A stretch of 64,000 nt of DNA from Eledone cirrhosa (lineage: Eukaryota), in NCBI GenBank assembly GCA_964016885.1, contig OZ024746.1, forward strand, positions 22,010,001 through 22,074,000. Direction: 5' to 3'. The notes beneath the pieces are model-generated. The model was not told the origin of the DNA, did not search any database, and saw nothing but the letters and a program-made list of their open reading frames with translations. Made by a program: the position numbers and the translations under genes. Within the stretch, counting starts at the first letter, position 1. Every line of letters starts with the position of its first letter. Shown here piece by piece: positions 1 through 64,000 of this stretch.

Positions 1-19
1 ACAGAAAAGGAAGATGAAG
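1..19 (+). CDS. candidate exon 3' end (…TEKEDE, phase-1 donor)
   Basis: Purine-rich stretch ending GAAG|gtaagg, a strong donor. The frame is compatible with the candidate exon at 13427. Truncated by the window edge. Confidence 0.2.
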
Positions 20-415
20 GTAAGGACTTCAAAGACTTTAACTTTTTAAGATCACTAGGCTGATATATCAACCGAACACGCTTTTCGCAAGAATCTTTTC
101 CCCATAAGATAAGATAAGAACAGAACTGAAATTTTTTTTTAAATTATGACATTCTTTAAAAGACTGCATTAAACAGTCGAAACTGATAAAAATATTTGTC
201 AAAGCTCAACCAAACGATGAACCAAACAAAAATATTTGTATTGTCTGATAAAAAAAAAGGATAATTTTAAAATACATTCTGTGCATTCCCACCTTTATTT
301 TCTTCCTATAATTTTTGATTTATATGGAATTTTACCCCTAATTTTAACTACCCCCACTTCTCTCTCTATATACAATATATATATAGATACACACACACAT
401 ACATATATATAAATA

Positions 416-700
416 TCATCATCATCATCGCTTAACGTCCATTTTCCATGCTAGATGAGTTGTCTCATTAGAGGCAAGTTCGGTCAGGTGACCATGTCTT
501 GTTCATCCAGGACTGTTTCTGGCTAGATTCCTATGGCTGGATGCCTTTCCTAATACCAACCACATTTACAGAGTGGGCTGGATGCTTTTAGTTGTGACAC
601 CTACACAACCACTTTACAATGTGGGCTGCATGATTTTGTGATACCAACATAACTTTACAGTGTAAGGTAAAGACATTTCTAGGTGCATTTGTGACTGAAG
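416..700 (-). mobile_element. degraded RTE-type 3' tail (SINE or LINE 3' UTR)
   Basis: Reverse complement of the …GGACGTTAA…GATGATGAT tail plus the ggctggatgcc(c)ttcctaa motif shared with the LINE 3' UTR at 60.3 kb. Confidence 0.7.
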
Positions 701-902
701 GGGGTCTTACCCTTTACCTTTATATATATATATATTTCTTTGTTTTTTTTTTAAAATGTTCTACCATTTTCTATGGAAAAGTATGTGTATTTTTTATTTC
801 CAAAGTGTTAAAGATAATAATTTTAAAATAAATAATAATTATAATTTCTTTATTGGCTACCTGGATATTATTTCAATAAAAATGTTTCCAGTATGAATCC
901 TT

Positions 903-1275
903 ATGGAAAGGATATGGAAGTCAGATCTACCCAGAAAATTCAAAATATCATTCTTCAGAACATTTGTTGGGTCAGTGTTGCATGGATCAGGTACATGGAC
1001 CCTGACACAAACACTTGAGTCTGTGTTGTTGTATGAATCAAATACATGGAACCTGACACAATCACTTGAGAAGATACTAGATGGTGTATACACTAAAATG
1101 CTTAGGGTTGTACAGAACATAAACTGGCATCAGCTTATTACAAACAAAAGTTTATACAGAAACTTGCGCAAGATAACAACTACAATTGCTGAAAGAGTTA
1201 TGATTCGCAAGACATTGCTGAAAAAGTAAGCAAGAAGTTACTATTGTGGGAACCAACTCAGGGGCGATGTAGGTT
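903..1275 (+). mobile_element. RTE-type LINE ORF C-terminal remnant
   Basis: Translation IWKSDL…ESVLLYESNTWNLT…LDGVYTKMLRVVQNINW…, then LLWEPT in another frame. This is typical of the region after the RT domain. Same family as 33040-33270. Confidence 0.8.
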
Positions 1276-1722
1276 GAGGTGTACCTATATAAACCTAAGT
1301 TATACTATATTGTCAAATAATTCCAAATATAAAAAAAATGGATATTATTTTTAATAGTAGACTTTATAAGTGTTTACATTTTTTATCAACTTAGATATAC
1401 TCCCAAAACACACTGAAAAAGTCGTCATATCTTTGACACAGCTTTAGAATCCACCCAACTCATTGTTTGATAGGTTTTCTATAGCTAGATGCCCTTCCTA
1501 TTACTGACCACTTTACAGAGTGTACTTGGTGTACTGAATCATGTACATCACCAGCATGTAACAGTAAAAATATGTAAAACTGTTCTCACATTGAACATGC
1601 AACTCTTCACTGTTGTTATCTCAATTTCAGCAATGGGGCTTTGTTGCTTTCTTAGAAACAATCTCATTCTTTATTGGAAGAATTCAAATAAAGAAAAAAA
1701 TCAAGATAACATGCACGCATAC

Positions 1723-1902
1723 ATACACTCCCTATCTCTCTTTCTCAGACACACACACACACACTCCCTATCTCTGTCTATCTCTCTTTCTCAGACACAC
1801 ACTCCCTATCTCTCTTTCTATCTCTCTCTCTCACACACACACACACTCCCTATCTCTGTCTATCTCTCTTTCTCAGACACACACTCCCTATCTCTCTTTC
1901 TA

Positions 1903-1934
<32 letters not shown>

Positions 1935-2068
1935 TCCCTATCTCGGTCTATCTCTCTTTCTCTCACACACACACACACACACACTCCCTAACTCTGTCTC
2001 TATCTCTATCTCTCAGCGACACACACACTCTCTATCTATCTATCTTTCTCTCTCACTTATACACACAC
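1723..2068. repeat. compound CT/CA minisatellite
   Basis: Repeated units like cactccctatctctgtctatctctctttctcagaca(ca)n. Confidence 0.9.
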
Positions 2069-2347
2069 AAAGGAGCCTCACCATATAAGGGACAATGAAA
2101 AATCTGCAAGACTTTCTAAAGATTATAAGAGTGAAAGGTTGCGGAAATGATAACAACACATTTTTTTTCTTTATTTTCAATATTTTCTTTACCAATGAGC
2201 AGGTGGCCAGTGAAAATCTTTAAAATTTAAATCAGGGGGAAAAGAAATATTCTAAAACTCACAGATTATCTCATGGTTAAAAGAAACTTTCCACTCTATT
2301 TAATATTATTTTTTGTGGTGGTGGTGGTAGTATTGAGTGGAAGGGGT

Positions 2348-2557
2348 AATAATTGTTCCTACATTTGGCACAAGGCCAGCAATTTGGGGAGGGGAAAATT
2401 GACCCCAGTGTATTGCTGGTGCTTTATTTTATCGCCCCCGTAAGGATGAAAGGCCAAGCTAACCTTGGCGGGATTTGAACTCCCAAAGTAAAGGGCCGTA
2501 ACTCTATGCCGCAAAGCATATTGGCTGATGTCCAACCGATACTGCCAATCCACCACC
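2348..2557 (-). mobile_element. SINE family A copy
   Basis: Reverse complement of the family A consensus: A box TGGCAGTATCGG, B box GAGTTCAAATCC, core gcctttcatccttacgggg, tail AATTATT. Confidence 0.85.
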
Positions 2558-2662
2558 TGGAAGGGGTAATAAGGGAACCTATTTACCATTCATATGAATG
2601 CCTTTACTTCTGTAAATCAATACTGAATCTCATATCTTTGATAATGATATTTTAAATAAAAA

Positions 2663-3116
2663 AACCTTTTGATACCAAATCACCTGAAACTGGCCCAGGT
2701 TCTATGATACAAATCTCATCATCATCATCCTTTTCATGTCCATTTTTCCACACTCACATGGGCTGGTCAGGTCCTTCTCAGCACAGCATCTCTCCAAGCA
2801 TTGTGTAACTTCATCATCTCGTCTGTGGGTATCAGCGATTTGGGATCAGCTCTTACTACCTCCTCCAAGATCTTCCTTGGTCTACCTCTACTGTGGCTTC
2901 CTACCAACTGTCTATTTTACAGTATTTGTATTTATATAAAAAACCTTCATGTTAATTTTATGTAACAAGTTTTAAGTTATATTCTAGATACCAAACTTAA
3001 TAATGAGCAAGTTAGTTATTTGACTAAATTCCTCCAAATCATTCATTAGTTTCCAAATATTCATTGAAAAGCATAGTCAGCATCTTTCATTAGAAATATT
3101 GTACTGAATGGGTTAA
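2663..3116. mobile_element. piggyBac-like MITE with a nested RTE fragment (~2716-2910)
   Basis: Starts …aaccttttgatacc and ends gggttaa, like the 10527 and 18790 copies. Confidence 0.5.
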
Positions 3117-4469
3117 TATACCAAGTCATCGGAGCATCAGTAATATGCTTTGCAGTATTTTTCTGGTTCTCTATACTAAGTTTAAATCCTACTGAGGTCA
3201 ACTTTGCCTTTCATCCTTCCCAGGGTGGAAAAAATCAAACAACAGTCCAGGGGTTAGTGGAATTTTTAGAGAACCAGATGAGATGCTTTGTGGTATTTAG
3301 TCTCTCTTTTTGTATTCTGATGGCAACAACTGCAACGATATGCTGCATCAGCCCTTGCCTTTCCTTTGGATAACATCAGTGGTGTGGTGAGAAGAGACTT
3401 GTTTACATAACTGCTTGTTTTACATTTAGAGCAGCAAACAGTTTGCCCAGCTCAACACCTTGAAGTGGAGCTTTCCAGATGTAGTTCTATGATCTCATGA
3501 GACTTATGGAAGTCCTGAATGAAGAGATATTTTAATGAAGAAATAGTTTAATGCCAAATCTGGAATATTGTACACAGAACAAACATATGCTTCATATTTT
3601 TGTAGGTAAGGGTACTTATTGTTAAAATTTAGATAACCAAACAAACTGATTGTTAATATATTACCAGCATTTTAAAAAAAATTCTATTTGCTCACTACTG
3701 CCTGTGCGTGCATGTGTGTGTGTCATTAACACCTATATTTTTCCCGAAAATAAATCTTACATCTTGCTCACATGTATTGAGTGCTCATTCAGTTAATGTT
3801 TGAATGTTTTATGTACATTGTGTAAATTTTCAAAGTCTGCCAGTAATAGATTTGTTTCTTTTACAGGTAAAAACAAAAATCTGATAACAATTCCTCAAAA
3901 GTTAATACAACTATTATTTAGTGGAGATAGGCATCAGGCATTCATTACTATTGTGGCTAAATCCTTTCACTTACATGTGAAATGATCTCTTTTGAAATTA
4001 TCTATCATCACAGCCCTTAATGTACAGGTAATAGAAAGATTGTCATGCAGCAGACATATCTGGAAATCAAGATTGATATTCATAACATTACCATAGAGTA
4101 TTGTGGTCCTGAATAGTGTAATATTTCAAGGGAGACACACTTTGTTATATTAAGATATTACTTATGACCCTCTCTGTTTCTTGTAGTATGTACACAGTGT
4201 TAGTGAACAGTAGATAATAGTATTCATTGTTACTGATATATTTAACCCTTTTGATACCCAAACCACTCCAAGCCCAATTCTACAAAACAAAACTGCTTAT
4301 TTTAAAGTGTTTAAATTTATATATATAAGGTGGCTAATTGGCAAAATTGTTAGTGGGTCAGGTAGAGTGCTTTGCAGTATTTGTTCCAGCTCTCTCAGAT
4401 CAAGTCCCATTCGAGGCCGATAAAAAAAAGTAGCAGTCAAAAACCAATGACACATTGAAATAGGATTGC

Positions 4470-4812
4470 TTTGATAGGAGGAATGGTTTGAAATGAACAT
4501 CCATTGGTTTTAACAATGTATCTGCCAGTTGTTCAATCAACCTGCTCATAAAATCAACGTGTAAGTTGCTGAGCATTTCACAGACATTTGTGCCTTTAAC
4601 ATCATTCTCAGGGAGATTCATCAATATGACATACTGTGTAACAAGGATGCCCCTTTTGAATTACAGGCACAGTCAATCTGACGGGTTTCCAAACAGTTTC
4701 TGTTTACCCAATTTCATTCACAAGGCATGGGTCAGCCTGAGGCCCAAGATTCCACACAGAGGGATTGAGCCTGGGATAATGCCTGAAGCAAACTTCTTCA
4801 CCATTCAGCCAT
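4470..4812 (-). mobile_element. SINE (family also at ~13020-13320, ~16160-16570, ~55330-55490)
   Basis: Shared motifs gctgagcatt(c/t)cacagacat, agggagattca and gaattacagg across copies. Confidence 0.6.
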
Positions 4813-5204
4813 GCTATGTCAACACAATTATAGGTCTACTTGATGAAAATTATCAGTAGACAAAAGATAGAGAGAGTCTGTTTATTGTCACAGCCATCTT
4901 GTTCTCTCTGTCAGTAAACAGAAGATGAATGGTTTCATCTGGTTTTCTTAAATTCCTTACCATTTCTTCAATTTCTTCTTTCATCCTCTCTCTTTCTAGG
5001 TTTATATGATTCTTACTACACCCCCCTTCCCCCCCCCACACACACATTTCAGCTGTTCTTTCAACTCAACTTCTTCCCTCCCTGCTTTATCTCCTCCGTT
5101 TCATCTCTCCTTTCCTGTTACATCTCTCCTTTTCTCCCTCTCTATCTCTACTGTTGTATCTTTCTAACTTTTCCTCTCACATTCTTCTCTGTTCTTACAT
5201 CTTT

Positions 5205-5235
<31 letters not shown>

Positions 5236-6629
5236 ATACCCCCCTCCCATACATATGATATATGTAAAGTGGTTGGCATTAGGAAGGGCATCCAGATGTA
5301 GAAACCATGACAAACAGAGGGTTGAGAAGAGCCTTCAATTGTGTCAAGGAATTGACAACCTCCCCGCTGGTTCTATGATAAAACACACCTAGTACACTCT
5401 GTAAAGTGCTGATAAGTATGTAAGCAAGATGTGGGCCCTCAGCCCATTTTGAGAGGTCAGTAGCTCTGAGAAATCACAGACTTAGTCTGTGAGAATCCGT
5501 CCAATGTATGTCAGCATAGATAGAGAGGTAGACATTAAATGATGATGATGATGATATATATATATATAAATATAATATGCATATATAGTTCAACCCTTGC
5601 TAGTAGAGAAAACAGACAGTAAATGATGATGATGAGGATATATGACGAGTTTCTGCATAGTTTCTGCCTACAAAATTCCAGTTACAATGTATTGGTCAAT
5701 GTGAGGCTATAGTAGAAGACACTTGCCAAAGATACTGCACAGTAGGACTGAACCCAAAACCATGTGCTTGTGAATTGAACTCCTTAACCACATAGTCATG
5801 CTTGTTTCTATATTTATACCCTTCCACTCACCAACAACTTCTTGACTTCATTAGACTTTCACACTTCTTTACAATTCTTCCTCTGTTTCTCTTTTGCCTT
5901 CACTCCTACTCCCCACTTCTCACAGTTGCCTTCACTCCTACTCCCCGCTTCTCACAGTTGCCTTCAAAATCTCCTTCCAATCACCCTCCCTCTCTCTCCC
6001 TTCCATTTTTTTACATATCCTCACCTCAGACGCTTCTTTCTCTCAACACACACACACACACATATATATGCTCACATAGGTATGCTTTCTCTTTACCAAC
6101 CACTTCCTCTCTTTCTCTCACTCTTTCGCATACACTCTCTCTATTTTGCACACACTCTGACTCACACCCTGTTTCTCGCTCTCTCTCTCATAGATAACAC
6201 CCTTTCTGTCTCTCACACTTCCCTCTCTGTCAAACACACACACTGTCTCTCTCACACACACACTCTGCTACACACACACACACATACCCTCTCGCTCTCA
6301 CTCTCTTCTCTCTCCTACAACATATGTTCTTTCCTTCAATTTTTTTGCTGAATCAAAACAGTTGTTTTCTCATTCTTTCACTGTCATCCACCATTTCCAC
6401 TGCTCCCACTACTGTCATCAACATCACCTCACCACCACCACTGTCATCAACATCACCTCACCACCACTACTGTCATCCACATCACCATCATCATCAACAC
6501 CACCCCCACACTGTCATCAACATCACCTCACCACCACCACCACTGTCATCCACATCACACATCTGTAAACATGGAAAAAAGAACAACTTTGACAACACAA
6601 AAAACAAAACAGCCATTACCACTACTCTT

Positions 6630-6830
6630 ATTCTTTGCCTGTTTGTCCCTGGTATGGTCATGGGGGAAGAGTCCTCAAATTCCTTCCAGTAGGTCCTGTC
6701 AGAAGCAACCATCTCCAATTGATCTGATTGGATCTCCAAGAGAGACCATCCAAGCGCATGTATGTTATCCAACCATCTTGCTTAGGGTCTACCACTGGTC
6801 TGCTGCCGGTAGGTTTTGCCTATAAAATCT
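6630..6830 (-). mobile_element. RTE-type LINE 3' remnant
   Basis: Translation …RPVVDP…WLDNI…LEMVASDRTYWK. Homologous + strand copy at 31360-31600. Confidence 0.65.
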
Positions 6831-6899
6831 GTTCAGTGATTCATTCCTAAGACATTCTAACCACAGCCACTCTAACAATTAAAATAACTACAATGGTAA

Positions 6900-7160
6900 T
6901 ATTTTTCATAGCATCCTCCCATCCCGCCTTTTGATTATGGCTGACTGAGGGTTTGCACCTAGAAAGTTCCTGTCTGAGGCACAAGCCTAAGCAAGGTATT
7001 TTTTGTGGAAGATCAGCAGTCACCCAAGCATGCAAGCATCCCCTCTCCACACCACCAATGTTGTCCAAGGGAAAGGCAAAGGCTGATACCACTTGGCACC
7101 AGTTATGTTGCAACCCATTTATATCAGTTGAGTGAACTAGAGTAATGTGAAATAAGATGT
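6900..7160 (-). mobile_element. SINE-like repeat (opposite-strand relative at ~3325-3500)
   Basis: Shared motif gcc(c/t)ttgcctttcc(c/t)ttgga(c/t)aacat. Contains a degenerate version of the tgtgaaataa…gtctt segment seen in the other SINEs. Confidence 0.55.
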
Positions 7161-7444
7161 CTTCCTTGCTAGCTTGTCCAACCCATGTAAGCATGGGAAA
7201 TAGACATTAAACAGTGAAGATATATGCACACACACACATGCATGCATGCATGCGTACACCCAGTTCACTCTGTAAAGTAGTTGGCATTAGGAAGAGCATC
7301 CAGCTGTAGAAGCAGTGCCAAAATAGAATGTATGGGTGAGCAAAACATGGTCTTCTGACCAGTCTAGTCCCTAACTATGACAGTTGGTCCAGTTCCTGCC
7401 AGTATGGAAAACCGCTGTAAACCAATATTGTTTTATATATATAT

Positions 7445-7643
7445 ATATGAAAAGAGTCAGGCCCCCGTCGGCTAAGCTCCAGCCGTTTCAACAGCTAGAT
7501 CTGAATTCGGATCTAGCTTTCGAAACGGCTGGAGCTCAGCCATCGAGGTCCTGAATCTTTTCATATTACTCACTCTACTACCCTAAATATCAAGTACTCT
7601 GGTGGGTTATGGTCCACCTGGTATTTTACCACAACCTATCTGA
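7445..7643 (+). mobile_element. PLE-like terminus: 122-bp palindrome (7445-7566) plus ~75-bp tail
   Basis: Arms centred on GAATTC (7503-7508). The tail tattactcactctactaccctaaatatcaagtactctggtg is homologous to the 57691 copy. Contains a hammerhead 3'-half motif. Confidence 0.7.
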
Positions 7644-7657
7644 TATATATATATAAA

Positions 7658-7867
7658 GGATCGATTGACTTTCGTCAAATCGGACCGAGGAAACAATGTT
7701 GTTGTTGGTCTTTCCAGTTGCTAGTACTATCTATCGGTCGCAACTCTAGGTAGAAGGAGCAACGTGAAATAAAGTGTCTTGCTTAAGGACATAACGCATC
7801 GCCCGGTCCAGGAATTGAACTCACAACCTCAAGATTGTGAATTCAATTCTCTAACCTCTGCCTTCAC
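7658..7867 (-). mobile_element. SINE family C copy
   Basis: tRNA-like head (B box GAGTTCAATTCC on the minus strand) and the body motif ggaaacaatgtt shared with the 16750, 56214 and 63640 copies. Confidence 0.8.
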
Positions 7868-7887
7868 TTATATATATATATATATAT

Positions 7888-8265
7888 ATATTGTTATACT
7901 TTGGGAGGGTCATGTTGCCAATAAGAAACACATGCACCAGTTGCTTTCACTTCAATTTATTATAATAAATTTATAAATTTAGGAATTTATAAATTTCCGG
8001 TTGGTTGGTTGGTTCCACAACCAGATGGTTGTTTATATATTGTCAATATTGACAATATATAAACAACCATCTGGTTGTGGAACCAACCAACCAACCGGAA
8101 ATTTATAAATTCCTAAATTTATAAATTTATTATAATAAATTGAAGTGAAAGCAACTGGTGCGTGTGTTTGTTATTGGCAACATGACCCTCCCAAAGTATA
8201 ACAATATCGGTTTCAACAGACGTTTTCAGATAAAGAATCTTGCTAAACAAATTCAGAAACCAAAT
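7888..8265. repeat. 320-bp near-perfect spacerless palindrome (7888-8207) plus a one-sided extension
   Basis: Centre between 8047 and 8048 (tgtcaat|attgaca). I see only 2 mismatches between the arms. Lies between (TA)n tracts. Confidence 0.95.
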
Positions 8266-9077
8266 ATATATATATATATATATATATGTGTTAAAACTAC
8301 CTCTCTTATTTTGTGTAGCAATCTGACACACACTCTCTCTCTCTCTCCATTTCACTATTAATCTATACTTTCAGTCCTTATCTCTATCTCTCTTTCGGTT
8401 CTTATCTCTCCCCCCTCTGTCTCTTACTTTCAGTCTTTATCTTCTGCCTATCTCTCACTCACAATTCTCTCTTCATATCTGTATGTCTCCTTGACATTCA
8501 ACCCTAATCTACTCCAACGTCTCTCTCCCTCTCTTCTCTCCTTTCTCTCTCACCCTCTCTTACCTCAATTCTAGACATCTAATTTCCATTCATAATGCTA
8601 TCTTCTCTCTCTCTCTTGCCTTTCATGTCTTTCTCTCCTTCCCTCACTCCCTCTCTCTCTTCCCCTCTCCATACTTCCAATCAAATCATCCTCCCTCATA
8701 AAGCTACCCTCTCTCTTTCCCCCTCACCTCTAGTTAACACATCCTCCCTTATAAAGCTGTTCTCTCCCCCTGGCTCTCCTTTTCTATCTTTCTCTCCCTC
8801 CCACCTCACCTCCAGCCAACTCATCCTCTCTCACAAAGTAATTCTCTCCCTCGCTTTCTCCCTGTCTACCCCTCCCCCCGACTCTCTCTCACTCCCTCCC
8901 ACCTCCTCTCCAGTCAACTCATTCTTCCTCATAAAGCTATCTCCATTAGACATCTTTATTCAACTATCTGTGAATCTGTGGAGCCACACTGAAGACACTT
9001 CTCTTATTATTAAACAGTGAGCTTCTTATACAGTGTGAGACTTCTTACAGGCATTGGCAGATAGTGGTAGTGTGGGG

Positions 9078-9470
9078 GGATTACACCAACACCTACACCA
9101 CTGATTGGCCTGTTGGTCAATTGACATGCTAGAAATAGCTGCCAAATATCCTTCAAATGGCTAGATTGCACTGACACCCACACCACTGACTAACCTGTTA
9201 GTTAACAAACTGCAAGAAAAGCAGCCAAATGTCCCTCAAAGAGCTAGATTACACCAACTTCCACACCACTGGACTGTTGGTTAACTGACCTGCAAGAAAT
9301 AGCAACCAAATATCCCTCAAAGGGCTAGATTAGACAACCACCCATCCCCTACCCTGGACTGTTGGTCAATTACCTGTTAGATATAACTGCCAAATATCCC
9401 TCAAAGTGCTAGATTAAACAACCACCCACACCAGTGGAGTGTTGTTGAAGCGACCTGCTAGAAACAGCAT
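9078..9470. repeat. diverged ~83-bp tandem repeat, ~5 units
   Basis: Each unit reads gatta…caccact…ctgttggt…acctgc(t/a)agaaatagcagccaaatatccctcaaa.gcta. Confidence 0.85.
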
Positions 9471-9494
9471 ATCGGTATCAAAAGGGTTAGCAGG

Positions 9495-9735
9495 AATGGT
9501 ATGGTATGGTCCCATATCTCCTGAGAGTGTCATAGGGCCGTCATATTGACATACAGCGTTTCTTGGTCATTTTAAAACCTGGTGGAGTCCATCTTCTGTC
9601 CAGGACTGAACAGAGCAGATTTCTTCCAGAGAAGGATAGAAAGTGGCAGAAAGGAAGTGAGAAAGAGATATAGAGGAAGAATCAACCCCAGTATTAGACT
9701 GGTACTTTTTGTATTGACTGTGAATGGATGAAAGG
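9495..9735 (-). mobile_element. SINE family D with (ACCAT)n tail (also ~32250-32445, ~35230-35580, ~43955-44290)
   Basis: Shared tggtatggtatggtccc, cagatttcttccaga and gagga(a/g)gaatc.accc.agta motifs. Confidence 0.7.
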
Positions 9736-9739
9736 TTGT

Positions 9740-9910
9740 AATAATTGTTTCTACTTTTGGCACAAGACCAGCAATTACATAGTACATTACTGGTACTTTA
9801 TTTTATCAACGCCCGTAAGGATGAAAGGCAAAGTTAACCCCGGCGGGATTTGAACTCAGATCGTAAAGGGATGTAACTATGCTGGAAAGCATGTCCGACT
9901 CTCAGCTTCA
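9740..9910 (-). mobile_element. SINE family A copy
   Basis: Matches the family A consensus. Confidence 0.85.
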
Positions 9911-10526
9911 CTGTTATATACAAAAGATGGCTAATATGAAGAAAACTTTGCTATGAAAAAGTATTTCCTTCATTACACAAACAGTCATTATATCTGTCAC
10001 TACTTTATTTATATAACAAACTGTTTGATACTTTCGAAAAACAAGTTAGCTTTGTCTGACATTGTTGTGGTTGTTGCTGTTGTTTAAAGTCACTCTCCTT
10101 CATTCAGTTCTGAAGAAGTAGAGTTATGATGAAAAGCATCCCTGATGTGACCATCCCACCATATTTAGAAGTGTTCCTATATTTAAGGAGGACAAGCTGA
10201 TTCAAGGAAGATTAGCTGTTGTTTTAGCAGGTTAAGCAACAAGATTTCCTCATTAGCTCTTCTGTTTCATGATTGCTACTGCTGTTGTTTAACCCCAGGT
10301 CCACCATGATCTATCTAGCAATCTATGATCTAATACATTCCTGCCTTGACCATCCCATTTTTGGAAGGATATCTAGAACCATTATCCCACCGAGGTTAAC
10401 TTTGCCTTTCATCCTTAAGGGGGTCAATAAAATAAAGTACCAGTAATGCACTGGGTAATTGCTGGCCTTGTGCCAAAAGTAGAAACAATTATTAATTAAT
10501 ATTACCTTGTCACATTTACGTTATAT

Positions 10527-10772
10527 TTAACCCTCTTGTTACTGAATTTCTAATGACATACCTTATATTTCAATTAATTAATGAAGAATTTGCAGGGATT
10601 TGCTAAAATTAATTATTTCATTATTAAAATAGTATTTGTAACATAACTTAACAAAAAGTTTTTATATAAAATTATGTTGGAAGATTTTAATTAAACAAAA
10701 ATCCTTTAAAATGGGTGTTTTGTTTCATAGAACTAGAGTCAGTTTTGGCCGGGTTGGTATCAAAAGGTTTAA
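10527..10772. mobile_element. piggyBac-like MITE
   Basis: TTAA-CCCTCTTGTTAC … GTATCAAAAGGT-TTAA termini with TTAA flanks. Confidence 0.6.
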
Positions 10773-11109
10773 AGTAAAATTTGAGGGAGATTTGGTTGCT
10801 ATTTCTCTCAGGTCAAACCACTACATTTGCCTGTTTCCTTATGTAATGTTACAAACAAGGATATATTTATTTTAAAAATACCAACAGCAACAACTTGTTT
10901 CCTAAGAATGTTTATTTCTTAACAAAGTTTTTGTTTCATGAAGTAAAGGAAGTGATGTCATTTCCTCTTATGGTGGACCAACCATACAACCACACAGATC
11001 TATTCTATTTCTTTCCTGCATCTTTATATTCTTCTATGTACATGAAGAGAATACCAGTAATTAGTAAGTTAGTTTGTGGGATGTGGTTGGAGGTATGATC
11101 CAACAGAGA

Positions 11110-11352
11110 GGAGCAGTAGTAGTGGTAGTAATAGTAGCAGCAGCAGGAACAGCAGCAGTGGTGATAATAATAGCAGTAGTAGTAGTAGTAGTAGCAGCAG
11201 CAGCAGCAGCAGCAGTAGTGGTGGTAGTAATAGTAGCAGCAGCAGCAGTAGTGGTGGTAGTAATAGTAGCAGCAGCAGCAGTGGTGATAGTAATAGCAGT
11301 AGTAGTGATAGTAGTAGTAGTAGCAGCAGCAGCAGTAATTGGCAGTAGTAGT

Positions 11353-11396
<44 letters not shown>
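11110..11396. repeat. (AGT/AGC)n trinucleotide repeat
   Basis: Seen directly in the sequence. Confidence 0.95.
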
Positions 11397-11397
<1 letters not shown>

Positions 11398-11479
11398 TGG
11401 CTGGTCTATGTTTCAATTCCTGTCAACAGCACAGTGATTCTGTAGAGTGCAGCAGGGAACATATGTAAGGAAGATAGAT

Positions 11480-11700
11480 GTCTTAACCCCTCTACCTTAA
11501 TGCTTCATAAAGAGGCTCTGACATGGTGAGCCTCAGTGTTTGAGATAGACTTTTTAAGTATGTGCTCTACTAGGTTGACTTTCTCTATTCAGTTCAGTGT
11601 TTCTTAAGGTAGGGCATAGGACTTCAGAATGGGGCATATATACTATGCTATGATATATTCAAACTTTATCTGATCATATTGAGGTGCATGTATTTTAAGA
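11480..11700 (-). mobile_element. possible CR1/L2-type LINE remnant
   Basis: The minus strand gives degenerate …SP…PYLKKH…IEKV… across frameshifts, resembling an RT C-terminus. Confidence 0.3.
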
Positions 11701-11789
11701 AAACTCTGTAGGAAAGCAACTGTTGAGTCCATGGACACTAACAAAAACACCCACAAAAAAATTAATGGTGCGTTTACATTCTAGAGAAC

Positions 11790-12030
11790 ACACGGCCCAC
11801 ACCTTTGCCTCTCTAACATCATAAGGTATAGGAGGCTCACATTAGCCAGACATGTGAAACTTCACAATGAACCTGTTAGCAGAGATCTTTTCTGGAAATC
11901 AGATATGTGCAGACAATTTGGGAGACCAACCACCACACAGAAAGATGCTCTTGAAGATGACGCTGGGTTGGAAGCAAAGGAAATTCAGACAGCAATGTTG
12001 GACAGGGTGAGCTGGAGAAGATGGAGAAGA
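11790..12030 (+). mobile_element. RTE-type LINE ORF C-terminal remnant
   Basis: Translation IIRYRRLTLARHV…LFWK…GRPTTTQKDALEDDAGL…AMLDRVSWR. Confidence 0.8.
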
Positions 12031-13426
12031 AACTCTATCATGGCACTGGTAATGGATGTTTTCATAGATCAGAAGTGTGACATTCACATAGTATATAGTA
12101 CCAATTCATATAATGTAGTAAGTAGGTAGTAAATCAGATCTAAGTAATACTCATTTCTTTCATGATACTGGGTGGCGTCAATAATCAGGAAACATTCAAA
12201 ATTAAAAATAACAAAATTGAGACATTTGAAAAAGAAGAAAATAAATAGTTTTGTATAAGAAAGAACACAAGAGTTCTATTTTAAATGTTGTTCAAAGAAA
12301 TGGAAAAATAGTTATATGTCATCTATTGAATAACCTAAAAGTTATTTTTGGATGAAGAGGAGGGTGACAATGGAATTATTATGGTGAATTCTTAGGGAGA
12401 CTGCAGAAGCTTTGGTAATTAAAACATAAGGAAAAGAGTGGTGGTAATGGTAATGGTCTCACATGAATGAGTTCTTAGAATATTATCGAATAACTAGCTG
12501 AAGGAAGGAGCCTTTAAGTGGTTGGTTGACATGCTAAAGTTATCAGTCAAATCCCCCTTTAATCATATTCTGCCAAGTTTAAAAAGACATATAAGATGAA
12601 TATAGACTTGCATAAACAAAGTCTGAATAAACGAAGGGATGATCACGACTAGCATACCTTTAATCATATGTCTACAGAAGCAGTACTACTGACCTAGGGT
12701 TAAACAACAACAGTTGATACTTAGTCACATACTATCCTTGAAAAATGGTCATGTCATTTCCTGCTACCTTCTTAGTGTCTCCTATACCAGGGCCAGATTT
12801 ATCAGGGGGCAGTGGAAGCGAATGACTTGGGCCACGCTCTCATCAAACAACCCCATCCCCTCTCTTTGAGGAGGGCTCCTACTTCAAATAGAGCTCCTGC
12901 TACCTTTTATTAAAGATGGTGCTTGATGCTTATTTGGCGGCTTATAAGACACATGGGCTTGTAGGACATTTAATTTTTAGTACATTTTTAAAACAAAAGA
13001 AGGTGAAAATATATAAGTTCACTTCTTAGGTTCAATCCCACTCCATGGCATCTTGGGCAAGTGTTAATTACCATAGTTTTGTGAGTGAAACTGACTAACT
13101 AGATGGAAACTGCTTGGAAGCTCATCAGATCTCAGATGGGCTGTAACTTTAACTGAGAGGTCCAGCCTTGTCCCATACTGTATCATACTGAATCTTCTGA
13201 AAAATGACATTAATGGTTCACATGTCTGTGGAATGTTCAGCCACTTACATGTTAATTTCATGAGCAGGCCGTTCCATTGATTGAGTAACTGGAACACTCA
13301 TTGTTGAAACAAGAGGCCCATTTCATCTCTGTATTATCTTCAAATTATAAAGCAATATAATAACTCAAAACACAGTATATTCATAAACTGCAGGTTGTTA
13401 TATTAAATGCTGTTTTTATTGCTTAG

Positions 13427-13479
13427 AAGCGAGAACAGCACTCTATGACCTTTGTTCAGGACCTGCAAGACTGGTGAAG
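13427..13479 (+). CDS. candidate 53-nt internal exon (E)ARTALYDLCSGPARLVK
   Basis: Acceptor ttttattgcttag| and donor GAAG|gtaaaa. Only one frame is open (phase 1 to 0). Product not recognised. Confidence 0.3.
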
Positions 13480-13909
13480 GTAAAAAAAAAAATGCTGTAA
13501 CTCCTAAGTTATACTCACTCCTGGTGACCTACTGGGACTAAATGAATGAACTCCTCTAATCACAGCCATAAGTGCTGTTAACTCTTAATATCCACTAATG
13601 ATTTAGTAGAGAATATTCTTAAACATTCATGAGATTTATATCGAATAATGATAATAATATTCAATTCGTTTAAAACAGGGTTCTTAATTCAAAAGTTCAC
13701 AGCAGCTTTACTAGTTGATAAACATTTGCAGTATTAGACCAAAATACTTTTTAATGTAATGTGGTCATAGTTGTGTTTTTGTACTTTTCAAGGATGTCTT
13801 GAATATCTCACAACATCCTGCACTATATTAAACCACATTCATATTTCATTTACAGGATGTTAAGAGTTAAATTTTGTTACAGATTAGGTCTACCATTCAT
13901 GAATGTTTT

Positions 13910-14200
13910 AATGTCATCGTGATCATTTCTACATCCATTTTTCCATACTTGCATGGATCACATGGGTCCTTTTCAGCACAGCATCTTTCCACTCATTGCG
14001 TTCATTCGTCATTTCCTCTTAGCAATTTGAAATCAGCTTTCACCACCTCCGCCCAGGCCTTCCTTGGTCTACCTCTACTACAGTTTGCTTCGACTGGGAT
14101 TTCCTGGCACTTCTTCACTCAGCGATCATCATCCATGTGTATCACATGTTCATACCATTGCAGTCTTCTTTCTTGCACACCACTTCAAATTCCTCTTAAA
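13910..14200 (-). mobile_element. RTE (BovB-like) LINE 3' remnant
   Basis: Minus-strand translation GVQERRLQWYEHVIHMDDDR*VKKC…GRPRKAWAEVV, followed by a GAT-type tail. Confidence 0.8.
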
Positions 14201-14419
14201 CCAGTTTCTCCCTCAGTTCATTCAAGCTCTACCTTTCAGTATATTTAATTTTACTCCTCTACATTCTTACTTCAAAAACTGTCAAAGTATTTTTTTACTT
14301 TTTCCTTTCATATTCAGAAGACCAATAAAATAAGCTCAAGATATACGGTGAACAGCTCAGTTTACTGTATAACAATCGTTAACAAATTGTGGGGCTGAAG
14401 CCTTGCCAGAAGTATAAGG

Positions 14420-14515
14420 ACCAGTGACGTCATGGAGCCTTTGCTGGAAGTAACAGAGGACCTGTGACGTCATGGAGCCTTTGCTGGAAGTAACAGAGCA
14501 CTGTGACATCATGTA
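14420..14515. promoter_or_regulatory. ~40-bp tandem repeat carrying CRE palindromes
   Basis: TGACGTCA at 14425 and 14465, TGACATCA at 14504. The first two units also contain GGAAGT. Confidence 0.4.
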
Positions 14516-15289
14516 ACAAGAAGCAGGAAGCAGCAGTAGCATTGTGGGTTCACACTTTTGGTCAATGTTCGTTGGGGAATGAGGTTGTGGTTTTTTGCTT
14601 TATGCATAGGGAACATGTGGGGATACTTTCTGGCAATGGGGTAGAGTTGGGTTGGGCACTTAAGGACCACAGATAATCTGCATTCTGAAGAAGATCAAGA
14701 AGTGGGACATCCTACAAGATACGTGAGCTACGTTTCCCCTCCACTCTTGTACCACACAAACAACAAGTGTTTTATGGTCATTCCTTTAAAGCAGGGCTTA
14801 GCACCATGTAGGCCCCATGATAAGCTTCTACATTTTGCACTATACTCGGCACCCCTTCACTAAGCTCATCTTTTAATTCCTCATCCATCATCTTTAGCCA
14901 TGTCTTTCTTAGTCTTACTCATCCTCCTCTTCCCTCCACATATTTTCATCACTCTTCCCACTTAGTCACTTTCATCCTTCCTCAACACATGATCCAGTCA
15001 TCTCATTCAATTTCTTTTCACTGGCTTTATTCCCATCATCCATTGCAATATACAGTTTGTCTTGCTCTCTCTCTCAGCAATATATTTTGCTCATTCATAT
15101 ATTTTGCTCAATCTAATTTACATTATGTCATGGAATCATCATCATCACCGTTTAACATTGATTTTCCATGTTTTTATGAGTTAGATGAGTTGTCCTGTTG
15201 TAACACAAGTCAGATCAGATGACCATGTTTTGCTCGAACAGAACCGTTTCTGGCTTGGTTTCTATGGCTAGATGTCCTTCCTAGAGGCT

Positions 15290-15530
15290 CATCAGGCTTA
15301 TACAAGTTTATATGGTGTGAAGTGACAGAGTACAAGACTCTCCCATGAACAGGATGTTAGTCCATCACTGGGTTAACACCCCCTACCTCCAGCTATTGCT
15401 GGTACTAATTTTCAACTGAGCAGGATGAAATGAAGTGTTTTGCTCAAGAACACAACAGAGCCTGGTCCAGGAATTGAACCCATGACAATATGATCATAAG
15501 TCCAACACCCTTGCCACTAGGCCACACGAG
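15290..15530 (-). mobile_element. SINE family E (also ~17215-17470, ~34430-34632)
   Basis: tRNA-like head tggcctagtgg…gggttcaattcc on the minus strand. Shared body motif (a/g)tgaag(t/c)(g/a)ac. Confidence 0.7.
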
Positions 15531-16749
15531 TGGTCAGTGGTCATTCCCTTTATTTACATTCCTTGCCAAGGAGCTTCTTATAATGAAGATAAAAATAAAT
15601 ACCAAAGATTAAGAAAACAACATAAAAGATATAGAAAAGATAAAATATAGAAAAGAGAAGTTAATAATCTCTAGGAGATAAATTTAAAGTACGAAGTTGT
15701 TTGTAAACATATTTTTTTAGAACGAAACAATGTTTGTTTTGATAGTAACTAAGGACACAGCTTCGACTATTTTCATGTCTAATTTTGTAACTAATTCCAG
15801 ATTTATTTCCTGAAAGACAGCAGCTATTTCTAAACAAACATCAGTTGGGGGGGGGGGGGGGGGGGGTTATAGCATAATATAGCAATATTTCTAAATATTT
15901 TTTTTTAGTCTGCTGTAATTAAATGCTAATGGTTATGAGGCATCTCTTAAAATATTTGTAATGTTATACAATGATCAAGTATTGATTGTCAGAAACAACA
16001 CAGGTTTAGCCCTTTTCAGGCCAAACTACCTGAAACTGTCCTTGGTTCTATCATACAAAACTGTTTAAGTGTTTATTTTTATCTAAAATCCTTCTATCAT
16101 AATTTTATGTTTGAACTATACTCCAAACTGGCTGAATGGTGAAGAAGTTCGTTTGGAAATATTTAGGACCTAGGTTTGATCCCACTGTGGTACCTTGGGC
16201 AAGTCTCTTTTATCAAAGCCTCAGGTTGACCCATCACCTGTAGATAAAAACTGTCTAGAAACCTGTTGGGTGGACTGTACCTGCAATTCAAAGGGTCAAC
16301 CTTGTCATGCACTGTGCCATGCTGAATCACCCTGAGAATTACATTTAGGGTACAAGCGTTTGTGGAATGCTCAGCCACTTACAATATAATGCAAAATTGA
16401 CTGTACCTGTAATTCAAATGGTCAGCCATGTCACATGCTGTGCCATACTGAATCTCCCTGAAAAGTATACATCAAAGGAATAAATGTTTGTGGAATACTC
16501 AACCACTTATATATAAATTTCATGAACAGGCTGCACCATTGATCAGCCGAAACATCCATCATCAAAACTAATGGAGAACCATTCCATGCTCCAAACACCA
16601 TCTTAATCATAAGAAGGTTAGTGATATTACTAGATCCGTCCAAATTCTTTATTATTTGAAAATTGTATCTGTGTCTTTCATTACAAATATGGTAACAAAA
16701 GGATAAAATATTTGATCCATATAATTTGGGTGGTTTTGAATTGTTTTAT

Positions 16750-16996
16750 GTGATGGCTTAGTGGTTAGAGAATTGAGTTCACAATCATGAGGTTATGAAT
16801 TCAATTCCTGGGCCGGGCGATGTGTTATGTCCTTGAGCAAGATATTTTATTTCATGCTGTTCTTTCTGCCAGAAGTTGCATCCAGTAAATAGTATCAGCA
16901 ATGGAAAGACCAATGGAAACATTGTTTCCTTAGTCTGATTTGATGAGTTCTACCTGACTTAGAAAGCAAATGAGATCTAGGATATTGTCGATCAAT
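16750..16996 (+). mobile_element. SINE family C copy
   Basis: A box TGGCTTAGTGG, B box-like GAATTCAATTCC and the family C body. Confidence 0.8.
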
Positions 16997-17635
16997 TTAC
17001 TTCTTTATGTTTTCTGTTATTACTTGGTCAGTGGAGGAAGGGCAGTTTCCATGACCAAACTTTAGAATAGAAACAACTGTGATGGTAAAAATAAATTGCT
17101 ATAGTTTATTAGCTAGAAATAACTCCAGTATTAGGAATCAGAAATATTTTACAGATTGATGGGTTTTTAAAGTGAATTTTTACTAAAAGTTTAAAGTCTG
17201 TTTCAAGCCAGGAGACTCATTATGCTGGTGTTTATCCCAGTTTCCATGGCATGAAGCAACTGAAAATACAAATCTCACCCCCAGGACAAAGTGCCAGTCC
17301 ATTGCAAGGTTAAACTCCTAGTTATTGATAGTATTCATTTTCAGCTGAGTATAATGGAGTAATGTGAAATGAAATGTTTTGCTCCAGAACACAACACAAC
17401 CCAGTCCAATAATCAAACCCATCACATTACGATCATAAGCTCAACACCCTTACCACTAGGCCATGCTCCTCTGTGGATTTTTACTGCATTTGTCATATTT
17501 TTTATGTATTTTTACATGTTAGCATGAATAAGAAGGATTTGTTGGAAAATTTTGTTTATACAGTTGCACCCACTTCATTCCTTCCTTCAGCTGATTTTCC
17601 AACAGTGAAGTGGGGAAGATTAAAACTCTGTGACT

Positions 17636-17666
<31 letters not shown>

Positions 17667-18789
17667 GGTATGTGTGTGTGTGTGCATTTTAACGATTTGA
17701 CTCTTAGCATCCGGTAATGATTTAGTAAAACATATCTAAAAACATATCAATTCAAGTGTTTATCATTACTGGTGGACATATCAACATTCCTTGCTAGCAA
17801 GGGTTGGATAGATCCACACAGATCAAATCAGTACTGAAGTAGGTCTATTGACCTCCCACACAGGCCAGGCAGTTGACATCTCGCTTATGTATGGTCTCTT
17901 GTTCTGAGTGCAAAGGAAAGGTTGTTATGTCTTTGACACAATTGAAGGGTCCTCCCAACCCGTTGTTTGGCAAGTGTTCTATGGTTGGATGCCTTTCCTA
18001 TCACCAACCGCTTTCAGCATGTATCGGGTGTGTTTATCGTGTAGATTACCAACACTAGAGATGTAATCATGCCATGACACAACTGAGGGGTCTTCTCAAC
18101 TCTTTATTGTCATAGTGTCTGCAGTGGGGTGCTCTTCCTATTGCCAACCACATTACAGGGTGTACCGGGTGTATTTTAACGTCACCAATGCTAGAGAAGT
18201 TGTTGTTTCTTGTCCCAATGAAAGATCCCTCTGCTCTGTGGGAGAGATAGACAGGAAATAAGTATGAAGTTATGGCAAGTGTGGTGTGATGAGTAGGGAA
18301 GGGGTGACTTTTGATAGCATTTTATATATAAGGCCTTTAAGTTGTGTCAAAGACATAACATCCCCTCTAGTATTGGTGATCTATAAGATAAACACAACCA
18401 GTATACAGTGTAAAGAGGTTGTTGATAGGAAGAACATCCAACTGTAGTAAACTTGCCAAATAAAGGGTCAGGAGGGCTCTTCAACTGTGTCAATCTCCCT
18501 AGTGCTGGTGCCATGATAAAATGCACTCAATACACTCTGTAGAGTGTAGTAAAATATATAAATGAAATGCTACTCCTCTGCTTGTCTGAAAGGTCAGAAA
18601 TTCTGATTAAGAACTGACTTGGTCGGAGCTGACCTAACTAACCTTTGCTAGCAAGGAAAAAGGATGTTAAATGATGATGAGTCTCTTCTGAATAAAACTT
18701 GCCTTACACCAATGAAAAGAATAAATAAACAGTAAAATGGTAAGCACTATTGTGTTAGAGGTAAGCTGTTGTCAAGTCCTAGTAATATG

Positions 18790-19175
18790 TTAACCCTTTT
18801 CTTACTATATTTCTAATGAAAGACACTGCTTCTGGTTTTTAAATAATTTTGAAAATTATCAAGAAGCTGGAAGGATTTAGTAACATAACTAGCTTTATCA
18901 TTATTTAGCTTGTGCTTGGAACATAACTTTAAAATGGTTCATGCATAGAAATTTGAGATAAATATCGATCAACAAGATCTGAGACCTCACTCGCTTACTG
19001 AGTGGGATGGAACTTGTCAAATTGAACTAAGAAAACAATGTTTCCATTGGTCTTCCATTGCTGATACTATCTACTGATTGCAACTCCTGGCTGATAAATA
19101 TAAACACTTTAAAACATAGTTTTGTATCACAGAACTAGGTGGTCATTTGAGATGGTTCGATATCTAAATGGTTAA
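18790..19175. mobile_element. piggyBac-like MITE with a nested SINE C fragment (~18965-19095)
   Basis: TTAACCCTTTT…ATGGTTAA termini. Body homologous to the 10527 copy. Confidence 0.6.
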
Positions 19176-19845
19176 CAGGGAAACTAATATAATATTTGTC
19201 TCTAACAAAGGTTTTTGTTGGTGTTTGTTTAGTCCTAGATCAATATTGATACAGCAGACCTATGATCCAAAGACATTCTACCCACAACCATCTTGTCTTT
19301 AGAGATGGGTCTAGGACTATTTTATTTAATGCATTTTTCATGTTTTTTATAAGAAAGCAAGGTGTAATTTGAGAGAGATTTGAAATATTTCTAACAGGTC
19401 ATTGGGTGCACATAGAGGCTCCAATGCTGTCTAACTGCTAACAAATGTAAATTGGTTTTGTACTTAGTCAATAGCAGTCATTGTTTAGGCTTTGCAAGTT
19501 AGTTCATTATATATATAATATCAAAAATTAGTTCTATAGAATGTCTTAACTTCATTTCATTTGAAACTTGCTTGGTGGAGGTTAAAACCAAATACACTAC
19601 AGAGGGCCATTTTAACTCTTATCTTACAAATGTAAAACCTTCAAAATAACACCAAAATAAATCTTACTCACAAACACTTGTTAAAAGTCATGTTAGGGGC
19701 TTGAGAAATTCCCATTAAATGACCTTTTCCTTGTTTCATATTGAAATCTTCTTGGTTTGAAGGTAGAATTATTATTTATATATTTTTTTTCCTTTCATCT
19801 TTACTTATATATTGAAACCTTATATTTCACTGTACACTTACTTAC

Positions 19846-19888
19846 CATGTTTGGTAACGTGAATTTCTAAAATATTTACTTGTTTATC
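19846..19888 (-). other. candidate 43-nt exon ending in ATG (5' UTR plus start codon) of a minus-strand transcript
   Basis: Minus strand reads ctctctcttttataaccttatcag|GATAAAC…CCAAACATG|gtaagtaagt, with near-consensus acceptor and donor. Confidence 0.45.
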
Positions 19889-21758
19889 CTGATAAGGTTA
19901 TAAAAGAGAGAGAGCTGTAATTTGCTTTTTTATGCTGCTGCACTTTTTTCTCTTTTTGTTTTTTTTTCTTATCAACTAAAACATAGGTGTTCATATATTA
20001 AAGCAAAATAAATAAAAATAAACAAGAAAAAAGAAAAGAAGGAAGACAGAAAGGAAGAATATCCAGTCCCCCCTCCTTCCATAAGAAACTGTCCATAGTA
20101 CAGTGAACACTTTTGTTCTTTTCTACTATACAGTCTAAGTTAACATAGACTAAACTTCAACTATATTTAGGTTCAAGTCATCTGCATATAGACTGGTTCC
20201 AGATATCCTAGGTTATATTTAGTTACTGGACAAATCTAGTTGTTTGCCTAACAAGAATTTATCATCTAAACTGAGATTCTGTGAAACAGCTCTAACCACA
20301 TTACATCATCACTGTTATCTTGAAATAATTAAAGATTCTTTACAAGATCTTTCAATATGTTTTGCCGCACAAAAAAAGCCTTTTTTCTTCTTCTAGTTAA
20401 TATTAATGGTTGAAACTTATATTTATTTACATTTATGAATTATTTCTCTTATCCTAAATATAAATAAGAGTTTGTTTCACACATCTCTCGTGTTGGAAAG
20501 AATTACTGACAAGTGTCTATTAATATCAAACACCAAGACTCTAGAAATATTTCTCGCCCATCTGTGAAATATTAGTTATTTGGGGTAGACGTGGAAGGAG
20601 ATTATGTATTTTTATTTTTATTCCATCAAAACATTGCTTTCTTTAAAAGCAAAGCAAAAAAAAAAAAAAAAAGCTATTATTCCCCTTTTTTTCCTATTTT
20701 GGGATAGCAATTCTTCTTACAGTCAATATAATACTGCAATCTAATTTGTTGTGTGTTCTGGTTCTGTTATAGTTCTGTTACAAGACATATTTCAAATTTT
20801 AAATGTTACTAACTAACTGAGAACTGTTGAAATATTACACTGATAATATATCTCTTCACTAAGCAGACATCTTGGAAACAAAAACAAAGAAGGCCTTCAG
20901 ATCTCTTTCTGTATGTGTGTGTGTGTGCGCACGCACAAGTGCGTGTGTATCATCATCATTCTAATGTCTGCTTTCCCTGCTAGCAAGGGTGTGTGTGTGT
21001 ATATATATATACACACACACACTCACTCACACATACATATATGTGGCATTATTCTACACCCGCTTGTCATGTTGGCATGGGTCAGATATATTTTATACAT
21101 ACATACATACATATGTATATACACATGCACACACATACATTAATTACTTCATTCCAGTAATTCTAATCGTATCTAAAGATTCTAAGAACTTGAATTATTT
21201 GCTACTAGATCCTGATACAAGGAAAGGTTTTATCAAATTCTTATTCCTTATTTCAAAACTATCTAGGGTTACTTTGGTCAATGTATCCTTGTTGTTTTGT
21301 TTAGCCCTAATCAATCCTAACTCAGCAGACTTATGATCAAAGGTGCTCCATTTATAACCTCTCACTCTTATTTTCAGGCTTACTTTATCATATGTCTTTT
21401 CTTTTTTTTAAGATAGTGGGCTGTGATTTCAGGGATATTTGTTTGCCATTTTTAGTAGACTTTATGATTTTAGCTTGGAGAGTGAAGTGTTAATTACTAG
21501 TAAGGTATGGTAGTCATAGTAAACATTGTCGTATTGTGTGCACTACTATATAATTCTGGTATAATAAACTTAAAACTTTTGGCTATTTCTATACAAAATA
21601 CATGGCTGCAAATTGGCAGGGTCATTAGAACATTGGATAGAATATTTTGCAGAATTTGTTGAGGCTTTCTGTTCTTTGAGGCAAAGTTGACTTTGGTGAG
21701 ATTTGAACTCAGAGAGCAGAGCCAGAACAGTAATTAAATGTTACACACCAATCCAATA

Positions 21759-21807
<49 letters not shown>

Positions 21808-22141
21808 ACTCTCTCGTCGATATCCGACATATGAGTGTCCAATAAAAGTTAAATGTGAGAAAGTGAACTGATGTTCAACTACCCACACAAAGTTTTGTTT
21901 TAAGTGGTGAAGGCTTGTGTAGGACCAACCACATTTTTTGGAACTGACGACATATATCTTTGGTGCAAATGTTTGCCATGGAAAATACAACAACAGCCCT
22001 AAAAAAAAAAAAAAATACTATTTGGATGACCGTTGACTCTGCTGAGTTCCTCCACTCTTTGCCGGGTGTTGTATTTCAGCCCGCAGGGTGTCCAAATATC
22101 ATCCTCCTCACTAAGTGTGTGTGTATATATATATATATAAG

Positions 22142-22481
22142 TGGAGGCACATGGCTTAGTGGTTAGAGCATTGGCCTTGCAATCGAAAGGTTGTGAGTTC
22201 AATTCTCAGACCGGGTAATGTGTTGTTTCCTTGAGCAAGACACTTTATTTTCACATTGCTCCAGTTTACTCAGCTGTAGAAATGAGATGATAGGGACTGG
22301 GGTCCATATCATTCCACTGCAAAGTGGTTGTGGAGGTGCCACGGCAAAAAAGCACCCAGCACTCACTGTAAATGAGGTTGGTGTTAGGAAGGGCATCCAG
22401 CTGTAGAAATCAAGCCAGAATCAGTTCCCGTCCCACCCTTGCAAGCAGGGAAAAAGCGGACGTAAAATGATGATGATGATG
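22142..22481 (+). mobile_element. full-length SINE family B (tRNA head plus RTE-type tail)
   Basis: A box TGGCTTAGTGG, B box GAGTTCAATTC, central ccttgagcaagacacttta and 3' ggaagggcatccagctgtag…gacgtaaaat(gat)n. Inserted in (TA)n. Confidence 0.9.
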
Positions 22482-22738
22482 ATATATATATATATATATT
22501 TAAAAGAATAGAGGTGTAACACACGAGTTATGATATATTGGTAAAAGGAAAAGAAAATGCTGACATTGTTCCCAGTGAAAAATAGTTTAATTAGGAATAA
22601 GTAAAAATTAGTAATAGTATTGGTTAGTATTCAGTTTTGGTTTTAAGTTTTTACCGGTTGCGCATTTCTAATGCTTTTCAAAAATAATTTTGAGATAGAG
22701 CGCCCGTGATGTTTGCTCTCTCTCTCTATATATATATA

Positions 22739-23051
22739 CACTGGAACCTCGGTTCATGAATGCCTCTTATGAACAATTTTTTTCAAGCATAAAACATTTT
22801 TGTTCACGAATGGTGTCTCAAGTAACAAACCAGCAAGCCAGCAATAAGCTTGGAGTATCAGCAAGAAAGTGTCACTTGCTGTATAGTTAGTTAACATGGT
22901 GATATTTATTTGCCTTTCACACAGTCTCTCTCTCTCCCACTGTATTTCTCTCTCAACATTGCATATGGGAAAAATAGTTTCATTTTACGAACATTTCGGG
23001 TGATGAACAGCCTTCAGGAACGAATAACGTTTGTAAATCTAGGTTCCACTG
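22739..23051. mobile_element. Tigger/pogo-like MITE
   Basis: TIRs ta-CACTGGAACCTCGGTT … AATCTAGGTTCCACTG. Confidence 0.7.
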
Positions 23052-23458
23052 CATATGATACCAAAATGCCCCTGCTTCTATGATGAAAGCCAATTTTTTT
23101 TTAAAGTGTTCATGTTTAAATTTAAACCTTCGTAATTTTTATAAGAACTTTTGTTAAGTTATGTTCCAAATACCAGCATTATAACAACACTTATATTACT
23201 TAATCCCTACAAATACTTGATTAAGTTGAAAATTATATGAAGATCATAGTTAACATCTTTTATTAAAAATATGATAACAAAAGAGTCAAATGTGTGTGTG
23301 GATGTGTGAGAGAGAGGGAGGGGGATGGAGAGAGAGGGAGGGGGATGGAGAGAGAGAGAGAGAGAGAATAGTGATTAAACCTAACTATCTATCAGCCTAT
23401 TCACTCCTGATACATATCTATCTATTTACCCTAACTACAGAAATATGTCTTTCTCCTC

Positions 23459-23522
<64 letters not shown>

Positions 23523-23699
23523 ATGTGTATGTGTGTATCTGTATATGTCCCACGGACTTAGTGCTCTACACCCTTGGACATTTATACCAAATTTGTACTT
23601 CAAATATATATATATATATGTAGCACAATTTGGTATAAATATCCATACATATATATATACAAGTGTTTGTGTATATATATATATACATGTGTGTGTGTA

Positions 23700-23735
<36 letters not shown>

Positions 23736-23771
23736 CAAGTGTTTGTGTATATATATACATGTGTGTGTGTA

Positions 23772-23804
<33 letters not shown>

Positions 23805-24588
23805 TCATATATATATAAAGACACATACAATGTGATGAATACCATAATTAATTAGATTAAAAGTTGGTCAGAAAGAAAGAGAGCAACAATAACAAATTAA
23901 CTGTTGTTGCCCCTTTCCTTGCTCTCCTCACATGAGAAAGTCGTAAAATGACAACAAAATGAAAGAGATCAAAGTTAGACAGTTACAGACCAGTTGGCAA
24001 TTAAAAATATATCACTTATTTGATTATTATTGTTCTTTATCTACTGACTGGAATGGGAGGTGATGGGGGGAGTGGGAGGTGATGAGGGGAGTGGGAGGTG
24101 ATGAGGGGAGCGGGATGTGATGAGGAGTGGGAGGTGATGAGGAGTGGGAGGTGATGGGGGGGGAGGGGGTGAACAATTTGGAGAGCAACGAAGATTCAAA
24201 CCATATATATATATAAAAAAACATGAGAAGAAAGAATACTGCGTGGTTGCATATGGGTTACATATGATAAAAATAGTCCTTCATCAGTGATTTTCCAACC
24301 TTCATTGGTATTTCATCGCTTTAAAAATCATATACCTCCAGTTGGTGCGAGCAATAGCTAAATAAAGTTATTGGGACAAGTAAATCGCGTAAAGCGAGCG
24401 AGACAAGTAAACAAACACAGAAGGATAGCAACGCAAAGATAGGAAAAAACAAGCACATGGGAGTCCGATCAGCTTTAGCTGTGTGGATTTCATGAGCGAG
24501 AGACAACAGACCGTGCGAAGCGAGTGAGGTGTGGGCAGGAAAAGACCCCACTACAGGCCAAACGGGAGGAAGTGAGAAGGGGAGAAGC

Positions 24589-24632
<44 letters not shown>

Positions 24633-24758
24633 TAACCAATACTATTACTAATTCTCACTTATTCCTAATTAAACTATTTTTCACTGTGAACAATTTGTCA
24701 GCATTTTCTATTCCGTTTACCAATATATAATAACTTGTGTGTTACACCTCTATTCTTT

Positions 24759-24799
<41 letters not shown>

Positions 24800-24800
<1 letters not shown>

Positions 24801-25000
24801 ATGGTTTCTGATTTAGGCACAAGGCCAACAGTTTTAGAAGAGGGGAAATTCGATTAAATCGACCTCAGTGTATTACTAGTACTTTATTTAATCGCCCCTG
24901 TAATGATGAAAGGCAAAGCTAATCTCGGCGCGATTTGTACCCAGAACACAAAGGGACGTAACTATATGCCACAAAGCATGTCTGACGCTCTTCTGCTACT
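24800..25000 (-). mobile_element. SINE family A (long variant)
   Basis: Matches family A, with an extra ggggaaattcgattaaatcgacc segment. Confidence 0.8.
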
Positions 25001-25265
25001 GCCTATATAGATATGAATATATATGCGTTCAGTTCACCTTATTTATCACACCTTATCTTAGTTCCCTATTTCTATTCCATCTTCCAAGATTCCCTACATA
25101 CCTTCATCTTCCCAGATTCCCTACCTAAACAAACAACAAAACATCAAACCTTTTAAATTAGGTTTATTTGGTTTTATTGCATTTTAGTTTATTTCATCTT
25201 ACCTCATTCTTTCCTGCTTATTTAACATTGTCTTGAACTGCACGCAACTACGACTATTGTATATA

Positions 25266-25512
25266 CAGGGCGGTTGATTTGCAGTATCGGTAGAGGGTCG
25301 GACACCATGCTTTGCAGCAAAGAGTTACGGCCCTTTATCGTCTGAGCTCAAATCCCGCCGAGGTTAACTTTGCCTTTCATCCTTACGGAGTCGATAAAAT
25401 AAAGTACCAGTAATACACTGATATAATTGCTGGCCTTGTGCTAAAAGTAGAAGTGTCTCCAAAAATGCATACACACTTTTATTAGAATGCTGTTTTTTGG
25501 GGGGACACCCTG
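25266..25512. mobile_element. SINE A (25269-25452, +) inside a tiny Tc1/mariner-type MITE
   Basis: ta-CAGG[SINE]GTGTCTCCAAAAA … TTTTTTGGGGGGACACCCTG-ta. Confidence 0.55.
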
Positions 25513-26199
25513 TATAAGTACACACTACACTACCATGTGTTCAGGTGTGAACCTCTGCATAATCGTGCGATCCATTTAAGTAGCAGCCAAATCTCGACGT
25601 ACTAATTTTCTTTTTAAGTAGATAATACAGTCAGGAGAACAATAACCTTGGAAATGAACGGGATAGTCATGGATGGAATACCTTTGATCCTAAGTCTGCT
25701 TCAAAAGTGTTGACCTCTAGGCTGAATTAACCCATGCTTTGATCCTTAGGCTTTCAGATATTTTGGGACTCTTCTGGCATTTCGATCTTCCACCTCACTA
25801 CAGCTTCAATATTTCGTGGGTCCCTGGTGTCTGTGGGGTCGCTAGACTTCAGTCTAGTCAGCACCTTGGCTAACCTGGGGTTAAATACCAACTTCAGTAC
25901 AAACTGGAAAGCTAATGAATTAATGGCACGTACGTGGATTTCACAGCTTCTAATGGCCTAGGAAAGTCTTTTGATAAACAATCGTAAGCACATATCAAAA
26001 TACGAGCGGTTCTTTTCTTTATTCATTTGAAAAGGTAAATAGGAGAGAGAGACACGCGGTATTAGCTGTGTCGGAAGTCCTTTTATAACACACAAAAGAA
26101 AGGTTAATGGATTCGTTGTTAAGGAACATTATAGAAAACATGAGGAGGTCCCCGTTAGAAGGAAGAAAAGTAATTTACTGTAAATGTCTTCGGTTGTTT

Positions 26200-26324
26200 T
26201 TATAGAGTTCAAGAATTTTATTTGTTCTCTACTTTTAACCTCATTTCAACTTGACCTCTAGACGAAAATAAAAAGAAAAAGACCGACAGCCCCGTAACAA
26301 ACGACTTACCGGGTCATTGCTATA

Positions 26325-26363
<39 letters not shown>

Positions 26364-26460
26364 ATATATATATTTATATATAGATATATAGAGATATATA
26401 CATACATACATATAACCGCAGGGCTCGTGGTTGTACCTTTATCTCATTTATATGTGTGTG

Positions 26461-26501
<41 letters not shown>

Positions 26502-28200
26502 TCCCTACAAATATCTGTATTTATATATAAACCTTTACTTACTTTGTACATTCACGACATATTAACTTGTTCTTGTTGCACTTATTTCCACAGCCTTTGT
26601 CCCAGACTTGTAAATATTTCATATAAGCCAAAACGTTCAATTGATTACATTTTGTCTTTCGGTGTTGTTATTTCTTTTACAATACACTTTACAATGCAAA
26701 CAATTATACAAAGTATATATATCTAAATGATGTGTGTTCGTGTTACAGCTATTCTCAAAAGTTGCTTTAACCTTACAATATATGTGTGAGTCATTTGACT
26801 TTTGTGGGTAGCTCATAAAAGGTAAGTTTTTGCCAGAAAAAAATTGTGAGAAGACACGCACATTCAACAACAATGAGCGTTCGAGTTTCTCTCTAACAAC
26901 TTTTGAGGCAAACCAATACATTCATATCATTGCTGTGGCTGATAACAAAACTAAAACGTTCAAATAACCAAGCACTCTCACCAGTGGCATCACCTGATAC
27001 GTGAGTAAGCTGAGCCGCCAACAATGACAAGAATCACGCTGTCAACGGCCCAGCTCTCGCAAATGTCTCGGGGGCAGAAAAAAGTAGTTTGTCGATAATT
27101 CCTGGTATTTTATATATGTTAAGTATGGTCATTTGGTACCTAGTAAGGGTAGTTAGACTCATCCCAAGGTAGAGATTATACTCTTCTGAGGTATCGATGC
27201 ATCCTAGTTGGGCATCAATACGAGAAGCGATAGTTAAACTTGAGCGGGTGGTTGGTCTACTCCTTCTCGAGCCTTGACTTTAAAATGTAGACAGAGGGTG
27301 CGTCAACTGTTTTTTTGTTTGGGGTTGTTCCAGTGGCTCCTAGGACTTGGCTGGTGTTGTGAAAGAGAAAGGAGACGACATTACATTCCCTCAATGTAAT
27401 GATAAAATGTTTGAGGTAACTCAAAATACCGCATTACCGCGGGTGATAGCGAGGCCAAGGCACTTGTATAGTCAAGCATCCTTGTGAACATAACTTGATA
27501 CTTCAGTGAATTGAAATGACATCAACGTATGTGCGGCCCAGCTGCCTTCCAAATATCTCGAATATAGAAGACTAAAAAATATAATTTTCCGTAACATTAG
27601 AAGATTTCATCATTTAAAAAAAAAATCAAATCATTGGAAACTGCCAGATCGTATCTGTAAGTTGAGTAAAGACCAGGTCTAACTTGTATCTCTCGTACAC
27701 TGAGGCGGATTGGTATTACGAGCATTCAGAAAATGGCCGCCGGACTTGCCGAAAACAAATGTCATGAAAACCGGTAAGTGGAAATTTAACCATAGAAAAA
27801 AATATTTAACTTTTGGCGTGAAAAACATTTTAAATGTTCAAACAGAAATTTAAATGCTTTCGGTGGTTTAAGTTTCCAAATTTGTTATGGTGTTAAATAA
27901 ATTGACATTTCCTACTGGATTAGACATTACACATTCCAAGACATGGGCGTAAATAGCACACCCACTCATGCGAGCACCCCGTTATTAAAACAACAGACAA
28001 TGTGGAATTCTTAATCAGGTAAATTCCATTCCATAATGTTAGTTAGCAATTAAAAACTATAAACATTTGTTTTATCTTTTACTATATGAGGTTTTTGTCT
28101 GAATTCCGACAACATTTACGAACCTTTATTTTTTTCGCCAATGACTTTCAGTATCTTTAATACAAGACCACGACTTGTTCCAGCTGGCAGACTCTACAGA
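26200..28200. promoter_or_regulatory. CpG-enriched, SINE-free region; putative bidirectional promoter
   Basis: CpG is visibly more frequent than in the flanks. Outward-facing donors: minus strand ACCCG|gtaagt at ~26310 and plus strand AACCG|gtaagt at 27774. Confidence 0.55.
27733..27773 (+). CDS. candidate first coding exon MAAGLAENKCHEN(R), phase 2
   Basis: AAAATGGCCGCC start context (YY1/Kozak-like), open frame and consensus donor gtaagt. Product not recognised. Confidence 0.55.
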
Positions 28201-28621
28201 TTAGTAACATATCGATTTGGTTTCCTTAAAACTTTCTTAATAATGCATATTTTCTGATGAAACTTTGCAAAAATACATTTTCTAGGGCCTAGATTCTAGA
28301 TTATAATTATTAAGAAGGTTATGGCGAAAAATTAGGTGGTTTTCAAATTCATTGTTTCGTTTCCTTGTCGGTCACTTACAATTTAGAAAACAATGGCATT
28401 TCTATGGTAATAAATTAAAGAACACGAGAGAAAATGTCGTCAGGTTTTGGTGTTCGGGGGGGGAACATTCTGAACAGTTTGAGTAGGCACTAATTCACAA
28501 GGAACGTATTTCAGAATGTTTGTTATAAACTCTACTTTGTAAATACGAGGATGCACTATAGTGTCACTCTGTGACCCCCTCCCGAGGACTTCTCCGCATC
28601 GAAAGAGTAGCTCTTTAGTTA

Positions 28622-28803
28622 AATAATTGTTTCTAATTTAGGCACAAGGCCAGCAATTACCCATTGCATTACTTCTACTTTATTTTATCGACCCCATAAG
28701 GATGAAAGGCAAAGTCAACCTCGGCGGGATTTGAACTCAGATCGTAAAGGCACGTAACTATGCTGGAAAGCATGGCGTCTGACCCTCTACTGATACTGCC
28801 AAT
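28622..28803 (-). mobile_element. SINE family A copy
   Basis: Matches the consensus. ttaaataat occurs at both ends. Confidence 0.9.
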
Positions 28804-29073
28804 TAAATAATATACATTATTAAGAAAGCTATGATGAAACAAAGTCATGTGTGTGGTAGGGTGCTAAACTGTAGTTATGTCATTTAATACTTGCACGAAT
28901 TTGTTTCCCCATAACTTTCTTAATAGTACATATTTTTAAAAGAAATGTTGCAGAGATACGTTTTCTATGACGCAGATTACGATTATGTTGATAGTCCCTT
29001 TACGTTCTGGGTTCAAATGCCGCCTAGGTTAGCTTTGTCTTTCATCCTTATGGGGCCGTTAAAATAAAGTGCC

Positions 29074-29739
29074 ATTTAGAAGTCGACCTTAAGTAGGAGC
29101 AATAACATTAAGAAAGACATGAATGACACCAACCACACTTTGTTTTGAAAATAGGTTTATAAGTATGAATTTTCATAAGATTTTCGTAGTAATCTTTGTG
29201 GCCCAGCGGTAGGTACTAGAGACGGCGGAGATCCTGACCTTGGGTTCAATCCTGGTCAAAGTACCTTTTTTTCAGTTTTTATTTTACAACCAATAGAAAA
29301 AAACTGAAATGGAACACTACTCCCAACCAGGATCGAACTTCAAACCAGGATCACCACCGGCTATGGTTCTTCCAACTAAGCCACCGAGACAGCTACAAAA
29401 GTACAATGAAAATTGATAATTATAAACCTACTTTCTAAATCAAAGTTAAAAAGATCTGGTGTCGTTCATGGCTTTCCTAGAGCTATTAGTAATACTTAGG
29501 ATTGATTGACTTCTGGTCATTATTGAAAGTCTCTGGATTTCGCAAAATACATAATTTTTTTTTATTGGAGAAGGTAAGATATTTTTCTGCAAAAATTTGA
29601 TTGCACTGTTTTGTTTCCACTTATGTATTTTTCGAAAATGTTATTTATTCATTATAAAAATTAAATGATAACATTCTATATGTAGGTGGGCCTCCTTCAT
29701 CTCCTGGCAACCAATATTTTTAGACCCAGTCCGCCACTG
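29074..29739 (-). mobile_element. truncated copy of the hAT element at 44581
   Basis: Reverse-complement homology to ~44581-45243, ending in TIR CCAGTCCGCCACTG. Confidence 0.9.
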
Positions 29740-30236
29740 TTCCCAGCATCCTCCTCTGCTGCAATGAACTAACAAATTTATAGACAGATGGAATATCATT
29801 GTCGGCCAAAACTTCTATAATATAGCTAGACCTGTTATTTTAATATACAACCTAAAGCATAGCTTGAAGTGTGGTTTAGATCAATGGTATTTTATACTTC
29901 CTCTGTTGAATTGACAGGTGAATAGTTACCAAAATGAGAGGCAAAGGGAAAACTGAAGATCATTGTATTTTACAATGAAATAGATGGAATTGTTTTCATA
30001 GTTGTAGTGATTGATGGCTTGTTTTTCACAATTTCTGTTTCAACGGTGAAAAAAAAATCCAAAAAAATCTTTTGATTAAAGACCACTGATGCAAGAAGAA
30101 AACATGTTCTCTTCTCAGGAGAGATTTCTGTCAATATATGCAAACTTGTATTTTTATTTTTCTGACCTACATTGAAAAACAACCTCATTGTTAAAAGCTG
30201 ATCAATACATACAGCATGATATTGAGATATTATAAG

Positions 30237-30450
30237 GGTGATGGATTGGCAGTATCAGTAGAGTATGTTGGACAACATGCTTTACAGTATAGTTACACCT
30301 GTATACTTTCTAGGTTCAAATCCCGCTGAGGTTATCTTCACCTTTCATCCTTATGGGGGTCAATAAAATATAGTACCAGTGGGGTTTATATAATTAATTT
30401 TCCTCTACTCCAGAATTGTTGGCCTTGTGACTAAATAAGAAACCATTATA
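30237..30450 (+). mobile_element. SINE family A (long variant)
   Basis: A and B boxes plus the family core. Confidence 0.8.
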
Positions 30451-31303
30451 TTTGTGATTGAAAATGCTGATACCATGATAAAATGCACACATCATTATCA
30501 CTGTTTAACATCCATTTTCCATGCTAACATGGGTTAGACAAGTTATCCCATTGTGAGACAAGTCAGATCAAGTGTCCATGTCTTACTCATACAGAACTGT
30601 TTCTAGCTTAGTTTGTACAGCTGGATGCCCTTCCTCACCAAAACAACCAACTGACAGGTTGGGCTGGGTACTTTTTCACCGTGTCACTAGCACAACCACT
30701 TTACACTGTAAAATGATAATTGTTTCTACTTTTGGCACAAGATCAGTAATTATCCCAGTATATTACTGGTACTTTACTGCTGATTCTGTGATAAAATGGA
30801 CACAGTACATTCTGTAGAGTGGTGGTGTTAGTGCCACAATAAAATACACTCTGTACACTTATACAGTGGCTGATGTTAAGGTCATCTAGCCATAGAAACT
30901 ATGCCATTTATGAGCATGATGATATCTCTCTGATCTGTATAGTCTTGGACCATGACAATCCATCCAATCAAAGTTAGCTTCGAGAGCTGAGGTAAAATGA
31001 CGATGATGATGAATAAAACATCTAGAGAACTGGATTCTTGTCAGTTAGTCGACTGTTAATATTTTGTATTGCTTATCTCTCTGCTATCTACTAGTGTAAT
31101 GCTGATATGTTTTTTGTTTTTTTTAAAAATAACCGTGATTTAGTGGCAGACACATACATAGATTAAATTAGTTTTCACATCTGTTTAGAAGGATCATTGT
31201 TCTGGCTTTATTAATTTTGTTGTGGTTGTAAATTAGTTAGAATAGAGGAAAATTTATTTAGAAATATTTTTATTGTTATTTTTCATGGCAATAACACAGA
31301 ACC

Positions 31304-31335
<32 letters not shown>

Positions 31336-31359
31336 AAAAACACAGGCAATAACAAACAG

Positions 31360-31600
31360 GGCATGTCATTAGAAGGTCTCAGGAAAGAATTGCTGGACAG
31401 ATTTTGGGGCAAAACTAATTGGCAGGAGACCCAGGGGTAGACCCTGAACAACTGGCTGGGTAATGTTCATGAGATTGGCCGGTGTCACTTGGAGATTCAA
31501 CCGGATCATTTGGAGACAGTTGCTTCTGACAGGACCTGCTGCAGGGAGTATTTGAGGATTCTTCCCCCACGACCCTCTCAGGAATTAGTGGGAGAAGAAG
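31360..31600 (+). mobile_element. RTE-type LINE 3' remnant
   Basis: Translation …RRPRGRP…W…LETVASDRTCCR. Confidence 0.65.
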
Positions 31601-32920
31601 AACAACATCAACAAGAACAAACAGAACTGTGTTATGAAAATCTCCATAAACAGGTCATGTTAACTAACCTGATAAGCTAGCTACCTGTTGGTTGTAGGGA
31701 ACAGCAGAGGATAGACAGTGGATAGGACCAGGAAATAGGGAATGAGCAAAGATCATTATAGAAACAGCAGCAGCAGACTACACTTGAAAATTATATGGTT
31801 GTATAGTTTCATCATTGTTATCACTACCACCACCACCACCACCACCATTATCATTGCCACAATCACTACCTACACTTCTACTTTTATCACCATCATCATC
31901 ACAACTACCACCACCATTCTCATTTTCACCACCACTACCACCATCTCCATCACCACAACCACCACCATTATATGTCCACTTTCCTTACCCAGATGTAAAT
32001 ATTCATGTATATACAGTAGCAATCTCCTGTCCTTACAGTAACTATTTCTATACGACAAGGGACAGTATGTTACAATTCTTTTTTAGGGATTCATTATTCA
32101 GTTTTTGTATATTTTTCTAAACCACATTCTTGCCAGTTTAGAACAGTCATAGGCCAACTATGGCTGGCAGACTGCATGCAGCTCATTTGGCTTTCTGAAT
32201 TGCACACCTAATGAAAATTTACCTTGAATTCTTTTAGTATTGCAGCCTGCTTTGGTATGGTATGGTATGGTCCCGTAACTCCTGATGGAGTCGTAGGGGC
32301 ACCGTAGGGGCACCATAGTGGCATATGGTATTTTGGGGGCATTTTTAAAAACATGTCAGAGCCCATCCCTCTCCAGGTCTGAATACAGCAGATTTCTTCC
32401 AGAGGAATCTTAGAGGAGGAATCGACCCTAGTACTAGATTGGTACGTTTGTGCATGCATTAATTTCTTGTGTGCATTTTAATTTAGTTTGCATGGTGCTT
32501 ATAAAATGTGTGTGCACATACACTCAGTTACTATCTAAAAAAACTACTATACTTGTAAAGCACCCTACTCTACTGATAATTAGATTAATTAGGTAGCAGA
32601 AGCTATCCACTACTGAGTCATGTTTGGCTTTGAAAGAATATATTTCTCATATTCCTAACTACCCTTGTACATCTGTCACATATAATAAGTATAGTTATTA
32701 ATTAGTATAATGTGTTAAGCAAATACAAGTTTATGCACGTATTAAATTCTTCTGTGCATATTAATTTCCTTCATGTGCTGGTTGCACAACATACATGCAC
32801 ATGAACATAGTTTAAAGGAAACAATAATTAGCCCTTAAAAAGCATTCACAGGTGAATGTGCTGCATAAACTATGCGTTTATTCAGGACCCAAATCATTAT
32901 CATCATCATTATTGCAACCA

Positions 32921-33035
32921 GTTCAAATCCTGCCGAGGTTGACTTTGCCTTTCATCCTTACGGGGTCGATAAAATAAAGTACCAGTAATGCACTGGGTAA
33001 TTGCTGGCCTTGTGCCTAAAGTAGAAACAATTATT
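32921..33035 (+). mobile_element. 5'-truncated SINE A with TSD attattgcaacca
   Basis: The 13-bp duplication flanks the copy. Confidence 0.85.
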
Positions 33036-33039
33036 GCAA

Positions 33040-33270
33040 CCACAGTTGAACATTCCTGACAAAGTCTCTCCATAATTCATCATTTTCCATTGCTCATGGC
33101 AGCTGCTCCTTATTGAGGTTTGTATCATCTGAGAGTTCATTAATGAATGTTTGATCAGGTCTTCCTCTACTGTATCTCCTGTGAGTTGGTTCCCATAATA
33201 GTAGCTTATATATAACTTCCTGCTTACTTCTCCAACAATGTCCTGCAAATGATAACCGTCTGATGACCCA
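33040..33270 (-). mobile_element. RTE-type LINE ORF C-terminal remnant
   Basis: Translation RRLSFAGHCWRSKQEVIYKLLLWEPTHRRYSRGRPDQTFINEL. Confidence 0.85.
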
Positions 33271-33656
33271 AATAATCAAGTTTATTTAAAGAAAAGTGAC
33301 CTTATTATCATAATATTACCCAATGTAGGTAGTACTGTATAGAATTTCTTTTATTAGAAAGTAAAAAGAAGTAAAAATGTCTTATTTTTGGAGAAGTGAG
33401 TCATTTGGATTGTGGCATTAATTTAACATTATTTTCATTGTCTGTTACAATATTAACTAAAACTGTTGGAAGCCAAGCAAGTAGATGGATATATAAGCTT
33501 AATTAACTTCAGATAAATAACAATCCCCCTGTTCTGTATGTGATGAAAGTCACACAGTTGGGAGTCTGTCTCTTGTCAGTAGGGTGTCAGAACAGCCATG
33601 GAACTTCTAAGTGGTAGCTTGAACTGCTAGAAATAGTAGCCGCATCTCTCTCAAAT

Positions 33657-33856
33657 TATGAAGGTCAGCTGCAAAGTTCATAGGCTGAACAAGATACTAT
33701 CATGGAATGACCAAATGAGGTTTATTATTTTTCAACACAGTCTCTGGAAAGAAACAATGCAGTTATTAAGAAGAGTTGAAATGAATGTATGCAAGATTTC
33801 ATAGCTCTAGCATCACTCCTTTATAGTCAGACTGAACTTTTCAGTCTACTCTTGTA
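33657..33856. mobile_element. mariner-like MITE (inverted second copy at ~48504-48698)
   Basis: Degenerate TIRs ta-tgaaggtcagctgcaaagttc / gaacttttcagtctactcttg-ta. The internal sequence is shared between the copies. Confidence 0.65.
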
Positions 33857-35650
33857 GTCACAACCATTTTTTAAAAGTGATATATCTATAGATTGTCTAT
33901 GTAACATTACATTATCATATGACAGATTAAAATGGGATGGCCATGGTTGAAATGTCTTTGATCATAAGTGTCCTCAATTAAAGCTGACTTGAGGGTTAAA
34001 CAATACTAACTATTTATATAACAGACCAAGGCAGGAGGCATATATGTTGTTGTATAACCTTCTACAATATAGCAGCCCGAACAAAAGGGTGCATGAGATA
34101 ATTTAGTCCACAGTACACAATGCTTGGCCATGACTAGAATGTTTTTGATCATAGGTCTACTCAGATCAGAACCTGCTTAGGGTTAAATAACATTCTAAAT
34201 GACATTTCACAGTGTCCATAGCCAAGACAAGTTAACTATTGTTATTTCAGTATATACTGACTGTAAACATTTCATGATAGAAGCAGTGTGGTTACTGTAA
34301 TAATTAGCTTACACAACTATTCAAATCCTCCCATGTGCCAAGAGAAAGAAATGAGGAAACCATTTCCAGTGTAGTGATTAACACTTTTGTTACTAAATTG
34401 CCTGAAGCTGCCCCTAGTTCTATGTTACTTATCCCAGTTTCTGTGGCATGAAGTGACTGAGTGTACAAGACTCACCCCTGGACAGCTACAGCTGGTTCTC
34501 ATTTTAGCTGAGAATATTGGAGCAACATGAAATGAAGTGTTTTGCTCAAGAACACAAGACACAACTCAGTCCAGGAATCGAAACCACAACATTATGATCG
34601 TACATCCAACACCCCTACCACAAGGCCATGCACCTACACGTTTTCCTACATGCCCAGAAGAACTATATAGTTAGGTTATGTGCAGTAACATTTTTAATTA
34701 GTTGAATAGGCAACCTGGTTTCAATTTCCATTTGAGCATCTAGCCATAGAAACCAAGCCAAAATCAGTTCTATATGAGCAATACATGGTCATCGGACCTG
34801 GCTTCTCTCACAACAAGACAACTCGTCTAACCCATGCTAGCATGGAAAAATGGATGTTAAACAGTGATGATGATGATTGCTTCACTTCATATATATTGCT
34901 AACACCCTTATAAAAATTATGAACATAAACAGTCTTTAATGGTCCCGTTAAAGATCCCACTTTTTATGCTTGTCTAAAAAACAATTATTTATCTGTTTGT
35001 TGTAGCTTAACAGGAGCATTTGTCTTATAGAAACAGTTTTTTGTGTGTGGATATTCTAAGTAACTTAAACTATAAATTACTTGGTGTGTATCAAACCAAA
35101 GCAGAATTGTGAGAGCATCAAATAAAAAGACAAAATACCCTGCAGCATTTGTTCCAGTTCTTTACTTTCTGAATTCAAGTCTCATCTAGGGCAATTCTGC
35201 CTTTCATTCTTCTAGGGTTGATAAAAGTACAAGTCAACTACAGGGTTGGCAGAGTTGTTGGTATGTTAGATAGAATCCTTTTCAGTATTTGTTTTGGCTC
35301 TCTACTCTCCGAGTTCAATCTCGCCAAGGTCAACTTTGCCTTTCATCCATTTGAGGTCGATAAAAAAAAAAGTACCAGTAAAGTACTTGGGTCGATTCTT
35401 GCTGTATATCTAATTATCACTTCTATCCTCTTACTCTCCATCCTTCTCTGGGGAAATCTGTTGTAATCAGACCTGAAGAGGAGATGGGCTCCATCAGATT
35501 TTAAAATGCAGCACAAATGCCGTATATCAATACAGCATCCCATCAACTCCCTTGGGAGTTACACGACTATGTATGCAAGTACTAGGGTCACTTTAATTGA
35601 TCCCCTTCCCAATTTCTGTCCTAGTACCTAAATTAGGAACCATTATTTAG

Positions 35651-35990
35651 CGCTCGGACGTCGAGTCCGACGCCAATGCTACAGCCCCGTACCGGTTCAC
35701 CGCTTCTCATACAGACGTGCCACACAACCGACCCTGAGTTTTTGAAAAAAAAAACAACAAGACGGCCGACAGACCGACACACACACATGGCCCGACCGCC
35801 CCGGTCCTCGGTGGCAGTATCGGTAGTGGGTTGGACGCCATGCTTTCTAGCATAGTTACGTCCCTTTACAGTCTGAGTTAAAATCCCGCCGAGGTTAACT
35901 TTGCCTTTCATCCTTACGGGGTCGATAAAATAAAGTACCAGTAATGTACTGGGTAATTGCTGGCCTTGTGCCTAAAGTAGAAACAATTAT
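35651..35990 (+). mobile_element. chimeric insertion: 160-bp CpG-rich leader plus SINE A
   Basis: The SINE starts at its A box (~35812). The whole unit is flanked by attatttag (35642-35650 and 35986-35994). Confidence 0.7.
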
Positions 35991-36532
35991 TTAGAGATAC
36001 AGTTTTTACTATTCAAATCAAAGTATACACTTTTCCACCACCATTACCAATGCTTAACTGAGCATTTATGCTTATTTGATATAACTCACAACTACACAGG
36101 TTTAACTGGTTTTCTATGAGGTCACATATCATAGGAGGTTTTAGGGTGTTTTAACTCTTAACCTTTTGCATCACGAAAAAAATTGTTATGCTCCTGATAT
36201 GAAAACAGCAATGATCAACTGCAATGTGTAAACAGATTACCGTAAAAGTGGTGCCAGATGCACAATAATGTGTGGAGGAGGAGGTGAGACAGGAGTTTCC
36301 AACAATAATGTGTACAAAACTTGAAGTTTGTTCTCATTAACATCATTTTCAAATTGATCCCCTCTGAGTCATGCCTCTGACATTGGGAATCAATGCTATA
36401 AACATTTTAATTAAATAAGGCTGAACAAATGTAAAATGGACGGTAAGATGAAGCCAATGAAAAAGCATAGCGTCCAACCCTCTACCGATACTGCCAACCC
36501 ACCTATATAATATATAATATAAAATAAAAAGT

Positions 36533-36887
36533 TTGGACGCCATGCTTTGCAGCATGGAGTTACGGGCCTTTACAGTCTGAGTTCAAATCCCGCTGAGGTT
36601 AACTTTGCCTTTCATCCTTACGGGGTCGATAAAATAAAGTATCAGTAATGCACTGGGATAATTGCTGGCCTTGTGCCAAAAGTAGAAACAATTATATAAT
36701 ATATAGGTGGATTGGCAGTATCGGTAGAGGGTCGGAAATGCTTTCCAGCCTAGTTACGTCCCTTTATGGTCTGAGTTCAAATCCCGTCGAGGTTAACTTT
36801 GCCTTTCATCCTTACGGAGTCGATAAAATAAAGTACCAGTAATGTACTGGTTAATTGCTGGCCTTGTGCCAAAAGTAGAAACAATTA
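36533..36887 (+). mobile_element. two tandem SINE A copies
   Basis: Copies at 36533-36695 and 36705-36887. An inverted head fragment lies at ~36464-36503. Confidence 0.9.
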
Positions 36888-37495
36888 TATATTATATACA
36901 ATGCTTCAAGCAAACTATAACATTTTATTATTTTAATCAACAATCATGTTTTTTGATATTTTAATTTTCTGCTAAATCATGCCAAAATGTTAAGAGTTAA
37001 TGATAGGAGCTTCAGTTCTACCATAAAAACAATGTGAAATGAAGCGAATTGCTTAAGAACACAATACTTTATCCCATCCTAGAATTGAACACATGACCTT
37101 AGGGTCATGAATCCAACTTTAACTACTAGGCTACAATTCTTATGATAATGATTTTAAAAAAAAGCCCAACTAAGCCATGTTAGGCTAGAAATATCTAGCT
37201 TGTATAACATTTTCACTGTTACCTAGAATAGATCGATAAACAAGGTTTCTGCTTCAACTACAGGTTATGCTTGATTTGTTATATTTGGCAAGTTACAGAT
37301 GACTGCCCTCAGCTGATTGCTTGTTATTTTTGAATATGGGAATAATGTTGAGATTTTGTTAAGTATATAATAATTAGTAGAGACATTCTAAGAAAACCAA
37401 AAATGCCAAATATATGACATGTTTGGAGTGGAATTATTTAAGGCAGTCTGTGAAAATGTTAAATCTTTTGATACCGGACCACCTCTGCTACTAAA

Positions 37496-38255
37496 AATAA
37501 TTGTTTCTACTTTAGGCACAAGGCCAGCAATTACCCAGTACATTACTGGTACTTTATTTTATCGACCCCGTAAGGATGAAAGGCAAAGTTAACCTCGGCG
37601 GGATTTGAACTCAGACTGTAAAGGGACGTAACTATGCTAGAAAGCATGGCGTCCGACCCTCTACCGATACTGCCAATCCACCTATATATTATATATTTGT
37701 TTCTACTTTAGGTATAAGCCCAACAATTTTAGGAGAGGAGCTATTCGATTAAATCAATCCCTTTACATTACTGGTACCTTATTCTATCAACCCCATAAGG
37801 TTGAAAAGCAGAGCTAACCTCAGCAGGATTTGAACTTAGAACGTAGAGGGACATAACTTTATGCTGCAAAGCATGTTGTCCGATGCTCTACTAATACAAC
37901 CAATTCCATTGCTCATGGTTCTAATAATAATAGTTTCTGATTTAGGCACAAGGCCAACAATTTTTGGGGAGGGGAAATCTGGTGAAATTGACCCCAGTGC
38001 ATTACTGATACTATTTTATCAACCAACAAACTACCGATACTGCCAATCTGCTGCCCATGGTTCTAATAATAATTGTTTCTACTTTTGGCACAAGGCCAAC
38101 AATTACCCAGTGCATTACTGGTACTTTATTTTATCAACCCCGTAAGGATGAAAGGCAAAGTTAACCTCGGCGGGATTTGAACTCAGAATGGCAAGGGCCA
38201 TAACTCTATGCATCAAAGCATGGCGTCCGACCCTCTACTGATACTGCCAATCCAC
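37496..38255 (-). mobile_element. cluster of four SINE A copies or fragments
   Basis: 37496-37683, ~37695-37905, ~37925-38050 and 38067-38255. Confidence 0.85.
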
Positions 38256-39334
38256 CATATAATGGTTTCTAATTTAAGTGGAGGCCAGTAATCTGTGGGG
38301 ATGGGAACATTGAATATATCAACCCTAGTAGTTTACTGGTACTTGGTGGTTTTTGAACTCAGAATGTTATGAGCATGAAGAAATATTTGAAAGCATTTCT
38401 TTCAACATTTTAATGGTTCTACCAATCCATTATTCTACCCCTGTGTATGAGCAAATTGATTATACAGGGTGTATGAAAAAGAATCATCCGATTTTATTTA
38501 CAATTTTTACAAATGCTCAATATGTACATAACTTTATAAAAGATTATAAAAGTTATGAAAAAAAGGATAACATTTTATATTCAGACATGTATTGTAAAAG
38601 TTACTGCCAAAACTGACTTAGATGTAGAGTCTGTCACCCTCTCCACTTCCCTTTTTCTTTCTTTTGTTGTTTAATAATCCTTGCCCTTTCCCTCTTTTCC
38701 TCTCGTTTATAGTCTTTTACAATACTACTTTCATTATGAGAAACTTAGTTATGTTACTAAATCCCTCCAAATGGTGATTGCCTGTAAACTATAAATAAAC
38801 AACCATTGACCAAAGATTGATATAAGGATTCTGATACAAAATAAGGATGCTGGGTAATGGGTACCACTGTTTTACAGAATAGAATGTAATTCTCTAGAAA
38901 TCTTAGAATTCCAGAAATCTAATAACATTATTCCTTGTCTAATAACATTATTCCTTGTCTCTGCCCCCCCTCTCTCTCTCCTGATTTTGTTTTCTTTTTT
39001 AAGACTTGTGATGCTGCCTTTCGTTTTTTTTTCTTGTTTTTTAGAATTTTATTGTTTAATTTTGTTCAATATAATTGTGTTTTTGTTTGTTTGTAGATAA
39101 GCCTGCTGTGTGTGTGTGTATGTTTTCTCCCCATCTTGTTAGTGAAGACATAATGGAGGGAGGTGATGGTGAGGGAGGAAGTAGCCCTTAAATATTTGGG
39201 AATCTGAGACAATGAATAATAGTAGCAGTAGTAGTAGTATGTAATGTCTCAATAATAATAGACTGTTTACATTCACATTGGGAGTTAATTTTGACCTCAC
39301 AGATTTATAGTGTGTGATAGCTGTCCTTCCCGTG

Positions 39335-39489
39335 CGTATGTAGTATATATATACACACACACACACTATGTAGTATATATATATACATACACATACACAC
39401 ACCCTCACCTACACATACTATGTAATATATATATATATATATACATACACCCTCACCTACACATTACTATGTAGTATATATATATTTAC

Positions 39490-39538
<49 letters not shown>

Positions 39539-39648
39539 CATATACCCTCACCTACACATTACTATGTAGTATATATATATTTACACATATATATATATAT
39601 ATATACATGCACCCTCACCTACACATTACTATGTAGTATATATATATT

Positions 39649-39695
<47 letters not shown>

Positions 39696-39739
39696 GCATA
39701 TACCCTCACCTACACATTACTATGTAGTATATATATATT

Positions 39740-39778
<39 letters not shown>

Positions 39779-39779
39779 G

Positions 39780-39821
<42 letters not shown>

Positions 39822-39860
39822 TATATATATATATACACACACACACATATACACACGTAT
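39335..39860. repeat. minisatellite with a constant core and variable (TA)n
   Basis: Core ccctcacctacaca(t)tactatgta repeated 5 times. Confidence 0.9.
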
Positions 39861-40185
39861 GCATGTGTGTTTTGTGTTTCCAGTTCTCAGGTTGGCACCT
39901 TGTCTATAGACAGACCAATTTCTGTAGAAGTGAAACTTTAGTGAAGAAATTCATCTCTGTACGACAGATTGTTTAATAGATGTCATCTAATTTTATGTTA
40001 GTAATAGTAGTAGGAGTAGTAGTTGTAGTAGTGGTAATGGTAGTGGTGATGATGGTGCTAGTAGTAGTGGTGGTGGTAGTAGTGGTGGTAATGTAATGGT
40101 GATGCTGGTAGTAGTGGTAGTAGTAGTGATGGTGGTGGTAGTAAGCATAGTAGTGGTGGTAGTAGTGATGATAATAATGATAATA

Positions 40186-40245
40186 ATGGCCCTCCAACTA
40201 GTTAAGAAGGGTTTATTCAGAAGGCATAGACAGGAATTCACACAA
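40186..40245 (+). CDS. candidate alternative first coding exon MALQLVKKGLFRRHRQEFTQ, phase 0
   Basis: ataATGG start context, 20 open codons, donor CAA|gtatga. Confidence 0.3.
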
Positions 40246-41011
40246 GTATGAAATTTTCTTGAAGCTCATTCCTTTCTTTCTTTCTATCTTATTTTACACA
40301 AACTCTTATGTGTAATGAGGAAATAAAGATGGCTTCTCAGAAAATAAAGATGGTTTCTGTATTTAGTTGGTTTCTTTATAACTTTTGTTGTTATCTTTAG
40401 TTGTTTTTTGTTTAGATATTTATTTACTTGTGTTTTTGTTTATCAGGAGTACACTGACTGTATGGTGTTCTTGTCTTGGTTTGGTTTGGTTTGGTTTGGT
40501 GGACAAAGCCCTGCTTACTTTAATGGCTCCACTATGTATTGGTTCCTGTGTGATCATATTACTTAGTTACTGTCCAACATAAGTCTCTAGAACAGACCAG
40601 GCATTGCTGCCAATTCCTCTCTCATACTTTTGGTTTTCTTTTTTTTTTGGGGTGGTGAGAGCAAAAAAAAACAACAAACAAAAAAAAAAACAAGAAATTT
40701 TTTTTCAGTTTAATTTCATAACCATAAAGTCCTTTGCTCTCTTCTCATCATCCTCATTATTCTCCTCCTCATCATCACCATAAAAAAAAAAAAGTAACAA
40801 ACCGGTCTGTAAAAAAAATTTTTTCTCAAAGGTTTCGTAGCAAGTTTTATTTTCTGATCACATATTCTTCAACCATGCAAAGTAAATAGAATCTTCTTTT
40901 CTCGTCTGACTATACTCTCAAAATTTCGGATTACTAGCCTCCTATATTGTGTAGGAGGGATGAAGGTAACATCATTACGTGATATTTGAAAAAAAAACTG
41001 CTAAAATATTG

Positions 41012-41020
41012 ATGAAGGAG
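41012..41020 (+). CDS. candidate alternative first coding exon end MKE, phase 0
   Basis: ATGAAGGAG|gtaagt is a consensus donor at the end of a SINE-free stretch. Confidence 0.3.
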
Positions 41021-42077
41021 GTAAGTAAAGAAAAAAAAATGTTTCTTTGATTGATTGTAATTCTTTCTTATTCGAAATGAAAGTGTGTGGTCAAATGGTT
41101 AATCATAAGATTGTGGGTTCAATTCCTGGACCTGGTAGCTTGTTGTGTTCTTGAGCAAAATCTTTTATTTCACTTTACTTTTCATAAGACACACAAGAAA
41201 CCTATGAAACACAACCTCGTAGGGGGCCAGCTAAAACTGCATTGGTTTGAGCTGCAAATTAAAATATATATATTATTATTTCAAATGAATCTGTATAATT
41301 TGTTTTTCAACTATTTGTTTCCAATCAGGTATCTTTTTAGGATTAAAAATGAAGTCATATGAGCAAAACAGCACTATGACTGCATTTCAGTGAAAATTAA
41401 TGTTTTTACTTTAACCCTTTAGCATTCACATTACTCTATATATATACTGCTGTATTGTTGTGGTAAAGGCTTTACCTCACATAATTATTTCACATATGAG
41501 ATTTTGATGTTATTTATTTTGAGAACAATCCCTTAACATTAGTATGAGTGGCCAATTACAGCTGGTTTTAACAGAATGATGTGAGAGAATTCTGGCTGGA
41601 TATGGCCGGTTTAAATGTTAAAGAGTTAATATTGCAAATTTTCCCAACAGTAGGTTCATATTCATTTCTCTCCATCCCACGCACATCCTTTGCAGTTAAT
41701 GTAAATAAAAGGATGCAAGCAAATATCACGAGGTGTTTTGTCTGATGCTCCACCGATTCTGCCATATACTCACCAATACACACTCATACACACGTTTGTA
41801 AAAATATCAATGTATTGAAACAGTTGTACAATGTAAGGTATTTAATTCTTATCTCTTAATGTCCTGTACCACATGAAACCATATTAGCAACACCTTTTCC
41901 AAAAGTACTAAACAGCCTTATGATCACATCATGCATCACATGGAATGCTATGTCTTCACCCTAATAGTGCTTATTTTCCCAATGACCTGTCCATTAGTAA
42001 AGGTGCAATAAAAATTTGAATAAACAAACTTTATTTTTAGATATTTTCTGTGGAATTATTACAGGATGTTAAGAGTT

Positions 42078-42267
42078 AATAATTGTTTCTACTTTAGGCA
42101 CAAGGCCAGAAATTACCCAGTGCATTACTGGTACTTTATTTTATTGACCCCGTAAGGATGAAAGGCAAAGTCAACCTCGGCGGGATTTGAACTCAGATCG
42201 TAAAGGGACGTAACTATGCTGGAAAGCATGGCGTCCGACCCTCTACTGATACTGCCAATCCACTGCC
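42078..42267 (-). mobile_element. full-length young SINE A with 13-bp TSD
   Basis: aagagttaataat at 42071-42083 and 42268-42280. Confidence 0.95.
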
Positions 42268-43046
42268 AAGAGTTAATAATATAATTTATATGTACATGAC
42301 ATCATCATCGTTTTAACAGTTGCTTTCTCTGCTGGCAAGGGTTGGACAGGTCTACATAGACAAAGCCAGTACTGAAGCAGAGCCATTGATCTCCCAGACA
42401 GGCTAGGGATCTGTGTCTTGCTTATGTACGGTTTCATGTTCTACTGAGTGTACAGGAGAGAGCATTGTGGAGGGGGAAGAAAGTGTGTGTGTGGGGGGGG
42501 GGGCTATGCAATGGGATTGGTGTAATGATTATATATTGATTTATTTTAGAGTTGTACAAATTTCTTTTGTGGACCCTAAATGGTTTCTGATTTAGGCACA
42601 AGAGCAACAATTTTGAGGAAGGGGAGAGTCAATTAAATCGACCCTAGTGCTACTTTATTTTATTGACCGTCTACCCCATGCTAGCGTGGAAGAACGGACG
42701 TAAAACAATGATGATGATGATGATGACCCTGTAAAGAAGAAAGACAAAGTTAACCTCGGCTGAATTTGAACTCAGAATGTAAAGGGATGTAACTCTATGT
42801 TGAAAAGCACATTGTCAGAAACTCTACCAATACTTCCAATCCACCACCCTCATTAAGTGGTAAGAAACTCTGCAGAGATATGGACAGCAGAACGTTTTCA
42901 GAGAAGAAACCCCTCTCAAGCAAGTGCTTTGGCCCTTAACTTCTTACACTCAAAGGGGCCAGGCTGCATCCAGCTCATGTCTCCTAGGTGCCCTTCTGCT
43001 GACATTTAACCATTTGGATATCAGAGACTTGTGTATTTTAATTATT

Positions 43047-43237
43047 AATAATTGTTTCTACGTTAGGCACAAGGCCAGCAAATACCCAGTGCATTACTGG
43101 TACTTTATTTTATCGACCCCCGTAAGGATGAAAGGCAAAGTCAACCTCGGCGGGATTTGAACTCAGATCGTAAAGGGACGTAACTATGCTGGAAAGCATG
43201 GCGTCCAACCCTCTACCTTTACTGCCAATTCACCGCC
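43047..43237 (-). mobile_element. full-length SINE A
   Basis: Matches the consensus. ttttaattatt occurs at both ends. Confidence 0.9.
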
Positions 43238-44580
43238 TTTTAATTATTTTAATTATTAATAATGAGAAACTTAATGATTTCATTAAGCCCTTCTAAATCC
43301 TTGATTTTCTTCAAGATTATTTGAAGGTCATAATGTCTTTCATTAGAAAATTAATAACAAATGGGTTAAAATATAGTGTTTCCTTTCTCTTTATTCTTTT
43401 AATTGAAATATAATCAAGCAATGTATTGGTTGCTTCTTGTATGATATCTCTGACGGAAGTCAATGAAATTAACACCTGACCAGCACTGAGTTTAATTCAA
43501 TCTACTATAACTTACATCTACAAATATTGTGTACCTGTATACCTTGAATACTTTGTCAAGGTATACACCATTGAATGTGACATTTGGATTTAAAGAGAGT
43601 GAGTAGGAAAAACCAGGAGATAAAAAGAGAGAGAGAGAAGGAGGGAGAAGACAATACAGGGGAAGGGTTGAGAGAGTAGTAGAAAGTGGGATAGGGAGAA
43701 GGGTAGGCAAGTAGAGAAGGTGAGAGTTAGTGAGGGTAGGCAAGGAGAGGAAGAGAGAGGGCTGAGACAATGAGAGAGGAAGAGAGGGAGAGAGAGAGCT
43801 GAGACAAGGAGTGAGAAAAAACAATGCTTCATTTTGTTAATAATACCCTTGAGAAAGAGAGGAACTGTAAGTAGAACTTTTCATTAGTTTCCTATTCTAT
43901 AACATATGACCGGACCTTTGTGTTTAACCCCTCCTAAAATACAATGTAACAAACAATGGTATGGTCCCTTAACTCCTGGGGGAATCATATGGGGGCCATA
44001 TTGATATTTGGCATTTCTAGGGCATATTTTAAAACCTGGCAGAGCCCAAGTCTGAATACAGAAGATTTCTTCCAGATAAGGATAGAGAGTGAGAGAATAG
44101 AAGTAAGAAAGAGATATAGAGGAAGAATCTACCCCAGTACTTGACTGGTACTTTTTTTTTTATTGACCTCGAAAGAATGAAAGGTGAGGCTGACCCTGGA
44201 GGGATTTGAAATGAGAGAGCAAAGAGCCGGAACAAATATTGCAAAGCATTCTATCTGACTTTCTGACTCTGACAATTCACGGCTAACAACAAGCATTAGT
44301 ACAAGATATTTCTCCCCCAAACCCATTAATATATACAAATTTTCTATAACTTAAAGACAAAAAAAAAATCTTTATTGGATTATTGAATTATGACTTTGAT
44401 TTCTATAGATTAATTAATCTATTAATTGCATCACTAATGAGTACATTTATTTCTTCATGTTAAATACCAACCAAATACATCAACAATAGTTTCATACATG
44501 CACAAACATAGACACACACAAACACACACACATATACATACATATATACATGAACATGCACACAAATATATTTACACATA

Positions 44581-45695
44581 CAGTGGCGGACTGGGTCTAA
44601 AAGTATTGGTTGCCAGGAGATGAAGGGGGCCCACCTACATATAGAATGCTATCATTTAATTTTTATAATGAATAAATAACATTTTCGAAAAATACATAAG
44701 TGGAAACAAAACAGTGCAATCAAATTTTTTGCGGAGAAATATTACGTATTTTGCGAAATCTAGAGACTTTCAATAATGACCAGAAGTTTACCCTAAGTAT
44801 TACTAATAGCTCTAGGAAAGCCATGAACGATACCACACCTTTTTAACTTTGATTTTTAAAGTAGGTTTATAATTATCAATTTTCATTATACTTTTGTAGC
44901 TGTCTCAGTGGCCTAGTTGGAGGAATCATAGACGGTGGTGATCCTGGTCTGAAGTTCGATCCTGGTCGAGAGTAGGGTTCCCGGTAAACCTTCTCAGTTT
45001 TTTTCTATTGGTAGTAAAATAAAAACTGAAAAAGGTTACATGTACCTGTTGACCAGGATTGAACCCAAGACCAGGATCTCCACTGTCTCTAGTACCTACC
45101 ATTGGGCCACAGCGACAACTACGAAAATCTCATGAAAATTCATACTTATAAACCTACTTTTAAAATTTTCAAACCAAAGTGTTGTGGTGTCGTTCATGTC
45201 TTTCTTAATGTTATTGCTCCTACTTAAGGTCGACTTCTAAATCATTTGAGTGTTCCATAAACTACATCCTCGTTTTGTTTCTCATCTATCTAGACGATAT
45301 TTTAACCTGTAATCCATGTTTCATTTCTGTTGCACCTCATCCCCTCCTCCTCTCTGTCTATATGTGTATGTTTGCATGCATTAATGAATACACTAAGATT
45401 TAGATTTAGTAGAATGTACAACCACTGATTCCAGCTATTTGCACTCACATATATTTTGGTTTCTAGTAATTCCCTGGGGAATTGGTTGACCAAATGCTTT
45501 GCTTAATTGCTTTATTTATTTATTTTTCTTTTTTTTTTTCTTTTAGATTTCAGGTATTTTTTGAAAGCAAAGCATTGGCCCCTAAAATACTACAGTGAGC
45601 CCTGCAATGCTACTGTGAGCTCTTGCAATGCTACCAAGGGCCCCTGGGGCCAAATTGCCATTAGGCAACCTGGCAACCAGGCCAGTCCGCCACTG
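44581..45695 (+). mobile_element. complete non-autonomous hAT DNA transposon (1115 bp)
   Basis: 14-bp TIRs CAGTGGCGGACTGG / CCAGTCCGCCACTG and a perfect 8-bp TSD tacacata (44573-44580, 45696-45703). No transposase ORF. Confidence 0.92.
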
Positions 45696-46699
45696 TACAC
45701 ATACACAAACATACAAACATATACACTCATACACATGCATATTCTAAACTACATATAGAGCATATATCATCATTATTTTACGTATATTTTATTAAGCTTG
45801 CATGATTTGGACAACAATTATTGTTAATACTGTTTGTTGTGCTAGTCATGTTCTTTTTATTTGACTGGATGCTATTCCTATTACCAGCCACTTTACACCA
45901 TGGACTAAGGGCATTTTATCATGCCACTATCACTAGAGAGGTTGTCTGTCAGAGTCCAACCTAACTAGTTTTAATTCAGAGTAACTACTCTTCTTGACAG
46001 GTTGTCTTTTCTACATTCAGATATGTAAAACATCATCATCATACTAACTCAGTTTTGCCTTGTTGTGAAGTTTGGTGTTTTGTCTGTTCTTTTGAGCAGT
46101 TGCCTCCAGTCTGAATATGTATAAACCCTAGGGATTCACTAAAATAGTTTGTTGGCTTCATGGGAAAAAAAGAGTGGAGTATTCCTTCGAATTTGTCAGT
46201 AAAGTTTGACAGTTCTTCATAATATTATAAAAATTCCCCTTTAATAAGTTATTCTTTCATGAAGTAGTATAGTTTTTTTAATAGTTTTTTCTCATCTCCA
46301 AGCATAAAGAGAGGAGATGGGTGTCACCATGAATTTTTAAGGCCCATTGAAATGGTTATTATGAACATAGTCAAACTTCTAGAGTGGCACCATAATGACT
46401 GGCTGCAACAGTTACAGGAACTTCATTGATTGATGGTTTTTTATGTGTACTTAGATATTCTTTCTATTATCAAATTTAATGGTTCTTTATGAGAATCTCA
46501 GTAATATTCGGAGTTGATATGGTAAAAGTAAGGTTGGAGACCACAGATCTTGAGAATAAGCAATCTGGGTTATGTTATTTTGTCGGGGTTGTGTATTTTT
46601 GTCTGTGCTATGTGATTAATGCTATGTGTTTTAGTGCTGAGTAGCAAATGGGTAGAGTATGTATTGTATGGGTTGCTGGTGTTGTGGTGTTTCATGCAT

Positions 46700-46945
46700 T
46701 GTGCTTGCACAAGTTGGGTGGATCCTTTCCAACACAGCACCCTTCTTCCACCCAAGGCATTCCTTTGGGAGATTCAACATTTTGTCAACTACTCTAACCA
46801 CCTCAGCCCATGTATTTTATCATCTTCCTCTACTGCAGCTTCCATCCACTAGCATCTCTTGACACTTCTTCACCCAGTGTTCATCTTCCATACACATCAC
46901 TTCACAAGCAGGGAAAAGTAGATATAAAATGATGGTGATGATGAT
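46700..46945. mobile_element. degraded RTE fragments
   Basis: cagcacccttcttcc… resembles 13910-14200, and a GAT tail follows at ~46930. Confidence 0.5.
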
Positions 46946-49900
46946 TGTGATTATCATCTCTGAAACAAACATCTCCACTGTTGTTATCAGTCACTTTGTC
47001 TCAGCCCCCCCCCCTCCTTCTCCTTATTAATTAACAAAATATAAAAGGCAAACTACATGCACTTTTAGTTAGCTTCTGCATCTCATGAGATAAGTATTAT
47101 TGCTTAACTGTATATAATGTTTCTTCACTACATTAACTTTTTGTGTCCTGTACCACATGAAACTGCTTTAGCAAGACATTCTTGAAAAGAACAAAACAAC
47201 ACTATGAAAACATCATCATCATCATCATCATTTTATGTCCATTTTTCCATGCTTGCATTAAAAATTAAAGTCTTTACTCTCATACCGAAAACTTTCTCAA
47301 TAATCTGTTCATATTGTTCTTTCTGCCAAGAGTTGCAACTGGTAGATAGCAAGGGAGAGACCAATAGAAACATTGTTTCCTTGGTTTGATTTGACGAGTT
47401 CCACCCCAACTCTGTGAGTGAATGAGACCTGGAATCCTGTTGATTGATTCCTTACTGTTGTTGCTGTAGAGCCTCCAAGTGAGTCAGGAGTCACCTGACC
47501 TATGGTTAAACACACTCTAGCTATGAACTTTCTACCTTTTCGTTTATTGGCATAGAATCCAACGTGTCATTGTTTTTGTTTTTTAAGATTGTGGTTTTAG
47601 TGACACAATAAACATACCTACTACACTCTAAAAGTGGTTAATTATAAAAAGGGCATCCAGTCATAGAAACCTTGCAAAATAAAGGGTCAGGAGGGAGGAC
47701 TCTTCAGTGGTGTCATAGGCATAACAACCTTTGTAGTACTGGTGTCACAAGAGAATGCATCCAGTAAACTGTGTAAAGTGCAGGATCATAAGTGATATAC
47801 AGAACCCAGCTCATTTGAGAGGTAATATAGCTCCAATTAGATACTGACTTGGTCTAAGATGACCAATCCAATCCTTACTGGCAGGGTAAATAGACAATAA
47901 ATAATGATAATAAATAGAATGTGATATGAAGGACATTTTGCTTCTATTTCTAGCAGGTTGCATGACCACATAGAGGTTCCCCTTATCGACTCGGCTGTTG
48001 CAGTAGTTGTTGCTGTCGTCATTCAGATGTAAAAATAACCAAAGAGAAAGACAAAGAAAAGCCCCAACACCTGGTGTAAATTATGACCACAGTCCTAAGC
48101 CTATCATGAGAGAGACAGCATCTGTATCCATTATAAAGTTTAGAGAAATGAGAATAAGTTAGTGTGCCATGAAGAGAAGACAATTCTCATATGTCATTCA
48201 GAGATCTTGTATGTACACACACACATATATACATATATACACACACACATATATACATATATACACACACAATATATATACATATGTATATGTATATATA
48301 TATATATATATATGCATACTTACATGCACATGTTTCTCATGCAAAAAATATGTAAAAGAAATGAATTTAGCAGGCAGAAAATATTGGGTTTTTTTATATA
48401 TATTATTTACAGCCTGTAATTATAATTCCTTTCAGCATGTTAATGTTCTATCGTTGGGTTGGTTTGTTAAGTATACTGTATACCTGCTTAACATTTACCA
48501 TAGGTTCAGCTGAACAGTTAAGAGGCTGACTATGAAAGAGTGATGCTAGAGCTGTGAAATCTTGCATGCATTAATTTCAACTCTTCTTATTAATAACTGC
48601 ATTGTTTCTTTCTAGAGACTATGTTAGAAAATAAACCTCATTTTGTAATTCCATGAGAGTATCTTGGTCAGCCTATGAACTCTTCAGTTAACCCTCGTAA
48701 GAGAAGATTGATGACAGGCAGCAATCATCACTATCAAAGACGTCCTCAGTGAAGCAGAGGTCTCTCTTCCGCCATCATATTCTACAAACATGTGTAGCTA
48801 TCCATAAAATAATTTTGGGGGAGATTTAGCATCATCAACATCACCATCACCACTTTTATTATGAAGGATGCCCTTAGGGAAACGTAGGTCTCTCTCTCTC
48901 ACTCTCTCTATCTCTCCATTATATTCCACACAAACGTGTATCTATCCATAAGATAATTCTGGGGGAGATTTAGAATGACACACCCTATGTCAAGGCTGCC
49001 ATTTGAATTAGGGGCACAGTCCATTTGACAGGTTTGCAAACAGTGTCCACCTAGTCTACAGAATTCCACTGATACAGCTGGGGTTGACCTGTGGTCAAGG
49101 TCAAAATACTCAACTGAAAAGTCACACACACTGGGAATAAACTGGCAGCTTTAAAGTAAAGATGTTAATTTATAATATGATGCATTCATAGTGTTATTTT
49201 GTACTTTTTATAAAAATGTCTTGCTAATGTGGTGCAGGACAATAAGAATTTAAAAAAAAAGCATAAACAAACACAAGCAAAAAGGGCTTTTCCTGACATA
49301 AATTTCATAGATTTAAAGTCTAAGTTAAAGTAAATGAATTATTACTCATTAAACCTAATTTTTATGTAATGCTCCACAGATATTAGTCGGCATATTTTTA
49401 TCTGTTTGCTATTCCTACTAACCTACATATTTCTGTGTCACACTACAGTAAACTTGTCACATAACTAACATTTTGTATTAAATAAGTAAAAAATGTGAGG
49501 GCTAGATTTATATCTATGTTACGTTATATCGATATCAATAATACAGAACAATATATGTATTATTTTGACATATTTTAACCCTGAACTTCCCTGGTTCATA
49601 AAATCTACTATTTAGGCCCTGTCTGGTCCCAAACTTGCTAGATTAGTGAAGTTGACCTGTGATTTAGATAATGAGTTAAAGCTAAAATAAAACATTGACA
49701 TGCATCAGTAAATGAAGTACATTCCCTTTTGGAGTTGAATTTTACACTGACTTCACTGTGAGAATGAAATTTGTTTTTCCAATTGTTTTTATGTAATTTG
49801 AATGAATATGGCCTCCAAAACGATTGGAAATTGGTAAAAAAAAATCCTCACATTGCAGCACATTAGCAAACTTTTTGTTTCCTGCTTTTCTATATGTTAT

Positions 49901-50075
49901 GTAAACCTGTTGTCTAGCACCTCTTTTAGTTACTTAGTATTGCTCTTTGTTGACTCCATTTTTCCATGCTTTTCTCTTTGCTTTAAAGCCTATATCTACA
50001 GACATAAACACCTCTCTCTCTCTCTACACACACATATATATTTATATACACACACATATATATATATATTTATAT

Positions 50076-50140
<65 letters not shown>

Positions 50141-50462
50141 CATCATTGTCGGTTTAACATCTGCTTTCCCTGCTAGCAAAGGTTAGACAGGTCTACATAG
50201 ACTAAATCAATACTAAAGCAAAGTTACTGACCTCTGACAGGCTGAGAGGTCTGATATCTCAGTTACCTATGGTCTTACCTTCTCCCATGTACACAGGAGA
50301 GGTTGTCATGTCATTGACACAATTAAAGGGTCTTCCCATCACTTTGTTTGGCAAGCTTTCCATGGCTGGATGCTTTTCCTATCACCAACCACTTTACAGA
50401 GTGTACTGGGTGCATTTATCATATAGATCACTAACATATATAACCATCATTATTTTACTGGA

Positions 50463-50640
50463 AGTATCGGTAGAGGGTCGGATGCTGTGCTTTCTAGCAT
50501 ATAGTTACACCCCTTAATGGTCTGAGTTCAAATCCTGCCGAGGTTAACTTTGCCTTTCATCCTTACGAGGTCGATAAAATAAAGTACCAGTAATGCATTG
50601 GAATAATTGTTGGCTTTGTGCCAATAGTAGAAGCAATAAT
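50463..50640 (+). mobile_element. SINE family A copy
   Basis: Matches the consensus. Confidence 0.85.
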
Positions 50641-51629
50641 TTTACCTTCACATTTCTATGCTAGCAAGAGTTGGACAGGTTGATAAGACCAAGTCAGTAT
50701 TTAGTTGGAGCTGCTGTTTTTCTAGACATGTCAGGGAATCCTTTACATATGTTCCAGTGATGGTATGGTTTTGATGCCTGGAAGCCCTTCCTACCATCTA
50801 TATAAATGTGTGCCTGCATAAATGTGTTTGTACATAACTGTGAGTATGCTTTTATTTAGAAGGTATTGGATTTAGTAAGAAAATTTTAATACAGGCTGCA
50901 TGTGAGTTTATGATAAAAATATAAATTTATAAATATAATCTTTTTTTTTTTTTTAAATCTGAATTTCATAATGAAAGTTTATATCCCTTAAGGTCAAAAG
51001 GTAGTATGTCATGTGAGGTCATGAAATGGTACTTATGTATAAGTTAACTGTAATCCCCCCCACCCACATAATCAACTGTTTTTATCACAGTTTGCCACCC
51101 GTTAATACTCTGTAAGCAAAATTGTCTATGACAGCATCCATAAACTTAACTGATACCATAATGTCATGAAACTAGTTTACTTAAACCAATGTTTACAATA
51201 CATATATATATATATATATATATATTGGAGCGGGTATGTATATAGATATTATATATATATACATGTGTGGGTGTGTTGTATGTTTGTATGAATATCATCA
51301 TCATCAGTTAGATGGGTTGTCATGGTCCGAGAGAGGTCAAGGAAACCATGTCTTGCTCATATTTTCTATTCTTTGTTTAAATTTAACATTTTAACAGCTG
51401 GATTCCATTCCTAATACCAACCACCTTAGAGGATGTACTGGGTATGTTTCATTGTAGAACTGGCACTACCACTGTACAGAGTGTACTGGGTACACTTTAT
51501 CATGACATCAGTGTTAACACTTAGAGGGTGTATTTGTGCATTTTGTCATAACACCAGCATTAGAAATGGTGTTGCAACCTTGGTAGTGTGAAGAGTGGTA
51601 GTAATAGGAGAAGGTGAGTGAGAATATAA

Positions 51630-51995
51630 CCAAGATGACATTCTAAGTGAAGGAAAATTTGAATGTAAAATCTGCGATTTTATGGTAGCCAATGATGTTA
51701 ACCTGTTCTTCTTTTTGGATAACTGTCACCCTTGTTCAGAGAGTGAAATTGTTCCAATGCAAGGCCTTTCTTCACTTAAAAATGCTTCAAGCACAAACAT
51801 CACTTGATCTAAATTACTTTACTTTCATGTGTGTTGCATGAGCATGGCCTTTTCTTTTTTTATTTCACTGCAGCATATGCAAAAAGAAATTTAAGTCCTT
51901 GGCAGGGCTAAAAAGTCATGTTCGTGTCGCCCATGTATGAGAAAAAGGCCATGGAATGGCAATACTTGAAAGTGAGATGCAGCCAATATGTATGT
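51630..51995 (+). mobile_element. probable LINE 3' end with a C-terminal C2H2-like zinc finger
   Basis: 51863-51940 encodes FHCSICKKKFKSLAGLKSHVRVAHV*. An upstream GKFECKICDF is disconnected from it. A short UTR and (TATG) tail follow. Confidence 0.55.
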
Positions 51996-52894
51996 TTATT
52001 TGTCTGTTAGAGTTCACATATGTACACATGAAAATTGCTGCATCCAGTAAGATGCCTGCAAGTCATTGCAGCAAGTGTGTTGGTTTGCCTCAATAATTAT
52101 TAGAAAGGAAACTCCTGCATCCCTTGTTTCATGTGATTCCTTTTAAACATAAATTATGCTTATTTGAATTAATTTTATTTTAAAAATTGGTCAAGTTTAT
52201 ATAGAAGGCAAAAATGATGTCACACCGCTACTATGACTCCTACCAATGTTATTTTTCCAAACTCAAGAAAGTGTTTAAATATAAGTTTGAAAGCAGAGGC
52301 AACAGAGAAGTTTCAGGTAGATCCTGTCAACAAAATCTCTATAAGGTTTAAATACACAAGTCTCCGATATCCAAATGGCTAAATGTCAGTAGAAGTGCGG
52401 CCAGGAGTGATGACCATGTAAGTAGTTAAGGGCTGAAACACTTGCATGGGACAGGTTTCTTCTCTGAAAACCCTCTGCTGTCCAGCTCTTCTTAGAGTTT
52501 CTTGCCACTTATATAAGAGAAGCTACAATAACTTATGTAATTCTAAATATTTGTGAAACACTTAATTCGTTTGCCTTGGAAACTTTCAGTTTGCAAAGAA
52601 AATGCCTACATTGTTCCAAGTTTATTTTTAAAAGTAAACTACAATCCAGAGTTGATGTTGTACCAGATTGTATTATCAGCTTTTACATAAGTGTTTATGG
52701 GTGTCATATGTACATACACACAACACATACACTGACATTTGTGTCGGGATTTCTCTGTCTGTTTCTACATGTATGTATCTATATCTATCTATTTTTCTCT
52801 CTATATGTATATGTATATGCAACTGTACTTACACATTCCATACACAGATATGTGTGTGTGTATGTGTGTGCATATATGTGTGTATATATATATA

Positions 52895-53156
52895 TCATCA
52901 TTTCATCATCAGTTCATTTTACGTCCGCTTTTTCCCTGCTTGCAAGGGTGGGACGGGAACTGATGCTGGCTTGATTTCTACAGCTGGATGCCCTTCCTAA
53001 CACCAACCTCATTTACAGTGAGTGCTGGGTGCTTTTTTTTCCGTGGCACCTCCACAACCACTTTGCAGTGGAATGATATGGACCCCAGTCCCTATCATCT
53101 CATTTCTACAGCTGAGTAAACTGGAGCAATGTGAAATAAAGTGTCTTGCTCAAGGA

Positions 53157-53202
<46 letters not shown>

Positions 53203-53363
53203 GTCGTGTAGGTGCCACGGAAAAAAAGCACCCAGCACTCACTGTAAATGAGGTTGGTGTTAGGAAGGGCATCCAGCTGTAGAAATCATGCCAGAACCAG
53301 TTCCTGTCCCACCCTTGCAAGCAGGGAAAAACGGACGTAAAATGATGATGATGATGATGATGA
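52895..53363. mobile_element. two inverted SINE B fragments separated by (TA)n
   Basis: Minus copy 52895-53159 and plus copy 53199-53363, near-identical over ~160 bp. Confidence 0.9.
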
Positions 53364-54215
53364 TATATATCCCAGTTTGGAGAGCAGGCCATGTAATGAT
53401 GATGATGATGAACAAAGTGAACACTTTTCTATCCTCCATTGAGCAATGCCACTAATAACCATCTAGCCCTCCCACTCAGTCAGCTAACATAACAATCATA
53501 ACTGCTAACACCAACACCATTACCACCACCATCACCACTATCATCATCACCATCACCATCAGCACCACCACCACTGCCTCCCAACACCATCATGACCACC
53601 ACCACCACTGCCTCCCAACATCATCACCACCACCACCACCACCACTACCATCATTATCATTATCATCACCATTACACATCATTTCAACAGATGTTAGTTT
53701 GTTAGAAAGTGTTACATTCTTAATTTCCACTGTATTAAATCTTTCCTTCCTCTACACTGTACAACACATTCTCACTCATACTCCACACTCACACTCCACA
53801 CTCACACTCAACACACACCACACACCACACTCGCACATTAATTCATTTATTTTATAACTTCATTTCCTCTGGTTGTTATATTTCACAATCAATAAGCTTA
53901 GTTGAGTTAACTACCACTAACTGGATGTTATCAATGACACCTACATAGGTGGAATAAGGTGCACCAGTTGCAGTAGTAGTGCTGCTGCTGTTGCTGTTGC
54001 TGTTGCTAGTGCTGCTGGTGTTGCTGTTGGTGTTGCTATTGCTGCTCGTGTTGGTGCTGTTGGTGCTGCTGCTTGGAGATATATTAATAACTAAGAGCTA
54101 AACACATTCCTTTACTGTGGCTCAAAACTTCTCTCTCTCACTCTCTCTCTCTCACTCTCACTCTGTCTCTCTCTGTCTCTCTCTCTCTCTGTCTCTTTCT
54201 CTCTCTCTGTCATAG

Positions 54216-54252
54216 GCTGTACATGGATGTTTACATTTCCCCAGTTGACAAG
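54216..54252 (+). CDS. candidate 37-nt exon (R)LYMDVYISPVDK, phase 2 to 0
   Basis: Long CT tract then catag| acceptor and AAG|gtaaga donor. In frame with the exon at 27733. Has its own ATG at 54223. Confidence 0.45.
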
Positions 54253-54329
54253 GTAAGACCTATCAGTGTTGATGCTTTTTTTTTGTTTGTTGTTGCTGTT
54301 TTTTCTTACCTGTTTTGTCAGTATTCTTC

Positions 54330-54802
54330 ACTCCAGCTGACACTCAAGTGACCCTTCCCTCCAGCTGACACTCAAGTGACCCTTCCCTCCAGTTAACACT
54401 CAATGGACCCTTCTCTTCAGCTAACACTGCCGTGACTCTTTTCTTCAGCTAACACGCAAAGGACCCTCCCCACCAGGGAACACTTAAGAGACCCTCTCCA
54501 CCGGTTAACACTCAAGGAGACCTTCCCTCCAGCTAACATTCAAGGGACCTTCCCATCCAACTATCACTCAATGGAACCTTCCCTCTACGTAATACTCAAG
54601 GGACTTTTTCCTCCAGCTGACACTCAAGGGAACTTTCCCGCTAGCTAACACTTAAGATCTTCCCACTTCCTTATACACAAGGGAATCTTCCATTTAGTTA
54701 ACACTCAACAGAACCGTCACTTCAGCTCACACTCACAAGGTTGCTCCCCTTCAGATAACACTCAAGGGACCCTCCTTTCTAGCTAACACTTAAGGGAGCC
54801 TC
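54330..54802. repeat. diverged ~28-29-bp tandem repeat (~16 units)
   Basis: Consensus about ctccagctaacactcaagggaccttcc. Confidence 0.9.
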
Positions 54803-55158
54803 AACAAGTGCATGATATAGAAAAAAGGTGATAACTGGAAAAGGTCATAACTGGAACTTCTTTGATCATAGGTCTGTTAGACCATGACTGACCTAGGGTT
54901 AAAAAACAACAGAAATATTCTTCTCTGGAGATTTCAACACAGTTTCCTCCCTCCCCCTTCCCCATCAATGGATGACAGAGAATATTATCTAAACTTTTGA
55001 TAAAATGGTGTTGAATTTACTTATATCTATATACATTTACATATACATACACACGCATATATATATATACATACACACACACATACATATACACACCTAC
55101 ATATACATACATATATACATATATATATATACTCACCTACATAAATTTATGCATACAC

Positions 55159-55190
<32 letters not shown>

Positions 55191-55701
55191 ATATGCATAC
55201 ACATCAATATACACACCTACATATACATACACATACACACCTACATGTACATACATGTATACACATCTACATACACACACATATTCACTGATATGCACAT
55301 CTACACATTCACACATGCACAAATTCAAGTTGTTGTTGCTGGACCTCCGTCAGTTAAGAAGATGACTGTTCCAGTTGTTTGATCATGAAATTAAAGTGTC
55401 AGTGGCTGAGCATTCCACAGACATATTTACACTTAATGTAGCTCTCAGGGAGACTCAGAATGACACAGTTTATGACAAATACAACTTTTTTTTTTTTTCT
55501 AGCTCAATGGATTGGAGGACCATGAAATAAAGTGTCTTGCCCAAGGACACAATGCACCATCTGATCACCTACACACATACACAAACACACATATGTATAA
55601 TTGTATGCTGTTTAACATGTAAACAATTCAATCACTGATAGCAGAATATCTACATTGAGATGACACATGTACACTCCTATGCAATGCATGCATGTGTATA
55701 T

Positions 55702-56038
55702 ATCATCATCATCATCATCATTTTACGTCTGCTTTTCCCTGCTTGCAAGGGTGGAACTGGTTCTGGCTTGATTTCTACAGCTGGATGCCCTTCCTAACAC
55801 CAACCTCATTTACAGTGAGTGGTGGGTGCTTTTTTGCTGTGGTACCTCCACGGCCACTTTGCAGTGGAATGATAGGGACCCCAGTCCCTATCATCTCATT
55901 TCTACAGTTGAGTAAACTGAAGCAAAGTGAAATAAAGTGTCTTGCTCAAGGAAACAACACATCACCCAGTCTGAGAATTGAACTCACAACCTTTCAATTG
56001 CAAGGCCAATGCTCTAACCACTAAGCCATGTTCCTCCA
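55702..56038 (-). mobile_element. full-length SINE family B
   Basis: Reverse complement of the 22142 copy. Confidence 0.9.
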
Positions 56039-56213
56039 TAATATTTGTGCCAAAAGTAGAAACAATTATATATATATAATACATAATTATCATCATCATC
56101 GTTTAATGTCTATCTTCCATGCTATATATATATGATGATAATTATGTATTATATATATAATTGTTTCTACTTTTGGCACAAGGCCAGCAATTACACACTG
56201 CATTACTGAACAG

Positions 56214-56467
56214 TCGATCGACAAGATCCCAGACCTCATTTACTAAATGAGTTGGGTGGAGCTCATTAAATTGGACCGAGGAAACAAAGTTTCCATTGGC
56301 CTTTCCAATTGCTAATACTATCTACTGGTCGCAAATGCTGGCAGAAGGAGCAATGTGAAATAAAGTGTCTTGCGCAAGGACATAACGCATCACCCTGTCC
56401 AGGAGTTGAACTCACAACCTCACAGTTGTGAATCCAAATCTCTAACCTCTCAGCCACATGCCTTCAC
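56214..56467 (-). mobile_element. full-length SINE family C
   Basis: tRNA-like head plus the family C body. Confidence 0.85.
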
Positions 56468-56966
56468 AAACTGTATTATATATGTATATAAATTGTATAC
56501 ATATATGTAATATGTATGTTTATGTAAAATTATGTATATATGTATATAAATTGTTTATGTACAATGTGTGTCGGCTTAAATATACCAGCTGATGTATACA
56601 TGCCAGAATGTTTTAAGGCCATTTTCTCTGTTAAAGCAGGTTAATCCTTGTGTGTGTGTGGGGGGGGGGGGGGGGCTGGAAAGCTTCTTCACTTTGCCCT
56701 ATCAGCTGCACCCCTAGCTTTCTTTCTCTTCTTCATCTTTTGCCATGTCTAAGTATCTGTCATCATCATCATCATCACATACACACACAGCTGTTTCTTT
56801 CATGCTTGCATGGGTTGAACAGGTATTTTCCAGTACACCATGTTTGTGTGTGTGTAAATATATATATATATATAACCAAAGATTAATATGGTTCATTGAT
56901 TACTCAATGAATATAGTTTTACAATAGATTAAAAGCACTCTACCAGGAAGTTTTCTGGAGTTATTA

Positions 56967-57245
56967 ATATTATTCAGAATATAAATAAATGAAGACATTC
57001 ACATAATCAAAATATATGTTTTATTATATATATGTCGAAGGAACTGTGCTGTTTTTTCAGTACGTCCTCGTCAGATAAAATACATGAATTTTATCTGAAA
57101 TTTTATGAATTTTATCTAAAATTCAAGTATTTTATCTGACGAGGACGTACTGAAAAAAAACACCACAGTACCTTCGAAATATATATAATAAAACATATAT
57201 TTTGATTATGTGAATGTCTTCGTTTATTTATATTCTGAATAATAT
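56967..57245. mobile_element. ~280-bp inverted repeat; PLE pseudo-LTR-like element
   Basis: Arms of ~120 bp (56967-57090 and 57120-57245), each carrying a hammerhead motif. One-sided extension at ~56875-56966. Confidence 0.75.
57130..57193 (+). ncRNA. type I hammerhead ribozyme with a minimal, palindromic stem III
   Basis: Stem I UUUUAU/AUAAAA. Core CUGACGA at 57136-57142. Stem II GGACGUACUG/CAGUACCUUC (9 of 10 pairs). GAAA at 57176-57179. Stem III region AUAUAUAU. Predicted cleavage after AUA at 57187. Confidence 0.75.
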
Positions 57246-57254
57246 ATATATATA

Positions 57255-57655
57255 TCATCATCATCATTTCATTTACGTCCACTTTTTCCCTGCTTGCAAG
57301 GGAGGGACGGGAACTGATTCTGGCTTGATTTCTACAGCTGGATGCCCTTCCTAACACCAACCTCATTTACAGTGAGTGCTGGGTGCTTTTTTGCCGTGGC
57401 ACCTCCACGACCACTTTGCAGTGGAATTATAGGGACTGGAGTCCCTATATACATGTGGAGGCACATAGCTTAGTGGTTAGAGCATTGGCCTTGCAATCGA
57501 AAGGTTGTGAGTTCAATTCTCAGACCGGGTGATGTGTTGTTTCCTTGAGCAAGGCACTTTATTTCACATTGCTCCAGTTTACTCAGCTCTGAGAATTGAA
57601 CTCACAACCTTTCGATTGCAAGGCCAATGCTCTAACCACTAAGCCATGTGCCTCC

Positions 57656-57657
<2 letters not shown>
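57255..57657 (-). mobile_element. SINE B with an internal inversion and duplicated head
   Basis: Minus tail 57255-57447, plus-strand head 57455-57588, minus head 57589-57657. Confidence 0.85.
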
Positions 57658-57690
<33 letters not shown>

Positions 57691-57691
<1 letters not shown>

Positions 57692-57871
57692 GAACCAAAT
57701 GAACCATAACGCACCAAAGTACTCAATACTTAGGATAGTAGAGTGGGTAATAGGAACGAGTAGGACCCCGACGGCTGAGCCCAAGCCGTTTCGATGGCTA
57801 ATTCTGGACTAATTCAGAATTAGCTGTCGAAACGGCTTGAGCTCAGCCGTCGGGGTCCTACTCGTTCCTAT
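57691..57871 (-). mobile_element. second PLE-like terminus: 122-bp palindrome (57750-57871) plus tail
   Basis: Homologous to the 7445 element. Contains GAAA-CGGCU-loop-AGCC-GUC. Confidence 0.75.
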
Positions 57872-57881
57872 AAATATATAT

Positions 57882-58092
57882 ATCATCATCGTTTAACGTC
57901 CATGTTCCACGCTTGCATGGGTTTGGACGGGAGTTTTCCCACTTGAGGCAAGATTGGTTGTCTTGCTCGCATAGGACTGTCTGGCGGGTTTTCTACAGTT
58001 GGATGCCCTTCCTAACACCAACCACATTTACAGTGTGGGGCAGGGAGGTTTTTACCGTGTTGCCTACACGGCCACATTACAGCGTGGACTGT
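57882..58092 (-). mobile_element. RTE LINE 3' UTR copy
   Basis: Reverse complement of ~60220-60430. Confidence 0.9.
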
Positions 58093-58339
58093 CTGGCAGG
58101 TTTTCTAATATATATATAAGTGTATGTAGTGTATGAAGGATGGAATTGCATGCACCTATGTATGTATATGTTTATATGTATGTATGTATCAATGAATGAA
58201 TGTATGTATGTGTGTATCTATATAGCTATCTATGTGTATGCAGATATTGATCTATATGTTTGTATCAGCTGATATATCTAATAAAATGGTTGGGTGGACA
58301 TTATAACAATATACATATGTGATAATTGTTTGTTTGTGT

Positions 58340-59755
58340 TATACATATATATACAGTCATACACATATATACATACAGTTACACACATATATACACACAG
58401 TCACACACATATATACACACAGTCATACACATATATACATACAGTCATACACACAGTCACACACATATATACACAGTCATACACATATATTCACACAGTC
58501 ATACACATATATACATAGTCATACACATATATACATAGTCATACACATATATACATACAGCCATACACATATATACACAGTCACACACATATATACACAC
58601 AGTCACACACATATATACATAGTCATACACATATATACACACAGTCATACACATATATACATAGTCATACACATATATACATAGCCATATACATACAGTC
58701 ATACACATATATACACAGTCACACACATATATACATAGTCATACACATATATACACAGTCATACACATATATACATAGTCATACACATATATACACATAG
58801 TCACACACATATATACATAGTCACACACATATATACATAGTCATACACATATATACATACAGTCATACACATATATACATACAGTCATACACATATATAC
58901 ATAGTCATACACATATATACATAGTCATACACATATATACACAGTCATACACATATATACACAGTCATACACATATATACACACAGTCATACACATATAT
59001 ACACACAGTCATACACATATATACATAGTCATACACATATATACACAGTCACACACATATACATACAGTCATACACATATATACATAGTCATACACATAT
59101 ATACATAGTCATACACATATATACATAGTCATACACATATATACACACAGTCATACACATATATACACAGTCATACACATATATACATACAGTCATACAC
59201 ATATATACACAGTCATACACATATATACACAGTCATACACATATATACACAGTCACACACATATATACATAGTCATACACATATATACACAGTCACACAC
59301 ATATATGCACACAGTCACACACATATATACAGTCATACACATATACATAGTCATACACATATATGCATACAGTCATACACATATATACACGCAGTCATAC
59401 ACATATATACATAGTCATACACATATATACATACAATCACACACATATACATACACACAGTAATGCACACACACATTCACACACATAAATATACATAGTC
59501 ACACACATATATATATATATATACACACACAGTTATACGCATATATATACACAGTCACACATATACACACACAGTCACACACGTGTATATATACGCACAC
59601 AGTCACATGTATATACATACGCACACTCATACACATAGTCACATACACACACACACACATACATATATATATATATGCACACAGTCAACATATATATACA
59701 CACAGTCAGGCACATATACATACACACAATTACATATATATATATATATATATAT
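58340..59755. repeat. (AGTCATACACATATATAC[AT/AC])n minisatellite
   Basis: Seen directly in the sequence; ~18-24-bp units. Confidence 0.95.
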
Positions 59756-59757
59756 AT

Positions 59758-60444
59758 ATGAACGGCAAAGCATAAACGAACTAAGGGTGAAATTAGGAAT
59801 AAGAGGGATCAGATGCTGTTTACTCGAGAGAAGACTACGTTGGTATGGTCACGTGATGCGCATGAAAGACGACAGCTGTATAAAAAAGTGCAGGGCGATA
59901 AAAATAGACGGTAGCCACGGAGTACGCAGATCCACAAAAACCTGGGACGACTTGATAAATTCCGACCTCACACACTTACACCTCTCCAAGACAATGTCAC
60001 TGGACCGAGATCTTTGGCGCTACTCAGTAATACAGAAGACCCGCCTTGCCTAAGTACAAAGCGAAACCTACAGTCAGTAGGCACCTCTAACAAAAATACA
60101 CCCCTGGCCCACTACCCCCCACCCCATCCACACCACCCCTTTCAATATAAAGTTATGTTGGTACCACAACATCCAGTCCGAAATAAATGAGGTCGTGTAG
60201 GTGTCCCGACAAAAAGACACACAGTCCACGCTGTAATGTGGCCATGTAGGTAACATGGTAAAAACCTCCCAGTCCACACTGTAAACGTGGTTGGTGTTAG
60301 GAAGGGCATCCAGCCGTAGAAAACCTGCCAGATAGTCCTATACGAGCAAGACAACCAATCTTGCCTCAAGTGGGGAAAATTCCCGTCCAGACCCATGCAA
60401 ACGTGGAAGATGGACGTTAAACGATGATGATGATGATGATGATG

Positions 60445-60445
<1 letters not shown>
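59758..60445 (+). mobile_element. 5'-truncated RTE (BovB-like) LINE: ORF end plus 3' UTR with (GAT)n tail
   Basis: Uninterrupted ERQSINELRVKLGIRGI…ERRLRWYGHVMRMKDDSCIKKC…KTWDDLINSDL…DRDLWR…LA* (stop at 60053). CpGs retained. Ends GACGTTAAAC(GAT)n. Confidence 0.9.
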
Positions 60446-60477
<32 letters not shown>

Positions 60478-60689
60478 CACATATATACACATACATATAT
60501 ATATACACACATATATATATACACACACAGTCACACATATATATACACACACCCATATAGAAAGTGTGTTATCTTGATTTGTTGTCAATAAACAAAATAA
60601 GATAAAAACCTTACTTTATGTAAAGTTGGCAGAAATATCACATTAAACAAGATTTACATGTGTCCATGTATAGCTTGTATAAGAAAACA

Positions 60690-62545
<1,856 letters not shown>

Positions 62546-62821
62546 TATCAGTTTCTGCACACTTCTAATGTTCCAACACAAGGGAGTATTCAGGACTATT
62601 ATGTTTTTCTACCCCAAAATAAGTAAAGACAATATATATTATATCAATAGTTATCATTAAATAGTGGCAATGCTGGAGCACTACTTTCAATGGCATAGTT
62701 GATTAGATGAACCCAGTACTTGTTTTTCAAGATATTTGATGTGAATTTGTGAGGTTCATGTTGCCTATAAAAACACACCCATGAGTTAAGTTTCACTTCG
62801 GTTTTATTATTAGTCAGGTAA

Positions 62822-63190
62822 TCTTCGCTTTACTTTCTGAGTTCAAATCATGCTAAGGTTAGCTTTGCCTTTCATCCTTATGGGGTCAATAAAAAATAAA
62901 GTACCAGTAATACACTGGGGTTGATTTAATCGATTTTCCTCTCCTTACAAATAGTTGCCCTTGTGCCTAAATCAGAAGCTATTATTAGTCAGGTAATAGG
63001 GCAGTGGATTGGCAGTATCGGTAGAGGGTCGGATGCCATGCTTTGACGCATTGAGTTACGGCCCTTGCCATTCTGAGTTCAAATCCCGCCGAGGTTAACT
63101 TTGCCTTTCATCCTTACGGGGTCGATAAAATAAGTACCAGTAATACACTGGGTAATTGTTGGCCTTGTGCCAAAAGTAGAAACAATTATT
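62822..63190 (+). mobile_element. two SINE A copies inserted at the same target
   Basis: attattagtcaggtaa occurs three times (62806, 62981, 63185). Confidence 0.9.
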
Positions 63191-63374
63191 AGTCAGGTAA
63201 CTAATTTATTCCTTGGTTAGTTTTGTAACTTGATGTTTATGTCAAAGATATTTCATCACACATCCTGTAACCTTGTCAATGATTATACTTGCTCCTCCAT
63301 GGTGTCTCCTTTTAATTTTAATTTTGTGTTATTTACTGTCTGTCTTTCTATCTGTTTATATTTGTGTGTATGTG

Positions 63375-63575
63375 TGTGTGTTTGTGTAGATATATGTAGA
63401 TGTGTGTTGTAGATATATGTAGCTGCGTGTGCATATATACAAACCTGTGTGTGTAGATATATGAACCTGCGTGTGAATATATATGTAGCTCTGTGTGTAG
63501 ATATATGTAGCTGTGTATGTAGATATAAGAGCTTGTGTGTGTAGATATATGTACCTGCGAGTATATATGTGATAT
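63375..63575. repeat. ~22-bp minisatellite gtgtgtagatatatgtagct
   Basis: Seen directly in the sequence. Confidence 0.85.
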
Positions 63576-63639
63576 AACTGATTGCATGTGTTATTGGAGT
63601 ACCAGATCATAAATGTTGTGTGTTATAGCTCTTGATAGA

Positions 63640-63880
63640 ATTGATCGACAAATTCTCAGACCTCATTCACTTACCACGTGGGGTGGAACTTGTCAAATCA
63701 GACCAAGGAAACAATGTTTCCATTGGTCTTTCCATTGCTGATGCTATCTACTGGTTGCAACACCTGGCAGAAAAAACAACACAAAATAAAGTCTTGTTCA
63801 AGGACCCAAACCAGGAATTGAACTCGTAACCTTGCGATTATGAATCCAATTCTCTAACCATTAAGCCACATGCCTCCACT
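63640..63880 (-). mobile_element. SINE family C copy
   Basis: Matches the 56214 copy. Confidence 0.85.
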
Positions 63881-64000
63881 TTGCTGTAGGCAGCAAAACA
63901 TTATTCTGTATATCTCAGTTCACTGAACTGTCAGAAAGAAGTTGATCATTGGGGAATGCTATCTGGAGAATCTGATGTTCTGTCCACAGGGATAATGTTT

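What the first reader, a model, noticed from the sequence alone, without database searches (positions are those of the whole stretch)
57691..57871. Half-hammerhead palindrome that folds back where stem II would be
Seen: the 122-bp palindrome contains GCUGUC-GAAA-CGGCU-(UGAGCUC)-AGCC-GUC-GGGGUCCUACUC (GAAA at 57829-57832, C17 at 57851). This is a perfect hammerhead 3' half with a 6-bp stem III and a GUC triplet. The CUGAUGA half is replaced by the mirror image, and the symmetry axis lies where the stem II loop would be. Inference: during reverse transcription the cDNA snaps back on the stem II hairpin and self-primes. The ribozyme structure would then fix the inversion point and be destroyed at insertion.
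Basis: partly seen in the sequence, partly recalled or inferred. Interest (0 to 1): 0.75.

Follow-up and report, generated by a model that had tools for sequence, protein, structure and literature searches.

The report
Penelope stubs mark start, ribozyme cut
This palindrome is one of about 10,000 tiny head-to-head stubs of a Penelope-like jumping gene; it likely folds where the element's capped RNA starts, inside the ribozyme's loop, rather than by snapping back on the ribozyme's stem, and rarer stubs that end exactly at the predicted cut site suggest the ribozyme does cut in the animal.

Summary
Observation confirmed; mechanism not. The 122-bp palindrome is one of at least 9,567 short head-to-head insertions of a Hydra-clade Penelope-like element (PLE) in (TA)n, with the PLE tail on one arm only (73 of 75). 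Parents exist (1,662 matches): a type I hammerhead with a UGANAA core (U3-A8 in 66 of 100 listed; literal CUGANGA in 2 copies) and a 37-39 nt loop II. The axis lies in that loop, but the product of a stem II snap-back occurs 0 times. Arms stop at two initiator-like adenines, often with a non-templated G; template jumps use the same point; one copy runs from there into the ORF. Best reading: reverse transcription from both target ends runs off the capped RNA start, which lies inside the ribozyme, and the two cDNAs are joined. In a separate class of 380 palindromes, 27 of 50 listed end at the predicted GUC cut, suggesting cleavage in vivo. No RNA data. The scan reported this before on other DNA of this genome, probably for this family. 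New variant of a known kind.

The parts
57750..57871 (.). 122-bp palindrome: two head-to-head copies of the front of a PLE RNA
57691..57812 (-). Long (tail) arm: from 2 nt before the inferred RNA start (+1 A = 57810) through the hammerhead 3' half (GAAA 57792-57789, C17 57770) into the tail; ends at about +120
57691..57749 (-). PLE tail, on one arm only (about 77 nt in intact copies; the last 18 nt are missing here, with (GA)n in their place)
57815..57871 (+). Short arm: starts at +5 of the inferred RNA and ends at the inner end point (about +60), where it runs into (TA)n
57829..57856 (+). Hammerhead 3' half: GAAA 57829-57832, stem III 57832-57850 with a near-palindromic loop, C17 57851, stem I 3' strand 57852-57856
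   Evidence: sequence; same fold in parents
57807..57814 (.). Apex: end of the long arm plus 2 filler bases; differs from copy to copy
57656..57690 (.). Left flank: (TA)n then (GA)n
57872..57883 (.). Right flank: (TA)n target remnant

Best explanation
The palindrome is a stub insertion of a Hydra-clade Penelope-like retrotransposon, likely made when both ends of a cut (TA)n target each primed a cDNA on the front of the element's RNA and both cDNAs ran off the RNA's 5' end, which is likely a capped transcription start lying inside loop II of the element's hammerhead. Shown by sequence: family identity, the parent ribozyme, two fixed outer end points (about +60 and +138), tail on one arm, inner ends piled at two adenines (+1 and -4), variable apexes. 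Inferred: that +1/-4 are capped Pol II starts; that the two arms are two separately primed cDNAs, usually from one RNA or one source locus; that they are joined by microhomology or filler. The RNA's leading copy would carry only the 3' half of the ribozyme and so could not cut itself in cis. A complete ribozyme exists only in the downstream copy or in read-through RNA; its 3' cleavage product would still carry both priming sites and would give the rarer stubs centred on the cut site.
For: Family: long copies carry an ORF with RWR, DKT, YRDD, CxCx5C, a C-terminal GIY-YIG-like motif, CxxC and CxH, the Hydra diagnostics of PMC8557442. L214 reads short inverted arm, +2, ribozyme half, tail, ORF; ATG at about +232. 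Census of the first 100 exact arms: 60 short mirrors, 24 with the parent 5' half, 16 other. In 75 palindromes the tail is on exactly one arm in 73, and no arm matches the parent beyond -4. In the first 50 of 1,988 palindromes with both arms reaching +1, the next cDNA base is A 75, C 17, G 6, T 2 of 100 (hand tally). C (a G before +1) and T are never templated there. At cut-site ends C:T is 6:17 (hand tally); Fisher p 4e-5, or 3e-3 without 1-nt fillers. Both adenines sit in initiator-like words with a TATA-like word about 29-31 nt upstream (consensus recalled). Template jumps land at the same point in L214 and L215, and foreign elements are joined there in 7 of the 20 loci (a selected set). The tail arm is longer in 34, shorter in 27, equal in 10 of 71 (p 0.44). 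L074 has arms of two subfamilies. In vitro a PLE protein cuts and extends both strands and starts at two internal sites that bound the tail (PMC11167929); D. virilis Penelope starts transcription in its pLTR (PMC2377424).
Against: No RNA evidence: the start site and cap are read from DNA only. C also appears at presumably uncapped cut-site ends (6 of 46), so the G is enriched at +1, not unique to it. Most arms that reach +1 continue with A's that fit both the parent's -4 start and non-templated A addition. Arms agree in subfamily in 71 of 75 palindromes and share 14 rarer variants, which fold-back copying would also give; only 1 of the 4 discordant pairs differs at several sites. Arm-length symmetry could be blurred by later deletions at the apex. 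The TATA-like word is imperfect and varies among subfamilies. The hammerhead fold of parents is 5-9 kcal/mol above the minimum-energy fold in 5 of 5 tested, and 34 of 100 listed parents have a C3-A8 mismatch. All samples come from the first places of contig C1.
Confidence: 0.75

Rival explanations
1. One priming event at the tail end; the cDNA reaches the RNA 5' end, folds back on itself by short microhomology (not on stem II), copies itself to +60 and anneals to the (TA)n target.
For: Arms concordant in 71 of 75; 14 shared rarer variants; both arms carry the G in 7 of 50, 1.4 expected; microhomology at 28 of 71 apexes.
Against: Predicts the tail arm always reaches further 5'; it is shorter in 27 of 71, by 3 nt or more in 15. 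L074 has arms of two subfamilies. Kilobase-long inverted pairs have the same two outer ends.
Confidence: 0.11
2. The fixed inner end is not a transcription start but a processing site or a stop of the enzyme in loop II, for example a 3' splice site (the sequence reads U-rich then YAG) or a nuclease-sensitive loop.
For: YAG is kept in the subfamilies listed; PLE 5' UTR introns are known and one ends at helix I of the D. virilis ribozyme (PMC4209133).
Against: Arms start at the A of AG or 4 nt before it, not after AG; no constant upstream exon or leader appears in the 50 apexes or the 50; the non-templated G is enriched there.
Confidence: 0.09
3. The palindrome is itself a mobile unit (SINE- or MITE-like) that arose once and is copied whole.
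For: Very high copy number and 93-96% identity among the best hits.
Against: Apexes differ from copy to copy; both arms track four subfamilies of the long element in parallel; either arm may be the one cut short. Some re-copying of stubs is not excluded.
Confidence: 0.03
4. One reading: the cDNA snaps back on the stem II hairpin and self-primes, so the ribozyme structure fixes the inversion point.
For: The axis lies within the parent's loop II and is non-random.
Against: The predicted product, mirror arm followed by the native loop, has 0 exact matches against 9,567 palindromes; arms stop about 25 nt short of the stem II 5' strand; non-mirror partners are joined at the same point.
Confidence: 0.02

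Closest known systems
Hydra clade of C-terminal EN+ Penelope-like elements (Craig et al. 2021, PMC8557442; passages seen)
   Same: RWK-like, DKT, CxCx5C linker, CxxC and CxH motifs, (TA)n targets, hammerhead in the pLTR, inverted 5'-truncated copy, tail at one end.
   Different: Tail about 77 nt rather than 30-40; unit about 3.6 kb rather than under 3 kb; ribozyme has a U/C3-A8 core and a 37-39 nt loop II; the commonest product is a 200-bp stub ending at one point.
Poseidon PLE of Anolis carolinensis, PAc (Frangieh et al. 2024, PMC11167929; parts 1-2 of 4 read)
   Same: AT-rich target, both strands extended, two internal start sites of reverse transcription that bound the tail, downstream of the ribozyme cut.
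   Different: Other clade; its ORF starts within the ribozyme (here about +232); the authors found no RNA reads ending at the cut site, whereas here genomic stubs end there.
PLE hammerhead variants (Cervera and De la Pena 2014, PMC4209133; parts 1-2 of 4 read)
   Same: Type I topology, G10.1-C11.1 pair, 5-bp helix I, palindromic loop III, U3-A8 covariation (seen in Schistosoma PLEs).
   Different: Helix III is a stable 6 bp, as in fungal and protist PLE ribozymes rather than the minimal animal form; loop II is very long and holds the inferred start site.
Drosophila virilis Penelope promoter (Schostak et al. 2008, PMC2377424; passages seen)
   Same: Transcription starts within the pLTR at an initiator; inverted terminal repeats of variable size.
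   Different: TATA-less internal promoter with an intron there; here a TATA-like word lies upstream of the inferred start and no intron was seen.
Animal non-LTR retrozymes (bioRxiv 10.64898/2026.07.22.740005; part 1 of 5 read)
   Same: Short non-coding PLE-related sequences with type I hammerheads.
   Different: Retrozymes are head-to-tail arrays with a whole ribozyme in each unit; this is head-to-head with half ribozymes.

Membership tests
EN+ Penelope-like element insertion | Linked ORF with RT and C-terminal GIY-YIG endonuclease | tested here: met
   710-aa open stretch in L112 with YRDD and VIY...YIG; by motifs only, Pfam gave 0 families
EN+ Penelope-like element insertion | Inverted 5'-truncated copy at the 5' end | tested here: met
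EN+ Penelope-like element insertion | Tail at one end only | tested here: met
   73 of 75; 15 of 15 loci near the cut site; longer than the usual 30-40 bp
EN+ Penelope-like element insertion | Partial tandem repeats forming pLTRs | tested here: met
   L214, L215
Hydra clade | RWK-like motif, DKT, CxCx5C linker, CxxC and CxH in the endonuclease | tested here: met
Hydra clade | (TA)n targets | tested here: met
   165 of 174 tail ends are followed directly by (TA)n
Hydra clade | Placement in the clade by an RT tree | not tested
   no reference proteins fetched
Type I hammerhead ribozyme (this copy) | Core 5' half upstream of stem II | tested here: not met
   absent in the window copy
Type I hammerhead ribozyme (parent) | Three helices around a core with a 3-8 pair, G10.1-C11.1, GAAA and NUH | tested here: met
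   U3-A8 in 66 of 100 listed parents, C3-A8 mismatch in 34 (hand tally); helices drawn; not the minimum-energy fold
Type I hammerhead ribozyme (parent) | Self-cleavage after C17 | not testable with these tools
   indirect only: 27 of 50 listed palindromes end at or within the G run right after C17 with filler
Non-LTR retrozyme | Head-to-tail units each with a complete hammerhead | tested here: not met
   head-to-head halves; tandem copies in L215 also lack the 5' half

The most novel reading that the evidence does not exclude
This PLE places its capped transcription start inside its own hammerhead, so the RNA's leading end carries a split, disarmed ribozyme while the trailing copy is whole. 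Thousands of twin-primed stubs form a genomic record of both the cap site and the in vivo self-cleavage site. The very long loop II could also let the 5' half at the RNA's far end pair with the 3' half at its front, forming a ribozyme that removes the cap.
Probability: 0.4. Interest if true: 0.7.

Novelty: new variant of a known kind. Interest (0 to 1): 0.5.

Why it matters
What PLE hammerheads do, and how PLEs build inverted ends and tails, are stated as open questions (PMC8557442); the one in vitro study saw no RNA ends at the cut site (PMC11167929). Stubs that stop at the predicted cut are indirect evidence of cleavage in the germ line, and stubs that stop at the inferred start give base-level predictions for 5' RACE. 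The insertion architecture itself is known, and this copy is an ordinary, slightly decayed member.

Tried and rejected
Rfam at gathering threshold found no hammerhead in the window. Searching CTGANGA within 30 nt upstream of the arm gave 20 hits, none a parent: they are apex filler or foreign elements. ACCCY-CTGANGA with a short stem II gave 0; with the native stem II, 2 copies. Pfam gave 0 families for the ORF. No RNA holder listed for the parent stretch. Contigs of four runs of unrecorded kind showed a summed depth step near +1 in two runs of one organism, but contig depth is not copy number and I draw nothing from it. A 3' splice-site reading was considered and given low odds. Fossil A-to-G editing was not seen in this family's arms: A>G in 4 of 85 private and 0 of 14 shared variants over 49 columns of up to 82 palindromes. 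The script returned nothing and was redone. Rows dropped: 1 of 76 palindromes (arm not parsed); 4 more (2 without a tail, 2 of a diverged subfamily). In one search, 23 of 50 rows were not counted as cut-site ends: 14 are explained by CG or CGG microhomology and 9 extend into stem III. Literature searches (listings only, open-access library) showed no paper placing a PLE start site inside the hammerhead or using stubs to map the cut. Supplements were not opened; those of PMC8557442 may already list this family and its ribozyme.

Full report
Observation. The sequence is as described: a 122-bp palindrome at 57750-57871 with GAAA at 57829-57832, a 6-bp stem III, C17 at 57851 and GGGGU after it, and no CUGANGA upstream. 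A further 59 nt (57691-57749) continue only the left arm. (TA)n lies on both sides.

Family size. The host is an animal-sized genome of 3.0 Gb; an earlier scan note calls it octopus, which I did not test. A 37-nt arm word has 16,578 exact matches. Short palindromes with both arms exact and an apex of up to 30 nt number 9,567. Among the first 100 exact arms on contig C1, 60 face a short mirror, 24 continue into a long shared 5' sequence and 16 do something else.

The parent. The long form reads ACCCC, then U/C-UGANAA, G, a 2-by-1 internal loop, CGGCUA, a 37-39 nt loop, UAGCCG and the 3' half seen in the window; 1,662 matches (fold). The core is U3-A8 in 66 of the 100 listed and C3-A8 in 34 (hand tally); U3-A8 is a described PLE variant (PMC4209133). 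Literal CUGANGA before the native stem II occurs twice. [quoted passage not shown] L214 shows the order directly: short inverted arm, start point, ribozyme 3' half, tail, ORF. Counting from the A of AGUCC as +1, C17 is +41, the inner end point about +60, the tail end +138 and the ATG about +232; the unit is about 3.6 kb. Long copies also come as inverted pairs kilobases apart with the same two outer ends, so the window's element is the shortest common member of one series.

Testing the snap-back. A cDNA that self-primes on stem II must first copy the whole loop and the 5' strand, so the apex should hold the native loop. That product has 0 exact matches. In 75 palindromes no arm matches the parent beyond -4; the longer arm most often stops at +1 or +2 (40 of 75). 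Apexes differ between copies: microhomology 28, filler 27, blunt 16 of 71. The same point is used when the cDNA jumps to another template (L214, L215) or is joined to foreign elements (7 of 20 selected loci). So the point is a property of the template's end, not of a mirror hairpin.

Why a transcription start. In the first 50 of 1,988 palindromes with both arms reaching +1, the next cDNA base is A 75, C 17, G 6, T 2 (hand tally). A and G can be templated; C and T cannot. C means a G in front of +1, as expected from copying a cap (established for other retroelements; recalled). At ends that map to the ribozyme cut, C:T is 6:17 (p 4e-5, or 3e-3 without 1-nt fillers). The A class mostly reaches the adenine at -4, and some of these also carry the G. 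Both adenines sit in initiator-like words, with a TATA-like word about 30 nt upstream (consensus recalled). Against: C is not absent at cut ends, A runs are ambiguous, and no RNA was available.

One priming or two. The tail is on exactly one arm in 73 of 75, the PLE signature that PMC11167929 ties to two internal start sites used on both target strands. Fold-back from a single first strand needs the tail arm to reach further; it is longer in 34, shorter in 27 and equal in 10 of 71. L074 has arms of two subfamilies. But 71 of 75 pairs agree in subfamily, 14 rarer variants are shared, and both arms carry the G in 7 of 50 against 1.4 expected, so both arms usually come from one RNA or one source; fold-back with later apex deletion is not excluded.

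The ribozyme cut. Prompted by earlier scan notes, I searched for palindromes centred near C17: 380. Of the first 50, 27 have both arms ending at or within the G run right after C17 with non-templated filler, 14 are explained by CG or CGG microhomology and 9 extend into stem III (hand tally). All 15 that I viewed have the one-sided tail and (TA)n flanks.

Mechanism. Inferred: RNA starts capped at +1 or -4 inside loop II, so its front holds only half a ribozyme. The protein cuts (TA)n, primes one strand at +138 and the other at about +60, both cDNAs run off the cap, are trimmed or extended by a few bases and joined head to head. Priming on the downstream copy of the same signals gives the long inverted copies and needs uncut RNA; cut RNA gives the rarer cut-site stubs.

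Comparison and verdict. It is a member of the EN+ PLE insertion class and by motifs of the Hydra clade; the window copy is not a ribozyme and not a retrozyme. The architecture is known. A start site inside the hammerhead and stubs that map the cut did not appear in the listings of my searches, with supplements unseen. The scan reached the same reading on other DNA of this genome; my reading of the start site was written before that look-up (notes), and those notes are unchecked, not support. New variant of a known kind; interest 0.5.

Noticed in passing
window 7445-7620: Second, diverged copy (about 80% identical) of the same architecture, with a different loop II end and the tail on one arm.
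   Followed up: partly
window 56962-57252: Another 290-bp palindrome whose arms carry CUGACGA followed by GGAC, probably a stub of a different hammerhead-bearing PLE family that keeps the core's 5' half.
   Followed up: no
window 57446-57666: A tRNA-derived SINE (Rfam tRNA hit 57466-57523) also inserted as a head-to-head pair between (TA)n runs, suggesting the same enzymes copy SINE RNAs.
   Followed up: no
window 7888-8207, 44782-45238, 52888-53370, 56045-56181, 24865-25421, 28677-29070: Further fold-back or inverted pairs of unrelated sequence, several beside (TA)n.
   Followed up: no
L032 and L043, at the arm's 5' junction: The arm is joined to another family with a canonical CUGANGA hammerhead that is itself inverted: a template jump between families.
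   Followed up: partly
L215:417-1100: Three head-to-tail 257-nt units, each restarting at the inferred +1 after a T run: partial tandems made by repeated jumps.
   Followed up: partly
L116:3956-6097 (- strand): A 714-aa open frame of a different PLE type (YVDD, C-terminal GIY-YIG-like) next to a family copy.
   Followed up: no
listing, e.g. L088, L089: About a third of parents have C3 opposite A8, predicted to weaken the ribozyme, yet this subfamily is abundant.
   Followed up: partly
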